The notes under the pieces: model-generated
Database searches by the model: none
Seen by the model: only the letters and a program-made list of their open reading frames with translations
What the model was told of the DNA's origin: nothing
Assembly (NCBI GenBank): GCA_035652495.1
Contig: DASRDS010000204.1
Span: 3,214 to 67,213 of the forward strand
Origin: Gemmatimonadaceae bacterium
Lineage (GTDB): Bacteria > Gemmatimonadota > Gemmatimonadetes > Gemmatimonadales > Gemmatimonadaceae
Reading direction: 5' to 3'
Length of the DNA: 64,000 nt
In this document: positions 1-64,000 of the stretch, one piece after another
Numbering within the stretch: position 1 is the first letter of the stretch
Layout: each line of letters opens with the position of its first letter
Made by a program: the position numbers and the translations under genes

Positions 1-698
<698 letters not shown>

Positions 699-788
699 CG
701 ATCGACGAGGCATGTCGCCGCGACGAGCGCGGGATGATCGGCACATCTCGCGCGGCCGCGAAATGTGCCGATGCAGAAGGTCGCGCCG

Positions 789-3287
789 TTAGAAATTCAC
801 GCCGATGCTGACCTGGTACGCTCGCGGCGTCACGAAGTGCGTGCCGCTGAACGTCGACAGGAAGTTGTACAGCGCCTCCTTGTTCGTCAGGTTGATCACG
901 CTGAATCGCAGCTTCACCTTCGCCCGCCCGCCGCTGGCAAACAAGTTGTCGACGCCCAGTCCGAGGTCGAAGAGGTGGCGCGGCGCGACGCGCGGCGGGT
1001 TGGTCACGTCGTCTTCCGTCCCCTCCGCGGGGATGACGAGTCGTGTCGCGCCGTAGTTGCTCGTCGTGCACTGCGCGCTCGTCAACGGATTTCCGAGGGA
1101 CGCCATGGCGCTGCCACAGTAAAAGCCGATCGCGGTTTGTTGATCGGCGGTCAATCCGAGCGCGTCTTCAAGGCTGCCGACCGAGCCGGCGACGAGACCC
1201 GAGTCGTATCGCCAGGACAGCGCCGCCCAGGCGCCGGTCTTCTTCTCGAAGACGTACTGCAGGTTGGTCGTCGAGTTGAAGGCCTGGTCGTGGTCGATCC
1301 GGAAGTCGCCGCCCGGCTGCTCCAGCAACACGCCACCGACGCCCGGGGGCGAGAAGATCGCGTTGGTGTGCGCCATGACGACGAACGCGCTGAACCCGCC
1401 GTGCTCGACCAGGTCGATGCGGCCGGTGAAGCCGTTGATTCGGGAGTGATCCCACGCCACCGGAAACACGATCGGCGTGTTGAACAGCACGTTGAAGTCG
1501 TAGCCGTTCTGGGTGTGCTTGTTGAAGTAGCCGAAATCGGCGACGACCCACCTGCCGAAGCCCTGCTGAATCCCGATTTCTCCCTGGTCGCGGATGCCGG
1601 GCGGCGGCGGGTTGCCGCTGCCCACCAGTGCGGCGGCGCCGCCGAAGCCGCTCGACAGCAGCAGGTTCTCGTTGTAGGGCGTTTCCATGGTGCGGCCGTA
1701 CGAGGCGCGCAGCACCGTGTTGCTCCCGGGCACGGCGTACGAAATCCCCAGGCGCGGCTGCAGTTCCGTCTTCTCCGTCAGACCGTCGTAGTGATCCAGC
1801 CGCAGACCGATCTTGATCGTCGCATCGCCCGCCTTGATGTCGTCCTGCGCGTACGCGGCCTGCTGCTTGATCGTGGCCGCGCCGTTGAACACAAAAGGAT
1901 GCCCACCGTTGGTCAGGTCGTAGGGTGCAAAGGTCGGATCGAAGTTGCCGTACTCGTCCTGCCACGTCGGGTCGGTGGGGTCGGTAATGCCGAGCGTGAA
2001 GTTCTCGTTCAGCTTCGTCGCGCTGACGGTGCCGCCCACCTTCACGTTGTGGGCGCCTGACGAGTACGCGACATCGACCTTCGCGCCGTAATTGGTGAGC
2101 GTGCGATCCTGCGACACGGTTGCCGGCGTATCGGCGAACGGATCGGCGCTGGGCAAATATGTGATGTGATCGTGCCGGACGAAGCCGTTCGCCGTGAACA
2201 GCGTCTTCGATCCGATCACGCGCGAATAGCCTGGCGCGATGTTGTACGTGTCGATGTTCTGGTGCTGGGTTTGCGCGATCTGATCGTAGGTGTTCGGCAC
2301 GTCGAACGACGACCGGCCGTACTGCAGATTGAGGTGAATCGTGTCCGCGTCGCTCGGATGCAGATCGACGCGGTCGAAGACCGACTGATGGTCGCCGCGG
2401 TCATGTAACGCCTCGAATTCAGGTGGATCGAGATAGCGATCCGTCCGCAGGCCGCTGACGGACAGGAAATTGCCGGCCGTATGGCTGCCGACGCCGAAGT
2501 TGAAGTCGCCGCTCGGCGAGTTGAACGATCCATAGTCGAACGACGCCGATCCCGACGGCTTCGAATCGAGTCCCGACTTGGTCACGATGTGGACGACGAG
2601 ACTGCTCTTGTCGCCGTACTCGGCCGGCGCGACGCCGGTGATCACTTCCATCGACTGCACGGCATCGGGCGAAATCTGGTTCGAATAGATGCGGCTTTGC
2701 TGGTCCGTCACCGGCTGGTTGTCGATCGAGAACTGCGTCTGCGCGTGGTCGCCGATCGGATGGAAGAACCCGTTCGAGTCGGCGACGACGCCGGGTGACG
2801 CGAGGGTAATGACCTGGTTCAAGCCCGCTGCCGTTTCGATGGGCATCTTGTCGATCCGCGAGGTGTCGATGTCGGTGTGGGCCGTCGGATCCCGCTCGAG
2901 GAGATCCTCGGCGTGGCCGACGACTGACACCGCCTCGGTCACGCCCAACTCCAGTTTGACGTCAACCTGGATCGGCACACCCGACCGCACGTCGATGTCG
3001 CGGTCGATGGACTTGAAGCCCTGCGCCTCGATCGTCAGGTGGTACGGGTTCGGCGGCAGATTGTGGAATACGAACTTGCCGGAGGCGTCCGTCACAGCGG
3101 TGCGCGCCAGACCCGACACGGGATTGCTGATCTTGACTTCGACCGACTGCATCACGCCGCCGCTCGGGTCGGTGATGGTCCCCTGGACGGTTCCCGCGCC
3201 GCCCAATTCCTGCGCCCGCAACAGCGGTGCAATCGAGAGAATCGCCGTGAGAAGCAGGAGACAGACTTGACGAACAGACGCACTCAT
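789..3287 (-). CDS. TonB-dependent receptor-like outer-membrane protein with carboxypeptidase-regulatory-like N-domain
   Basis: 832-aa ORF. Signal peptide (LLLLTAILSIAPLLRAQ), then GTVQGTITDPSGGVMQSVEVKISN...DASGKFVFHNLPPNPYHLTIEAQGF (CarboxypepD_reg pattern). Long beta-rich body ending in ...YQVSIGVNF. Confidence 0.85.
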   Translation of the reverse strand: MSASVRQVCLLLLTAILSIAPLLRAQELGGAGTVQGTITDPSGGVMQSVEVKISNPVSGLARTAVTDASGKFVFHNLPPNPYHLTIEAQGFKSIDRDIDVRSGVPIQVDVKLELGVTEAVSVVGHAEDLLERDPTAHTDIDTSRIDKMPIETAAGLNQVITLASPGVVADSNGFFHPIGDHAQTQFSIDNQPVTDQQSRIYSNQISPDAVQSMEVITGVAPAEYGDKSSLVVHIVTKSGLDSKPSGSASFDYGSFNSPSGDFNFGVGSHTAGNFLSVSGLRTDRYLDPPEFEALHDRGDHQSVFDRVDLHPSDADTIHLNLQYGRSSFDVPNTYDQIAQTQHQNIDTYNIAPGYSRVIGSKTLFTANGFVRHDHITYLPSADPFADTPATVSQDRTLTNYGAKVDVAYSSGAHNVKVGGTVSATKLNENFTLGITDPTDPTWQDEYGNFDPTFAPYDLTNGGHPFVFNGAATIKQQAAYAQDDIKAGDATIKIGLRLDHYDGLTEKTELQPRLGISYAVPGSNTVLRASYGRTMETPYNENLLLSSGFGGAAALVGSGNPPPPGIRDQGEIGIQQGFGRWVVADFGYFNKHTQNGYDFNVLFNTPIVFPVAWDHSRINGFTGRIDLVEHGGFSAFVVMAHTNAIFSPPGVGGVLLEQPGGDFRIDHDQAFNSTTNLQYVFEKKTGAWAALSWRYDSGLVAGSVGSLEDALGLTADQQTAIGFYCGSAMASLGNPLTSAQCTTSNYGATRLVIPAEGTEDDVTNPPRVAPRHLFDLGLGVDNLFASGGRAKVKLRFSVINLTNKEALYNFLSTFSGTHFVTPRAYQVSIGVNF

Positions 3288-3546
3288 AACACCTCTTTTC
3301 TCCAGAAACGGCTGAAGAAACCAGGTGCGACGCTAGCAAGGGTTCAACGTGCGCGCGAGCGAAACACCACGAACGGTCGAAATGAAAGCACGACCGCTGG
3401 ACACCGTGTCATGGACGGCAACTGAGCCCCTTTTCGAGCGTCATACCATTGGTGCGCTCGGATCGGCCATTCAGCGCGTGGAGTCAACTGGTTTATCGTT
3501 TTCTATTTCCACGCGGACCGCGACAGCGTACGGTGACACGCGAACG

Positions 3547-5451
3547 ATGAGCGAATTGCTCAACCTCGTTGGTCTGGGCGCAGGCGCCGTGCTCTACGCC
3601 ATGCTGCTGGCGATGGTCCTTCGGCGCGACCGCCGGCCGGGTCTCGGCCGCCGGGTGGATCCGCTGCTGCTGACGACCGCCGTCCTCGGTCTGGTGTGGA
3701 ACCTGTGCGCGCTGCCCGCCTACGAGTTGTCGCGGCTCGGCGTTCGCGCGTTTCTCGACCCGTTGGCGGTCATCGGCTTCGCCGCGCTTGGCTTCCTTCC
3801 CGCTGTCGTCGTGCTGTCGGTGCTGCGCGACGGACACGATCGGATCGAATCGAGCCCACGGTGGTTCGTCGCCGCGGCGGCGACGACCATCAGCGCGCTT
3901 GCCGCGCTCTTGCATGTCCGTGCGGCGGCCCTGGGTCTCGCCGTGCCCTCGGCGCTCGGGATGCAGTTGCTCACGTACGGGTACGTGTTTCTCGCGGTCC
4001 CGGTCGCGATCGTCACGCGACATCAACCGGGTGCGCGTCGCGCACTGTGGATCGCGGCGCTCTCGATCTTCGCGGTCTCGGCGCTGCATCTCAGTCAGGC
4101 GCATCGAGCCGATGGGGCATGGCCAATCGAGTTGCTCGGCCACCACGCGTCCGTGCCGCTCGCACTCGCCATCCTGTACCAGGACTATCCGTTCGCCCTC
4201 GCCGACCTGTTCCTGAAACGCGCGCTGACGCTCCTGGTGCTAATCACCGTGGCCTTCCTCAGCGTCACCGGCTTCCACAGCGCGGCGATGACCGGATCGG
4301 TCGGCGGCCCTCGGGAAGTCGGCAGCCTCGTGATTCTCTGGGTCGCAACGGCCGTCTCGTTCCCGCGGCTTCAAGCGGCGATCGGATGGTTCGTTGACGC
4401 CGTCGTGCTCCACCGTCCCGACTACGACACGGTCATCACGCGGATCGCTCGCCGTTCCCGGGAGGAAGTCGAGGTGACATCACTGCTCGATCGCGCCTGC
4501 GAGCAGCTCGCGCCTGCGCTGAGCGCCCAAACGGTTGGCTGGGACGAGATTCCCGGCGACGCGAGCCCGCCTCGTGTTGAGCCGACGAGGCTCTCCGCGT
4601 CGATTGTCATTCCGGCGACGGAAACGCCGCAATATGTGCTCCGCGTCGGCGACTTGACGGGCGGACGTCGGCTGCTGTCCGGCGACCATGCAGCGTTGCA
4701 GTCGATCGCGGCGATCCTGGGCCGGCGGATCGACGCGATCCGCCTCACGCACGAGCGGCATGCGCGTCAGATGCGGGAACAGGAGATGTCCAAGCTCGCG
4801 ACCGAGGCCGAGTTGCGGGCGTTGCGCTCGCAGATCAACCCGCACTTCCTGTTCAATGCACTGACCACGATCGGGTATCTGATTCAGACGGCCCCCGATC
4901 GCGCGCTCGAGACGCTGATGCGGCTCACGTCGCTGCTCCGCGGTGTCTTGCGATCGGACGGCGAGTTCACCACGCTCGGCGCCGAGCTCGCGCTGATCGA
5001 GTCGTACCTCGACATCGAGCGAGTGCGCTTCGAGCAACGGCTCGTCGTTCACATCGACGTGCCGCCCGCCGTGAGACATCTGCAGGTGCCGCCGCTGCTC
5101 CTGCAGCCAATCGTCGAAAACGCCGTGAAACACGGCCTCGCGCCGAAGGTCGACGGCGGCAGCGTCGAGATCGTCGCGCGCGTGGACACCATCGGGCGCC
5201 GTTCCGTGCTGACCGTAACGGTCCGCGACACCGGCATGGGCGCCACCCAGGCCGAGCTGAAGCGGGGACGCGCTCAGGGCGTGGGTCTCGACAACATCGA
5301 GAGGCGACTGGCCGCCTGCTACGGCGCCTCCGCCGCGTTGTCCATCGTCACGGCGCGCGGCCACGGCACCACGGTCGAAATCCGGATCCCGGCGAATGGG
5401 GAAACAAACGGGCGTGTCCTCCCGATCGCAAAGGGTCGCCATATCTCATGA
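3547..5451 (+). CDS. LytS/YehU-type sensor histidine kinase
   Basis: H-box NPHFLFNALTTIGYLI; HATPase boxes VENAVKHGL, DTGMG, GVGLDNIERRL; multi-TM N-terminal half. The ORF is open from 3349, but the hydrophobic N-terminus starts at ATG 3547 (start uncertain). Confidence 0.85.
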   Translation: MSELLNLVGLGAGAVLYAMLLAMVLRRDRRPGLGRRVDPLLLTTAVLGLVWNLCALPAYELSRLGVRAFLDPLAVIGFAALGFLPAVVVLSVLRDGHDRIESSPRWFVAAAATTISALAALLHVRAAALGLAVPSALGMQLLTYGYVFLAVPVAIVTRHQPGARRALWIAALSIFAVSALHLSQAHRADGAWPIELLGHHASVPLALAILYQDYPFALADLFLKRALTLLVLITVAFLSVTGFHSAAMTGSVGGPREVGSLVILWVATAVSFPRLQAAIGWFVDAVVLHRPDYDTVITRIARRSREEVEVTSLLDRACEQLAPALSAQTVGWDEIPGDASPPRVEPTRLSASIVIPATETPQYVLRVGDLTGGRRLLSGDHAALQSIAAILGRRIDAIRLTHERHARQMREQEMSKLATEAELRALRSQINPHFLFNALTTIGYLIQTAPDRALETLMRLTSLLRGVLRSDGEFTTLGAELALIESYLDIERVRFEQRLVVHIDVPPAVRHLQVPPLLLQPIVENAVKHGLAPKVDGGSVEIVARVDTIGRRSVLTVTVRDTGMGATQAELKRGRAQGVGLDNIERRLAACYGASAALSIVTARGHGTTVEIRIPANGETNGRVLPIAKGRHIS

Positions 5452-6230
5452 CGGCGCGCCTGCGCGTGGTCATCGCGGACGACGAGCGGCCGGCTCGCTC
5501 ATTCCTCGCCGCCCTGCTCCGCTCGTTCGACGACGTGGTGATCGTCGCCGAGGCAACGACCGGCAAAGAGGCTGTCCAAGCCATCGAACGGGAGCATCCG
5601 GATCTCGCGCTGTTGGATCTGCACATGCCGGAGCTCGACGGAATCGGCGTCGTGCGAATGCTCAAGAAATCCGCGATGCCGCTGATCGCGTTCGTCACCG
5701 CGTACGACGAGTACGCCGTGCGCGCGTTCGAGGTCAACGCCATCGACTACCTGCTGAAGCCCGTCGAGAAGGCGCGGCTGCGCGAAGCGATCAATCGCGC
5801 GCAGGAGCGAATCGAGCACTCCGAGATCGCGGCAGAACAGAGCGAGCGCCTGCGCACCGCGGTCGTGGCGTACGAGTCGACCAATTCGGCGCCCGCGCTC
5901 GAGCGTATTCCGGTCCGAAAGCGCGACGAAGTACTGCTCGTGCCGGTCTCACAGATCGCGTCCATCGTGGCCGATGGCCAATTGCTGTACCTCACGACCG
6001 TCAAGGGCGAAAGGCATTCGATTACGTATCGGCTGAAAGATCTCGAGTTGCGCCTCGCGCCGGGCCAATTCGTCCGCCTCGGGCGCGGTACGCTCGCCAA
6101 CGTCGACTGCATCGTGAAGATCAACTCGATGCCCGGCGGCACGCATGTCGCCGTCCTGACGAACGGACAAAAGCTGCAAGTCAGCCGGCTTCAGTCACGA
6201 GTGATCCGCGATCGGCTGCTGAAGCTGTAG
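5448..6230 (+). CDS. LytTR-family response regulator
   Basis: Receiver domain (VVIADDERPARSFL, DLALLDLHMPELDG) plus C-terminal LytTR-like region (IPVRKRDEVLLVPVSQIASIVADGQLLYLTT). The ATGA start overlaps the kinase stop. Confidence 0.9.
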   Translation: MTARLRVVIADDERPARSFLAALLRSFDDVVIVAEATTGKEAVQAIEREHPDLALLDLHMPELDGIGVVRMLKKSAMPLIAFVTAYDEYAVRAFEVNAIDYLLKPVEKARLREAINRAQERIEHSEIAAEQSERLRTAVVAYESTNSAPALERIPVRKRDEVLLVPVSQIASIVADGQLLYLTTVKGERHSITYRLKDLELRLAPGQFVRLGRGTLANVDCIVKINSMPGGTHVAVLTNGQKLQVSRLQSRVIRDRLLKL

Positions 6231-6234
6231 CTGG

Positions 6235-6738
6235 TTACTTCGCGAGCAGAATGCCGATCGCGATGCCGACGCCGCGGTGCTGCCCCCCATCCTTCCACGT
6301 GATGTCGTATCCCGGCTCGACGTACCACCCGATGGTGCGCCTCGGCCAGAACATGAGATCGAGCACCGCCTCGACACCCCAGAAGGTGCCGGCGTCCGGA
6401 CCGGACGCATGAACGATCTCGGGCCCGGCCCCGATCATCACCTCGAATGTCCGCGACGGCTGCCACGGCTTCTTGAACAGCACATCGATAGGCGTCTCCA
6501 CGGCGCTCCCGGTGGCCAATGCGGTCGCACCGACCTCCAGTTCGAGCCAGTGCTCGATAGGCGTGACCTCGAACGCGACGGTGGCACCCTGGTGCAGCGC
6601 CTCGCCTTTCTCCCAGTCACCGGCCGCCCCAATCTCGAACACGATCGAATGATCCTCGGCCTCCTGCGCCGACGCGACGGCCGCGTCGCACACGATGGCG
6701 AGCGATACGATCAGGCACACGCGTAGGCTGCTCTGCAC
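6235..6738 (-). CDS. hypothetical exported protein
   Basis: GTG at 6738 is preceded by AAGGAGG. Signal-like SLRVCLIVSLAIVCDAAVASAQ followed by a beta-rich sequence. No family recognised. Confidence 0.55.
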   Translation of the reverse strand: MQSSLRVCLIVSLAIVCDAAVASAQEAEDHSIVFEIGAAGDWEKGEALHQGATVAFEVTPIEHWLELEVGATALATGSAVETPIDVLFKKPWQPSRTFEVMIGAGPEIVHASGPDAGTFWGVEAVLDLMFWPRRTIGWYVEPGYDITWKDGGQHRGVGIAIGILLAK

Positions 6739-6784
6739 ACTGCCTCCTTGAACGATGAACCGAGAATGGCGCAGTGAGTGGCGA

Positions 6785-7081
6785 CTACAACGAACGCGGC
6801 GGGCGATCGAAGGACGGAGGATCTCCGGCGAGGCAGACAAGCCGTGGGACCACGGGCGCGAGCACGACCCGAGCGCGATGCCGCACGGACGTGACGTCGC
6901 GGGCGAGGAAGAACGCGTTCAAACACAGGCCGCACGCGGCCGTCGATCCGCCTGTGTCAGCGCCCGTCCACGACGCGTCGGAGTGGACCGGATTGCTGCA
7001 GCCATCCGGACATGCGACGACGTCCATCGCCGGAAGCACGGCGACGAGCGCGACGAGGAGGACCGCCAAGGCGGTTCGCAT
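6785..7081 (-). CDS. small exported Cys-containing hypothetical protein
   Basis: Start abuts the stop of the upstream creatininase-family gene (7082). Signal-like N-terminus, Cys motifs ACPDGCS and ACGLC, Pro-rich C-terminus (PPSFDRPPRSL). Confidence 0.4.
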   Translation of the reverse strand: MRTALAVLLVALVAVLPAMDVVACPDGCSNPVHSDASWTGADTGGSTAACGLCLNAFFLARDVTSVRHRARVVLAPVVPRLVCLAGDPPSFDRPPRSL

Positions 7082-7963
7082 CTACTGTGGCGGCGTGGCT
7101 AGCGTCTTCGGCTGGAGCAACTGCTTGATCTGACGAACGGCATAGTCGACTTTCATCTCGAACAGCCGCTTGCCCAGCTCCGCGGATGACTTTCGGGCAT
7201 CGCCGGTAATCCCATTATTGATCGTGCGCACGGGACGTTGTCCCTCCGCGGGAACCGGATCGCCGACCGCGGTTGGAACCAACTCCTTACGAACCCACCG
7301 CTGCGATCCTTCGAGATAGAGCATCTCCGACGTATCCGGGATGCCGGCGTGCGCGCTATTCGGATACCCGTGTTCCGCCAGCCACTTGTCGAAGTCGCCG
7401 TTGGCCTTGCCGTAGACCTCGTCGCAGAACACGACGCGAATGCCCTGCGAGGCGTATTTCGCGTCGAGCTTTTTTGCGACCTCGCCCAGTTCCCGTTGAC
7501 CACCGCCGTGGTCGCCCATCAACACGACGTTTCTGAATCCGCTCGTAATCAACTGCTCGGCAATCCGTTCGTTGACCGCGGCGAAGAGCTCCGGCGTCAG
7601 GCCGATCGTCCCCGGCAGGTCGGCACTCGCGTTGTTGGGCGAAAACGGCAACACCGGCGCGGCGATGGCGTTTCCGAGCTTCAGGGCGATCGCGCGCACG
7701 GTCGCGCGGGCCATCAGCGTGTGGCCGCCGTTGACGTTCTGCGGTCCGCGCTGCTCGGTTCCGCCGTTGTACACCAGCGCCGTCGTGCGCCCGGACGCCA
7801 GCGCCGCTTTCACCTCCGGCCACGTCATCATCTCGAAATCGATCAGCGGCGGCGTCGCCGCGCGCATCTGAACGGTGGGCGAGACGTTCGGCGAGCGTTG
7901 AGCCGAGGCGCCGGCTGCACAGAAGAAGACGACCGGCGCGACTGCGAGCAGGCTTCGAACCAT
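7082..7963 (-). CDS. creatininase (creatinine amidohydrolase) family protein, exported
   Basis: 293 aa. Signal peptide, then MMTWPEVKAALASGRTTALVYNGGTEQRGPQNVNGGHTLMA and VVLMGDHGGGQ, which resemble creatininase-family signatures. Confidence 0.7.
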   Translation of the reverse strand: MVRSLLAVAPVVFFCAAGASAQRSPNVSPTVQMRAATPPLIDFEMMTWPEVKAALASGRTTALVYNGGTEQRGPQNVNGGHTLMARATVRAIALKLGNAIAAPVLPFSPNNASADLPGTIGLTPELFAAVNERIAEQLITSGFRNVVLMGDHGGGQRELGEVAKKLDAKYASQGIRVVFCDEVYGKANGDFDKWLAEHGYPNSAHAGIPDTSEMLYLEGSQRWVRKELVPTAVGDPVPAEGQRPVRTINNGITGDARKSSAELGKRLFEMKVDYAVRQIKQLLQPKTLATPPQ

Positions 7964-7966
7964 GAT

Positions 7967-8170
7967 TCACCTCGAGAAACGGCGCTCGCAGGCACGGAGC
8001 ACGACGCGCGCCGCGCGGCTCAGGAGCTGCTGCTCCGCCTCGAACCAGAACTGCGTGCGCGGACCTGGCGGGCAGCCGCGGCGGTAGTACAACTCCTGCG
8101 CCCGGCGCGCGATCTGTTCATATGTTGGGAACGGATTGGTCCGGCCCCACAACTGTGTCGGTGCAGACAC
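7967..8170 (-). CDS. DUF2934-like small protein
   Basis: YEQIARRAQELYYRRGCPPGPRTQFWFEAEQQL matches the DUF2934 pattern (IA.RAYELY..RG...G.d..dW..AE). GTG at 8170 is preceded by GAGGAGGA; the ORF is open to 8278. Confidence 0.55.
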   Translation of the reverse strand: MSAPTQLWGRTNPFPTYEQIARRAQELYYRRGCPPGPRTQFWFEAEQQLLSRAARVVLRACERRFSR

Positions 8171-8363
8171 GCGTCCTCCTCGTCCTGCGCGGTCGACGTT
8201 AACCAACGATGGTGTGCGCGTGCGAGCGCAACATGACGAGCTGCCGGAATCGAGCATCGACCGAGCGGCTGGCCACAACGAATAGCCGCAGCTCTTTCGT
8301 TGCGGCCGACCTCTCGTTCGAAACGACTTGCGACGACGTGTTCCCCTCTAGCCTCGGACACAA

Positions 8364-8789
8364 ATGCAGGGAATGCTCGCCGCCGTTTTCGCAATCGCCC
8401 TCGCCGTGTCACAACCGACCGGCCCTGGCGCCGCGGTCCGCACGATTGCACGCGGTGGCGACAGCCGCATGACCACTCACCGCGAGCTGGTGATCCGAAC
8501 GGCGGGCTGGTGGCAGTTCATCTGGCACGAGCACAGTGGCTCGTACGAGCCACCCGACATCGACTTCTCCCGCCAGATGGTGCTTGCGGTCTTCGGCGGC
8601 CTGTCGCCTGCCGGCACGACGATCGAGATCACCAACGTTGTCCAGGGCCGCCGGGAGACGACCGTGCGCTATCGCGAGGTGGTTCCGACGACGCGGATCG
8701 CTGACGGTCCACGCTCGGCGCCGTTTCACATCGTGGTCGTGCCGGCCAGCCTCGGCACGGTCACCTTCGTGAAGGTCACGGCTTCTTGA
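8364..8789 (+). CDS. exported hypothetical protein (PrcB C-terminal-like)
   Basis: 141 aa, signal-like N-terminus, beta-rich (QMVLAVFGGLSPAGTTIEITNVV..TVRYREV..FHIVVVP). Family assignment is from memory only. Confidence 0.5.
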   Translation: MQGMLAAVFAIALAVSQPTGPGAAVRTIARGGDSRMTTHRELVIRTAGWWQFIWHEHSGSYEPPDIDFSRQMVLAVFGGLSPAGTTIEITNVVQGRRETTVRYREVVPTTRIADGPRSAPFHIVVVPASLGTVTFVKVTAS

Positions 8790-9720
8790 CGAGCTGGAGA
8801 TCGACGGCCTTCGGATCGGCGCCCATCAACAGCTTGTCGATCTTCGGCAGCACCTCCTCCATCGTCTCGAGATAGAGGCGCGCCGCGGTGTCGCGCGGCG
8901 CCTTGCGGTATTCCTCGGCGACGTCAGCGAAGCGCGCGCCGTCGCCCCGGGCCATGTCCACGATCTGCGTGTTGTACGCGAGCGCCTCCTGCCCCTTCTG
9001 CGCGGCTTCGCCGCGCGCCACGGGCACAACGCCGTTCGCGTACGTTTCCGCTTCCCGCACAATCCGATCGCCGTCTTCGCGTGCCGCCGCGACGAGCCGA
9101 AAGGCCTCGACCACTTCGGCGGGCGGAACGATCGCATCGAGAATCACGCTGAGGATGGTGACGCCGCAGTCGAAGCGGCCCACCGAGGCCTCGGCGACTT
9201 GCTGCACCCGCTCCTGCACGGCAACCTTCTCCGTCGTCAGGAGATCGTCCACTCCGCGGCTGGCGACCACCTGCGCGAGCGCGCCGCGCGTGGCGTTCGC
9301 CACGACGTCGTTCACGTCGGCCGTGCGAAACAGGAACGCCGCCGGGTCGCTGATCGCGAACTGGACGACGACGCGGATGTTGAGGACATTGCGATCGCCG
9401 GTGAGGAATTGCGACCCGCTGACCGGTTGAGCAGGATCGAATCCGACGGTCAACCGTTTCGTCTCGCGGACGCGGAGCTTGTAGACGGTCGCGATCGGCG
9501 CCGGCCACGTCCAGTGCACGCCTGACGGCACCCGGCTCGCGACGACGCGTCCCAGCCGGACCACGACGGCCTGCTGATCGGCCGACACGGCGTACGCGCC
9601 AGACGCGAGATAGGTCGCCAGCGCGCCGATCGCGGCGAGACGCCAATCGAGACGACGGAGCACATGCGCGCGTGGCGTCGTTTCCGGCGTGGTCGCCGGC
9701 TCGCGCACGTCAACGAGCAT
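8776..9720 (-). CDS. SPFH/band-7 protein, HflK-like
   Basis: N-terminal TM, then QQAVVVRLGRVV...GVHWTWPAPIATVYKLRVRE, ILDAIVPPAEVVEAFRLVAAARED, and a coiled-coil tail. Overlaps the upstream HflC-like gene by 11 nt. Confidence 0.8.
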   Translation of the reverse strand: MLVDVREPATTPETTPRAHVLRRLDWRLAAIGALATYLASGAYAVSADQQAVVVRLGRVVASRVPSGVHWTWPAPIATVYKLRVRETKRLTVGFDPAQPVSGSQFLTGDRNVLNIRVVVQFAISDPAAFLFRTADVNDVVANATRGALAQVVASRGVDDLLTTEKVAVQERVQQVAEASVGRFDCGVTILSVILDAIVPPAEVVEAFRLVAAAREDGDRIVREAETYANGVVPVARGEAAQKGQEALAYNTQIVDMARGDGARFADVAEEYRKAPRDTAARLYLETMEEVLPKIDKLLMGADPKAVDLQLVKKP

Positions 9721-10603
9721 CGGGCGCCTTTCCCTGCGTCAACAATTTCAGCAGTTCCGAATCGCCGGACAGAATGATCGATGTCTTCTCGTTAAGGATC
9801 TTCTTGTACGACTCGAGGGTGCGCAGGAATTTGTAGAACTGCGGGTTCTTGCCGTACGCCTGGCCATAGATCCGCGCGGCATCGGCATCGCCCTGGCCCT
9901 TCAGCGTTTCGGCCTCGCGATACGCCTCCGCGAGCAGCTGTGTGCGCTGACGGTCGGCTTCGGCGCGAATGCGAAGCGCCTGCTCCTCGCCCTGCGCGCG
10001 ATATTCCTTGGCGATGCGATCCCGTTCCGCGCGCATGCGCGCATAGACCGCGTACTTGTTCTGCTCGGGAAAATTGATCCGTTTCAATTGGAGGTCGACG
10101 ACGGCCACGCCGAACCGCCGTTCGGTTTCGACCGTCGCGCCGGCGCGGACCTGGTCGGCCAGCGCCTGCACGTGCGCCCGGCCGGGTTCGATTGACAACA
10201 GATCCGAGAGATCGATGCGGCCGATCGCCGCCGCCAGCGTCGCCCAGACGAGATCGTGGAGGCGCATCTCGGCGCCGGTCGCGTCGCCGACCGTCTGCAA
10301 AAACTTGTTCGAATCGACGATGCGCCAGCACACGGCGGAACCGATGACGAGGTTTTTCTTGTCGCGCGTCAGGAACTCGGACGAACCGGGGTCGTAGACC
10401 ATCAGGCGCTTGTCGAATCGCAGCACCGACTCGACAGGAAACTTGAAGTGGAGACCGGCCTCGGTGACGGTGCGTGTCGGCCGGCCGAAGAGCGTCACGA
10501 TCGCGGTGTCCGTTTCCGCGACCGTGAAGGTCGACAGCCACACCACGAGCGTGGCGGCGACCAGCACGACGGTTTTCGCATAGCGGCGGCCGAGGGTGAT
10601 CAT
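9710..10603 (-). CDS. SPFH/band-7 protein, HflC-like
   Basis: TM anchor, TAIVTLFGRPTRTV..GLHFKFPVESVLRFDKRL, LKRINFPEQNKYAVYARMRAERDRIAKEYRAQGEE. The start directly abuts the stop of the ATPase-SPFH fusion gene (10604). Confidence 0.85.
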   Translation of the reverse strand: MITLGRRYAKTVVLVAATLVVWLSTFTVAETDTAIVTLFGRPTRTVTEAGLHFKFPVESVLRFDKRLMVYDPGSSEFLTRDKKNLVIGSAVCWRIVDSNKFLQTVGDATGAEMRLHDLVWATLAAAIGRIDLSDLLSIEPGRAHVQALADQVRAGATVETERRFGVAVVDLQLKRINFPEQNKYAVYARMRAERDRIAKEYRAQGEEQALRIRAEADRQRTQLLAEAYREAETLKGQGDADAARIYGQAYGKNPQFYKFLRTLESYKKILNEKTSIILSGDSELLKLLTQGKAPDAR

Positions 10604-13600
10604 TCAGCGTTCCTCTTCGTCGTAGGCACTGGCTGGCGGCTTGCCGCCGATGAACTTCAGGAGATCGGCGTCTCCGACGAACACGAGCGTCCGGCGGCCG
10701 CCCCGATGTTCGTCCGTGATCGTGATCCGCTTGCCGGACAGAACGGCGTCGACGGTTTCCATCTGCAGGCGAAACATCGTCAACGGCAGATTGACGATGC
10801 CGGCGAGGCGGGCGGCGAAACGGGCGGCGTCGCCGTCGGCCTGCGCGACGCGCGACGCCCGATAGCCGGCGGCCTGTTCGAGCTGCGCCTGCGCGCCGCC
10901 GCGCGCCAGCGGAATCGCTTCCTTCGCGTAGGCGTCGGATTCGTTGACGCGCATCACGCGCTCCTCTTCCGCGCTCGCGACGTCACGGAACGCTTCGACC
11001 ACTTCGACCGGCGGATGCACGTCGGCGAGATGGATGCCGACGAGATCGACGCCGGCGCCGACCGACGTGAGTCGAGCGCGCACGCCGTCGGCCCACGCCT
11101 CCTCGAGACGATGGCGATCGGTGGTCAGCAGGCGGTCGAGCGAATAGCCGGCCGCGAGGTTGCGCAGCACGCCCTCGGCCATCATGCGTACGACGGCGTC
11201 ACCGTCACGGACGTTGAACAGATAGCGGGCGGGGTCGGCGATCTCGAAGTGCACCACCGCGTACAGCTCCGACATGTTCTCGTCGCCGGTCAGCACGAGA
11301 TTTTCGTCGGCGACCTGCTGGACGTCCCCGTCGCCATGCGTCGTGTTCCACTCGAGATCGATCGGCCCGGCACTCCGACGCGCCGGCGATCGGAAGCCGA
11401 GTTCGAGGACGCGGATGCGCCGAGGCGCGAGGCGCGTGACCGACTCGATCGGCCACGGCGCGCGGAGGTGCAGTCCGGGCTGGAGGCGCGCATCGACGAG
11501 GCGACCGAATCGCAGGACCGCCCCGGTCTCCGCCGGGCCGATGACGACCACGCCGGTCGAGAGCCAGACGAGCGCGGCCGCCCCGGCGGCGCTTCGCGCG
11601 ATCGCGCGCCAGTGGCGGAACAGCATCTGTCGAAGCGTCGCGTCGAGGAGTGCCCACCGCTCGCGCGCCCACATCACCAGACGCTGTCCCCATTGTTCCC
11701 ACGTCTTCGGATCGCGGACGCGGTGCTCCACGATCAGGCTGACCGAACTGAGGATGACCGCCAGCGATACGAACTGATGCAGCAGCGCCGATCCGGCCGG
11801 CGTCAGCACACCGGCGGCGGCGGCGAGAATCGCGGCGACGTTGACGCCGAGGGCGAACGCCACGATGTTGAATCGCACGCGCTTGACCGTCTTGCGAGCG
11901 AACGCGATCGCTTCGGGGATCGCATCGAGGCGAGGCTCGAGGACGACGACCTGTGCCGCTTCGGCGGAGAGATCGGCGGCGCCGCGGCCGAAGGCCGCGC
12001 CGACGTGAGCCGCCGCCAGCGACGGAGCATCGTTGATGCCGTCGCCCACCATCAGGACGCGCGTACCGTCCGCGCCGAGCGCGCGAATTCGCTCGAGCTT
12101 CCGCTCCGGCAGTTGTTCGGCGGCAACGAATTCCGGCTCGATACCGACGTCGCCCGCCACCGCCTGGGCGACAGCCTGCTCGTCACCCGTCAGCAGGTAG
12201 ATGTTCTTGATGCCGAGTTGCCGGATCGCCTGAATCGCGCGCGCGGCGTCGGGACGGGGCTGATCGTGCAACGCGATCACGCCGGCGGCCGCGCCATCCA
12301 CGAGCACGACGAGATGAGTGTCGCCGGCACGGCCGCAGCGGCCCCGGAGCGAATCGACGTCGGCGGTCGCGGCCGGCGCTGTCTGCGCCGCGAACGCGGC
12401 ACTGCCCACGGCAATCGTGCGCGATGCGATGCGGCCGGTGACGCCGAGACCCGGGCGCTGCGCAAACGTCTCGGCCCCCGACAGCGGCAGTTGCCGGCGC
12501 GCCGCCTCGGCGACGATCGCGCGGCCGAACGCGTGCTCCGACCGCTGCTCGATCGACGCGGCGAGCCGCAGGATCTCGTCGGGCCCGAACGTTGGGGACG
12601 CCGCCACGTCGGTGACCGACGGATGTCCGGCCGTGAGCGTGCCGGTCTTGTCGAAGACGACGGCGGTCACCTGGCTGAGCGATTCGAGCGCGTCGCCCCC
12701 TTTCACGAGGACGCCTTCCCGTGCCAGGCGCGCCAGCGCCGCCGCGAACGCCGCCGGCGCGGCATACACGAGCGCGCACGAGCAGGCGACGAGCAGCACC
12801 GCCGCCGATCGAAGTGCCTGTCCGGTCAGCAGGTACACCAGCAGCGCGCTGAGCAGGATTGCCGGAAGGAACCACTGGGCGAGACGATCCGCGCCGCGCA
12901 CGACGGACGCACGCCGGAGGCGCGCGTCGCGGACGAGACGGCCGATGCGGGCGAGCGTCGTGTCCTCACCGATCCGTTCCGGCCGGATGTCGATCGCGCC
13001 GTGTTGCACGATCGTCCCGCTGAAGACGCGCGCGCCGGCCGACTTGGCCGCCGGCGTCGATTCGCCGGTGACGAGCGCCTGGTCGACGGACGCGTCACCG
13101 TCGATCACCACGCCGTCGACCGGGATGCGCTCGCCGCTGCGCACGATCACCCGATCGCTGAGGCGGATCTCGGTCGCGGCGACAGCGAACTCGCGGCCGT
13201 CGCGAACGACGGCGGCGTGATCGGGCTGGAGCGACATCAGCCCGGCGATCGCGCGATCCGCTCGATGCATCGCCCAGTGCTCGAGCGCATCGCCCGCGAG
13301 CACGATCAGGATGACTTCGGCCGCCGCCAGGAACTCGCCGGCGAGCGCCGCGATCAGCGCGGCGACGCCGATCGTCACGTCGTAGGTGATGCGACGCGCC
13401 ACGAAGGCCGAGCGCACGCGTCGCGCAAGCGGATACGCTCCCACCGCCGCGACGATCAGCGCCGTGTTGACGCCCACGATGCTCGTCACCCACCCAAGCG
13501 CGTTCAGCAGCAGCGTGACGACGGCCCCCGCGAGAAGGAGCGCACGCGCACGGCGCGTCCGCGGCCACGCGAGCGTGTGATCGTGCAGGTGCGCGGTGTT

Positions 13601-13609
13601 CGCCGTCAT
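10604..13609 (-). CDS. P1B-like P-type ATPase fused to a C-terminal HflK-like SPFH domain
   Basis: Continuous 1001-aa ORF. ATPase motifs: LVTGESTP, VVFDKTGTLT, LLTGDE, MVGDGINDAPSL, and TM motif LLVACSCALVYAAP. From about aa 680: TM + GAVLRFGRLVDARLQPGLHLRAPWPIESV ... IHLADVHPPVEVVEAFRDVASAEEE (SPFH/HflK pattern). Confidence 0.85.
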   Translation of the reverse strand: MTANTAHLHDHTLAWPRTRRARALLLAGAVVTLLLNALGWVTSIVGVNTALIVAAVGAYPLARRVRSAFVARRITYDVTIGVAALIAALAGEFLAAAEVILIVLAGDALEHWAMHRADRAIAGLMSLQPDHAAVVRDGREFAVAATEIRLSDRVIVRSGERIPVDGVVIDGDASVDQALVTGESTPAAKSAGARVFSGTIVQHGAIDIRPERIGEDTTLARIGRLVRDARLRRASVVRGADRLAQWFLPAILLSALLVYLLTGQALRSAAVLLVACSCALVYAAPAAFAAALARLAREGVLVKGGDALESLSQVTAVVFDKTGTLTAGHPSVTDVAASPTFGPDEILRLAASIEQRSEHAFGRAIVAEAARRQLPLSGAETFAQRPGLGVTGRIASRTIAVGSAAFAAQTAPAATADVDSLRGRCGRAGDTHLVVLVDGAAAGVIALHDQPRPDAARAIQAIRQLGIKNIYLLTGDEQAVAQAVAGDVGIEPEFVAAEQLPERKLERIRALGADGTRVLMVGDGINDAPSLAAAHVGAAFGRGAADLSAEAAQVVVLEPRLDAIPEAIAFARKTVKRVRFNIVAFALGVNVAAILAAAAGVLTPAGSALLHQFVSLAVILSSVSLIVEHRVRDPKTWEQWGQRLVMWARERWALLDATLRQMLFRHWRAIARSAAGAAALVWLSTGVVVIGPAETGAVLRFGRLVDARLQPGLHLRAPWPIESVTRLAPRRIRVLELGFRSPARRSAGPIDLEWNTTHGDGDVQQVADENLVLTGDENMSELYAVVHFEIADPARYLFNVRDGDAVVRMMAEGVLRNLAAGYSLDRLLTTDRHRLEEAWADGVRARLTSVGAGVDLVGIHLADVHPPVEVVEAFRDVASAEEERVMRVNESDAYAKEAIPLARGGAQAQLEQAAGYRASRVAQADGDAARFAARLAGIVNLPLTMFRLQMETVDAVLSGKRITITDEHRGGRRTLVFVGDADLLKFIGGKPPASAYDEEER

Positions 13610-13749
13610 CGGCGTTCACTCCACTCCGCTTAGTCGCGCGAGAACACAACTTTCCAATGGAGGCGACGAATCGACCACTCAATGGTTGAAACCGTCACAC
13701 GGGCGGATCCCGCAAGACGCGCGCTGCCAGATGCGCATACTTCTGGGTC

Positions 13750-14478
13750 GTGACCGATCCTCTTCTGCGCGTCGAGCATCTCTCGTTGCATGTCGGGGCG
13801 ACTCCGATCGTCCGCGATGTGACCTTCTCCGTCGCCGCCGGGGAGTCGCTGGCGATCATCGGCCCGAACGGCGCGGGCAAGACGCTGTTGTTCCGGGCGC
13901 TGATCGGCGCCGTGCCCTTCGAGGGCACGATTCGGTGGAAGGCGGGCATCCGAATCGGCTACGTTCCCCAGAAGCTGGATCTCACGCGCGACGTGCCGAT
14001 CACCGGCTTTGACTTTCTCCGCGCCAAACCGGGCGCGAGCACGATCGGTGGCACCGGCCTCGCCGCCATCCTCGCGGACGTGGGTCTCCCCACCGCGATC
14101 GCGCACCTGTCGATCGGCTCGATCTCGGGCGGTCAGTTTCAGCGGCTCCTCGTCGCCTTCGCGCTCGTCGACCACCCCGACGTCCTGCTGCTCGACGAGC
14201 CGACCGCCGGCGTCGACGAGCCGGGGCAAGAGCGGCTGAACGAACTCGTCGCCCGGCTGCAGTGCGAACGCAACATGACGGTGCTGCTGATCTCGCACGA
14301 CCTGTCGGTCGTGTTCAGGCACGCGACGCAAGTGCTGTGTCTGGGCCGCGAACACGTCTGCGTCGGCGCGCCGCGCACGGTGCTGACATCCGAACGGCTC
14401 AGCGCGATCTACGGCGAGGAGGTCGCGTTGCACGTGCACGACACCGGAGAGGGGACGGCATGTCGGTGGCAACGCTGA
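13750..14478 (+). CDS. metal-type ABC transporter ATP-binding protein (ZnuC-like)
   Basis: Walker A GPNGAGKT, signature ISGGQFQR, Walker B LLLLDEPTAGVD, H-loop LISHDL. Confidence 0.9.
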   Translation: MTDPLLRVEHLSLHVGATPIVRDVTFSVAAGESLAIIGPNGAGKTLLFRALIGAVPFEGTIRWKAGIRIGYVPQKLDLTRDVPITGFDFLRAKPGASTIGGTGLAAILADVGLPTAIAHLSIGSISGGQFQRLLVAFALVDHPDVLLLDEPTAGVDEPGQERLNELVARLQCERNMTVLLISHDLSVVFRHATQVLCLGREHVCVGAPRTVLTSERLSAIYGEEVALHVHDTGEGTACRWQR

Positions 14479-15227
14479 TTCTCGCGGCGGCCGTGGCCAT
14501 GGCCGCCGGCCTCGTTGGCTGTTTTGCCGTGATGCGACGGATGGCGCTCGCCGGCGACGCCCTGTCGCACGTCGCGCTGCCGGGCATCGGCGTCGCCCTC
14601 GCCCTCCACGTGCACCCGCTCCTCGGCGCAACGGCGATGCTGTTCTTCGGCGGTCTCGTCGTGTGGGCATTCGAGGAGCGCTCGCGACTGGCCACCGAGA
14701 CGTTGATCGGTGTCGTCTTTTCGGCCGCGCTCGCCATCGGCAGCATGACGACGTCGGGCGAGGACTTGATCGAGGCGCTGTTCGGCGGCGAAGCCGGGCA
14801 ACCCTCATCGGTCGAAACCACATTCGTCCTGCTCGCCGCGTTGGCGGTCACGTGGTTCGTTGTGGCGAGGAAGCGTGCGCTCGTCGTGGCGCTCGTCTCC
14901 CCCGACATCGCACGCACCGTCGGCATCAACGTTCGGCTGCTGAATCTTCTGTATCTACAGATGTTCGCGCTGACGATCGCGCTCGGCCTGCGCTATCTCG
15001 GCGTGCTGCTGATGGGATCGCTCATCATCGTGCCGGCGGCGACGGCGAAGCAGCTATCGCGGAACCTGTCGCAGATGCTGGCCATTGCGGCGGCGATGGC
15101 TGTCGCTGTGACGCTCGGCGGCTCTGCCGTCGCCTCCTGGACGCACCGGCCAACGGGTCCGTGCATCGTCACGCTCGCTGCGACGTGCTTCTTTCTGACG
15201 TTTGTGCGGCACCAGGAGTCGGCGTGA
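14460..15227 (+). CDS. metal ABC transporter permease (ZnuB-like, ABC-3 family)
   Basis: The hydrophobic protein starts MSVATLILAAAVAMAAGLVGCFAVMRRMALAGDALSHVALPGIGVAL. ATG 14460 overlaps the end of the ATPase gene; the ORF is open from 14262. Confidence 0.85.
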   Translation: MSVATLILAAAVAMAAGLVGCFAVMRRMALAGDALSHVALPGIGVALALHVHPLLGATAMLFFGGLVVWAFEERSRLATETLIGVVFSAALAIGSMTTSGEDLIEALFGGEAGQPSSVETTFVLLAALAVTWFVVARKRALVVALVSPDIARTVGINVRLLNLLYLQMFALTIALGLRYLGVLLMGSLIIVPAATAKQLSRNLSQMLAIAAAMAVAVTLGGSAVASWTHRPTGPCIVTLAATCFFLTFVRHQESA

Positions 15228-15420
15228 CGCAGACGTGCCTTACCGTCACCAACGATGAAGTCGTGGCAGCCGTTTGACGGTGAAGATCGACCGTCCAATG
15301 GAATTCGCACGCCACACCGACGTCCTCGCGGTGAGATGACGCGATCCGATGGACCCCACTCGCGACTCGCGTCCAGCGAAGACGTGTCGCGGACCACGCA
15401 AGCGCGTCCGCCCGATCAAA

Positions 15421-15519
15421 ATGCGCGACAACGGCTCGTGGGAACTCTGGGTGCTCATCGGGTGGCTCGCGTTCCTCGTCCTGGTGGTCCTGCCGTGGAT
15501 GATCCGGCACAGCCAATGA
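15421..15519 (+). CDS. possible 32-aa single-TM small protein
   Basis: ATG..TGA reading MRDNGSWELWVLIGWLAFLVLVVLPWMIRHSQ. Its stop overlaps (ATGA) the ATG at 15516 of the next possible ORF. Too short for the track; weak support. Confidence 0.25.
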   Translation: MRDNGSWELWVLIGWLAFLVLVVLPWMIRHSQ

Positions 15520-15752
15520 CCGCTCGCTCCGATCGATTCGTGGACCTTGCAATCCTGTGGGCAGATGGCGACCTGTCGTGCCAACTCGCGGTCGACGGAA
15601 CGCGGTATCGCATTTCTGTCGTACGCGATGGGACAACCGTCGCGTGCGAGGTGTGCGCCAGCGCCGCTCGTGCGCTGATGGTGGGAGCCACCTGGCAGTC
15701 GACACATCGACCGAGCGTCAGAGCGACAGTTCGCGCATCGCTCGGCTCCTGA
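15516..15752 (+). CDS. possible small hypothetical protein
   Basis: The C-terminal 78 aa of track ORF 15255..15752 read as protein-like (MTARSDRFVDLAILWADGDLSCQLAVDGTRYRISVVRDGTTVACEV). Upstream of that the ORF is Arg/Pro-rich junk. Confidence 0.25.
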   Translation: MTARSDRFVDLAILWADGDLSCQLAVDGTRYRISVVRDGTTVACEVCASAARALMVGATWQSTHRPSVRATVRASLGS

Positions 15753-15765
15753 GCACAATCGAGGC

Positions 15766-16986
15766 TCACTCGAAGCGGAGCGCCTCGACCGGGTCCATCG
15801 CCGACGCGCGATTCGCGGGATACAAACCGAACACCAGCCCGACGCCCGTGGCAAACGTCACGGCGATCGCGATCGCCTTTGGGGAGATCAGCATGGGCCA
15901 GCCGAGACTGTCGGTCAGAACCCGTGCCGCGATGACGCCGAGGGCGAGACCGGCCGCGCCGCCGAGCAGTCCGATGACGAGCGCCTCCACCAGGAACTGG
16001 AGGCGGACGTGCCGCTGCCTGGCGCCAATCGCCATCCGCAATCCGATCTCGCGGGTCCGTTCGCTCACGGACACCAGCATGATGTTCATGACCCCGACGC
16101 CGCCGACCAGCAGCGACACGAGCGCCACCGCCGACACCATCAGACCCGACGTGCGCGCCGCCTCTTCGCGGACGCGAATGGCGTCGTCGTCCGTGCGGAG
16201 GTCGAAGTCGTCCTCCATGCCGGCCACGCGACGATGACGGTCGCGCAGCAGCGCGGTCAGATGCTCGCGCGCGAGCGGCAGCAGCTCCGCCGAAACAGCG
16301 GAACACATGATGTCCTCGATAAACGTGGTCCGTCGAAAAAAGACGATGGCGGTGGTGTACGGCAGGATGATGAAGTCGTCCTGGTCCTGTCCGACCGAGG
16401 ACTGCCCCTTCGGCTTCAGCACGCCGACAACGGTGAACGGCACCGACCCGAGACGCACCGATTGTCCGACCGGATTCTCGTCGCCGAAGACTTCATCGGC
16501 GACGACTCGTCCCAGGAGGCAGACTTTCGAGCGCTGCTGCACGTCGACATCGGTGAAGACGTCGCCGTCCTCGACCGGCCACTTTCGCACCTGGACGTAG
16601 TCGGCCGTGACTCCGCGATAAGTGGTGCGCCAGTTGCGGTTTCCGTGAATGATCTGAATCGGCGAATCGACCTGCGGTGTGCACCGTGAAATCTCCGGTA
16701 CCTCCTGCGGGATCGCGGCGCTGTCTTCGGCCGTGAGCGTCGCCGCGATGCCGCCCGCGCGGTCGCGCACGCCGCCGGCGCGCTTGACACTGGCCTGCAC
16801 CCACAGCAGGTTGTCGCCGAGCGCGACCAGATCCTCGTGGATCGCCGCGGCGCTCCCCTCGCCCAACGCGACGGTGCACAACGTGGCGCCGATCCCAATG
16901 GCGACCCCGAGAATCGCGAGCGTGCTGCGCAGACGATGGCGCAGCACTGCCGCGAAGGCGACGCGAATGAGAACCAGATCCGACAC
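15766..16986 (-). CDS. MacB-like ABC transporter permease (MacB_PCD + FtsX)
   Basis: 406 aa. N-terminal TM (LRSTLAILGVAIGIGATL), periplasmic domain, and a C-terminal FtsX-type 3-TM bundle (GLMVSAVALVSLLVGGVGVMNIMLVSVSERTREIGLRMAIGA). Confidence 0.85.
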   Translation of the reverse strand: MSDLVLIRVAFAAVLRHRLRSTLAILGVAIGIGATLCTVALGEGSAAAIHEDLVALGDNLLWVQASVKRAGGVRDRAGGIAATLTAEDSAAIPQEVPEISRCTPQVDSPIQIIHGNRNWRTTYRGVTADYVQVRKWPVEDGDVFTDVDVQQRSKVCLLGRVVADEVFGDENPVGQSVRLGSVPFTVVGVLKPKGQSSVGQDQDDFIILPYTTAIVFFRRTTFIEDIMCSAVSAELLPLAREHLTALLRDRHRRVAGMEDDFDLRTDDDAIRVREEAARTSGLMVSAVALVSLLVGGVGVMNIMLVSVSERTREIGLRMAIGARQRHVRLQFLVEALVIGLLGGAAGLALGVIAARVLTDSLGWPMLISPKAIAIAVTFATGVGLVFGLYPANRASAMDPVEALRFE

Positions 16987-17177
16987 GCGCCGCGAGCGTA
17001 GCGAATCTCCGGAACGCCGACGACGGCGACGGCACGAACGGTCATGCGGCTCGCATCAACATCCGGATGCGCCGAACGAACGGCGCGACGTGAGGTCGGC
17101 GATAGCCGATTCGGGCGGACGCGTCGCGGACCGCGGCGCAATCGGGCGGACGGAATGGATTTCCGGAACCGGTCAGG

Positions 17178-17414
17178 TCACCGCCTGTGCTGATTCGTCC
17201 GCGTCGCGCCGTGCTCCGGCACGTGGCTCGAGTGCTGCCACATCCATGGAATGAAGAGGAATATGAGCACGCTAATGAGCACGACGAATGCCCAGAAATA
17301 GCCCGTCGTGTGCTTGTACCACTTCAGGCGCCGCAACCGTTTCCGTGACCCCCGAAAAATCTTGTCGGCGGATCTCGTCTGATTGGGACCGCCGGCGCTC
17401 ATCGGTATCGCCAC
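17178..17414 (-). CDS. possible small membrane protein
   Basis: 78-aa ORF with one clear TM (GYFWAFVVLISVLIFLFIPWMW). No recognised family. Confidence 0.3.
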   Translation of the reverse strand: MAIPMSAGGPNQTRSADKIFRGSRKRLRRLKWYKHTTGYFWAFVVLISVLIFLFIPWMWQHSSHVPEHGATRTNQHRR

Positions 17415-17540
17415 GCGAACACCGGCGGAAGATATTCAGTTCCGTTGATCGCGTCGCCGCGTTTTGAACGAGTGGTCGGTCGATCTGAACAGAAGGGCGC
17501 CGCAGCAAACTGGATAGCCGGAGCTCGCGCGAGTCGCGCG

Positions 17541-17867
17541 TCACTCCCCGGCGCGAATCGAATCGACGCGAATCGTCTTCGTCTTCGCGTCCAGTGTGCC
17601 GGTGACTGTCACCTTCTTGCCCGCGAACCGTTCGGGCAGCCGCTGATCGCTCAACTTGTACACGTTTCTGCCGTCGAACAGCACGAATCCGACGCCGTGA
17701 TCTTCGACGCAGGCTTTGACGCACGCTTCGTCGGTCGGACCCATCTGCATCTGCGAGTGGTCGGCGTTCGAGCACATCTCGTCCGTGATCGTGCCGGCAA
17801 AAGACCGCTCATCCGGCATGGCAGACAGCGCCGACAGAGCGACGATGCAACACATGAAGGCTCTCAT
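17541..17867 (-). CDS. exported DUF5818-like protein
   Basis: Signal peptide, Cys pairs (MCSNADHSQMQMG..ACVKACVEDHG), and a C-terminal YKLSDQRLPERFAGKKVTVTGTLDAKTKTIRVDSI typical of this family as I recall it. Confidence 0.6.
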   Translation of the reverse strand: MRAFMCCIVALSALSAMPDERSFAGTITDEMCSNADHSQMQMGPTDEACVKACVEDHGVGFVLFDGRNVYKLSDQRLPERFAGKKVTVTGTLDAKTKTIRVDSIRAGE

Positions 17868-17968
17868 CAGGAATACCTTTCGCTGCGCAGAATCCTACTT
17901 CTATTCGATGACCGCGATTGAATAACCCGTTTGACAGCCGCAAAGTCCGGGACTATCGTGGAACCCTG

Positions 17969-18361
17969 ATGAGGCGTGTGCGTCGCACCCTGTCCGCGCT
18001 GACGACCGTCTGGGTCTGCTGCCACGCAGCTGGCGTGATCGCGGCGCCGCTCGCCGTGTGCGTCGACGAGCTTCACCAGTCGGCCGACACCGACTGCACG
18101 TGCGCCCACGGTGGCGATCACGGCACCTGCCCGATGCACCACTCAGCGCCGGCCAAGTCCTCGTCAAAGTCGAACTGCGCGTGCAAGAGCACCGCCGATC
18201 CGCACGCGGCCACCGTCGTCGCGATCGTTGGACCGATCGCCGTCATGGTCCAGCGCGCCGAGTTCGACGAACCATTGTGTGTCTCGACGCTCACCGCCAG
18301 TTCGGCGCGCCACCTTCAGAGCGCGCCCCTCGCACCCGACGGTCCTCCGCCCCGCGCCTAG
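17969..18361 (+). CDS. Cys/His-rich small membrane-anchored protein, paralog 1 (putative metal-binding)
   Basis: ATG 17969 (the track ORF starts at TTG 17918). N-terminal hydrophobic helix, motif CTCAHGGDHGTCPMHH, further Cys residues, C-terminus PPPRA. Paralogous to 21775..22155. Confidence 0.6.
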   Translation: MRRVRRTLSALTTVWVCCHAAGVIAAPLAVCVDELHQSADTDCTCAHGGDHGTCPMHHSAPAKSSSKSNCACKSTADPHAATVVAIVGPIAVMVQRAEFDEPLCVSTLTASSARHLQSAPLAPDGPPPRA

Positions 18362-18669
18362 AGTCCTTTCCGTTTCGTAACCCGCACCCGCTGGCGTTCG
18401 GTGACGTGCATCGAGCGCGAGCGCAGATGTTCCGGCTGGTTTCAGCGCTCGCCGTCGCTCGGCGCGCTCGCCAGCATTTTCAGGTCAATCTCGGGATTGC
18501 GAGGTCTTATGAAGGTCGGGCTCTTTGTCGCCGCGACCGTGACCCTCCAGGATGACAACGCGCCAAGTCGACGCGTGGCCACGCTGCGGCGCATTTCGCT
18601 CGACAGTGGTTGCGAAGTCGCCGGCGGCGATGGAGCGTCGGCGTCGAATGGTGAATCGTCCGCCTCACG

Positions 18670-19500
18670 GTGACCGAAATCGCCGTCACGATCGTCGTCT
18701 ACGCGCTGACGCTGACGCTGGTCGGCGCGTCAACGGTGCGCTCGGCGTTGCTGCGTCGGGCCGACCGCGCCGGCGATCCGCTGATCGTCGAGCGGCTGCG
18801 AGGCATCGAGGCGACGGCGTGGCTCGCACTGGTGCTGGCCCTCGCCGTTCGCGCCTGGGCCCATACCGCGACGGTCTTCGGTCCGGCCGACTCGATGTCG
18901 GTGGACGCGCTGAAGACGATCGCGTTGGTCAGCCGCTGGGGCGAGGCGTGGCGGTGGCAGATGATGGCCGCTCTCGTGGGCGCCGCAGCGATCTGCGCGA
19001 TTCGCGGCCGCGCGGCCGGCATCGTCGGCGCCTGCGCGACGCTGGCGTTGGTCGTTGCGCTCGCACGCGGCGGTCACACGGAAGGGATGCCGACGCGAAT
19101 GGTGGTCCAGACGGTGCACATCCTCGGTGGTGGCGCGTGGCTCGGCACGCTCGGCGTCGTTGCAGCCATCAGCGGAGACCGCACGGACGATCGAGCGCGT
19201 CTGCTGAGAGCGTTCTTTCCGCTGGCGCTTGCCGGGGTTGCGACATTGGCGGCGACGGGCGTCGTCGCGGCATACACATACGTCGGTGCCATTTCGAACC
19301 TGTGGACGACCAGTTACGGCCGGACGCTAGTGGCGAAACTGTCGCTCGTGGCGGGGGCCCTCGGATGTGGATACGTCAACTGGCGATCGTTGCGAAGACC
19401 GCGCGCGGAACCCATCGCGCCGGCGCTTCGCTGGGAACTGATGCTCGCAGCGGCGATCGTGATCGCCACTGGTATCCTGACCGAACTCGCACATCCGTAA
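18670..19500 (+). CDS. copD: CopD-family copper resistance membrane protein
   Basis: 276 aa, about 8 hydrophobic helices, located immediately upstream of a CopC gene. Family call rests on architecture and context. Confidence 0.7.
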   Translation: MTEIAVTIVVYALTLTLVGASTVRSALLRRADRAGDPLIVERLRGIEATAWLALVLALAVRAWAHTATVFGPADSMSVDALKTIALVSRWGEAWRWQMMAALVGAAAICAIRGRAAGIVGACATLALVVALARGGHTEGMPTRMVVQTVHILGGGAWLGTLGVVAAISGDRTDDRARLLRAFFPLALAGVATLAATGVVAAYTYVGAISNLWTTSYGRTLVAKLSLVAGALGCGYVNWRSLRRPRAEPIAPALRWELMLAAAIVIATGILTELAHP

Positions 19501-19513
19501 ATGAGGAGGGAGC

Positions 19514-19888
19514 ATGACGCGCACGATCTCGAGAGTCTTCTTCGCGTTCACACTCGTCGTGATGGGCCTGTCCGCCTACGTCCTGGCGCACACGAAGCTC
19601 GAGAAGAGCGAGCCGGCCGCCGGCGCCACGCTGACGCAGGCCCCGAAACAGATCCAACTCTGGTTCAACGAGAAGATCGATCCCGCCGTGAGCAAGCTCG
19701 ATCTGACGGGCGCGTCGGGTAAAGTCGCGCTGAGCGGCATGCACGTCATGAGTGGCAAGGAGCTGATGGCGGCTGTTTCGGGCGCGGTACCGCCCGGCAC
19801 CTACACCGTCGCCTGGCAGACCGCCGGCGACGATGGGCACGTCGTCAAGGGCGACTTCACGTTCACGGTCAAGGCGACGACACATTGA
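19514..19888 (+). CDS. copC: CopC-domain periplasmic copper-binding protein
   Basis: Signal peptide ending ...SAYVLA followed by [15 protein letters not shown] (N-terminal His after cleavage) and the C-terminal [25 protein letters not shown] CopC signature. Confidence 0.85.
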
Positions 19889-20883
19889 TGACCAGGCCAT
19901 CGCTCGTCGCTTCCGTACTGCTGGCTGTCGCGTGCGTCGGATTCGGGATCGCGAGCCCGTCCGCGCAGCAGGCGCCGCGCACGTACCAGTTCCACGGCAC
20001 GGTCGAAGCCGTAGATCCCGCGGCACGGACCGTCACCGTCAACGGCGAGAACGTCGTCGGCTGGATGTCAGCGATGACGATGGTGTACCGCCTCGACAAG
20101 CCGGAAACGATCGGTCAGCTGAAGGCTGGCCAACGTATCACGGCGACCGTGCACGATGGCGACTTCACGACGCTGTACGACGTCCGCATCGTCGGGACGA
20201 AGGCGGCCGAGCCGGCCGTCGATCTGCCGCCGCTGTCGTACGTCTGCCCCTCGCCTGGCGAGGAGGCGTACGTCGACGACAAGCCCGGCAAGTGTCCCAA
20301 GTCCGGCGCGGCGCTCGTGCCGCGCCGGCTCGTCACCGCCTACTCGTGTCTGAAGGTGCAGCTCGTCATTCGGGAGGCTCCAGGCACGTGTCCGATCGAC
20401 CACACGCCGCTCGTGCCGATCACGGCGGCGCTGTACTTCACCTGCGCGGCCGATAAGAAGGTGCACGAGCTCACGCCGGGGACGTGCGCGGACGGCAGCG
20501 CGCGCATCAAGGCGTACGATCGCGTCCCGCACGGCGATCACAATCCGCGGCACGGTGGTCTGTTGTTCATGGCCTCGGACCAGTGGCATCACCTCGAAGG
20601 AACCTTCGTGGCGCCTGACGTCTTTCGGGTGTACTTCTACGACGACATGACACGGCCGATGTCGCCGGCAGGAATGACGGCGAGCGTGTCGCGGGCGGAT
20701 GCCAACGGTACGCCCGTCGGATCCGCGCAGCCGCTCTCGGCGGGCGCCGATCCGAGCACCCTGGAAGTGCGCATCGCCGGCGCGACGCCGCCGCTGAATC
20801 TCAAGCTTCGCGTGGCGTTCAAGGCCGGCGATGCCGCCCAGGCATTTGACTTCACCTTTCCGGCGTACTCGAAGGAACGATGA
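19888..20883 (+). CDS. exported multi-domain metal-binding protein (CusF-like + degenerate HMBD repeats + His-rich C-domain)
   Basis: [37 protein letters not shown] (CusF-like M..M). Three Cys-pair repeats: [60 protein letters not shown]. Then [24 protein letters not shown]. The ATG overlaps the copC stop. Confidence 0.7.
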
Positions 20884-21782
20884 GCCGCTGCGCTTACGCG
20901 TCCATCGCCGTCATGACCGCGATCCTCGCCTGGACGGCGTGCGGGCGAGCGCCGGAGACGACGCGGTTCGCGCTGCCGCTGGGACCGGGGCCGGAGATCC
21001 GATTCGCCACCCACGGCGCCGTCGCATCGCGACCGGGCGTCGCTGCGCGCGGCCGGACGGTGGCGCTGGCGTGGTTCGCCAACTATGCCGGTACGACGGC
21101 GCTGTTCGTCACGACGAGCGACGACGGCGGCGGGACATTTAGACCGACCATTCGCGTCGTGACCTCGCCGGCGATCGATGCCGGCGAACCACCGCGCCTG
21201 CTGTTCGAACGCCCGGGCGAGACGCCGCGGCTTGTCGTCCGTTGGATCGAGCGCACCCGAAATGGCGCTGCCGTACGCTCGGCGCTGTCGACGAACGGCG
21301 GCGCCACGTTCGATCGCGACGCCGCCGATGCCGTGCGCCTGGTCTATACCGGCCCATCGGTCGACGACCCCGAGATTCCCGAGCGCGTGATCGCGGAGAT
21401 CGACCGACCAGACGCCGCGAACTGGCGCGGCGTCGTCGACGCCGACGGGACGCTCGTCCTGGCCTGGGACGAGTCGAACGGCGCGGATCGCCGCATCGCC
21501 CTGCAGCGTGTCGTCTTCAGCAACGACGGCGCGTTCACGCGGTTGCCGACGACGCCGGTGACTGCTTGGGGCGCGAACGCTCGGCCGGCGATCGCGACGA
21601 CGACGGGCGGCGTGATCGTGGCGTGGGTGGACGACCGAGCGGGCCGCTCGACGATTGCGCTGCGGCCCGTCGGCCTCGAGACGTTGTGCGCCGACCCCAA
21701 GGCCGCCGCGCCAGCGCCGCTGACCTTCGAGTGGGCACCGTGGCCGTCACACACGACGACGACGCATCGTCATCATGACTAA
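20880..21782 (+). CDS. BNR/Asp-box repeat lipoprotein (sialidase-like fold)
   Basis: Lipobox-like AWTACG. Asp-box motifs SDDGGGTF and STNGGATF. His-rich tail [10 protein letters not shown]. The start overlaps the upstream stop. Confidence 0.6.
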
Positions 21783-22155
21783 CACGATCGGCCGCCGCCT
21801 GCGTGTCGTTGTCGCGGCCGTCTGGATCGGCTACCGCGTGGCCGCGCTCGTCGCCGCGCCCGCGATCGTCTGGATCGACGCGGCGGGCGCCACGGTCGAG
21901 TGCCACTGCACGCATGGCGCCGATGCGACCTGTCCCATGCATCACCAGCCGGCGGGCGGCACGCGCGTCTGTGCGATGCAGGCCGCCGGCGACTGGGCGA
22001 CAGCGGCCGTCGAATCGATGCTCGGCCTGGCGGCGCCGCACGCGCAGCACGTCACGATCGACGCTGTACGATGTGGCGATCGGATTCACATCGCCGTCGT
22101 CACTCCGCTCCCGCTCCTCTCCGTTCCGCCCGATCATCCGCCTCCACGCGCGTAG
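21775..22155 (+). CDS. Cys/His-rich small membrane-anchored protein, paralog 2
   Basis: N-terminal helix, CHCTHGADATCPMHH, further Cys residues, C-terminus PPPRA. Same layout as 17969..18361. Overlaps the upstream gene by 8 nt. Confidence 0.6.
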   Translation: MTNTIGRRLRVVVAAVWIGYRVAALVAAPAIVWIDAAGATVECHCTHGADATCPMHHQPAGGTRVCAMQAAGDWATAAVESMLGLAAPHAQHVTIDAVRCGDRIHIAVVTPLPLLSVPPDHPPPRA

Positions 22156-22231
22156 CGCTTACCGGTAGTGCAGGCCTTCAAGCCTGCCCGACAGATTCAT
22201 TCGGTTTCAAAGGTTCGGGAGGAGTGTGCCC

Positions 22232-22612
22232 ATGAGCCGCATGGGACTTCGTCCGGCGATCGGCATCGGCATCGCGATCGCCGCGATCGGATGCAGCAGT
22301 CCGGCGCCGACCGCGGCCGTGGGTCGCGAGCTGTACGCGTCGAACGGCTGCGCGAGCTGTCACGGCGCAAACGGGCACGGCGACGGACCGGTCGCGAAGA
22401 CGCTGGTGCCGCCGCCGCGCGACTTTCGCGACGCGTCGGCGTTCAAGAACGGCACCGACGTGGCCGCGATCGCGACGACGCTGGAAAGCGGGTTGTCGAG
22501 CAATGGCGGCAGCATGCCGTCGTTCCGCCACCTGACGCGCGACGAACGCGCGTCGCTGGCGTTGTATGTCATTTCCCTGCGGACGACGCAGGCATCGAAG
22601 GAGCAGCCATGA
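22232..22612 (+). CDS. class I c-type cytochrome lipoprotein
   Basis: Lipobox AAIGCSS, haem motif CASCHG, distal Met region GGSMPSF. GGAGG lies 7-8 nt upstream of ATG 22232. Confidence 0.8.
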   Translation: MSRMGLRPAIGIGIAIAAIGCSSPAPTAAVGRELYASNGCASCHGANGHGDGPVAKTLVPPPRDFRDASAFKNGTDVAAIATTLESGLSSNGGSMPSFRHLTRDERASLALYVISLRTTQASKEQP

Positions 22613-23058
22613 AACGTTTACTGCAGTGGACGATCACGAGCGCGTGTCTTGCGGCAGCTGCTATCTGCATCGCGCACGCGCAGACGCAGACCGTCACCGC
22701 CCACGATGCGTGGACGCGCGAGCCCGCGCCCTCGCGCGACATCACCGCCGTGTTCGTCGTGCTCGAAAACACAGGCCAGGCCGCGCGCGCGGTCGTGTCG
22801 GCCACGTGCGACGCCGCGGACAAAGCGGAACTCCACGAGATGAAGAACGAGAACGGCATGATGCGCATGTCGCCCGTCAAGTCGATTCCGTTGCCGGCCG
22901 GCAAGACCGAGCTCAAGCCCGGCGGGCTGCACATCATGCTCTTCGGTCTGAAGCAGCGACCCGCCGTCGGCGATCATCTCAACGTTACGCTGACGCTGGA
23001 CGACGGATCCAAGGTGCCGCTATCGGCGGTCGTGCGCAAACAGGAGTCGATGCAATGA
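22609..23058 (+). CDS. PCuAC (DUF461) periplasmic copper chaperone
   Basis: Signal peptide, ELHEMKNENGMMRMSPV and GGLHIMLFGL motifs typical of PCuAC. ATGA overlap with the cytochrome c stop. Confidence 0.8.
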   Translation: MKRLLQWTITSACLAAAAICIAHAQTQTVTAHDAWTREPAPSRDITAVFVVLENTGQAARAVVSATCDAADKAELHEMKNENGMMRMSPVKSIPLPAGKTELKPGGLHIMLFGLKQRPAVGDHLNVTLTLDDGSKVPLSAVVRKQESMQ

Positions 23059-23654
23059 CGCCCTGGCGCCGCGCCCGTCTCGTCTTCGCGTTCGCGACGG
23101 CCGCCGCCGTCGCCGCCGCGTGCTCGTCGTCCGCTCCGCCGCCGATCGATTCGATCGGCGGCGACTTCTCGCTCACCGATCACAATGGCGGCCGGTTCGA
23201 GCTCTCGTCTCTCAGACACAAGGCCGTTCTCATCTTCTTCGGCTACACGTACTGCCCGGATGCGTGCCCGACGACGCTGTCCAAGCTGGGATCGGTCTAC
23301 CGGCGACTGGGCGATGACGCGAAGCGCGTCAAGACGCTCTATGTCTCGGTCGATCCCGAGCGCGACACGCCGGCCGTGCTCAAAGCCGATCTGGCGAACT
23401 TCAGCGTCGACGCGCTGGGGCTCACGGGCACGAAAGCGCAGATCGACCGGGTCGTCGCGATGTACGGGGCGGCGTACCGCATCGAGCCGACGCCGGAGTC
23501 CGCGGCGAAGTACACGGTCTCGCACACGACGACGCTCTACTTGCTCGACGGCCGAGGGCAGACGCGGATCCGCTTCCGGTACGAGGCGGGTGTCGACGAG
23601 ATCGTCAAAGGCATTCGCTCGGTCCTCGCCAGCCGCGACGCGGACATCTCATGA
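23055..23654 (+). CDS. SCO1/SenC family copper chaperone / thiol-disulfide oxidoreductase
   Basis: Lipobox AAACSS, FFGYTYCPDACPTT (CxxxC), downstream conserved His (VSHTTTLYLLD). The start overlaps the PCuAC stop. Confidence 0.85.
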   Translation: MTPWRRARLVFAFATAAAVAAACSSSAPPPIDSIGGDFSLTDHNGGRFELSSLRHKAVLIFFGYTYCPDACPTTLSKLGSVYRRLGDDAKRVKTLYVSVDPERDTPAVLKADLANFSVDALGLTGTKAQIDRVVAMYGAAYRIEPTPESAAKYTVSHTTTLYLLDGRGQTRIRFRYEAGVDEIVKGIRSVLASRDADIS

Positions 23655-24564
23655 TGCGCGCGCTGATCCTCGCGGCCGCCTTCCTCGCCGCCGCCGGTAC
23701 GAAGTCGGCGATCCCGCGGACCGCTGACGGACATCCCGACCTGCAGGGCACGTGGGACAACGCGACGGTGACGCCGCTCGAGCGTCCGAAGGAATTCGCG
23801 GACAAGCCGTACTTCACCGAAGCCGAGGCCGCGGATTTCGTCGCCCATGGCCTCGACCGCTTCATCGCCGCACGGGGCGAGGTGGAGCTCAAGGTCAACG
23901 GCGAAATCAACGGCATCTGGTCCGGGCCGGCGCGTGTCGGCCCGAGCCTGCGGACGTCGATTGTCACCGATCCGCCGGACGGACGGCTGCCGCCGCTGAC
24001 GCCGGAGACGCAGGCGCGCATGCAGGCGCGCATGGCCGAGCGGCGCGCGCATCCGTTCGACAACCCGGAGGATCTCACGCTCGGCGAACGCTGCCTGATG
24101 TGGGGCGCCGGGCCGCCGATGATGCCTGTGCCGCAGAACAGCAACCTGCAGATTGTGCAAACGCGCGATGCGATTGTCTTCGAGACCGAGATGGTTCACG
24201 AAGCGCGCATCGTGCCGTTCGACGGACGTCCGCATCTGCCGGCGGCGATCCGGCAGATGACCGGCGATTCACGCGGACACTGGGAGGGTGACGCACTCCT
24301 CGTCGAGACGACGAACTTCACGGCGAAGACGGAGCTGCGCGGAACGACTGCGGAGCGTCATGTCGTGGAGCGATTTACGATGACGGACGCCGACACCATT
24401 CAGTACCAGTTCACGGTGGACGATCGGCCGCATTCGCACGTCCGTGGACCGGGGAGGTGTATCTCGTGCGGACGCAGGATCGGATCTTCGAGTATGCGTG
24501 CCACGAAGCGAACTACTCGATGGCGCTGATCCTCCAGGGGGCTCGCGCGGAAGACAAGCGATGA
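23651..24564 (+). pseudogene. conserved exported hypothetical protein with an apparent frameshift near 24420-24430
   Basis: The track ORF 23651..24529 ends in Arg/Ser-rich junk after ...QFTVDD. The next frame reads AAFARPWTGEVYLVRTQDRIFEYACHEANYSMALILQGARAEDKR with a stop at 24562-24564, which looks like the genuine C-terminus. Confidence 0.6.
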
Positions 24565-24577
24565 ACCGCGTGACGCC

Positions 24578-24698
24578 GTGCTCCTCGCCGATGACGAGAC
24601 CCTGCTCGAGATCGTCAGGGATCGTGTGGATCGAGGCGCAGGACTACGACGTGCGGATCCATTCGGCGGCGGGGCGGGCGGTCTCTCGTGTCATTCGA
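24578..24698 (+). pseudogene. tiny remnant of a LytTR-type response regulator
   Basis: VLLADDETLLEIV (receiver N-terminus pattern) in one frame, followed by IVWIEAQDYDVRIHSAAGRAVSRVIR (LytTR core pattern) in another. No start codon, and the total is only about 120 nt. Confidence 0.35.
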
Positions 24699-25221
24699 AC
24701 GGGTACTTCGGAGGCAGGATGTTGTTCAGGCGCAGGTAGACTTCGCACTGTCCGCGCGTGTGGGCCATGTGGGCGAAACCGCCTTCGAACGCCTCGTAGC
24801 CTGTCTCCTCGATATTCGCGAACTTGACGGTCCGACTGAGCTGTTCTTCGGTCGCCGCCTTCAGCGCCGTGATCACGAACGCTTCGGAGGCGTGAAGATA
24901 CGCGAGAATTTGCGCCTTGTCGGTGGTGCCCCTCGGCAGCGGCTCCGGTCCTTTCAGTCCCGTGACGAGCGCCGCCATCCCGATGTTGAACACGCCGATG
25001 TGCGTGGCCAACCCGCCGTAGTTGCGCTCCGTCGGTTTGGCCGTCGACGGCGGGATGTACGCGAACGCGTCGGCGGGCATCGCATCCACCACGGTGTAGG
25101 TGAACGCATAGGAGCTCGCCCAATGCTTGAGGGCATTGGCCTTCCAGTCGTAGTTGGCCGCCCTCACCGGGAAGGCCGCGATCGCGCACAGCGCGAGCGT
25201 GACGAGAATGATTCTTCGCAT
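24691..25221 (-). CDS. DinB-family protein, exported
   Basis: ATG 25221 gives MRRIILVTLALCAIAAFPVRA (signal). Helical bundle with His residues (ATHIGVF, FAHMAHTRGQ) typical of the DinB/YfiT-like fold. Confidence 0.65.
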   Translation of the reverse strand: MRRIILVTLALCAIAAFPVRAANYDWKANALKHWASSYAFTYTVVDAMPADAFAYIPPSTAKPTERNYGGLATHIGVFNIGMAALVTGLKGPEPLPRGTTDKAQILAYLHASEAFVITALKAATEEQLSRTVKFANIEETGYEAFEGGFAHMAHTRGQCEVYLRLNNILPPKYPFE

Positions 25222-25282
25222 AGACTCACACTGTATAGTCGCCGTTGGTCGAACGCAATCGATCGCGGAAAAGGAGCGACAC

Positions 25283-25927
25283 ATGCCGGTACCCGATCGG
25301 CGGAGTTTTCTCGCTGCAATGTCCGGGCTCGCAGTGCTGCCCGCGCTGGCGACCGCTGGCGAACTCGACCAGGCGCAGGCGCCGCAAACGTGGGACCTGT
25401 CCTGGCTGGATTCGTTCAAAGGCAAACACAAGCAGCTCTTTGACATGGGCGGCGCGGACGTGAATGGCGACTCGACGCTGCGCATGCCGTCGAACTACCT
25501 GGCGTTGGCGAAGGAAGTGCTGAAGATGGAGCCGCCCGACGTCAACGTCGCGATCGGCATCCAGCAGACGGCGTTCCCCTTTCTCGCGAGCGACGCGTTG
25601 TGGCCGAAACTCAAGATCGGCGAGCTGTGGAAGATCAAGGATCCCCGGACAGGTCAGCCGGCGCAGCGCAATATCTTCCTCGGGCAAGCGGGCGGCGCTC
25701 CGACGAACACGATCCTCTCGCTGCAGGAGCGCGGCGCCATCTTCTGGCAGTGCAACATGGCGTTGTTCGGCGTCGCGGGGATGATCGCACAGGCGGTCAA
25801 TCGGCCAATGCCCGAGGTGCGCGCCGAGCTCATCGCCGGGTTCGTCCCAGGCGTGAAGCTCGTGCCGGCGCACACGCTGCTCGTCGGCCTTGTGCAGGAG
25901 CGCGGGTTCACGTACCAGCGCGTCTGA
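25283..25927 (+). CDS. Tat-signal exported hypothetical protein
   Basis: AAGGAG upstream of ATG 25283. Twin-arginine motif DRRSFLAAMSGLAVLPALA. No family recognised. Confidence 0.65.
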   Translation: MPVPDRRSFLAAMSGLAVLPALATAGELDQAQAPQTWDLSWLDSFKGKHKQLFDMGGADVNGDSTLRMPSNYLALAKEVLKMEPPDVNVAIGIQQTAFPFLASDALWPKLKIGELWKIKDPRTGQPAQRNIFLGQAGGAPTNTILSLQERGAIFWQCNMALFGVAGMIAQAVNRPMPEVRAELIAGFVPGVKLVPAHTLLVGLVQERGFTYQRV

Positions 25928-26029
25928 GAGCGGGCGCCGGGCGTCAGGACGACGGTTGGCGATCTGATAGACCTCGCGCGAGCGTGCACTCGCGGTCCGT
26001 CATCTCGACGCCTTCCATCGGCTGGTGCT

Positions 26030-26247
26030 TTGCGCATCAACCAGAAGGAGACGATCGCGGTCAGTCCAAATGCCGCCGCCAGGGCAGTCAGGGCGCGGTC
26101 GAGCGGCGCCGTGTCGCGCAGCCACGGCCACACCGAAAGCGTCGTTCCCGCGACGCCGAAACCGAGCAGCGCAGTCGAGATCACGAGGAATCCGAAGTGA
26201 TACCAGAGCGCCACCGAGAGGACACGGGGCAGCGACAGTTCGAGCAA
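26030..26247 (-). pseudogene. N-terminal fragment of a polytopic membrane protein
   Basis: LELSLPRVLSVALWYHFGFLVISTALLGFGVAGTTLSVWPWL resembles the N-terminal TM region of spermidine-synthase-like membrane proteins. After about 70 aa the reading frame degenerates and runs into the neighbouring gene. Confidence 0.35.
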
Positions 26248-26321
26248 CAGTGTTGTTCCCGCCCAGCACAGCAGTCCGGCGAGACGACGATTCCCGGCGT
26301 CGACGAACGTTCGGTAATGCC

Positions 26322-26861
26322 AACCATGTCCTGTCCAAGGACATGACGAGACAGATGCTCACCGCCGGCATGGGTCATTGGGGATTGGGACTTGAGATCG
26401 GAGGGCCTGATGCCAACCTGTACTTTTCGCACGGGGGCGACAATGCAGGCTTCCACAACAACTTTCTTCTCTACGAGAAGAGCGGCAACGGGTTCGTTGT
26501 AATGACCAAATGGGACAACGGCAACTTGCTCGCCGACGAGATCATGCATAGCGTCGCCAATGAACACAGCTGGGCCGATTTCCGGCCGACCGTGCGTGCC
26601 TCGATCCATGTCGATCCGAAGATCCTTGCAACCTACGCGGGTTCCTATGAATCGAAAGACTTCAAACAGGTTGTCACCGTCGAGAACGGACAACTGATGG
26701 GGCTGGCCTATGGACAGCCCTTTCCGCTCTACGCCGAAAGCGAAACCAGGTTCTTCTTTACCGTCATTCCCGGCGATTTCGACTTCGTTCAAGACGAGCA
26801 CGGTAACGTGACCTCGTTGGTGCTGCACCAGAATGGCCACGACTGGAGGGCGACGAAAAAA
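26322..26861 (+). pseudogene. C-terminal fragment of a beta-lactamase-family serine hydrolase (with DUF3471-like tail)
   Basis: LYFSHGGDNAGFHNNFLLYEKSGNGFVVMTK (KTG-region equivalent) and VDPKILATYAGSYES...ENGQLMGLAYGQPFPLYAESETRFFFTV. No SxxK N-terminal half, no start codon, and no proper stop. Confidence 0.6.
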
Positions 26862-27098
26862 ATAGCTGCCTGGAAAACTCGTCGCACCTTTCGCGCCCTT
26901 CCTTGGCGTCGTCGGCATGTCCGGCTTCGAGCCCACAGCGCGAATCTTCAGTGGCTCAGGGATAGACCATCTTCGAGCAGAATCGAATCGTTCCGGATCC
27001 AGTCACACTTTTGGCCGGTCAGGAATCCTCATCAAATAGCTCCGCGAAGCCAACGAGCTCCCCGGCCTCGCGACCGCCAGGCCAATCGACTGCCCGCG

Positions 27099-27334
27099 CC
27101 CATCGACGCGACGATCGTTCGGCTGAAGCGCGAGTACCCGGGCTAGGGCGCGCCCAAGATCCGCGAGAGGCTGCGGCAGCAGATCGCGTCGGTCCAGCTC
27201 CTGCGATCGGCGAGCGGATCTGGCTCGTCACCTTCATGCGCGACGATTTGGGCTACTTCGACGACGAGGTGGGACGGGTCGAGCCGATCGAGAATCCCTT
27301 CGGCTCGAAAGTGTTACCTATGTGCTCGGAATAA
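27099..27334 (+). mobile_element. IS481-like transposase remnant (internally deleted, with in-frame TAG)
   Basis: N-terminal piece PIDATIVRLKREYPG-TAG-GAPKIRERLRQQ, with TAG where family members have Trp. It is joined in another frame to the C-terminal piece IWLVTFMRDDLGYFDDEVGRVEPIENPFGSKVLPMCSE. Confidence 0.65.
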
Positions 27335-27371
27335 TCCGTCACCCATGTGACCGGAACATACCTCTGGGGAT

Positions 27372-27416
27372 TGGCTCCTCAGGTTGGACTCGAACCAACA
27401 ACCCTCCGGTTAACAG
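27372..27416 (-). repeat. tRNA-Asn(GUU) 3' half, copy A (att-like)
   Basis: The reverse complement reads CTGTTAA-CCGGA-GGGTT-GTTGG-TTCGAGT-CCAAC-CTGAGGA-G-CCA: anticodon loop, 3' anticodon stem, variable loop, T-arm, 3' acceptor, CCA. The upstream sequence cannot form the 5' half. Confidence 0.8.
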
Positions 27417-27525
27417 GGCTATTCAGGTCGGGAGGAACACCAACTCCTCCCAATTCGAACCAATGTTTATAGGGTGTTCCCCCTTTGATGTGCGGGGGGG
27501 GGTTTGGCGCCTGTCTTCAAGAGTC

Positions 27526-27544
27526 CACGGACAAAACACGGACA
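27526..27544. repeat. 19-nt direct repeat CACGGACAAAACACGGACA, copy 1
   Basis: Exact copy of 33051..33069. Confidence 0.8.
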
Positions 27545-27600
27545 AATTCTGATTCTGGAACCGAACGGGTTCTCCTCCAGCGACGAGGCGTTTCAAAAAC

Positions 27601-28191
27601 TTACTGGCATGACCCGGAGAGAAGCACGAACGATGTGATCGTTCCGGTCGCGACAAACCTCAAGTTGCTGTTCGGTGGTACGTTTGGACCTGTCGTCCGA
27701 GATACGCCGACGTTGCCGTCCAACTCGAAGACGACCGAGCCAGAGGTAACCATAAAGTCTTCGCGGAGCGCGTTGCTGCCCAGCGCAATTGATGAGAAAT
27801 CGACGGTGGGAACATCGGGAACCGGGAAAGCGGCCGTAGCACTCTGCCAGTTCTCCTTACACGCACCACTTCCGAGCAAGACATCGCCGTTGAACAGGCG
27901 GCACGACATCGCGGGCACGTCGGGCGACAGCGGAAATGGCAGGAACGGCACCTCGGTGTCTAGAAAATCCGTGTCGGTGGTAGGCGGCACGGAGAAGTTC
28001 ATCCTAAGCGTCTGACCCGCATTCAGTATCAGTGAACTCCTCATCGATAACGCGGAGCACCCAGTGCTCGAAGGTTGCAATGACGTGGTGTGACTGCAAG
28101 CGGCCTCGCATACGGCTAACAACAAGAGGACAGCGTGGCGATCTCGCAAAAACGCCACTATGCGCCTCACTAGCGCCCTCGTCGCCTTCAC
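27601..28191 (-). CDS. hypothetical lipoprotein/exported protein
   Basis: 196 aa. Signal plus lipobox-like LLLLAVCEAACS. Non-repetitive composition in a lower-GC context. Confidence 0.5.
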   Translation of the reverse strand: MKATRALVRRIVAFLRDRHAVLLLLAVCEAACSHTTSLQPSSTGCSALSMRSSLILNAGQTLRMNFSVPPTTDTDFLDTEVPFLPFPLSPDVPAMSCRLFNGDVLLGSGACKENWQSATAAFPVPDVPTVDFSSIALGSNALREDFMVTSGSVVFELDGNVGVSRTTGPNVPPNSNLRFVATGTITSFVLLSGSCQ

Positions 28192-28839
28192 GCGACGGAT
28201 TCTATCGAAACCCGTTCACCCGATTGAATTACAACGTTGAGCATTTTTCTTCGATTTGTCCTCAAAACGGCCGGTTGCCAACCGGACGTGCGACTGTAAG
28301 CTATTGAATCAGAGCACCCTGCGAACGGCTGTCCGCGAATTGTCCGTGTCGTTGAAGTCCCCTCCAGGCAGCTCGTTCTGAGCGTGCGCCACTTCCGGCT
28401 CAACCGACTCGAAGGGACTCGATTTCAACTTGCCCCTTGCGCGGGATCGCGCATGTCGGGTCGGCGGATTTTCGATTTGGGTCCCATCCATGCTTTGAGG
28501 CGGAGACGTGCGTGTCGGTGCGAGAGGGACCCGCCGGGAAGAGACTGGTCACCGAATGAGCCATGCACCGATGACGCCGATTACGCCGAGAACGCAGGCC
28601 GTCAGATACACCCACCCGATTGGCCGTCGATACTTGGGCGGCACAGCCATGATCGTCATGCGGGGCAGTCTACCAGCGTGTGCAGCGCAGTCAAGCGTGA
28701 CCATCGAAACTCGACTCGTAGGCTTGCAGAAAACCGGTCAGAGTCCCTTCGGTGGGCCCCCAAGTTAGCTGCGCCTCCGTCTGGGCATGCGCGGAATCTC
28801 GCATGTGTCGCAATTTGCACGATTTCGATGGCGCCTTTG

Positions 28840-29226
28840 TCACCCAGGGCCGAGCTTTGCACCCTCGCGGCGTTCTATCTCAGAAGACATCAGCTCGATA
28901 ATCGTTTTCGCTAGCGCAATGAGTTCAAGCAGGCGTGTTCGTGTGAGAGTGCTATCTTTCTCGAATCGATGCACGATTCCGTGGCGGAATGAGATCAACT
29001 CCTCAAGTGCGTTACTCAGCACTGGAAGTCGTCTGCTGACTCGGCGTCGTTGCTTGATCAGTCCACGAAAGTTAATCTGAAAGTTTGACTCGAATGCTTT
29101 ATGGATGCTGTCAATGTTCTGAAAGCTGAACCAAGACGCGGCAATTTGCGGCAACGTGACAGTCCTCCTGACCAAATCAACGGCTTCTTCGAATGACACT
29201 TTGCGATTATCGCCGACCTTCAGCAA
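28840..29226 (-). CDS. HEPN-like (RiboL-PSP-HEPN-type) C-terminal segment
   Basis: TTG start in the track. Contains ELISFRHGIVHRFEK (R-x4-H). Same frame as the upstream ORF 29278..29892, separated by one TGA. Confidence 0.45.
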   Translation of the reverse strand: MLKVGDNRKVSFEEAVDLVRRTVTLPQIAASWFSFQNIDSIHKAFESNFQINFRGLIKQRRRVSRRLPVLSNALEELISFRHGIVHRFEKDSTLTRTRLLELIALAKTIIELMSSEIERREGAKLGPG

Positions 29227-29277
29227 CGCTTTTTCGTTATAAGCGAGCAGGATTTGGAACGAGTTACTAAAAAGTGT

Positions 29278-29892
29278 TCAAGCGATGCGACGACGAACGG
29301 CACAAGTGCGTTGTAAAGAAGGCGGCTTCCACCAGAGGCGGCGAACCGTCTCCAATAGCTCTAGATCGACATTAGTCTCAGTTACCCTGCCTACTCTTGT
29401 TGAGACACTCTGAATCTGTTCTTCTGGAATCGTGTGCTCAAGCGCTTCTAGATCCGCAATTACACGATCTCTGAGCGCGTAGAGCCCTCGTGTCACTGCC
29501 GTGCTCAGCGGCCGGTTGATGGGAATGTAGCGATTCCTTCCGAAATGGTCATTCTCGAAAAACCCACCGAAAGCACGTTTCAGAGTGCGAACGGTTTCGT
29601 TTTGGTGCTCTTTGTCAAAGGTGCTCGCCCACATGGACGTTCGAAGTCGAATAGCCCAGTCGCTAGACGTGCCCGACTCTCGCTTTCCCTCATCGTCGAG
29701 AGGATAGGCGGAGCCATCAATCCCTGATGCGGATCGAAAGTCCCTCGAATCCCACCATGAGTAGTGCCTCGTGCCAGTTGGACCGGGATGAAACGGATTG
29801 TTCGCTACGCGAACGTATCCGCCAGCCAGCAGAGCATCCTCGATCTTCCCAATCGTTCCGGCCTCCGGAAACGAGAACGTCTCGATACTCAT
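29278..29892 (-). CDS. hypothetical protein (unknown N-terminal domain of a probable split HEPN gene)
   Basis: 204-aa ORF with normal composition until about aa 180. The last about 25 aa (RRLWWKPPSLQRTCAVRRRIA) look out of frame. Confidence 0.45.
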   Translation of the reverse strand: MSIETFSFPEAGTIGKIEDALLAGGYVRVANNPFHPGPTGTRHYSWWDSRDFRSASGIDGSAYPLDDEGKRESGTSSDWAIRLRTSMWASTFDKEHQNETVRTLKRAFGGFFENDHFGRNRYIPINRPLSTAVTRGLYALRDRVIADLEALEHTIPEEQIQSVSTRVGRVTETNVDLELLETVRRLWWKPPSLQRTCAVRRRIA

Positions 29893-30194
29893 GGAAAGGC
29901 TTCATTCCCAAAAGAACAACATCGGCCGGGCGTCGTGTCGCACGGCTCGCGGAACCACGCTCCACCGGAAGCGCAGACGGAATCGTAGACCGTCAGCGCG
30001 TTGCGAAATCCTGCCACAGTTCCTTCACCGACGCCATCGCCTCAATCCCGGTCGTGAAGGGGTGGTGATCATCTCCGAGCCGTCAGAGCGGATCTCGACT
30101 TCGACGCCACCGGGAGCGAACCGGATCACGCATTCGAGGATGCGTCCGCTTGCGCCTGTCATCCGCCACAGCACGGTGTCGTTGTCCTGCACCA

Positions 30195-30491
30195 CTAACG
30201 GATCCTACGTCGTTCAGGCGGCGTTTCGGCGGATGCGGCTGAAGACGCATTGAGCTTCAGAACGGTTGTCGGACTGTCTGGCGAGGCTTCATCGGTGAAC
30301 GGCGAGCGTCGGTGGAACAGGGCCAGTCCTGAGGCTAGGCAGCACAGCGCAAACGCAATCGCACCCTGCCACTTGCGCCACCACACCTGCGGATCGCTAT
30401 AGAGCCAGTCCCATCGATGGAATGTCGTCACGAGCATTACGAAGCCCGCCGCGCCAATCACCCGGACAAATCGAGGCTGTCGCGTCCACAT
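30195..30491 (-). CDS. small 2-TM membrane protein
   Basis: Two hydrophobic helices: VIGAAGFVMLVTTF and [17 protein letters not shown]. Confidence 0.4.
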   Translation of the reverse strand: MWTRQPRFVRVIGAAGFVMLVTTFHRWDWLYSDPQVWWRKWQGAIAFALCCLASGLALFHRRSPFTDEASPDSPTTVLKLNASSAASAETPPERRRIR

Positions 30492-30791
30492 CAGTGCAAC
30501 GCGGAGGTTAGCGCGGTGTCGTTGCCCCTGTCTAGGGAGCGTTGTTCACAACTGAGCGGGGTCTGTCCGGGCGGATTCGGGTGAAAGTGTGCGGGGATAT
30601 CCAGCGTTGTCGGAGGCCGATTAATCCTCGAATCCGGCCTGTCGGTCGGCCCGTTTCGAGTTGGAGTGCCCAGGGGACGTTGTTCTGATGGGGTGGGCGG
30701 TCAGTGAGCATTTGATTCTGAAGTCGGTTAGATCCCCATGCAGCCGCCTTCGCTCGCCTTCCGAACGCTCAGCCTCGGATACAATCACGCG

Positions 30792-31076
30792 ATGGCTAAA
30801 CACTCCTCCCACATCCTCGAACTGGCTCGGAAAGGTGCTGAAGCTCGGCTCCGAGAACTGGTTGACGAGGCCAGAAAGCTGGTTAGCTCGTTTCCGCACC
30901 TGCGGGATTCGTTCGACGCAGACGAACTGCCGATCAAGTTTAGGTTGCGATCAGCGGCAGAGAGACCGGAACGGCGGGCGGTGCGACGGCGGGCCAAATG
31001 GAGCGCAGCGCAGCGCAAGGCGGTCTCAGCGCGGATGAAGAAGTATTGGGCTGCACGACGAAGAGCAAAGCGATAA
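30792..31076 (+). CDS. small basic hypothetical protein
   Basis: ATG 30792 gives MAKHSSHILELARKGAEARLRELVDEARKL ... KWSAAQRKAVSARMKKYWAARRR. Helical, Lys/Arg-rich C-terminus. Confidence 0.45.
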   Translation: MAKHSSHILELARKGAEARLRELVDEARKLVSSFPHLRDSFDADELPIKFRLRSAAERPERRAVRRRAKWSAAQRKAVSARMKKYWAARRRAKR

Positions 31077-31117
31077 ACGGGAGAAGGAGTGGGCTGACGT
31101 AACAGTGGCCAAGCAGG

Positions 31118-31390
31118 ATGCTTTTAGGCTATAGCGTCTACCTCGTTCTGACGTTGATCCTCGGAGCGTTCTGGTGGTCAGCGTTTCGAGGCCCCTTTTC
31201 TTTCTTCCTCATTATTTGGGCCACCGTGACGATTCCTCCGGGTCTCGGTGCAGCGGCCCTGTTGATACCAGCGTTCGGCTCAGGGCATTTGCAGACTCGC
31301 CCCCAACGGGTGCTGCTCTTTAACGTCGTCGCACTGGTGCTTCTCGCCTTGTGGTTTTGGACCTTCAAGTCAAGCTTTGACGGTCCCTGA
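31118..31390 (+). CDS. small 3-TM membrane protein
   Basis: 90 aa with three clear hydrophobic helices. Confidence 0.45.
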   Translation: MLLGYSVYLVLTLILGAFWWSAFRGPFSFFLIIWATVTIPPGLGAAALLIPAFGSGHLQTRPQRVLLFNVVALVLLALWFWTFKSSFDGP

Positions 31391-31471
31391 AGAGGGGCTC
31401 AATCGGATCTTGTAAGCCGTCACCGCTGGCGGAACCGCTGGAAGAACTGGGCTAACGAAAGGCCTAGAGCG

Positions 31472-31735
31472 TTGGCGAGCTGGCCGAAAGGTGGACGGCC
31501 GCGCGTCTCTGATCGCGCGTGTCTCATCGGCGTTCTGTTTGTCCTTCGCAGCGGCGTTCCCTGGCAGATGCTTCCACCGGAACTCGGCTGCGGCTCGGGG
31601 ATGACGTGCTGGCGCCGCCTGCGCGACTGGCAACGAGCGGGCGTGTGGGATCTCATTCACTTCGCGCTGCTGGATTGGCTCGCTCGACACGATCAGATTG
31701 ATTGGTTGCGAGCGGTCGCGGACAGTTGTTTGTAG
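31472..31735 (+). mobile_element. IS5-family transposase N-terminal fragment (DUF4096-type)
   Basis: [54 protein letters not shown] matches the N-terminal domain of IS5/IS427-group transposases. No DDE domain follows. Confidence 0.7.
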
Positions 31736-31912
31736 ACGCACCAAGACGCCGCCGTTTGTCGTGCGCGTAGGTCGCCATGTGCGATTCAGCTCCCATGGGA
31801 TTGAGCGGTTCATTCGCAATCGCATGAGAGCGAAGTGAGCGAACTGAATGAAACACCGGCATGAGTCTGGCACCTCTGTAGGGTTTCTCTTCTAGCATGG
31901 AGGTCTGAGACG

Positions 31913-33047
31913 ATGAACGATGCTGCAAGATCACGCTCAGCGACGAAAACGGTGCGTGGAATGGGGAGAACGCTTCTAAGAGGCGACGTATGGTGGATCT
32001 CCTACTACTTCAACGGAAAGGAGGTTCGGGAGAGCTCGAAATCTCGCAACGAGACGAACGCCAGACGGCTGCTCAAGAAGCGGCTCCAGGAAATCCACGG
32101 CAATCGGTTTACTGGGCCACAGGAGGAGAAGCTTTCGGTTCACGAACTCCTGGATGCGCTGATTACTCATCTGGAGACAAAAGGAGCGAAGACCGTGCAG
32201 CGGCTCAAGTCGCATCTCACGCCGCTGCGGGAGAAGTTCACGCTCACGCGGGCAATCAACGTGACCACGGCGGCTGTTGAAAGCTATGTGGCAGAGCGGC
32301 TGAAGCTCGGAAAGGCACGAGCGACGGTCAATCGTGAAATCGGGGCACTGAAACAGGCGCTGAACCTCGCTCGGAAGCAGGCGCGACTGACTCGTGTGCC
32401 CTACATCCCGATGCTGCGCGAGGAAATGCCCGACAAGGGTTCTTCGAGCACGCCGATTTTGAGACGCTAGCGACAGCACTGCCTGAGCCGATCAACGAGA
32501 TCGCTCGGTTCGCATTTCTGACTGGGTGGCGAAAGGGTGAGATTCCGCCGCTACGCTGGAATGCGGTGGACCGTCAGGCGAGAGAGGTCCGGCTCCGCAC
32601 CTCCAAGAACGGCCAGGGCCGCGTGCTGCCGTTGACAGGTGATCTGTGGGATCTGATCAACGCCGTTGGAATGCTCGCACGATCCAGAAGAAGGACGGCA
32701 CAACGAAGTTGTCGGAGTTCGTGTTTCATCGCAACGGCCGACAGGTCGTGGAGTTCCGTCGGGAGTGGAAGGCAGCATGCAAGTCAGCTCACCTGACCGG
32801 CCGCATCTTCCACGACTTCAGGCGCACGGCAGTTCGGAACATGATCCGGGCTGGCGTTCCGCAGTCGGTGGCGATGAGCATCAGCGGGCACAAGACCGTC
32901 TCGATGTTCAATCGCTATAACATCACGAGCGCGGCGGACAAGCTGGAGGCACTGCGGCGGACGGCGGAACATCTATCAGCGCAGCCGAAGCAGAAGCAAG
33001 GAGGCGAGGTGTTCGAAATGCCCGAGCAGGAGAAGGCGTCTCGATGA
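31913..33047 (+). pseudogene. tyrosine recombinase (phage-type integrase) disrupted by two frameshifts
   Basis: Frame 1 (31913-32470): N-terminal SAM-like domain. Frame 2 (about 32440-32660): FFEHADFETLATALPEPINEIARFAFLTGWRKGEI...RTSKNGQGRVLPL. Frame 3 (32646-33047): FHDFRRTAVRNM...ISGHKT..MFNRYN (catalytic H-x-x-R, H, Y). Confidence 0.8.
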
Positions 33048-33050
33048 GAA

Positions 33051-33069
33051 CACGGACAAAACACGGACA
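33051..33069. repeat. 19-nt direct repeat CACGGACAAAACACGGACA, copy 2
   Basis: Starts 4 nt after the integrase stop (33047). Exact copy of 27526..27544. Confidence 0.8.
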
Positions 33070-33791
33070 GTCCTGCCAGAAACCGTAGACTCCCCTTCAC
33101 AACTGGCCGATTTTCTTAAGGAAATTGGCTCACCGTACTGGACGATTTTCGCAACTGGCTCGTCCGCTGCGGCTGAAAGCGCCGTCCCCGATTCTCGAGA
33201 GATTTCGCTGTTTCGCCAATCAACCGACCCGACCCGCGTCCCCATCAAGGGACTCAGGGCTGATGACACGCACGACAGAGCGGCTGCTTGAACAATTCGA
33301 AACGCTTCCGGACCAGGAACGCTCCGAACTCACGGTCGAGCCAACGCGTCGTCGTCCCGCCCTCATTCATCAGCGTCCCGGTCGAAGATCAAGGTCGAGC
33401 GCTCGTCACGCTGGTTCCGGCCGATCGACGACTATCACTCCATCGCCGGGCCCGAGGGGCGTCACACAGAGGTGTTCGCGCTCGTTCGCAATCACCGCGA
33501 TGGTGCACTCTCGCTCGAGTGAAGAGCGACGAAACCCGAAGCAGAGACCGCCGGTGGCACCAATGCCATCGCCGTCGTGATCGCCGCAACTCCATCGTGC
33601 AGACTAAGCGACGCCTGTTCTCATCTTCACGTCACCAGCGGCCGTCCGCCGCGTGGCCTCCGCGTACTGAATGACGACCTTGATGTCATCGGGCGCTCGT
33701 TCGAGCGCCTGGTGGAAATGCTCCGGCTTCTCACGGCGCGTGATCAGGCGTTGCAGCCGGCCGCTGATCACACGAAGCAGTGCTGCACGAT

Positions 33792-35480
33792 TTACCGCGC
33801 GGGCGACGGCAGGCCGGGCGCCGCCCGCATCTGCTCAGCCAGCGGCGATCCGATCGGTCTTGTCCGAACCTGGTCCAAGTCGGCGAGCTGCACGACTTGC
33901 GAGGGCAGCGCGATGGCCGTTCCGGCACGCTCGACGAGACCCATGATGGCCATCAACAGTTCCTGCTGCGTTTCGAGAAAGCGGTCCCAATCCTCGGCCA
34001 GGACGTACGCAAAGACTTCGATCTCGAGCGAGAACGGACCGAAGCGCTTGAAACGCACGCGGATCGGTTCGCGCGGGTCGATCGTGGGGTGAGCCGCCAG
34101 GTGGCTTCGAATGCCGTCGAGCACGGCGTGCATCTGCTCCGACGTCGTCTCGTAACCAAGGCCCACGACGTGATGGAACCAGAACTTGTCGCGGGACGAC
34201 AAGGTCTCGATATTCGCGGTCGCGATCTGGCTGTTGGGGACGCTGACGATGGTGCGATCGAGCGTACGGATCCGGGTCGATCGCAAACCGATGGAAGCCA
34301 CGGTGCCCTCCGTATCGCCTAGCTTCAGGGAATCGCCGACACTGACGGCCTTGTCGAAGATGATCGAGAGGCCCCCGATGACGTTCTCCAGCGTCTTCTG
34401 CGCGGCAAGGGCGACCGCGATGCCGCCGATCCCCAGGCCAGCCAGTACGGCGGTCGGGGCGATGCCGAAGTAGTTCAGCGTCAGCAGGCCGCCGAGGGCG
34501 AGGACGACGACGTCGGTCGCCTGTCGAAGGAGGCGCAGGAGCGCCGTCATCTCCGGATGGCCCGACGTCCGCGACCGCTTCAGGCAGTAGCGTTCGCCCA
34601 CGGTCGTCAGCACCAGCACCACCCACACGCACGAGACGATCGTGAACATCGCGATCACGATGGTCCAGAACTGCCGCTCGATCAGCGGCAGGTCGAGCGC
34701 CGTCACGAGCCAGCGAAGGACGCCCGCGAGAATCAGCAGCCGGACGAACCCTGGAAAGATCTGGCGAGCGGAGCCCCGCGTCGGCGATCGCCAGAACGTG
34801 GCGAAGTGTCCCATCAACCGGCCCAAGAGGCCGATCAGCCAATAGGACAGCGGCACGAGCAGCGTGAGCACAATCCACGCGAATAATCGAACGCCTCCAA
34901 TCCGCACCGTCATCACGCGCGGAATGAAGGGATCCACGGACACGAGATTCACTTCGTCGGCCACGTCGGGAATCGCCTGCAGGGTCTGACGCGAGAACAA
35001 CCAGATGCGCCCGGCCGGGCCGCGGTTCACGCGTTCGACAATGACGTCGAGCGGACCGTTGGCCGTGCTGATGGTCCCGACAACGTCCTGATCAGGTTTC
35101 AACGGATTGGCGAGACCGCCTTCCGGCCGATCGCTCACCTCGGTCAGGCGGGCCGGAAGACGGCTGTCGAGGACCATGTAGAGTTGCTGCGCCAGCTTCG
35201 CGGCGGCAGCCCCGCGGAGGTTGGTGTTCAAGTACACCGAGGCTGCCTCGGCGTTGTTCTGGCGGAACACACGTATGAAGCCGACCACGGTCCCTCGCGG
35301 CGATTCGCGGCCAAGCGGGTCTGTCGCCGGCTCAGTCTGCGCTCCGCCGGGCGTGGCCGGCGCGCTCGTTGGGGGCTGCGCGTTCAGCACACCGGGCAGA
35401 AGCGCGATCAGGGCACATGCCAATCGCAACGCCGACCACAGGCACATCCGTCGAGGTTCCGACATGCGCATGCACGACAT
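33792..35480 (-). CDS. MscS-family mechanosensitive channel with large exported N-terminal domain
   Basis: Channel core LAAQKTLENVIGGLSIIFDKAVSVGDSLKLGDTEGTVASIGLRSTRIRTLDRTIVSVPNS. ATG 35480 has GGAGG 7 nt upstream; the ORF is open to 35543. Confidence 0.85.
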   Translation of the reverse strand: MSCMRMSEPRRMCLWSALRLACALIALLPGVLNAQPPTSAPATPGGAQTEPATDPLGRESPRGTVVGFIRVFRQNNAEAASVYLNTNLRGAAAAKLAQQLYMVLDSRLPARLTEVSDRPEGGLANPLKPDQDVVGTISTANGPLDVIVERVNRGPAGRIWLFSRQTLQAIPDVADEVNLVSVDPFIPRVMTVRIGGVRLFAWIVLTLLVPLSYWLIGLLGRLMGHFATFWRSPTRGSARQIFPGFVRLLILAGVLRWLVTALDLPLIERQFWTIVIAMFTIVSCVWVVLVLTTVGERYCLKRSRTSGHPEMTALLRLLRQATDVVVLALGGLLTLNYFGIAPTAVLAGLGIGGIAVALAAQKTLENVIGGLSIIFDKAVSVGDSLKLGDTEGTVASIGLRSTRIRTLDRTIVSVPNSQIATANIETLSSRDKFWFHHVVGLGYETTSEQMHAVLDGIRSHLAAHPTIDPREPIRVRFKRFGPFSLEIEVFAYVLAEDWDRFLETQQELLMAIMGLVERAGTAIALPSQVVQLADLDQVRTRPIGSPLAEQMRAAPGLPSPAR

Positions 35481-35561
35481 GCCCCAGCCTCCGTCACCTA
35501 CACGGGTTCGCGTAAGGCGGTGACTCCAACAGCGGGTCACCACCTTCCGATTCGGTGTTCG

Positions 35562-37706
<2,145 letters not shown>

Positions 37707-37745
37707 CTTCTTCTCTCCTGGTCGATTGCGAGAGCCCACCATCGC

Positions 37746-40475
37746 TTACGTCGTCCGCACGCCGTGAGCGAACCCGGCCTGCTTGCCTGACTGGAGAGCC
37801 CGTTCGGCGTCCAGCACGCCGTACAACTGGATGAGTTTGGCCACGAGCCCGGTCCATCCGGTCTGATGGCTGGCGCCGAGGCCGGCGCCGTTGTCGCCGT
37901 GGAAGTACTCGTAGAACAAGATGTGGTCGCGCCAGTGCGGATCGGTCTGGAACTTCTCGGTACCGCCGTAGACCGGCCGCCGGCCGTGTGCGTCGCGTGT
38001 GAAGATCCGTGTAAGCCGGGCGGCGATTTCCTGGCTCACTTCGAAGAGGTTCATCTGCTTCCCCGACCCGGTGGGGCATTCGATGGTGAAGTTGTCGCCG
38101 TAGTACAGATAGAAGTTCAGGAGCGCTCTGATCAACATCACGTTGACCGGCATCCAGATGGGACCGCGCCAGTTGGAGTTGCCGCCGAACATCCCGGTGT
38201 TCGATTCGGCGGGCAGATAGTCCACGCGGTATTCCTGGCCTCCGGCATGGAAGATGTACGGGTGCCGCTCGTGGAACTTGGAGAGCGCGCGGATGCCGTA
38301 GGGACTCAGGAACTCGTTCTCGTCGAGCATCTTCGTGAGGATCCGGCGCAGCCGCTCCGGCGTGAGCAGCGCGATCACACCGCGATCGTTCACGCCGAGA
38401 TGCCCCGGGCCCGTCGGATGCATCGTCGCCGATAGTTCGGGCATCCGGCGCAGCCGCTCCTGGATCCCGGCCATCGTTCGCGGGACACGCTCCCGCTGCC
38501 ACTTCTCGATCACCGTGGTGGCGCACAGCGGGAGGAGGCCCACCATCGAGCGGACCTTGAGCCGCCGGGCGCTGCCGTCGGGGAGCCGGAGCAGGTCGTA
38601 GTAGAAGCCGTCCTCTTCGTCCCACATGCCGTTCACGCCGGGCCGGTTCATCGCCGCGGCGATGTAGTAGAAGTGCTCCGCGAACTTGAACACCATGTCT
38701 TGGTAGGTGGGGTCGTGCGCGGCGAGCTCAATCGCGAGCTCCAACATGTTCTGGCTGAAGAGCGCCATCCACGCCGTGCCGTCCGCCTGTTCGAGATGGC
38801 CGCCCGTGGGCAGCGGGGCGCTGCGATCGAAGACGCCGATGTTGTCGAGGCCGAGGAAGCCGCCCTCGAAGACGTTCTTGCCGAAGCGGTCCTTGCGATT
38901 GACCCACCAGGTGAAGTTCAGCAGCAGCTTGTTGAAGGTCGACTTGAGGAAGTCCACATCCGCTTCGCCGCGCAGCGCTTGCTCGGTGCGATGGAGGAAC
39001 AGCGTCGCAAAGGCGTGAACCGGGGGGTTGACGTCGCTGAAGTTCCATTCGTACGCGGGCATCTGGCCGTTGGGATGCATGTACGCGGCGCGGAGCATCA
39101 GTTTCATCTGCTCCTTGGCGAAATCCGGGTCCACGATCGAGAGCGGGAGCGTGTGGAAGGCGAGGTCCCAGGCCGCGTACCAGGGGTACTCCCACTTGTC
39201 GGGCATCGAGATGATGTCCCGGTTCAGCATGTGGTACCACTCCGAGTTCCGGGCCATTCGATAACCGTGATGGAGGGGATTGGAGTGGTGCTCGTCCAGC
39301 CAGTTGTCGCCGTCGAAGAAGAAGAACTGCTTGCTCCACAGCATGCCGGCGATCGCTTGACGCATCACGCTGGCCGCGTCTTGACTCACGGATGGCGGCG
39401 TCACCGACTGGTAGAATTCGTCCGCCTCACGAAGCCTGACCGCGAAGGTGTCGTCGAACGACGTTCCGAACGCCTGACCCTTCTGGTCGAGGGCACTGCT
39501 CGAGAGCCGCAGGCGAATCACGCGCGTCTCGCCGGCGCCGATCGTGACGTAGTAGTGCGCGGCAACCTTGGTGCCCTGCTTGTCTGGATTCACGACGTCC
39601 TGACGGCCCTGCACCACGCAGTCGTTGATGCCGTCCTTGACGTAGGGGCTCTCGTTCTTGGTGCCGAACAGCCGCGCGTGGTTGGTTTCGTTCTCGGTGA
39701 AGAGCAGCGGCACGTCCCCTTCGCACGACAGGACGAAGGTCCCGAACAGGGAATGCGCCGCGGCCGCCACCGTGACGCCGGAGGGTGCCTCGATCTGTTC
39801 GATCTGCGGCTTCTCGGGAGCCCTGTTCGATTCCGCAATCCACTTCGACCAGTCGTTGCGGAACCACAGCGTCGGCAGCAGGTGCAGATCGGCCGCGTCC
39901 GGTCCGCGGTTGGCCGCTGTGATGCGCACGAGAATGTCTTCGGCGGCGCCCTTGGCGTACTCCACGAAGACGTCGAAATAGCGGTCGTCGTGGAAGACGC
40001 CCGTGTCGAGGAGCTCGTACTCCATGTCGTCGCGCGTGCGCCGGCGGTTCGTCTCGATCAAGTCGGCGTAGGGATAGGCGGCCTGCGGGTATTTGTAGAG
40101 GTACTTCATGTACGAGTGCGTCGGCGTGCTATCGAGGTAGAAGTAGTACTCCTTCACGTCCTCGCCGTGGTTGCCTTCGCTGTTGGTCAACCCGAAGAGC
40201 CGCTCCTTGAGAATCGGGTCCTTGCCGTTCCAGAGGGCCAGACTGAAGCAGAGTCGCTGCTGGTCGTCGGAAATGCCCGCGATGCCGTCCTCGCCCCAGC
40301 GGTAGGCGCGCGAGCGGGCATGATCATGCGTGAAGAAATTCCAGGCGTCACCGCTCGGGCTGTAGTCCTCGCGCACGGTGCCCCACTGGCGTTCGCTGAG
40401 GTACGGTCCCCACTTCTTCCACGCGATGGTGCCTGTCCGCGCTTCTTCGAGCCGACGTTGTTCAGCGGTCACCAT
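37746..40475 (-). CDS. GH63-like (MGH1-type) glucosidase
   Basis: 909 aa. N-terminus WKKWGPYLSERQWGTVREDYSPSGDAWNFFTHDHARSRAYRWGEDGIAGISD and an (alpha/alpha)6-like C-half (WYHMLN..., GGNSNWRGPIWMPVN) typical of this family as I recall it. Confidence 0.75.
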   Translation of the reverse strand: MVTAEQRRLEEARTGTIAWKKWGPYLSERQWGTVREDYSPSGDAWNFFTHDHARSRAYRWGEDGIAGISDDQQRLCFSLALWNGKDPILKERLFGLTNSEGNHGEDVKEYYFYLDSTPTHSYMKYLYKYPQAAYPYADLIETNRRRTRDDMEYELLDTGVFHDDRYFDVFVEYAKGAAEDILVRITAANRGPDAADLHLLPTLWFRNDWSKWIAESNRAPEKPQIEQIEAPSGVTVAAAAHSLFGTFVLSCEGDVPLLFTENETNHARLFGTKNESPYVKDGINDCVVQGRQDVVNPDKQGTKVAAHYYVTIGAGETRVIRLRLSSSALDQKGQAFGTSFDDTFAVRLREADEFYQSVTPPSVSQDAASVMRQAIAGMLWSKQFFFFDGDNWLDEHHSNPLHHGYRMARNSEWYHMLNRDIISMPDKWEYPWYAAWDLAFHTLPLSIVDPDFAKEQMKLMLRAAYMHPNGQMPAYEWNFSDVNPPVHAFATLFLHRTEQALRGEADVDFLKSTFNKLLLNFTWWVNRKDRFGKNVFEGGFLGLDNIGVFDRSAPLPTGGHLEQADGTAWMALFSQNMLELAIELAAHDPTYQDMVFKFAEHFYYIAAAMNRPGVNGMWDEEDGFYYDLLRLPDGSARRLKVRSMVGLLPLCATTVIEKWQRERVPRTMAGIQERLRRMPELSATMHPTGPGHLGVNDRGVIALLTPERLRRILTKMLDENEFLSPYGIRALSKFHERHPYIFHAGGQEYRVDYLPAESNTGMFGGNSNWRGPIWMPVNVMLIRALLNFYLYYGDNFTIECPTGSGKQMNLFEVSQEIAARLTRIFTRDAHGRRPVYGGTEKFQTDPHWRDHILFYEYFHGDNGAGLGASHQTGWTGLVAKLIQLYGVLDAERALQSGKQAGFAHGVRTT

Positions 40476-41210
40476 AGATCCCTCTCTGGTCCACTTGAAA
40501 AGCCGTGCGCCGCGGGACGTTGCGCCGGACGAACGGACATACGTTCACCCAGTACAAGGATAGAAAGACATGCCCGCAGGCACTATGCAGTTTCGGCACG
40601 GAATGCGTCGGTCGATTCGTCGCGTCGCGCCTGCGGCGCATTTATGGAAGGACTACCGGAGGCGGATGAAGGAAGCGCTCGGATCCCGCTGCGGAACGGC
40701 AGGATCCGCCTGGACGTCATCGGCGTGAACCGCACCGCATCGGCAATCCGCGAGCAGCTTCAGGCTCGTGCGCACGACTCCGGAAAACAAGAAGCCAACG
40801 CACAAATGCCGTTCGAGATCGAGAACGAGGCCGATATTTCGTGGGAGGATTCAAGGACTGGCGTCTACGACAACCAGGAAGGCCGTGTGATGTTCATGGA
40901 GACGCGACGTAACGAGAAGATCCAAACAAGACCGGCGGGCTCACGATGGAAACGGTTATGAACGGCTTGAACAGCTCGGTATCGTCCTTCAGAACCGCCG
41001 TCATCACGCGCGCGAAGGCTTTGTCGTGCTCGATCCGAGCGTTCTGCTTGTTGGAGTTCTGCTTGGCGTTCTGGTGTTACGCGAAATCCGCACGACCAAG
41101 CGAAATTGGTCAAGACGCTGCTATCGAACCGCACGTTCGACCGCGGAAGTCTCACGCCCACATACGTTAAGCCGTTCGATCTCTTCGTTGGTGGTGCGAA
41201 AACTGGGGAT

Positions 41211-41255
41211 TGGCTCCTCAGGTTGGACTCGAACCAACAACCCTCCGGTTAACAG
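41211..41255 (-). repeat. tRNA-Asn(GUU) 3' half, copy B (att-like)
   Basis: Identical to copy A over 53 nt (41203-41255 vs 27364-27416, including 8 nt 3' of the CCA). No 5' half is adjacent. Confidence 0.8.
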
Positions 41256-50824: not shown

Positions 50825-51781
50825 ATGAGACAGATCTCTGTCACAGCGGTTTCAGTCGTGTGTGGCCCAACGGCGTCAATAGAGGCGTCAGTGCTTAGTG
50901 CGTGGGGTGTTCGCACTGAAGTCATCGGTTGTGACGTGGCTACGCGGTACGCTGCCCGGAACCGTCATGTTCGCATTCTAAGTCGCTCGGCTGAGCTCGT
51001 TTTGAATGCAGCCATGGCGGCTTGGAACGAGGCGGACACTCAATCACGTGCGCAGGGGCGTCGAGTCGCGATCGTTCTCGGCGTCGAGCCAGAGGACGGC
51101 GCGGTTGTCGCCGTAGACAGTAACCAACTCGCATCCCTCGAACCGCTTCATCGGTTTCGTCACCTACCAAATGTTCCGACGGCCGCCCTCGCGATGGAAC
51201 TCGGGGCGACTGGCGCGGCATTAACGTTTGTCAACGGAAGGGTATCCGGTCTCCAGGCGATCGCGGAAGGCCGCAGGCTCATCGATTGTCACGACGCGGA
51301 CATCGTGATATGCGGTGCTGTTGATGGACGAGGCGAGCGAGTGCGTCAGAGACACGAATGTCCACATCACCGCACTGTAGGCGATTGTGCAGCAGCTGTG
51401 ATCCTCGAGGCAACCGACTTCGCTGTGGAAAGACGTGCGTTGCCAGTGCAACTTGTAAATAGTATCCATCCGTCGACGGACGATCCGCCCGTCGCCATTG
51501 TTCGGGACGGCTGGGCATCTTGTTGCGACTGCATCGCGGCGGCGGCGGCATTCGGATGGTCATTGGGTCGGGCGACAGTGTTCGGCAGTATCAGCCGCAA
51601 TCTTCATGGCCTTGGCGTCGTGGCGGCGCTCGCAGGTTGCGGTGTCGTCGCGGCGTTCATGCGCAATTTACAGTCGGCTAGCGACAGGGTCTGCGGACAT
51701 CCGCAATCGTGTGCGCTGATCGTTTCGCGCAACTGTGAAGGTCGCCCTATAGCCATCGCGCTACGTAGGGCCGCACAATGA
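50825..51781 (+). CDS. ketosynthase-like protein lacking the nucleophilic Cys (CLF-like partner)
   Basis: Aligns to the next gene: GAALTFVNGRVSGLQAIAEGRRLI vs GEVFTVYDACASGNDVIGIGLRLI, so Arg sits where the active-site Cys should be. 318 aa. The stop overlaps the next start (ATGA). Confidence 0.65.
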   Translation: MRQISVTAVSVVCGPTASIEASVLSAWGVRTEVIGCDVATRYAARNRHVRILSRSAELVLNAAMAAWNEADTQSRAQGRRVAIVLGVEPEDGAVVAVDSNQLASLEPLHRFRHLPNVPTAALAMELGATGAALTFVNGRVSGLQAIAEGRRLIDCHDADIVICGAVDGRGERVRQRHECPHHRTVGDCAAAVILEATDFAVERRALPVQLVNSIHPSTDDPPVAIVRDGWASCCDCIAAAAAFGWSLGRATVFGSISRNLHGLGVVAALAGCGVVAAFMRNLQSASDRVCGHPQSCALIVSRNCEGRPIAIALRRAAQ

Positions 51782-52923
51782 ACTGTTCTCGTGCTGTCAT
51801 CACGGGCATGAGTGCGTTGTGCGCGCTCGGTGACACGGAACAGATGGCGGCTGGCCTGCGAGCGTCGGTATGCGGAATCGGGCCTTTGACGATCTGCGAC
51901 CCGGTCTTCGGCACGGACACGGCCGCCGAGATACGTGGCTGGAACTCAAGCCTTCACGATCGCATTGGAACACTTGTTGAGCATCTTTCCAAGGGGGCCG
52001 TAAACCACTCGGGCATTGCTCAAAGCAATTCTCGGCTGGCGATAGTTGTCGCCCTCGGTCGGCAGTTCCCCATCTCCACGAACGGTAGCCCGAGGTTTAC
52101 ATTCTGGGAGCCAGGCCAGCGAGTTGCTGATGCACTCGGTTCTGTAGGCGAGGTCTTCACCGTTTATGATGCGTGTGCGTCAGGAAATGACGTGATCGGT
52201 ATTGGGCTTCGACTTATCAGGACTGGCGAGTACGATGCGGTTCTCTGCTGCGCCGCCGACTCACAGATCGCGCCGCAACCGATCGCTGAGTTCAGAAAAC
52301 TGAGCGTTCTGTCGGTACGAGACCCGGAGGGGTTACCACATCCCCGGCCGTTCGATCGGCGTCGCAACGGCTTTGTCCTCGGAGAGGGGGGCGCTGCTTT
52401 TGTAGTCGAGGACGCTGGGCACGCGAATCGTCGCGGTGCAGTCATCCTAGCGGAGGTGTCCGGCTACGGTGCTGCTTGTGATGCCTTCACACTTACTCGC
52501 GGTCATCCCGATTGCCGAGGTATCATTGAATCGATGAGCCGCGCACTTAAGGACGCCCAAATCACCTCAGCGAGTATCGATTACATCAATGCACACGGGA
52601 CCGGCACGGTCGTGAATGACGCCGCCGAGGCCGAGGCTATCAGGAAAGTGTTCGGACATACAGTCCGCCACCTACCCGTTAGCTCTACGAAAGCTGCAAC
52701 AGGACATCTACTCGCCGGCGCCGCTGCCTTGGAATTGGCGATCTGTGTGCTGGCACTGCGAGACCAATTCGTACCAGCGACCTTGAATCACGTCGACGCC
52801 GATCCAGACTGTGGCATAGATTTCGTACCTGGTGAGGCCCGCGATGCGAGGCTCACATATGCCATGTCTAACGCTTTTGGCTTCGGCGGTCATAACGCAA
52901 GCGTCATTCTTGCCCGATGCTGA
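51778..52923 (+). CDS. beta-ketoacyl-ACP synthase II-type ketosynthase
   Basis: Cys-His-His triad context: YDACASGND, INAHGTGT, STKAATGHLLAGAAA, and C-terminal SNAFGFGGHNASVIL. Confidence 0.9.
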   Translation: MNCSRAVITGMSALCALGDTEQMAAGLRASVCGIGPLTICDPVFGTDTAAEIRGWNSSLHDRIGTLVEHLSKGAVNHSGIAQSNSRLAIVVALGRQFPISTNGSPRFTFWEPGQRVADALGSVGEVFTVYDACASGNDVIGIGLRLIRTGEYDAVLCCAADSQIAPQPIAEFRKLSVLSVRDPEGLPHPRPFDRRRNGFVLGEGGAAFVVEDAGHANRRGAVILAEVSGYGAACDAFTLTRGHPDCRGIIESMSRALKDAQITSASIDYINAHGTGTVVNDAAEAEAIRKVFGHTVRHLPVSSTKAATGHLLAGAAALELAICVLALRDQFVPATLNHVDADPDCGIDFVPGEARDARLTYAMSNAFGFGGHNASVILARC

Positions 52924-52944
52924 ACTCAGGGACCAGATAAAACA

Positions 52945-53661
52945 ATGAAGCTTTTATTCATCTGTGTCATCCTCGTCATCGCGTCGACATCCTCTGATTT
53001 GGATACACCACTTGCAACCTTTCACATTCCCATCCAAGTCGACGACTGCGCCCTCGGGCGCTCATTAGCCGACCTCTCGCTCCTCGCTCACTTCGCCTAC
53101 GTCGTCGAGCGCGCCCCTGGCTCATGCGACAGGCGTGACAACATCGGAACAGTGATAGAAGCAGTTGCACAGACTGCGCGTCAACTGCTAGACGCTCTTA
53201 TGGCGCTAAATCCACAATATGAATGGCGAGAGATCGGTGACGTCATCGTGGTTCGCCCAAAAGATGAATGGACGCGGAAGTCACACTTTCTCAACAGGAG
53301 CGTTTCTCCGTTCGAGGCAACAACCGAGCACCTCGGCCGAGCATTTGAGATGATTTCACAGCCGTTCACGCCGCGTGGCTTTCGCGATCGAGATCGATGG
53401 CTTGTCGATTCTCGACGCGATCTCCCCACGGCTACGATCCGTTTCTCCGGTGGTACGCTGCTAGGAGCGCTCGTCGCCGTCGTTGCCGATCGACCGGATT
53501 TGTCCTGGACAATCAGCTATTGTGGGTCGGGACCATCAACCGAGAATGCGATGGTGAGTATCAGGTCGTCGTTTCGAAATATGAGCGGCTCGCGAACGGA
53601 CATCTCAATACCATTAACTGATTCAAGCGGACTTCCGCCACAATGCGACCCAGCCCGCTAG
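52945..53661 (+). CDS. exported hypothetical protein, family copy 1
   Basis: Signal peptide. ARQLLDALMALNPQYEWREIGDVIVVRP and IRFSGGTLLGALVAVV motifs are shared with 54987..55694. Confidence 0.6.
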   Translation: MKLLFICVILVIASTSSDLDTPLATFHIPIQVDDCALGRSLADLSLLAHFAYVVERAPGSCDRRDNIGTVIEAVAQTARQLLDALMALNPQYEWREIGDVIVVRPKDEWTRKSHFLNRSVSPFEATTEHLGRAFEMISQPFTPRGFRDRDRWLVDSRRDLPTATIRFSGGTLLGALVAVVADRPDLSWTISYCGSGPSTENAMVSIRSSFRNMSGSRTDISIPLTDSSGLPPQCDPAR

Positions 53662-54986
53662 TCGTCAGGCCAAGGTTAGACAACGGATCGCGAACAGCCT
53701 GAGCCTTAGATAGACCTCGCAGTCGTGGACGGTCGAGGTCATTGTTTTTCTTGGACAACACAGTTGTAGACCGGCTTACATCGGCAGTGCGCACAGGTCA
53801 ATCCGGTCGACAAGACGGTGCGTGACGTCGCTACGTAGGCCAGAGTGCTACAAAGCGCTCAGACGCGGCTCGTCATTCTCGTCATTGAAGCGCTTGCGTT
53901 AGTGCAAACAAGGTTGCCTCGGCACAGTCCGCTTTTGGTCTATGCCGGTGTTTGTGATCAGCTTGTTGGCTGCGTCTGTATGGCATCAAAGAAACATTCC
54001 ATTCGTCAGACGGCTCGCCAACACTTGGCACCCGTCAAGTCGGTGAGTCATGCAAAACCGTTGGCACTGTCGTCCACAGCGCGTCGTAGTCAACATGCTT
54101 GCTAGAATCGCCGAAACGCCACCAAGTATGGATTGTGTCTTCGGGTCAAAAAGTGATTGACAATTACTTGTATCATGCGCTCGGAACACAGCTAATCGTC
54201 GATGTCGAGACAAGCGATCCAGCGGTAGCCGTTATGCATCTGCGGCAACCACTCCGTAGGCAGGCATTGTAGCCTCCGTCCGTGTGACACCACGCGTTGG
54301 CGAGCAATCTTACGGTTGCCTATTAGAGAGGCGGCAAAGGTGTTAGCGTCGGTCCAGAGTGGGATCGGAATTGCGGCGGTCCGCATCGGCGGATTCTTGC
54401 GGACTGCCCCGACGGCGCCACGATACGACACATGTCATCGTCGCCGCGTACGGCGCGCGCCAGACGGCGGTCGCGACTCTCGTTCCCCTCCAGTCGCGTG
54501 TACTTCGGCTCTTCTTGGTTGCGAAGGAGCCGACAGACACACGTCTCTGAGCGAGGAGACCACGATCGCGAACCCCACTACCGACCACTGCTACCAACAA
54601 GGTCACCCGAACGACAAGGGCAACCCTCCCAGAAAGACTGCTGACGCCGAACTGCGCATCGGAGCGGCGGAGTAGCGCGGGCCGAAACGTGACGCCGCGC
54701 GTGGGTACATCGTTATCGGCGAGCGTTGCAGCTTTGCGTCGCTGCTGTTGCCGTTGGTCTCCACGCGCACTTGCTCTGGTCGCTCAGCCCGTGTCGCGCG
54801 AACGTCCCCCCAGCGCTGGGCGGTCACTGAGAGCGGTTTCTACCGAAGCCGCTTCGCTATCAATTCATTTGAATTCGATAAAGAGGCACCGAATTGCAGG
54901 ACCTGTCTCTTGTCATTGGGTGCGATTACGGCCGAGGAGGGGCGCTGGTCGTCCTAAGAAACGCGAGAATTGTGTAGGAGGACAGG

Positions 54987-55694
54987 ATGAGAGAGTTATT
55001 CGTCGCGACGCTCGCAGCCGCATGCTGCGGTGGAGTCGGGTATGCAGCTGCCAGCTCAACGGCGGATGTGAGCGTGGCAAGTTTCTCACTTCCCACAGCA
55101 CTTCCGCCGTGCGGTATCGCCACGGCGGTCGTTCGTCTTGTCCGGGCAACAGACGTGCCAATCGCAATCGAAAGGACGTCGCGATGCCAGGGCGAGAATA
55201 GCTTTCCGCGGCTGGACGTCACGGCCGCAACGCGGTTCTCGCGAGTGCCTCTTCGGACTGTTCTCGATGTGCTCGTTGCACTCGACCCGTCATACGCGTG
55301 GGCTGAGAAGAACGGCGCCATCAGCGTACGGCCCATTAGTGCGGTCCACGACATGAGCAATGTGCTCAACTCTTCTATCCCTGCGGTGTCCCTAAAGCAA
55401 ACGACGGCTGCGGCCGTACTTAGCCACCTCCTCGCCGTTCCCGTGAACGGGGAAGTCGACCAAAACGTGTTTGACTTCTCTTTTGCCGGAGGAACACTCG
55501 CGGACGCTCTGGATATCCTCATGCGAGCTGATCACGTTGTGTGGGATGCCGGCTTGATCATCCATCCAGACGCTCGCGCCGCGGACGGCGACCCGAGCTT
55601 GATGGTATCGCTTCGTACGCTTCACGGGGGTGGAATTTCGGTCGCGACCCCTGTTCGACGATTGATCACCCCAACGCAGATGCCACGTCCATAG
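54987..55694 (+). CDS. exported hypothetical protein, family copy 2
   Basis: AGGAGG upstream. LRTVLDVLVALDPSYAWAEKNGAISVRP and FSFAGGTLADALDILM parallel copy 1. Confidence 0.6.
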   Translation: MRELFVATLAAACCGGVGYAAASSTADVSVASFSLPTALPPCGIATAVVRLVRATDVPIAIERTSRCQGENSFPRLDVTAATRFSRVPLRTVLDVLVALDPSYAWAEKNGAISVRPISAVHDMSNVLNSSIPAVSLKQTTAAAVLSHLLAVPVNGEVDQNVFDFSFAGGTLADALDILMRADHVVWDAGLIIHPDARAADGDPSLMVSLRTLHGGGISVATPVRRLITPTQMPRP

Positions 55695-55943
55695 GAGATA
55701 GGCCTGTCGAGACGGCCGTGTCGGTTCGCTCTTCCGACACGACCGTCTCTGGCCACTAATCGTCCCGTTTGGCCGCTCGCCCTCAACTGCTCAAGCAAGG
55801 TGGCGACTTTTCCGCTCCCGGTGAGTCCGTTGTCGTCTTCTTGCCCCGCGCTGCGCGGTTCGGACCACAGGTGGCGTACCATTGCGTCCGCACGGAACGT
55901 CCGCCGCACGTGCTGACACACATCGGACAAGCCGACAACAACT

Positions 55944-56435
55944 TGAAGCGTACCGGGTTTGTCGGAGGGCCTATTCCGAAAGAGGATGTGGGCCATGCAC
56001 GACCGAGCAAGTATTCTTCTGAAGTCCGCGAGCGCTTCGTCCGGCTGGCGCAGGAGCACACGGTGGAGCAGGTCTCGCATTGGGCCGCGGTCGCGGCCAT
56101 CGCTCCGAAGGCAGGCTGTACCGTTGAGACGCTCCGGCGGTGGGTGCGCCAGGCCGAGCGAGACGCCGGCCAGCGCGGCGGCCTGACCACCGACGAGCGC
56201 GCGGAGCTGAAACGACTGCAAGGCGAGTCGTGGAGCTGAAACCGCGAACGAGATTCTCAAGAAGGCGGCGGCGTTTTTCGCCCAGGCGGAGCTCGACCGC
56301 CGCGGGAAGTAGTGGTGGGCTTCATCAATGACCACCGCGAGACGTATGGGGGTCGAGTCGAGCTGCCGCGTCGTGCCGATCGCCCCATCGACCTATTACC
56401 GGCATCGGGCCCGCCAGCTCGATCCGACGACCTGG
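55944..56435 (+). mobile_element. decayed, 3'-truncated IS3-family element
   Basis: IR-like TGAAGCGTACCGGG at 55944. OrfA-like VGHARPSKYSSEVRERFVRLAQEH..GCTVETLRRWVRQAERDAGQRGGLTTDERAELKRL, then pieces in other frames (ANEILKKAAAFFAQAELDRRGK; VVGFINDHRETYG; CRVVPIAPSTYYRHRARQLDP). The rve core is missing. Confidence 0.7.
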
Positions 56436-56652
56436 CTGCGACTGCCTCTGCGAACCCTCGGGTGCTTACCGGGATTTCGTGTTGCCTTTTCCTTGCCCTT
56501 TGCTGACACTCAAACGCGGATCGGCGCGGCAAACGCCGGCATCAGATTGATTCTTTTGATCGTCGACCGAACACGATTTTTCCGAGGTCAATGCGCGATC
56601 CGTCGACTCGATGCAATCGCTCGCAATACGCGGCAAGGCGGTCGTTTTTCGT

Positions 56653-56697
56653 CTGTTAACCGGAGGGTTGTTGGTTCGAGTCCAGCCTGAGGAGCCA
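56653..56697 (+). repeat. tRNA-Asn(GUU) 3' half, copy C (att-like, opposite orientation)
   Basis: CTGTTAACCGGAGGGTTGTTGGTTCGAGTCCAGCCTGAGGAGCCA, with one mismatch to copies A and B (in the T-stem). No 5' half upstream. Confidence 0.8.
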
Positions 56698-56734
56698 ATT
56701 GTTCAAGGTATGTTCCGGTCACATGGGTGACGGT

Positions 56735-56986
56735 TTATTCCGAGCACATAGGTAACACTTTCGAGCCGAAGGGATTCTCGATCGGCTCGACTCGTCTCAC
56801 CTCGTCGTCGAAGTAGCCCAAATCGTAGTCCATGAAGGTCACGAGCCAGACGTGCTCGCCGACCTGCGTCACGCCGACGTTCTGGCCGGCGAAGACGTGA
56901 CTCAGATTGATCTTGCGGCCGTGGAAGCAGATTCGGCCGCAGTGCGTGACGGTGACCTGTAGCGTGGACGGCAGAAGGAAGGGCAA
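56735..56986 (-). mobile_element. IS481-like transposase C-terminal remnant
   Basis: VTHCGRICFHGRKINLSHVFAGQNVGVTQVGEHVWLVTFMDYDLGYFDDEVRRVEPIENPFGSKVLPMCSE. Near-identical C-terminus to 27099..27334, in the opposite orientation. Confidence 0.7.
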
Positions 56987-57348
56987 TGTGCCGATCATTA
57001 GCGATGTCTCCGATCGGCACGTACCGCACCCCAGGATCGAAGCTGCGTGATGAACGTCCTGGGTACCCGATCTTCGAGGTCGATCTCGACACAACCGATC
57101 CAGCGAGACCTCACCTAAACCCTGCGCTGCGACGACTGTTGGCACTCTACCGAGGTGCGTTAGCGACTCGGCTGAAAAAGCTAGTTATCGCCGTCGCACC
57201 TGCGTCTCCGATGTGCCGCCACGCCAGCCAATCGTTCGCGGACGCTGTGACCGTCATGTTCTGAACCAGAGGCTCGGCTCGACTTGCCGTTAATAGCGCA
57301 ATTCCTATGGGGCGCACACGAGTGTGCCTCCACTGCCTAAACGCCAGC

Positions 57349-59547
57349 TTACGAAATCTTGCGACCTCGAGAAACGTGCGGCAGGGACTCGTTTGTCTGG
57401 ACACCATGTTCGAGCGGTAACTGCGGCTCAGCTACTCGCCGTAGCCACGCCGGTGCATTGCGAAGAACAATTCGAAGCAACTCGCCGGGTTCGATCTTTC
57501 GAAGACCTTCCGCATGTAGCCGCGACCCATAAGCCATAGAACTGGCCGCAGTCCTGCGCAGAACGACGAACAAGCGCTCGACGAGTTCTGGCCTCGTCTT
57601 CAGCAACTTCGCGAGCGCCGGACGCGGGTACATCAAAAGATAAGAATTTGTTGCGATGGCGTCGGATCTATTCCAGAGAAACCGTAGCGGAGGTGCATCC
57701 CCATGCCCTCGGCCCATGTACGTGCAGACAAACAATGGAATGCCCCGGCGATCCTGTCGGTACCAGGGGTTCCTCTCTCTGGCCAAAGTACCGTGCGACA
57801 CTCCTTTGGACTTTCCCGCATCGAGGTACTCCATCAGTTTCGGGTACCGTTTCTTGATCTCACCCTCAGGTAGATCGCAATCGATTACGCATAACTGCGG
57901 GCACACACGAGGGTATCCATCTCGCTGGCGTTCAATAACATCATCACGCAGCGTTTTGACCTTTGGCAAAATGGGTCGCAGCGCCTCTTTAGGTATGCCA
58001 AGTCGAGACGCCAACGAGCGCTCGAGGATGAAGAAATCGTTTGCGCCGGTCGCAATTCCGCGAGACACAAAGAACAAATCACCGAGCCGAACGACTTCCG
58101 AGTCTTCGCTGTCGGAGACTCTCGGAATGGTCCACCTGGTGTCCGACGCGAGTTCATCAACGGAGACAGTCTGGGTAAACTCTGGACGGCTGAGAGTTCC
58201 TCCCGACGTCATCGTTACCATGTCACCCGAGGTCGGCGATGTATTTTGAAACAAGACAACCGCGGGCAGCACTCTCGCATTCTCGAACTGTTGGGCCGCA
58301 TAGTCGAATCTGTGCACCCGCACCAGTCTGACCCGATGCGTGAGGTAGCGCCGCACTGCTTTTCCGTATGTCGTCTGCATGAATTCCGAAGGGATCAACC
58401 ACGCGGCGACCGCGCCATCAGCCATCCATTGATGGCTTAACAACATAAAATACACATAGAGACCGGCCCGAGCATCAATACGGGTTCCCATCATCACGGA
58501 CGCTCGTTCGCGCAACTCCATCTTGTACTTTGGTTCAATCGCCTGGTGTCTGAGATAAGGCGGATTTGCCAAGATCAAGTTCCGCGGCGGCAGTCTCTCC
58601 ATGTGCAGGTAGTCGCCGAACATTACGTCCATACCACGATGAGACCACCGCCAGCGCGCCGCCTCTACCTGCCTCGGACTGATATCAATACCGATGGACG
58701 ACGATAGCCGGTCTTGGGGAACTAGCTGAAGTAGGGCACCATAAAACGCACCTGTTCCAACAGCGGGATCGCCGAAGTCAATCTTCTTCGCGTGGCCGTC
58801 GAGCAATTTGACCGCGGTATCAGCTATCTCTCGCGCCAACTCCGGAGGGGTCAGATGCACTTCAGGTTCCGTCAGCGTACCTGCCGCATTACCCGCACCG
58901 CTTGGACCAACTCGAACTTCGGATCGACCGACGCGGTCGTAGTTACGCACAGACTCGTGCAGGTGAGCGCATAATAGCTCGCACAGTTCCAATCTGCGCT
59001 GTTTCGGCAGTTCAACTAACCAGTTCCAGTCAAGCTTCTCGTTGGTAGCTTGAAAGAACGTTTGGCGAAGTAATTCGCTGAATTCACGCGGCCGAGTCGG
59101 TCGCTTCTTCCTAGCCGACTTGACAGGAATATGCGTCAACATCGTTCCGTCTGGCAGCGGGACCCTGAAATGCCAGTCGAAAGCCTGAATCCGCGTGAGC
59201 AGTTGCTCGCTGAACTCAGCCGACAATCCGTCGTACAGAGTGATGTGGAACTCACTGGCTGGATAGTCGGGCTTGTGTTCCAAAAGGACCAAGTCATCGG
59301 CGCGGCACCGGATGTACACGGTTCGGTGCGGTCTACCGTTCCTGTCACTAAGAAACGAGCCAGGCTCGATAAGATCGATGTGGTTGACAGGGGTATTGAG
59401 GTATTCGTGTGGAATCGACAGTTTCGAAAAGTATCTCACGGTCACGTGCGGCTTAGACCCAGAACCCGGCTCACACACTTTTCGCACGAGTTCCAAGTGT
59501 GGTCCAACGACCGTGTCGGTGATGTACAGTACTGAAACGCTGGCCAC
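57349..59547 (-). CDS. 2H-phosphoesterase-like N-domain fused to a gamma-class N6-adenine DNA methyltransferase with TRD
   Basis: 732 aa. Two H-h-T-h motifs (KPHVTVRY, EFHITLYD) about 67 aa apart in the first about 150 aa. MTase motif I FGDPAVGTGAF, motif IV LILANPPYLRH. C-terminal target-recognition-like region (LGDLFFVSRGIATGANDFFIL). Confidence 0.8.
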   Translation of the reverse strand: MASVSVLYITDTVVGPHLELVRKVCEPGSGSKPHVTVRYFSKLSIPHEYLNTPVNHIDLIEPGSFLSDRNGRPHRTVYIRCRADDLVLLEHKPDYPASEFHITLYDGLSAEFSEQLLTRIQAFDWHFRVPLPDGTMLTHIPVKSARKKRPTRPREFSELLRQTFFQATNEKLDWNWLVELPKQRRLELCELLCAHLHESVRNYDRVGRSEVRVGPSGAGNAAGTLTEPEVHLTPPELAREIADTAVKLLDGHAKKIDFGDPAVGTGAFYGALLQLVPQDRLSSSIGIDISPRQVEAARWRWSHRGMDVMFGDYLHMERLPPRNLILANPPYLRHQAIEPKYKMELRERASVMMGTRIDARAGLYVYFMLLSHQWMADGAVAAWLIPSEFMQTTYGKAVRRYLTHRVRLVRVHRFDYAAQQFENARVLPAVVLFQNTSPTSGDMVTMTSGGTLSRPEFTQTVSVDELASDTRWTIPRVSDSEDSEVVRLGDLFFVSRGIATGANDFFILERSLASRLGIPKEALRPILPKVKTLRDDVIERQRDGYPRVCPQLCVIDCDLPEGEIKKRYPKLMEYLDAGKSKGVSHGTLARERNPWYRQDRRGIPLFVCTYMGRGHGDAPPLRFLWNRSDAIATNSYLLMYPRPALAKLLKTRPELVERLFVVLRRTAASSMAYGSRLHAEGLRKIEPGELLRIVLRNAPAWLRRVAEPQLPLEHGVQTNESLPHVSRGRKIS

Positions 59548-60534
59548 TTATACCACCAACTGCCTCAGTAGGCGGAGCTCTGAATCCGTCTCGTCGATGA
59601 TACGGAGCAACTCGAACATTGCATCACCGTACTCGTTAGCTTGCGTGAACATCTGTCGCCGCTGAGCCTTGTCTTTGAAGTGTGCCTCCAGCTCGGATGT
59701 TGGTAAGCCGGTCAACTCAAGAAACGCAGAGTATTTCTCCAAAAGGTAGCCCACTGCGTTTGATGCAGCAGGTACTCGTGATGGTATGCCTTCTAGTCTT
59801 TGCCTCGGAGTTAAACGCGTGAGCGAAATCACTTGTTCTTGACTTACCGGCGCCGGCAGACTACCGAGCGCAGCTATGGTCGCGAAACATGTCGTCATGC
59901 GACTATATTTGAGCTTGAAATTTCTTACCTTTTGCTTGATCTTACGAATCTCGTCACCTGTCCTCAAGTTACGTTTGTTTTCGTAATTCAAGAGAAGCGT
60001 CTTCCAGTAGCGGCAAATGTCATTCAACAAGAACGTGGCCTGAAAATTACTGGGATGATCCGGGAAATCCTTAAAATATGAGTCGATGATTTCGCGGATT
60101 ATTGAGTCATATGTGTTATGTCCGTACAAACACGAGCTCTCCAGCAAAAGAAGCATTCGAGCCGTGAAATAATTCATCTGGTCGTCTGTCGGCCCACCTA
60201 GGTGTTTCAGTATTTCGTTCGAATGGAGGAAAACGAGATACTCGCAGTCATTTGAGAATTGAGGGAATCCTAGTCCCTCAACAATGTCGATGATCTTACC
60301 GAAAATGTTCAGCTCGCGAGTCCGTGGATTAGCGAGTGCAGACTTGTCACCAGAGACTAAGAAGAACATGTCAATGTCGGAGTGCTGACTGGCTTCGAGA
60401 CGACCGTAGGATCCGGCGCTAAATATCGTCAGTTCGGGAAAATCCTTGAGGCCAGGCAAATCCGCGAAAGCCCGCCTCAACTGATCAAGTCGGTCTTGCG
60501 AAAATCTCACACGGGCGTCCGCTGTTGTCGACAT
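59548..60534 (-). CDS. Pol-beta-superfamily nucleotidyltransferase with helical C-terminal domain
   Basis: FSAGSYGRLEASQHSDIDMFFLV (G-S-x10-D-x-D). Its TAA stop directly abuts the GTG start of the downstream methyltransferase fusion. Confidence 0.8.
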   Translation of the reverse strand: MSTTADARVRFSQDRLDQLRRAFADLPGLKDFPELTIFSAGSYGRLEASQHSDIDMFFLVSGDKSALANPRTRELNIFGKIIDIVEGLGFPQFSNDCEYLVFLHSNEILKHLGGPTDDQMNYFTARMLLLLESSCLYGHNTYDSIIREIIDSYFKDFPDHPSNFQATFLLNDICRYWKTLLLNYENKRNLRTGDEIRKIKQKVRNFKLKYSRMTTCFATIAALGSLPAPVSQEQVISLTRLTPRQRLEGIPSRVPAASNAVGYLLEKYSAFLELTGLPTSELEAHFKDKAQRRQMFTQANEYGDAMFELLRIIDETDSELRLLRQLVV

Positions 60535-60728
60535 GTCCTAGTTCCGCGCCAGGGATGACGATGGCACGTCAGCTGACATTTTACTCGAACTGTCGACGTG
60601 AGCGCCGAGACCATCTGGACCAACGGATGTCCTTTGCGTGCAATCATTTGACGGATGGCCTGAAACATCGACGTGCGGCTTGCTGAATTGGGTGTTTAGC
60701 AGGTGCTACGATTCATACGGAGAACGAA

Positions 60729-61670
60729 TTGGCAGATAGATTCCAAGTCCTCTCATTGGATGGCGGCGGCGCGAGAGGGTTATTCGCAGCCGCAGTGCTG
60801 GCTGCCGTCGAACGGGACCTGAATATCAAGCTCGTAGATCACTTCGACCTAATCGCCGGGACGTCGACAGGTGGCATTATTGCCATTGGTCTCGGCCTCG
60901 GCTTGACACCGCGCGAAATGGTCGAATTCTATGTCAAGCATTCGCCGCAAGTGTTTCGCAACCGGCTTTATACGAGGTCATTTCAGCAATGGATTTATCG
61001 GAAATACTCCGCGCATCCACTTGAGTCCGCGCTGAAGGAGATGTTTGGAGAGCGACCCTTTGGCGAGAGCACTAAGCGGTTGGTGATTCCCAGCTATGAT
61101 CTGGGAACCGATGACGTGTACGTATTTCGCACAGCTCATGACGAACGCTTCAAGCGTGACTACAAGTCACCGGCGTGGCATGTCGCAATGGCGACATCTG
61201 CTGCACCAACATATTTTCCGTCTTTCAGGCGTATCGACCGTCTTCGGTTGATTGATGGCGGAATCTGGGCTAACAACCCGGCGATGGTTGGATTGGTCGA
61301 GTCATTCGGTACGCTGAAATCGGACCTGAGCCACATTCACATCTTAAGTATCGGCACTTACGAGAGCATCTCACACCGGCGTCGCCTGTTGAATAATGGA
61401 GGCAGACTGGTTTGGGCACGGACCGTACCAGACGTCATTCTGAAGGCCGGAAGCGTTGGAATCAACAATCAAGTCCGATTTCTGATAGGGGATAGGTTTG
61501 TCCGACTCAATCCAAAGGTTGCGGCGAACGAGGTCTCGCTTGACGAGGCGGACAGTGCCGACGATCTCATCGGTCGAGCTAGTTATTACAGTCGGCGAAA
61601 CATGCCAGAAATCTCATCGCGCTTCATGCAGCACCGCGCTGCCACTTTCATTCCGGTTTACAAACCCTAG
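60729..61670 (+). CDS. patatin-like phospholipase
   Basis: LSLDGGGARG (oxyanion hole), AGTSTGG (nucleophile Ser), LIDGGIWANNP (catalytic Asp). TTG start with GGAG upstream. 313 aa. Confidence 0.9.
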   Translation: MADRFQVLSLDGGGARGLFAAAVLAAVERDLNIKLVDHFDLIAGTSTGGIIAIGLGLGLTPREMVEFYVKHSPQVFRNRLYTRSFQQWIYRKYSAHPLESALKEMFGERPFGESTKRLVIPSYDLGTDDVYVFRTAHDERFKRDYKSPAWHVAMATSAAPTYFPSFRRIDRLRLIDGGIWANNPAMVGLVESFGTLKSDLSHIHILSIGTYESISHRRRLLNNGGRLVWARTVPDVILKAGSVGINNQVRFLIGDRFVRLNPKVAANEVSLDEADSADDLIGRASYYSRRNMPEISSRFMQHRAATFIPVYKP

Positions 61671-62200
61671 AAATTGCGGCACCTTGCAATCGCACTTATG
61701 GATTATTCGGGTCCGACTCAATTCAACCGCTTAAGCCCCAGGCGTCGTGACGGTCGTCTGAATCAGCGGACAGCACTACGGGATCTCGCCTCAAGTCACA
61801 TTTCGGTACTCTGACCGTCTAGGGGTGAACTAGGAGGTCACAGCCTGCGCGGTTCCCACGCAGATCCATTCAGGGGTGACGTGTCATCGATAACTGCCGG
61901 TGCGCCGGCACCGCGTCTCGGCAAAACGGCGCCGGCGCGCTAACTGCCGACCCTGCGCCGCGGCGCCGCGTCCAGGGCGCCCCGAGCGCAGTCGAGGGAC
62001 GCCGCGTCAGCGGGCCTGCCCCTGGACGCGGCGAGCCCGGCGCCACAGAATCTCGTGCGCGACGGCGCCCACGAAGCGGCGACACGGATGAGCGAGAAAT
62101 AAGAGACGAGCGGCACCCCGTTCGATGCAGCAGCCCAATCAGAAAAACGACGGCAGAGACCTTCCGCCCGGCAACACGGCCAAGCCCCCACCAGTCTCAT

Positions 62201-62515
62201 TTATTTGTTCGCGTTCTTCAGCGCAGCGTATGTCGTCGTCTCCTCACTGGTCATGCACCGATCGCACAGTTCTCGGCTGCGCTTGAATGCGCGCAGCGCG
62301 TCGTCCTCGTGGCCTTCCTTGGCGAATGCGTACCCGAGCATCGCGTGCAGTCGGCCATCGTTCGGTAGCTCTCTTAGGGCAATCTGCAGCTGACGCTCGG
62401 CGTCGGCCCAGTGTCCTGTTTCTAACAGCAAGCTCGCCAGCGCGACTTGCGCATCGGAGGAGTCCGGAGCCAGATCCACTGCCGTCCGATACGCTGCGAG
62501 TGCCCCCGCTCGATT
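62201..62515 (-). pseudogene. TPR-repeat protein C-terminal fragment
   Basis: AGALAAYRTAVDLAPDSSDAQVALASLLLETGHWADAERQLQIALRELPNDGRLHAMLGYAFAKEGHEDDALRAFKRS. No plausible start, and an upstream in-frame stop at 62576-62578. Confidence 0.55.
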
Positions 62516-62880
62516 CGGCCGTGAAGAACACGGCGTTTCCAGACATCTCCTCGCCGGATTGAGTCGATCGTCTGACTACGTTGCCGGCTTCATCTCGCTC
62601 TTCACAGATCACGCCAGCGCACCACACCAGTCGACGGTCGCTCTGCAGGACCCCGTCCTCACGTTCGACGAGGCGCACGCGGCGTCTCAAGCCGTCGTAG
62701 AGATACTCGGAGCGGTGCGTCCCGACATTCACCGCGACGAGCTGATTGCGGGCGTCCCACTCGAAGCTGCGGCTGCCGTCGGTCGTGAGATTGCCATTCG
62801 CGTCAATGGGAGCACTTACGTGTGGCTTTGCAGTCGATAGTGTCTTACGGGACGGGTCGTTTGACTCAGCCGTTGCGGCG
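62480..62880 (-). pseudogene. RHS/YD-repeat protein internal fragment
   Basis: IDANGNLTTDGSRSFEWDARNQLVAVNVGTHRSEYLYDGLRRRVRLVE...LVWCAGVICEERDEAGNVVRR...FFTAESSGGTRSVSDGSG matches the YD-repeat consensus. No N-terminal shell or C-terminal toxin. The junction with the TPR fragment is uncertain. Confidence 0.6.
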
Positions 62881-62884
62881 TCGA

Positions 62885-63334
62885 TCATCCTTGTGGGTGC
62901 ACCATGCGTGCGCCGACCGTAATACTCGCGGTGCATGTCGCAGTGCGAGAGCCATTCTTCACCGATCCCTGCAGTGAGTACGTACCGCCTTGAGCATAAG
63001 AATGCCGTACGGCCTTCTCGATGCGGTACTTCGAAGGTCGACCAGAGACGATACTCGGTCGAGGACGCGATTCGTTTCCCGACCGACCGTCGCCGAGGCT
63101 CCAGGAGATGTCGATGCTATCGCCGTCTGGTGGACCGAAATCTTCCACTTCAATGTGGAATTCGATGTCCAAAGCAGTCGCGCCTGACCACGCCGTGCAG
63201 TGAGGAGCTAACAAGCGAACACTTTCCTTTGCGTCTAGACGCTGGTTGTCGCGATCTCCAGGGATTGGAAACACGCACGCCTGAGCGCTCGCAAAGGCCA
63301 GCAGTGCTGCCATGATGATGACACCAATCTTCAT
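62885..63334 (-). CDS. small exported PKD-domain protein
   Basis: Signal MKIGVIIMAALLAFASAQA. ISWSLGDGRSG...HSYAQGGTYSLQGSVKNGSRTATCTASITV matches the PKD signature. Confidence 0.65.
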   Translation of the reverse strand: MKIGVIIMAALLAFASAQACVFPIPGDRDNQRLDAKESVRLLAPHCTAWSGATALDIEFHIEVEDFGPPDGDSIDISWSLGDGRSGNESRPRPSIVSGRPSKYRIEKAVRHSYAQGGTYSLQGSVKNGSRTATCTASITVGARMVHPQG

Positions 63335-63486
63335 CCAACTCTCCATACGGCAACGTCTTTTGCCCAGTCTGCCTTGTCATCTCAATCCCGTTAACTGCAC
63401 TGGATCAACGCACCACCCGGCGACGGATGCTCGTAACAGACCTCCTCTACGCGGCGTTCTGCCGTACCGCACCAGGTTCATCGTCG

Positions 63487-63843
63487 TCATCTGCGGGACT
63501 GAAGATACTTGGCTGCGACTAAAGGGCCGAGCACGAACAAACGCTCGGTCCAGAATCGCCTCTCGTCTGACGAGAGTGAGTTCGACAACAGCACATGTGC
63601 TACGGCGATGATGGTTCCCGTCACGGCCACGAAACCACAGCCCAATAACGCGGGAACAAACAACTCCGAATTATCCCAAAACGCTCGCGGGAAGAAGAAC
63701 CCAGTGAGCGCACAAAAGCCGCCCCCAGCCATCGAAATGTGGATGGCCAATCCAGTCCACCACACGAGAGACGCTCGGCGACCTACCACGGGACGACTCT
63801 GCAATCTGCCCGTCCTATACCGACCCCGATTGAAGGACCCCAC
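63487..63843 (-). CDS. small 3-TM membrane protein
   Basis: 118 aa with three hydrophobic helices. Confidence 0.4.
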   Translation of the reverse strand: MGSFNRGRYRTGRLQSRPVVGRRASLVWWTGLAIHISMAGGGFCALTGFFFPRAFWDNSELFVPALLGCGFVAVTGTIIAVAHVLLSNSLSSDERRFWTERLFVLGPLVAAKYLQSRR

Positions 63844-64000
63844 CCGAACGAATCTTGACCAGCGCTTCCAATGGGATAGGAAACGACGGTATCTGAAGTG
63901 TGAAATTCATGAAGGTCCTCCGGCCGACAGACTCCGGTTACAGCAGCGCCTTTGATCTGAACGCTGAAGTCGATTCCGGCTGTGAAAACGGCTCCCCAAA

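Follow-up and report, generated by a model that had tools for sequence, protein, structure and literature searches.

A translationally coupled nucleotidyltransferase–2H phosphoesterase cassette with a fused DNA adenine methylase and a facultative CapV-type lipase in a Gemmatimonadaceae genome

Results and Discussion

The functional unit described here is a mobile cassette of two genes, in which a Pol-beta nucleotidyltransferase (NTase) is translationally coupled with a 2H phosphoesterase. In the clade of the locus under study, the 2H domain shares a polypeptide with a complete DNA adenine-N6 methyltransferase (MTase) and its target-recognition domain. A CapV-type patatin is a facultative third component. 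The cassette is widespread and its modules are those of conflict systems. The locus lies in a 64,000-nucleotide stretch of a Gemmatimonadaceae contig (DASRDS010000204.1), hereafter the window. A first-pass annotation had proposed a three-part module of NTase, 2H-MTase and patatin and knew of no described system that joins these parts; a published description of the combination was not found in the literature either.

Locus organisation and genomic setting

ORF calling returned the three genes as annotated: the NTase of 328 aa (59548–60534, minus strand), the 2H-MTase fusion protein of 732 aa (57349–59547, minus strand) and the CapV-type (CBASS) patatin phospholipase of 313 aa (60729–61670, plus strand). 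The junction of the first two reads GTA TAA GTG GCC on the minus strand, the TAA stop of the NTase directly adjoining the GTG start of the fusion gene (59545–59550). The coupling noted in the first pass is thereby confirmed, and the GTG start is backed by homologues beginning MASVSVLYI. The patatin gene is indeed divergent, separated from the NTase gene by an intergenic region of 194 bp (60535–60728). It starts with TTG, with a GGAG 8 nt upstream inside this spacer. A scan of the spacer for consensus promoters and terminators gave results at chance level.

The genes reside in a low-GC island. The GC content is 0.45–0.57 between about 57800 and 61800, compared to 0.622 for the whole window, and steps sharply to 0.69 at about 61800; the patch of about 50% GC seen earlier is real. 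On the left, the island is bounded by an att-like relic, a tRNA-Asn 3′ fragment from the anticodon loop (GTT) to CCA (56653–56697, plus strand). It has three copies in the window, with zero expected by chance. Neither ARAGORN nor Rfam detected an intact tRNA. The IS debris reported beside the module is an IS3-family remnant (55769–56690, plus strand) with an HTH_Tnp_1-containing orfA (55769–56239), an ALIL frameshift pseudoknot (56270–56387, 89 bits) and a truncated orfB. Among the window ORFs of at least 130 aa, no Cap2, Cap3, SAVED or cyclase gene was detected, in agreement with the original reading that the locus is not a canonical CBASS.

Nucleotidyltransferase

The NTase has the catalytic motif G41-S42...D53-x-D55 and a helical C-terminal domain. 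Its match to the PADLOC candidate PDC-M70A had an E-value of 1.5e-26 and 91 bits (a true PDC-M70A member scores 487 bits); the two are distant cousins. None of the PADLOC models for CBASS cyclases matched, nor did those for AbiE, MenT or other toxin–antitoxin (TA) NTases. Pfam NTP_transf_2 remained below threshold, and the only NCBIfam matches were GlnD N-terminal NTase regions with 12–16 bits against cut-offs above 500. In a Foldseek search of the PDB with the AlphaFold2 model (pLDDT 86), DrrA (8e-4) and GlnE were the best matches, followed by MNT antitoxins; aminoglycoside NTases were also among the nearest solved folds. All these matches are weak, with a TM-score of about 0.4. The modelled fold resembles protein and small-molecule AMPylators rather than cGAS or OAS. 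A CD-NTase identity was rejected, as the PADLOC cyclase models were silent and cGAS, OAS and CD-NTases were absent from the top 50 PDB matches. The first-pass view of an enzyme closer to GlnD/GlnE than to CD-NTases was supported by PADLOC, NCBIfam and Foldseek, which added DrrA. The family numbers roughly 1,800 members and comprises 403 clusters at E ≤ 1e-30, and the catalytic residues of the cassette enzymes are all invariant across homologues.

With GlnE, GlnD, DrrA and MntA, the NTase shares the G-x11-D-x-D core and the helical C-terminal domain. An alternative function would be that of a protein-nucleotidylation switch: the NTase would AMPylate or UMPylate a client, held off or on, and the 2H domain would remove the nucleotide. 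Clients could be the fused MTase, a TIR domain, a TIR-APAZ protein or CapV in trans. Such client domains are always fused to either enzyme or encoded alongside, and the DrrA and GlnE folds and the GlnD-only NCBIfam matches point in the same direction. Against this stand the low scores of both kinds of match and the existence of free-standing NTase and 2H pairs without any client. The regulatory domains of GlnE and GlnD are missing, overall similarity is very low, and the eraser is a 2H domain instead of an HD, second NTase or PP2C domain. A Tyr/Ser-O-P-5′-adenosine adduct is also not a typical substrate of 2H enzymes, whose reactions either use a ribose 2′ or 3′ oxygen or set it free. A protein switch is considered unlikely.

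The cassette resembles PDC-M70, an NTase (A) with an EndoIV-like TIM barrel protein (B), in that the NTase is directly followed by a putative phosphodiesterase. It differs in the partner, which in the window is of another fold, a 2H domain with a fused methylase; PDC-M70B is absent. PDC-M70 is itself a computational candidate only, for which no mechanism was found in the literature.

2H phosphoesterase and DNA methyltransferase

The N-terminal domain of the fusion protein (residues 1–145; 59113–59547, minus strand) is a 2H phosphoesterase with the motifs H34-V-T36 and H101-I-T103. The signature noticed in the first pass proved robust: H34, T36 and H101 are the sole invariant residues across 34 diverse N-terminal domains. 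Pfam 2_5_RNA_ligase2 was matched by 17 of these 34 homologues, and others matched 2H-SAK, LigT_PEase or Acb1. The window protein itself had no Pfam match in this region, and free-standing 2H orthologues scored 26.6–26.9 bits with a gathering score of 27. The AlphaFold2 model of the region is confident and has an alpha/beta pattern. The best PDB match of the 2H profile was the anti-CBASS protein Acb1 of phage T4, with both HxT motifs aligned; this match is weak (E = 0.13), and the generic 2_5_RNA_ligase2 is the commoner Pfam match.

A Pol-beta NTase with a small 2H phosphodiesterase is reminiscent of OAS with 2′-5′ phosphodiesterases and of CBASS with Acb1. In these cases, host and virus oppose each other and the NTases have OAS- or cGAS-like folds, unlike the cassette NTase, whereas the cassette combines writer and eraser as an obligate pair in one genome. 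The Acb1 match could also indicate counter-defence cargo of a mobile element, with the methylase shielding the element from restriction and the Acb1-like 2H domain destroying the CBASS signals of the host or other nucleotide messengers. 2H and MTase domains are known to be paired in polyvalent anti-defence proteins of phages and plasmids (PMC5512222), and IS and integrase relics are close by. Yet 50,697 phage genomes and IMG/VR contain no member of the family, and plasmids carry only remote relatives. The cassette is chromosomal and located beside housekeeping genes. Adjacent CapV and fused TIR and SPARTA effectors are the opposite of what is expected of an anti-defence gene. Counter-defence is very improbable.

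A helical linker with a disordered segment (residues 146–232; 58852–59112, minus strand) connects the 2H and MTase domains. AlphaFold2 predicted helices at residues 158–199 and a pLDDT below 50 for residues 210–229. The linker is the least conserved stretch of the protein, with a mean pairwise identity of 0.13–0.31.

For the remainder of the protein, the first-pass assignment as a complete adenine-N6 methylase holds; this DNA m6A enzyme resembles CamA and M.BseCI. The gamma-class catalytic domain (residues 233–440; 58228–58851, minus strand) includes motif I FGDPAVGTG (258–266) and motif IV NPPY (328–331), both invariant in 37 homologues. It is followed by an M_Eco57I_C-type target-recognition domain (residues 441–705; 57433–58227, minus strand; precomputed PF22837 match). 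The MTase was recognised by Pfam Eco57I (36.4 bits, cut-off 25.3) and PADLOC MTase_II (1.9e-102). CamA and M.BseCI were the Foldseek matches (E about 6e-21), and full-length superposition on the CamA and BseCI DNA complexes gave target-normalised TM-scores of 0.64–0.67. With a mean pairwise identity of 0.51, the target-recognition domain shows the conservation level of the 2H domain; there is thus no obvious sign that specificity is diversifying.

The catalytic and target-recognition architecture is that of the orphan or type II gamma-class m6A MTases CamA, M.BseCI and M.TaqI. Unlike these, the cassette MTase has an N-terminal 2H domain and an NTase always encoded upstream; a restriction enzyme partner was not present in any locus. 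The lack of such a partner and the evenly conserved target-recognition region, as in orphan methylases such as CamA, the best structural match, would suit a non-immune role, that is, an orphan methylase with nucleotide- or RNA-end-processing accessories for epigenetic regulation or RNA repair. Housekeeping genes are common among the flanking genes. The low-GC island around the window genes, with its adjoining att and IS relics, the patchy distribution, the fusions and links to TIR, SPARTA and CapV, and the homology of the NTase to the defence-island candidate PDC-M70A make this role decidedly unlikely.

CapV-type patatin

The patatin has the motifs GGGxRG, G-T-S46-T-G and D176-G-G, and the Ser-Asp dyad (S46/D176) is intact, as first reported. 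NCBIfam CBASS_lipase matched with 265 bits (cut-off 200), the PADLOC CBASS phospholipase effector with 4.7e-100, and CapV structures in the PDB with 2e-42 and 1e-34. By sequence, it is a bona fide CapV. Four of the five AbCapV residues reported to be essential for cGAMP binding are kept (147, 149, 159, 207). The patatin reads V-F-R...D...E like canonical cyclase-bearing relatives; the fifth AbCapV residue, R279, is not alignable. With CapV residues at four of five nucleotide-binding positions, the patatins should still need a nucleotide activator. The window patatin is 55% identical to the CapV of a canonical operon. Patatins of two other cassette loci (L030, L035) share 70% identity with a canonical CBASS CapV from Methylomagnum and 57% with the window patatin. 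The cassette-linked patatins form no distinct clade.

A CapV beside an NTase gene is the arrangement of type I CBASS, known from AbCapV and VcCapV and from Methylomagnum plasmid pRS11DPr6, where CapV accompanies a SMODS/AGS-C CD-NTase. Here, the adjacent NTase is no CD-NTase by sequence or fold, and the window lacks a cyclase. The obligate partner of the NTase is the 2H-methylase, and most cassettes have no CapV.

Distribution of the cassette

The 2H domain follows the NTase in all 51 informative loci, and the distance from NTase stop to the next start ranges from −1 to +2 nt across all 37 loci that allow its measurement. In 35 of 38 loci the 2H domain is fused to a complete DNA m6A methylase; the remaining forms are free-standing or joined to a SPARTA TIR-APAZ protein. 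CapV patatins flank the cassette in 5 of 43 loci, including the window. The co-occurrence check, set beforehand, therefore split the proposed module: NTase and 2H(-MTase) essentially always occur together, but the patatin is not a fixed member.

This minority association is far from random. The five loci represent four lineages, in three to four separate NTase clades, and four gene orders. No cyclase was found near them; a CD-NTase may be encoded elsewhere in these genomes since the contigs are MAG-derived. In L030 and L035, the NTase occupies the exact place of the CD-NTase in the Methylomagnum operon that encodes the 70%-identical CapV. The recurrence without a cyclase in four lineages and four orders makes a functional link of NTase and lipase plausible, though as an optional add-on only. 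As the cassette-linked patatins are not a clade, their sequences fit co-evolution and, equally well, repeated capture or CBASS effectors left orphaned.

Other associations involve further conflict-system modules. TIR-NTase fusions precede a 2H-MTase, and in P0362 a CBASS-type DEDD exonuclease is fused to the NTase. The distant relative PDC-M70A is paired with an EndoIV-like phosphodiesterase. In L082, a fusion of the 2H domain with TIR-APAZ precedes a short pAgo, which attaches the NTase and 2H pair to SPARTA (short pAgo with TIR-APAZ). To our knowledge, neither an NTase nor a 2H domain belongs to any described SPARTA system, and the window has no pAgo.

About 88% of the cassettes have no recognisable effector. 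In its minimal form, the cassette is an NTase with a separate 2H protein of about 200 aa, between convergent housekeeping genes. Insertions are at unrelated chromosomal sites, sometimes among the TA genes HigB, BrnT and HicB, and the patchy distribution suggests horizontal transfer across phyla. Neighbourhoods are heterogeneous, often with housekeeping genes, which speaks for an autonomous unit; that they are not clearly defence islands counts against immune signalling.

The main rival explanation is a TA-like writer and eraser pair without a second messenger. The NTase toxin would nucleotidylate a macromolecule, for example tRNA or RNA 3′ ends like MenT and AbiEii or, by analogy to DarT, DNA. 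The 2H antidote would trim the adduct as DarG does, the methylase would be a passenger or enhance addiction, and the patatin would be an orphan CBASS effector and mere neighbour. As in DarTG and HEPN-MNT, two tightly coupled genes for opposing enzymes are scattered over chromosomes, sometimes among TA loci; TA pairs typically show such close translational coupling. The minimal form, the missing separate effector in most cassettes and the alternative partners, DEDD exonuclease and EndoIV-like protein, which are 3′-end trimmers, agree with this explanation. However, the enzyme families are unrelated to DarTG and HEPN-MNT, the putative eraser is fused to a large DNA methylase, and the AbiE, MenT and other TA NTase models of PADLOC were silent. 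It leaves unexplained the cyclase-less CapV that neighbours the cassette in four lineages and four different arrangements, the TIR and TIR-APAZ fusions to both proteins, and why 35 of 38 loci retain a sequence-specific DNA methylase of 500 aa. A TA-like pair is a serious possibility, on balance rather doubtful.

Proposed function

The favoured reading, held tentatively, is of an NTase that makes a nucleotide product and a 2H domain that degrades it, with the product gating CapV in the patatin-bearing variants. We infer that the NTase may be a signal synthase. Hailong HalB and mCpol are non-CD-NTase Pol-beta enzymes able to make immune signals. 2H enzymes and the alternative partners in relatives, a DEDD 3′-5′ exonuclease and an EndoIV-like TIM barrel, all target phosphodiesters at the ribose 2′ or 3′ oxygen. 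Most likely, then, the NTase nucleotidylates a 2′- or 3′-OH. This would yield either a short oligonucleotide, linear or cyclic, or a nucleotidylated 3′ end. By removing the product, the 2H domain would keep its level low as long as the cell is uninfected. Where a patatin is present, accumulating product may act as the ligand that activates the CapV lipase, leading to membrane damage and abortive infection; the NTase would fill the part of the CD-NTase in CBASS. The fused methylase may mark the cell's own DNA and may tie eraser activity to the presence of unmethylated (foreign) DNA. Of all steps, this coupling of methylation to signalling is the most speculative.

Several observations count for signalling: the autonomy of the cassette, the invariant catalytic residues, the TIR, SPARTA, DEDD and PDC-M70A links, the recurrent cyclase-less CapV with its retained nucleotide-binding positions and the weak Acb1 match. 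Counting against it, the nearest folds of the NTase are DrrA, GlnE and aminoglycoside NTases, at a TM-score of about 0.4. Lipase signalling cannot be the general mechanism, because about 88% of the cassettes are without a recognisable effector. Where the cassette lies beside a CBASS-type lipase without the usual signal-making enzyme, it hints at a new wiring of bacterial immune signalling.

Gene arrangement and surroundings of the locus

The three genes named in the first-pass annotation are present in the window, which derives from a Gemmatimonadaceae MAG, at the coordinates it gave. The nucleotidyltransferase (NTase; 59548-60534, 328 aa) and a 732-aa protein (57349-59547) are encoded on the minus strand, a patatin (60729-61670, 313 aa) on the plus strand. 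The minus-strand junction between the first two genes reads GTA TAA GTG GCC, so that the NTase stop codon directly abuts a GTG start, as had been proposed; homologues of the 732-aa protein start with MASVSVLYI at the same point. The spacer to the divergent patatin measures 194 bp, and the motifs quoted for the three proteins were all recovered from the window sequences. A scan for promoters and terminators gave counts at chance level.

The genes lie on an island of low GC content, 0.45-0.57 over ~57800-61800 versus 0.622 for the whole window; at its right edge, ~61800, the GC content rises to 0.69. The tRNA-Asn fragment reported beside the island is real (56653-56697, plus strand). It is one of three 45-nt 3' fragments reaching from the anticodon loop to CCA; the other two (27372-27416 and 41211-41255, minus strand) are identical to each other, and the plus-strand copy differs by one base. 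An intact tRNA was found nowhere in the window. All three resemble att relics left in series, and the region of 27-57 kb may accordingly be pieced together from integrated elements. For the right-hand end of the island, a search for a repeat of the tRNA-Asn fragment gave only short repeats at chance level. The reported insertion sequence debris is an IS3 remnant with an ALIL frameshift pseudoknot (89 bits).

Integrase-like and IS3-like ORFs, as judged by eye, occur near the tRNA-Asn fragments, for example at 31913-33047 and 41916-42815. Between the plus-strand fragment and the methylase gene, a 136-aa ORF (56735-57145, minus strand) had no Pfam match, and by eye its C-terminus resembles the end of rve-type transposases. 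Directly to the right of the island, 62201-63346 (minus strand) codes for a small TPR protein, an RHS-repeat fragment and a PKD-domain protein. At a related locus, L092, the NTase cassette is likewise situated among RHS/TcdB-type toxin genes, which may be coincidence.

The nucleotidyltransferase

The G-S...D-x-D centre of the NTase is intact and invariant in 23 homologues. An AlphaFold2 model (pLDDT 86) gave DrrA as best Foldseek match (E=8e-4), followed by GlnE, aminoglycoside NTases and MNT antitoxins, all weak with a TM of only ~0.4. Structures of cGAS, OAS and CD-NTases were absent from the top 50, and none of the PADLOC cyclase models matched. By these comparisons the protein is not a CD-NTase, in agreement with the earlier impression that its motif is nearer to those of GlnD/GlnE-type enzymes. 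GlnD equivalog models reached 12-16 bits against cut-offs of 519-1255. PADLOC assigned a distant match to protein A of the candidate system PDC-M70 (1.5e-26, 91.5 bits; a Mesorhizobium member scores 487).

The family comprises 403 clusters of 50% identity at E<=1e-30 and 1,843 at E<=1e-3. It ranges over Gemmatimonadota, Acidobacteriota, Deltaproteobacteria, Bacteroidota and Betaproteobacteria from soils and sediments, with annotations not exceeding 'hypothetical' or 'adenine methyltransferase'. Phage genomes, IMG/VR viral contigs and BFVD structures contained no match, and plasmids carried remote relatives only. Counter-defence cargo of a mobile element, favoured by the integration relics beside the island and disfavoured by these searches of viral and plasmid sequences, is the least probable of the explanations considered for the locus.

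The 2H-methyltransferase protein

The first 145 residues of the 732-aa protein are assigned by their sequence to the 2H phosphoesterases. Both H-x-T/S motifs of the proposed signature are present (H34-V-T36 and H101-I-T103). Among 34 diverse N-terminal domains, H34, T36 and H101 are the only invariant residues, and T/S103 is at least 90% conserved. The Pfam family 2_5_RNA_ligase2 was matched by 17 of these 34 relatives at E<=1 (best 3e-6), a few matched 2H-SAK, LigT_PEase or Acb1, and the window domain itself had no Pfam match. Free-standing orthologues scored 26.6-26.9 bits against a gathering score of 27. The best PDB match of a domain profile was Acb1 of phage T4, with both HxT motifs aligned at a weak E=0.13. 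The region is modelled confidently as an alpha/beta fold; a Foldseek search with the whole protein retrieved methylases only, and the 225-aa N-terminal domain as sole query had five matches.

The remainder is a complete gamma-class DNA m6A methylase of the Eco57I/TaqI/BseCI/CamA type with a target-recognition domain (PF22837). The annotation as complete N6-adenine methyltransferase was borne out by a Pfam Eco57I score of 36.4 (cut-off 25.3), a PADLOC MTase_II match of 1.9e-102, and invariant motif I and NPPY motif IV. The AlphaFold2 model (pLDDT 84) superposes on DNA complexes of CamA and M.BseCI with a TM of 0.64-0.67 (Foldseek E ~6e-21).

A conserved two-gene cassette

Relatives are encoded at 78 non-redundant loci; a scan of genome contigs with a single sequence yielded one locus, and the metagenome scan used an alignment as query. 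All 51 loci that extend 700 bp or more downstream have a 2H domain after the NTase (50 by tblastn, L063 by Pfam). The distance from NTase stop to 2H start is -1 to +2 nt in 37 of 37 measurable loci. Where the downstream sequence reached 2.4 kb or more, the 2H domain was fused to the methylase in 35 of 38 loci. The NTase clades that branch basally and diverge most have a free-standing 2H protein of ~200 aa, and the genes after it are housekeeping genes in convergent orientation (LepA, hydrolases). An NTase and a 2H protein thus make up the minimal module. The pair is obligate with intact catalytic residues, the methylase is usually fused, and the link to immune effectors is occasional. The co-occurrence proposed for three genes holds for the NTase/2H pair; the patatin accompanies it in only 5 of 43 loci.

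Some variants carry other domains. In one of them, the NTase has a TIR domain fused to its N-terminus, with the 2H-methylase still next. In the 548-aa protein P0362, a DEDD 3'-5' exonuclease is fused at the same end, matching the PADLOC CBASS 'Effector Exonuclease' with 3.5e-38. Locus L082 (1-3960) encodes an NTase, a 2H domain fused N-terminally to TIR-APAZ and a short pAgo (pAgo_I, 5e-198). Here the NTase and 2H pair precedes a SPARTA system; no description of a SPARTA variant with 2H-TIR-APAZ and NTase was found in the literature.

A triple fusion of NTase, 2H and methylase, P0205 (L089:7035-10208, 1057 aa), was rejected; tblastn revealed internal frame shifts. Its contig, at 1.07x coverage, shares synteny with L008, which encodes the three parts in separate genes. 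The fusion is probably an assembly artefact and warns against fusion-based (Rosetta-stone) inference on low-coverage long-read contigs.

Within 3 kb, the neighbours of the cassette are heterogeneous and often housekeeping genes. No strong enrichment of defence islands was detected among 129 neighbouring ORFs. The recurrent families are limited to patatins, TPR-Ser/Thr kinases and integrases, at three loci each. Among ~50 loci, there was no conserved third gene. No nuclease recurred, and a classical restriction-modification system was rejected because a nuclease partner is missing at every locus. An orphan methylase outside immunity would sit well among housekeeping genes and leave the TIR and SPARTA variants aside; its probability is very low.

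The CapV-type patatin

The patatin of the window is, judged by sequence, a bona fide CapV, the patatin effector of CBASS. It scores 265 bits with the NCBIfam CBASS_lipase equivalog NF041079 (cut-off 200), 4.7e-100 with the PADLOC CBASS phospholipase effector and 2e-42 with solved CapV structures in the PDB. The Ser-Asp dyad described before is intact (S46/D176). In AbCapV, F147, K149, D159, E207 and R279 were found essential for 3'3'-cGAMP binding (PMC12480259). The window patatin has V-(F)-R, D and E at positions 147, 149, 159 and 207, the same type as canonical CapVs with a cyclase partner; the alpha10 region with R279 aligned too poorly for scoring. Sharing these residue types, the cassette-linked patatins look like ordinary ligand-gated lipases.

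CapV-like patatins flank the cassette in the 5 of 43 loci, counted where at least 1 kb of flank was available. The gene is upstream and divergent in the window and at L058, upstream and co-directional at L030 and L035, and downstream and co-directional at L093. These loci are spread over three or four separate NTase clades. A CD-NTase was detected neither near the patatin-linked loci L030, L035, L058 and L093 nor in the window by tblastn with two CD-NTases. No cyclase was matched among window ORFs of at least 130 aa, and a search for a degraded CD-NTase downstream of the window patatin found none. At L030, a transposase gene is located upstream of the patatin. The closest annotated relative is a CapV on a Methylomagnum plasmid with 55% identity to the window patatin and 70% to those of L030/L035. 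The gene after it codes for a genuine SMODS+AGS-C CD-NTase, whose exact position is taken by the cassette NTase in L030/L035.

CapV genes are rare and their cyclase partner is near-universal. On a rough estimate from this rarity, four independent immediate adjacencies of a cyclase-less CapV are very unlikely by chance. The proposed three-part module is a real locus with a misplaced boundary: the conserved entity is NTase-2H(-methylase), which the patatin joins repeatedly but optionally.

A CapV gene without annotated CD-NTase was also observed at L087, on a plasmid of Gloeothece citriformis PCC 7424 (NC_011732.1, 114-4660). It is followed by genes for a 'nucleotide kinase domain' protein, a MazG-like NTP pyrophosphohydrolase and a TIR protein, and may represent a second non-canonical CapV wiring.

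Relation to known systems and possible function

The cassette resembles several known systems and belongs to none of them. The window locus has a CBASS-type lipase effector but lacks a CD-NTase (SMODS/DncV-like), which excludes CBASS membership. The two PDC-M70 proteins are an NTase (A) and a protein B with an EndoIV-like TIM barrel (AP_endonuc_2). Protein B is absent from the window and the 2H-methylase stands in its place; membership fails for this reason. Both share the theme of an NTase followed by a phosphodiesterase and differ in the fold of the partner. In PDC-M70 the stop and start codons of the NTase and AP_endonuc_2 genes overlap. On a Mesorhizobium plasmid (L084, NZ_CP080530.1), the pair lies in a region rich in SIR2, ThiF and ImmA genes. 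A 4.5-kb Escherichia coli plasmid (L083, NZ_CP092257.1) has a lone PDC-M70A-like NTase as sole cargo. No publication was found on PDC-M70 or on the combination of NTase, 2H and methyltransferase, consistent with the initial view that it is undescribed. In its workings, the cassette is closest to a nucleotide-signalling or writer/eraser conflict module, made of known domain families.

Phosphodiesters at ribose 2'/3' oxygens are the targets of 2H enzymes and presumably also of the alternative partners, the DEDD exonuclease and the EndoIV-like protein. These targets make an oligonucleotide or 3'-end adduct a more likely NTase product than protein-AMP. A protein-AMPylation switch of the GlnE/DrrA type would fit the top Foldseek matches, which for the GlnE/GlnD/DrrA group reach a TM of ~0.4, and is quite improbable with a partner of this specificity.

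The obligate 2H pairing and the repeated grafts onto CapV, TIR and SPARTA TIR-APAZ with pAgo point to a putative conflict or immunity module. The NTase would write a nucleotide product and the 2H domain would erase it. In patatin-bearing variants, this product would gate CapV in place of that of a CD-NTase. The methylase may serve self-marking and may couple the eraser to the DNA status. Such a write/erase module, replacing the CD-NTase where CapV is present, is the best-supported model, at somewhat less than even chances. The main rival, somewhat less likely, is a toxin-antitoxin-like writer/eraser pair that acts on the ends of RNA or DNA and has the lipase as a mere neighbour; it accounts for the ~88% of cassettes without effector and leaves the repeated links to cyclase-less CapV, TIR and SPARTA unexplained. 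More specific, and doubtful, is an extended version of the write/erase module with CD-NTase-independent CapV activation. A GlnE/DrrA-like NTase would provide the messenger, continuously erased by a 2H domain fused to a sequence-specific methylase. The self/non-self information of methylation would be wired to abortive infection, with a front end interchangeable among CapV, TIR and SPARTA.

In either reading, writer/eraser signalling or toxin-antitoxin pair, annotation and defence-finder pipelines now mislabel the cassette as a methylase, either orphan or type II. Should it be a toxin-antitoxin pair of writer and eraser, it would represent a new enzymatic type of these systems. If the NTase makes the CapV messenger, bacterial immunity would gain a new class of signal synthase, and a DNA methylase would for the first time be coupled directly to nucleotide signalling.

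Follow-up and report, generated by a model that had tools for sequence, protein, structure and literature searches.

Enzymes of the 2H superfamily, such as LigT, YjcG, plant CPDase and Usb1, share a fold and two H-x-T-x motifs, act without a metal ion and require a 2′-OH. In the OAS-RNase L pathway, the signal erasers are 2H enzymes themselves. The 2′-5′ phosphodiesterases of that pathway (AKAP7 and viral NS2/VP3) and the ring nucleases of type III CRISPR systems may offer an analogy to the locus described here, in that a nucleotidyltransferase (NTase) is accompanied by a phosphodiesterase potentially able to remove its product. The phage anti-CBASS nuclease Acb1 is a compact 2H domain of ~150 aa that destroys host signals as a stand-alone protein. 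In type I CBASS, the product of an NTase activates a lipase, and the two genes lie in the order lipase-NTase in capV-cdn operons. XamI-type restriction-modification (R-M) systems, such as that of Psychrobacter plasmid pA15BP1, have a 320- to 330-aa endonuclease gene directly upstream of the methyltransferase gene. In the libraries and papers searched, we found neither a methyltransferase fusion nor an obligate NTase partner described for the 2H superfamily.

The locus lies in a 64,000-nt stretch of DNA from a Gemmatimonadaceae bacterium (the window). Translation, conservation and an AlphaFold2 (AF2) model confirmed both the coordinates that a first-pass annotation had given for the central open reading frame (ORF) and its reading as a fusion; the product begins with a 2H phosphoesterase, continues through a helical connector and ends in a complete N6-adenine DNA methyltransferase of the gamma class (Table 1). 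Immediately upstream is a gene for a Pol-beta-fold NTase, the TAA stop codon of which is directly followed by the GTG start codon of the 2H-methyltransferase gene. To judge from this junction as read in the sequence, the two genes are translationally coupled.

Table 1. Features of the 2H-methyltransferase locus in the window
Feature	Coordinates	Strand	Basis
2H-methyltransferase ORF, GTG start, 732 aa	57349..59547	-	ORF map
C-terminal target-recognition region (aa 441-700), variable tail and stop codon	57349..58227	-	M_Eco57I_C in homologues
Gamma-class N6-adenine DNA methyltransferase catalytic domain (aa 231-440)	58228..58857	-	Pfam, PADLOC and PDB matches
Connector (aa 151-230)	58858..59097	-	AF2 helices over ~aa 158-199, then low-conservation Gly/Ala-rich spacer
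2H phosphoesterase domain (aa 1-150)	59098..59547	-	Motifs, conservation, AF2 model, Foldseek, relatives' Pfam matches
Pol-beta-fold NTase, 328 aa	59548..60534	-	Pfam/NCBIfam, PDB profile and PADLOC matches
Divergent intergenic region between NTase operon and patatin gene, 194 bp	60535..60728	.	ORF map, sequence
Patatin-like phospholipase, CBASS CapV type, 313 aa; candidate effector	60729..61670	+	Pfam, NCBIfam, PADLOC

The two H-hydrophobic-T-hydrophobic motifs noted in the first-pass annotation were found on translation at aa 34 to 37 (HVTV, 59437-59448) and aa 101 to 104 (HITL, 59236-59247). We counted their conservation in 120 full-length homologues with 47 to 58% identity: H101 and T103 were present in all 120, T36 was present in 118 and H34 was present in 117, the other 3 sequences having gaps. 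Conservation of the histidines, which the same annotation had proposed as a test of its reading, extended much further, with H34 and H101 invariant across a 150-sequence alignment reaching ~20% identity. From this alignment, AF2 modelled aa 1 to 215 with a mean pLDDT of 92.3 and a pTM of 0.89. The structure prediction and fold comparison proposed alongside that test likewise returned a 2H fold: when the model was compared with the PDB by Foldseek, the best 13 matches were all 2H enzymes, among them YjcG, Arabidopsis CPDase, Usb1 and, at the top, Acb1 (7t27/7t26; E = 4e-4, probability 1.00, TM of ~0.5 on the target), whereas the matches that followed had probabilities of 0.16 or lower. The best viral fold matches were Acb1s and 2′-5′ RNA ligase superfamily proteins. 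Both HxT motifs align with those of Acb1, and the two domains are of similar compact size.

Assignment of the N terminus through Pfam, also suggested earlier, succeeded for a part of the relatives but not for the ORF itself. The ORF's own N terminus, which is shorter than LigT, matched no Pfam model even at E values of up to 10. When 34 relatives were searched, about half matched 2H models: 18 matched 2_5_RNA_ligase2 (best E = 3.4e-10), 17 matched 2H-SAK, 12 matched LigT_PEase and 2 matched Acb1. Membership in the Acb1 family itself was considered and rejected; a profile search against the PDB gave an E value of 0.78, and Pfam PF23474 was reached by only those 2 of the 34 relatives (E = 0.0097) and not by the ORF's own sequence. 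The conserved residues and the predicted structure together confirm that the N-terminal domain is a genuine 2H phosphoesterase with intact catalytic motifs. Since 2H enzymes need a 2′-OH, its substrate must be RNA or a ribonucleotide and not DNA.

The connector that follows is the least conserved region of the protein (pairwise identity, 0.28, versus 0.51 for the target-recognition region, 0.53 for the 2H domain and 0.61 for the methyltransferase catalytic domain). Its first part is predicted to form three helices (aa 158 to 168, 174 to 178 and 182 to 199; block pLDDT of about 92 to 98 over aa 151 to 200) and is also present in stand-alone 2H proteins of ~200 aa, which match profile positions 1 to 198.

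The methyltransferase part has the gamma-class order, with S-adenosylmethionine motif I (FGDPAVGTGAF, aa 258 to 268, 58744-58776) N terminal to NPPY (motif IV, aa 328 to 331, 58555-58566) and a C-terminal target-recognition domain behind both. These elements had been read correctly at the outset, and the residues of the two motifs are conserved in 119 or 120 of the 120 homologues (G259, P261, G264, G266 and N328 to P330 in 120; D260 and Y331 in 119). The protein matched Pfam Eco57I, the PADLOC MTase_II model (1.9e-102 over aa 232 to 691) and the solved structures M.BseCI and CamA, and precomputed Pfam annotation places PF22837 (M_Eco57I_C) on the C-terminal region of homologues. PADLOC type IIG models aligned to the methyltransferase core only, with E values of 1e-9 or weaker. 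The nearest methyltransferases without a 2H domain (41 to 48% identity, aligning from aa ~233) are ordinary type II enzymes that have no N-terminal domain, and a separate XamI-family endonuclease gene precedes each of them. Compared with the methyltransferases of XamI-type operons, identity is 38 to 48% over aa 233 to 697. The 2H domain and linker are thus an addition of ~230 aa. We therefore rejected a type IIG origin, in which, as the first-pass annotation had supposed, a 2H domain would have taken the place of the nuclease of an Eco57I-like enzyme: the N terminus has a 2H fold, and the nearest relatives are plain type II methyltransferases of the XamI type. The same annotation was right that no restriction endonuclease gene adjoins the ORF, and a XamI endonuclease was found in none of 33 loci with a 2H-methyltransferase.

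What takes the place of the endonuclease gene in these operons is the NTase gene. A homologue of the NTase was adjacent to the 2H-methyltransferase in all 33 loci, codirectional and abutting in 28 and divergent in 5; the protein is not a lone enzyme. In contrast, among 65 loci of related methyltransferases in which no 2H domain was detected, the NTase was never found, and a XamI-family endonuclease gene lay immediately upstream in 49. The arrangement resembles that of XamI-type R-M operons in having a gene of similar length directly upstream of the methyltransferase, but hhalign showed no homology between the NTase and XamI endonuclease (probability, 0.3%), and the methyltransferase carries the ~230 extra residues.

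The NTase has the G-S...D-x-D motif (60370-60414), with G41, S42, D53, D55 and D96 invariant, and a large conserved C-terminal domain. The window protein matched Pfam NTP_transf_2 and the GlnD NCBIfam model weakly; among family members, 10 of 11 matched NTP_transf_2 and 9 of 11 matched Polbeta. Its best PDB profile match was the DrrA/SidM AMPylase (E = 7.5e-4), and its motif region matched minimal-NTase models (PADLOC PDC-S09 and PDB 1wot). Its weak sequence affinities lie with protein AMPylators and uridylyltransferases (DrrA, GlnD and DUF294) and with minimal NTases. Classification as a CD-NTase was rejected at the sequence level: no PADLOC Cyclase model matched the protein, compared with 31 and 41 for two control CD-NTases, and in sequence-level comparison hhalign gave a probability of <0.4% against those controls and CD-NTase structures reached only E = 0.3. 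In PADLOC, the protein matched PDC-M70A (1.5e-26, 91.5 bits, aligned over nearly the full length) and is a distant homologue of this component A of the candidate defense system PDC-M70; a true PDC-M70A scores 487 bits. The partner in that system, M70B, is a 249-aa protein labelled sugar phosphate isomerase/epimerase in RefSeq; it is absent here, the 2H-methyltransferase matched no M70B model, and PADLOC has no model for the 2H domain. As judged from their conserved catalytic residues, both the NTase and the 2H domain appear to be active.

The fusion, which had been called unusual, is not rare. We found >120 clusters at 90% identity with full-length coverage, and the 2H domain was represented by 484 sequences at 50% identity, distributed patchily over at least six bacterial phyla. 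About half of the 2H family consists of stand-alone proteins without an output domain (~200 aa); other members carry a GIY-YIG-like domain or, in P0251, an MmeI-type methyltransferase. The GIY-YIG assignment is below significance: the last ~90 residues of an ~290-aa extension (2H-X) matched only UvrC GIY-YIG domains in the PDB (E = 0.05 to 1), with the Tyr and Arg positions incompletely conserved. NTase homologues (E = 1e-99 to 1e-100 with the family profile) also lie ahead of a 2H protein of 206 aa that stands alone and of a 2H-X protein of 495 aa, and a 336-aa gene precedes the stand-alone 2H protein P0005. In Duganella-type loci, the NTase occurs together with a 151-aa protein that matches Pfam 2H-SAK. 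The occurrence of the NTase before stand-alone 2H proteins implies that the NTase-2H pair is the core of the system. No homologue was found in 50,697 phage records, and the single match among IMG/VR viral contigs lacked a 2H domain; from these searches, the cassette is host encoded. Its flanking genes are variable and often encode toxin-antitoxin systems or transposases, and in the window it sits in a low-GC stretch beside insertion sequence (IS) remnants. The cassette is a conserved, mobile and widespread two-gene unit. Neither Pfam, NCBIfam and PADLOC nor the literature searched describes the architecture, and in that respect the earlier statement that no precedent was known still stands.

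The patatin-like lipase gene that diverges from the NTase operon, ~194 to 195 bp upstream of it, had been overlooked in the first-pass annotation. Its product matched Pfam Patatin (4.7e-31), the PADLOC phospholipase effector model (4.7e-100) and the NCBIfam equivalog CBASS_lipase ("CBASS cGAMP-activated phospholipase"; 265 bits, with a cutoff of 200). The intergenic region presumably holds the promoters of both the operon and the lipase gene; a consensus scan of this region for sigma-70-like sites found none. A patatin lipase adjoins the cassette in 4 of the 33 loci, namely, the window, L014 (254 bits with CBASS_lipase), L027 and L032, and a canonical CD-NTase is absent from all four. The lipases of the last two are 57% identical to that of the window (L027 matched the PADLOC phospholipase effector at 6.8e-102), and their genes lie directly upstream of the NTase gene on the same strand, the order found in capV-cdn operons. 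Elsewhere, a TIR domain is fused to the NTase (L015 and L016) and a SLATT gene overlaps the methyltransferase stop codon (L004). Apart from these effectors, no other neighbor gene recurred among the 33 loci. Type I CBASS differs in having no 2H-methyltransferase component, and the cassette differs in that a lipase accompanies it in no more than 4 of the 33 loci. A recognizable effector of any kind was seen in about 7 of these loci. Most genomes must manage with the two genes alone, an arrangement that would suit a toxin and its antidote as well as a signalling system.

We tentatively favor the view that the cassette is a defense system based on nucleotide signalling that carries its own signal eraser together with a methyltransferase for self-marking. 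The NTase would make a product from ribonucleotides, which would most likely be an alarm signal in the form of a diffusible oligonucleotide or cyclic nucleotide. The 2H domain would be built in to erase this product, or would both sense and erase it, keeping the system silent in uninfected cells much as ring nucleases, 2′-5′ phosphodiesterases and Acb1 clear other nucleotide signals. The putative eraser differs from Acb1 in being host encoded, methyltransferase fused and NTase linked, and the OAS and ring nuclease pathways have no counterpart of its fusion to a DNA methyltransferase. The methyltransferase may mark host DNA or hold the eraser on DNA, such that incoming unmethylated DNA would shift the balance toward accumulation of the signal. 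Killing or growth arrest would then follow through variably attached effectors, the CapV-type lipase here (which would be activated by the NTase product, as in type I CBASS) and TIR or SLATT proteins elsewhere; in loci without an effector, the NTase reaction itself may kill or arrest growth. The existence of stand-alone 2H versions implies that the core function can do without the methyltransferase, and in the TIR-NTase fusions the NTase could be a sensor rather than a signal synthase. A coupling of DNA methylation to cyclic or 2′-5′ nucleotide processing, as first suggested, is plausible within such an NTase-driven system. It is somewhat unlikely, though conceivable, that the cassette represents a hitherto unrecognized class of R-M-derived immunity in which a signal synthase has replaced the endonuclease, methylation-based self/nonself discrimination is read through a second messenger, a host-encoded, methyltransferase-fused Acb1-like eraser sets the threshold, and the killing is done by CapV lipase, TIR or SLATT effectors taken from CBASS, Thoeris-like and SLATT systems.

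Several other explanations were weighed against this one. We consider it unlikely that the cassette works by reversible nucleotidylation, with the NTase as a toxin acting on RNA 3′ ends or on a protein, the 2H domain as an antidote that trims its products and the methyltransferase as an R-M-derived addiction or self-marking add-on. MenT and AbiEii NTases add nucleotides to tRNA, and Usb1 trims 3′ ends, leaving a 2′,3′-cyclic phosphate. Usb1 is among the significant structural neighbors of the 2H domain, the NTase is closer to macromolecule-modifying NTases (DrrA, GlnD and minimal NTases) than to cyclases, and it fills the slot of a toxic restriction enzyme; the tight translational coupling, the frequent proximity of toxin-antitoxin genes and the lack of a separate effector in most loci would also fit. 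However, the recurrent CapV-type lipase, a member of a nucleotide-activated effector family, and the SLATT protein would be left unexplained, and no similarity of the NTase to the AbiEii or MenT-type models of PADLOC was detected. More doubtful is the idea that the 2H domain mainly senses a ligand, which it binds and slowly cleaves as CARF domains do, and switches on the fused DNA-acting domain, so that the fusion protein would be the effector of the NTase signal. The C-terminal partners in the 2H clade (XamI-type and MmeI-type methyltransferases and the GIY-YIG-like extension) do act on DNA, and the connector helices are conserved along with the 2H domain, but a methyltransferase would be unusual as an effector of immunity, the GIY-YIG match is below significance, and the many stand-alone 2H proteins have no output domain to switch on. 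An arrangement like that of HEPN-MNT systems, in which the NTase would restrain the 2H-methyltransferase by nucleotidylating it (for example, by AMPylation) and the 2H domain would be an RNA-cleaving toxin, seems improbable. An NTase gene does precede that of a metal-independent, His-based RNA phosphotransferase, the same order as in MNT-HEPN operons, and the motif region of the NTase matches minimal-NTase models and protein AMPylators; nevertheless, an NTase of ~330 aa with its large C-terminal domain far exceeds minimal NTases, the lipase, TIR and SLATT associations have no place in such a scheme, and the 2H enzymes known so far process ends or act as phosphodiesterases on small molecules and are not known as general endoribonucleases.

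Two further readings dispense with conflict or with a partner. One, which follows the first-pass annotation, is a single autonomous, bifunctional type IIG-derived enzyme that would link DNA methylation with the processing of RNA ends or cyclic nucleotides. In this clade, the two intact domains invariably occur in one polypeptide and no endonuclease gene is adjacent, yet the gene neighborhood contradicts the proposal: the NTase adjoins every one of the 33 fusions, 2H proteins without a methyltransferase are still NTase paired, and the nearest methyltransferases are type II enzymes with no N-terminal domain and with separate XamI-family endonuclease genes. We regard it as very improbable. A housekeeping module for RNA repair or modification, made up of the NTase, a 2H ligase or cyclic phosphodiesterase and an RNA m6A methyltransferase, is equally hard to credit. 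Known RNA repair systems such as Pnkp/Hen1 do combine NTase, 2H and methyltransferase activities, and NPPY methyltransferases can act on RNA. Against such a module stand the patchy phylum distribution, the variable flanks, the association with IS elements and toxin-antitoxin genes, and the partnership with lipase, TIR and SLATT proteins, as well as the TaqI/Eco57I-type DNA target-recognition domain of the methyltransferase and its 41 to 48% identity to R-M methyltransferases.

The cassette of NTase and 2H-methyltransferase genes probably represents an immune module of a new kind in bacteria. However it works, a domain can now be annotated, and an obligate partner named, for several hundred proteins that are listed as "adenine-specific DNA methyltransferase" or "hypothetical." The cassette can be tested in two cultured strains that carry it, Duganella radicis KCTC 22382 and Cellulomonas cellasea NBRC 3753. 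If it is an immune system, it would join two major strategies of prokaryotic defense, epigenetic self-marking and nucleotide second-messenger signalling, in one operon, and CapV, TIR and SLATT effectors would prove open to control by a second NTase lineage that is unrelated in sequence to the CD-NTases. The 2H fold that phage Acb1 uses to destroy CBASS signals would then also serve a host as a built-in regulator.

The 732-aa open reading frame described in the first-pass annotation as a 2H phosphoesterase joined to a DNA methyltransferase was recovered in the ORF map, and its translation carries both HxTx motifs where they had been placed (table below). The window N terminus by itself eludes sequence models: residues 1 to 230 gave no Pfam match even at E values up to 10, and direct Pfam, NCBIfam, and PADLOC scans returned nothing for this region. 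Its assignment comes from three independent lines of evidence that agree, namely, conservation, structure, and the sequence models matched by relatives. Among 5.8 billion proteins searched, >120 clusters cover ~97% of the query at 47 to 58% identity. Of 120 homologues, every one keeps H101 and T103, while T36 is kept in 118 and H34 in 117 (gaps in the other 3), so the histidines on whose conservation the first-pass annotation had made its reading depend are indeed retained. Searched with a profile, 1.84 billion representatives yielded 484 domain-bearing proteins, 359 of them at E values up to 1e-10; nearly all of the best 150 of these 484 have both motifs, and H34 and H101 are the sole invariant columns of a 150-sequence alignment in which identity falls to ~20%.

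With 6 aligned sequences, the AlphaFold model of the 2H region was too poor to use (pLDDT 49.6), and the 150-sequence alignment was used instead, giving a model of aa 1 to 215 with a pLDDT of 92.3 and a pTM of 0.89. The best 13 PDB matches of this model in Foldseek were all 2H enzymes, after which the probability collapsed. Acb1 matched best (7t27 and 7t26, E values of 4e-4 and 7e-4), and further matches were to Bacillus subtilis YjcG, Arabidopsis ADP-ribose 1'',2''-cyclic phosphodiesterase, and human and yeast Usb1; among viral predicted structures, the top matches were Acb1 proteins and "2'-5' RNA ligase superfamily" proteins. When 34 relatives were compared with Pfam, 18 matched 2_5_RNA_ligase2 (best E value, 3.4e-10), 17 matched 2H-SAK, 12 matched LigT_PEase, and 2 matched Acb1. 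Thus, the N terminus is a member of the 2H superfamily by motif and fold, with the HMM matches coming from its relatives. The domain is compact, at ~150 aa and with a spacing of 67 residues between its histidines, and the helices that directly follow it (aa ~158 to 199) are conserved and also occur in stand-alone 2H proteins. Acb1 is its closest structural likeness, yet we do not place it in the Acb1 family because the sequence similarity is not significant (E value of 0.78 for Acb1 in a 2H profile search of PDB sequences, although both HxT motifs align) and because the domain is not phage encoded.

Features of the window discussed in the text
Feature	Coordinates	Strand	Remarks
ACP-like ORF	50368-50817		
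Ketosynthase-like ORF	50759-51781		Weak score
Ketosynthase-like ORF	51778-52923		~315 bits to FabF, below the FabF cutoff
~235-aa ORFs, paralogue-like by eye	52945-53661, 54987-55694	+	Neither with an NCBIfam match
IS remnants	55769-57145		Directly downstream of the methyltransferase
IS3-type OrfA-like ORF	55769-56239	+	By eye; no NCBIfam match
IS3-type ALIL frameshift pseudoknot	56270-56387	+	Rfam, 89 bits
Integrase-core-like ORF fragment	56735-57145	-	By eye
2H-methyltransferase	57349-59547	-	732 aa; GTG start
NPPY (aa 328-331)	58555-58566		Methyltransferase motif IV
FGDPAVGTGAF (aa 258-268)	58744-58776		Methyltransferase motif I
HITL (aa 101-104)	59236-59247		2H motif
HVTV (aa 34-37)	59437-59448		2H motif
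NTase	59548-60534	-	328 aa; immediately upstream of 2H-methyltransferase
GTCGAC	60527-60532		Overlaps NTase start codon
GTCGAC	60592-60597		NTase-patatin intergenic region
Patatin phospholipase	60729-61670		Divergent from NTase operon; NCBI and PADLOC lipase models
RHS/YD-repeat-like ORF	62244-62936	-	230 aa; by eye; no NCBIfam match

The methyltransferase is the one part of the protein that curated libraries recognize. Its motifs were also correctly located, and their order (motif I, motif IV, and then a C-terminal target-recognition domain) makes it a gamma-class enzyme, as had been claimed, in agreement with matches to Pfam Eco57I (aa 324 to 419), to the PADLOC Type II model PDLC03328 (1.9e-102, aa 232 to 691), and to the solved structures of M.BseCI and CamA. 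The SAM and NPPY residues are kept in 119 to 120 of 120 homologues. Mean pairwise identity is 0.61 in the catalytic domain, 0.53 in the 2H domain, and 0.51 in the C-terminal region; this C-terminal conservation suggests that the target is common to these enzymes, unlike the varied specificities typical of restriction-modification (R-M) families. Derivation from a Type IIG enzyme, as the first-pass annotation had proposed, does not hold, since the closest methyltransferases lacking a 2H domain are of a different type. Plasmid homologues align from aa ~233 at 35 to 40% identity, and on Psychrobacter plasmid pA15BP1 a XamI-family endonuclease gene lies 1 bp ahead of the methyltransferase gene, forming a XamI-type operon. 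In a rough neighbor-joining tree of the methyltransferase moiety, built without support values, the XamI-R-M clade is separate from the main 2H clade and three actinobacterial 2H forms fall outside both. The moiety is a gamma-class methyltransferase of the XamI-R-M lineage.

The enzyme had been read as lacking a partner nuclease, a reading that overlooked the gene immediately upstream, whose TAA stop codon directly abuts the GTG start codon of the 2H-methyltransferase gene. By sequence, the product is a Pol-beta-fold nucleotidyltransferase (NTase). G41, S42, D53, D55, and D96 are invariant in the family; of 11 members compared with Pfam, 10 matched NTP_transf_2 and 9 matched Polbeta, with scattered matches to SidM_N, DUF294, and GlnE. 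Among solved structures, the Legionella AMPylase DrrA scored best by profile (E value of 7.5e-4, motif region only), followed by minimal NTases and aminoglycoside NTases; CD-NTase structures came no better than an E value of 0.3. Identity as a CD-NTase was ruled out at the sequence level, as no PADLOC cyclase model matched the NTases of this family, against 31 and 41 models for two control CD-NTases from lipase-linked plasmid loci, and a disguised XamI endonuclease was ruled out by an hhalign probability of 0.3%. An exact-sequence look-up of the 2H-methyltransferase protein found no record, and a 100% identical NTase entry in the protein collection is named as coming from a Gemmatimonadaceae metagenome-assembled genome.

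We compared gene neighborhoods at loci taken from GTDB genomes, metagenomes, and exact-protein look-ups, with neighbors scored by tblastn. At the 33 loci whose methyltransferase has a 2H domain (including the window; ~29 nonredundant), the NTase gene is adjacent in every case and a XamI-family endonuclease gene lies upstream in none, whereas the 65 loci whose methyltransferase has no detected 2H domain (41 to 48% identity) never have an adjacent NTase gene and have the endonuclease gene upstream in 49 cases; because the loci were recovered by full-length alignment, the sample is biased towards methyltransferase motifs. Several of the 16 loci with neither 2H domain nor endonuclease are cut by a contig end. 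The cassette excludes, and is excluded by, the restriction endonuclease of the sister operons, and an NTase-2H cassette has taken over an R-M operon. The NTase gene is codirectional and abutting at 28 of the 33 loci; the other five (L008 and L028 to L031) have a more divergent NTase transcribed divergently. Three of these five (L008, L030, and L031) have two 2H domains each, one in the 2H-methyltransferase and the other in a small stand-alone 2H protein encoded after the divergent NTase; at the Duganella radicis locus (L008, 6250 to 7736), the NTase is 37% identical and the 151-aa 2H protein has a Pfam 2H-SAK match at 6.4e-19. When flanking ORFs were clustered all against all, no recurrent neighbor emerged except a patatin lipase. 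A 2H-clade methyltransferase that lost both the 2H domain and the NTase was seen in a Dehalococcoidia metagenome-assembled genome (L011, 2918 to 5280), where, by eye, two small transmembrane ORFs are convergent to it, one of them 180 aa and SLATT-like in appearance.

The core of the cassette is the NTase plus the 2H domain and not the methyltransferase. Among the best 150 2H representatives, 55 are at least 650 aa long (methyltransferase fused) and 71 are stand-alone proteins of 170 to 280 aa. NTase homologues lie directly before both a stand-alone 206-aa 2H protein (L103; E value of 1e-99 against the family profile) and a 495-aa 2H-X protein (L104; 1e-100); at another stand-alone 2H protein (P0005), the preceding gene encodes 336 aa with no Pfam match. 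The 2H-X proteins are ~490 aa long (P0223, at L104 1004 to 2491, and its relatives P0247, P0267, and P0196), with a C-terminal extension of ~290 aa that comprises a middle region and a last ~90 residues; the latter match only UvrC GIY-YIG domains in the PDB, weakly (E values of 0.05 to 1), in alignments that run through the motif positions. In a single protein of 1,235 aa, the methyltransferase attached to the 2H domain is of another kind, MmeI-type. With the methyltransferase, MmeI-type, and GIY-YIG-like fusions, the 2H clade has repeatedly acquired DNA-acting domains. A mobile two-gene cassette is thus established. Its NTase and its 2H phosphodiesterase both seem active, to judge from motif conservation, and in the 2H-methyltransferase clade the 2H domain is joined to a XamI-type m6A DNA methyltransferase that likewise seems active.

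Known immune effectors are variably joined to this cassette. The window lipase scores 265 bits against an equivalog cutoff of 200 for the NCBI model "CBASS cGAMP-activated phospholipase" and 4.7e-100 against the PADLOC phospholipase effector, with no canonical CD-NTase in its vicinity; its closest plasmid relatives (55 and 43% identity) adjoin genuine CD-NTases. In Cellulomonas cellasea (L014), a lipase gene (254 bits) directly follows the methyltransferase gene, and at L027 and L032 the gene for a lipase with 57% identity to that of the window immediately precedes the codirectional NTase gene, which is the gene order of CBASS capV-cyclase operons. CBASS and the cassette have the CapV effector in common and differ in their NTases. 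An N-terminal TIR domain is present in three NTase clusters, both inspected loci being TIR-NTase plus 2H-methyltransferase, and at L004 a SLATT gene overlaps the methyltransferase stop codon. Two actinobacterial loci (L013, 4939 to 6929, and L014, 4740 to 6784) have two mutually overlapping ORFs of 442/457 and 221/224 aa directly upstream of the NTase; the larger has prenyltransferase/squalene-cyclase-like repeats and a subthreshold match to the SMODS-associated 4TM effector (E value of 0.0015) in L013 and a Peptidase_M23 domain in L014.

Carriers belong to the Gemmatimonadota, Acidobacteriota, Beta- and "Delta"-proteobacteria, Chloroflexota, Bacteroidota, and Actinomycetota. The flanks differ at every locus and frequently include toxin-antitoxin genes or transposases. 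Carriage by phages or plasmids was not borne out: no copy of the cassette turned up in 50,697 phage records, IMG/VR viral contigs gave a single match without the 2H domain, and the 2H domain had no plasmid match. Plasmid NTases are distant ones, either solo, as apparently on the 4.5-kb ColE1-like Escherichia coli plasmid pISHS7_5 (L017), or of the PDC-M70 type. The cassette lies in a stretch where the GC content falls from ~0.66 to ~0.54. The values of 0.535 to 0.539 at positions 58001 to 62000, against 0.63 to 0.70 in the first 26 kb, are consistent with horizontal acquisition of the NTase, 2H-methyltransferase, and patatin genes. IS remnants border the methyltransferase, and the window has no tRNA genes.

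The two GTCGAC sequences near the NTase start lie within 70 bp and correspond to the XamI/SalI site. A methylation-sensitive promoter switch was rejected, as no other locus has GTCGAC near the NTase start (L052 has one 239 nt upstream) and the regions ahead of the NTase genes show no marked enrichment of any palindromic hexamer; the pair is probably due to chance. From 47.8 to 64 kb, the remaining large ORFs encode an unassigned 856-aa protein, an ACP, and two ketosynthase-like proteins, the latter looking like a KS/CLF-type pair of a small polyketide or fatty-acid cluster that appears unrelated to the cassette. The two paralogue-like ORFs have in common the stretches "...LDxLxALxPxYxW...VRP..." and "...F(S/A)GGTL..AL...". 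The ORF beside the patatin gene, with the repeat-like stretch "...YLYDGLRRRV...", may be the remnant of a toxin cassette.

Without an endonuclease, the cassette is not an R-M system. Nor is it the PADLOC candidate system PDC-M70, because the partner protein is different: a true member on a Mesorhizobium sp. AR02 plasmid (L019, 4028 to 5733) scores 487 bits for the NTase, against 91.5 for that of the window, and 349 bits for M70B, a partner annotated "sugar phosphate isomerase/epimerase" that the window cassette lacks. The first-pass annotation knew of no described precedent, and the literature searched describes neither the 2H-methyltransferase fusion nor the NTase-2H cassette; an earlier survey may mention them, as many subscription papers lie outside that search.

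2H enzymes are metal free and act through the 2'-OH of the substrate, implying RNA or some ribonucleotide compound, and not DNA, as the substrate. Enzymes of this superfamily naturally erase 2'-5' oligoadenylate, and one of them, Acb1, erases cyclic oligonucleotide signals. We consider a signaling system quite possible, if short of probable: the NTase would synthesize a nucleotide signal, the 2H domain would erase it or both sense and erase it, the methyltransferase would serve in self-marking or DNA tethering, and a CapV lipase, TIR, or SLATT protein would execute the response. The main weakness of this signaling model is that most loci lack a separate effector and that the NTase looks closer to macromolecule-modifying NTases than to cyclases. 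Both points make a toxin/antidote pair, in which nucleotidylation would be undone by Usb1-like trimming, a serious rival, albeit one that we think rather unlikely. Lesser alternatives are that the 2H domain is a sensor switching the fused DNA-acting domain and that regulation is HEPN-MNT-like. The autonomous bifunctional enzyme of Type IIG origin originally envisaged is contradicted by the gene neighborhoods.

The fusion first noted is thus real, and what makes it notable is a widespread, unannotated NTase-2H cassette rather than a lone odd fusion. We rate this cassette as belonging among the nucleotide-centered conflict systems.
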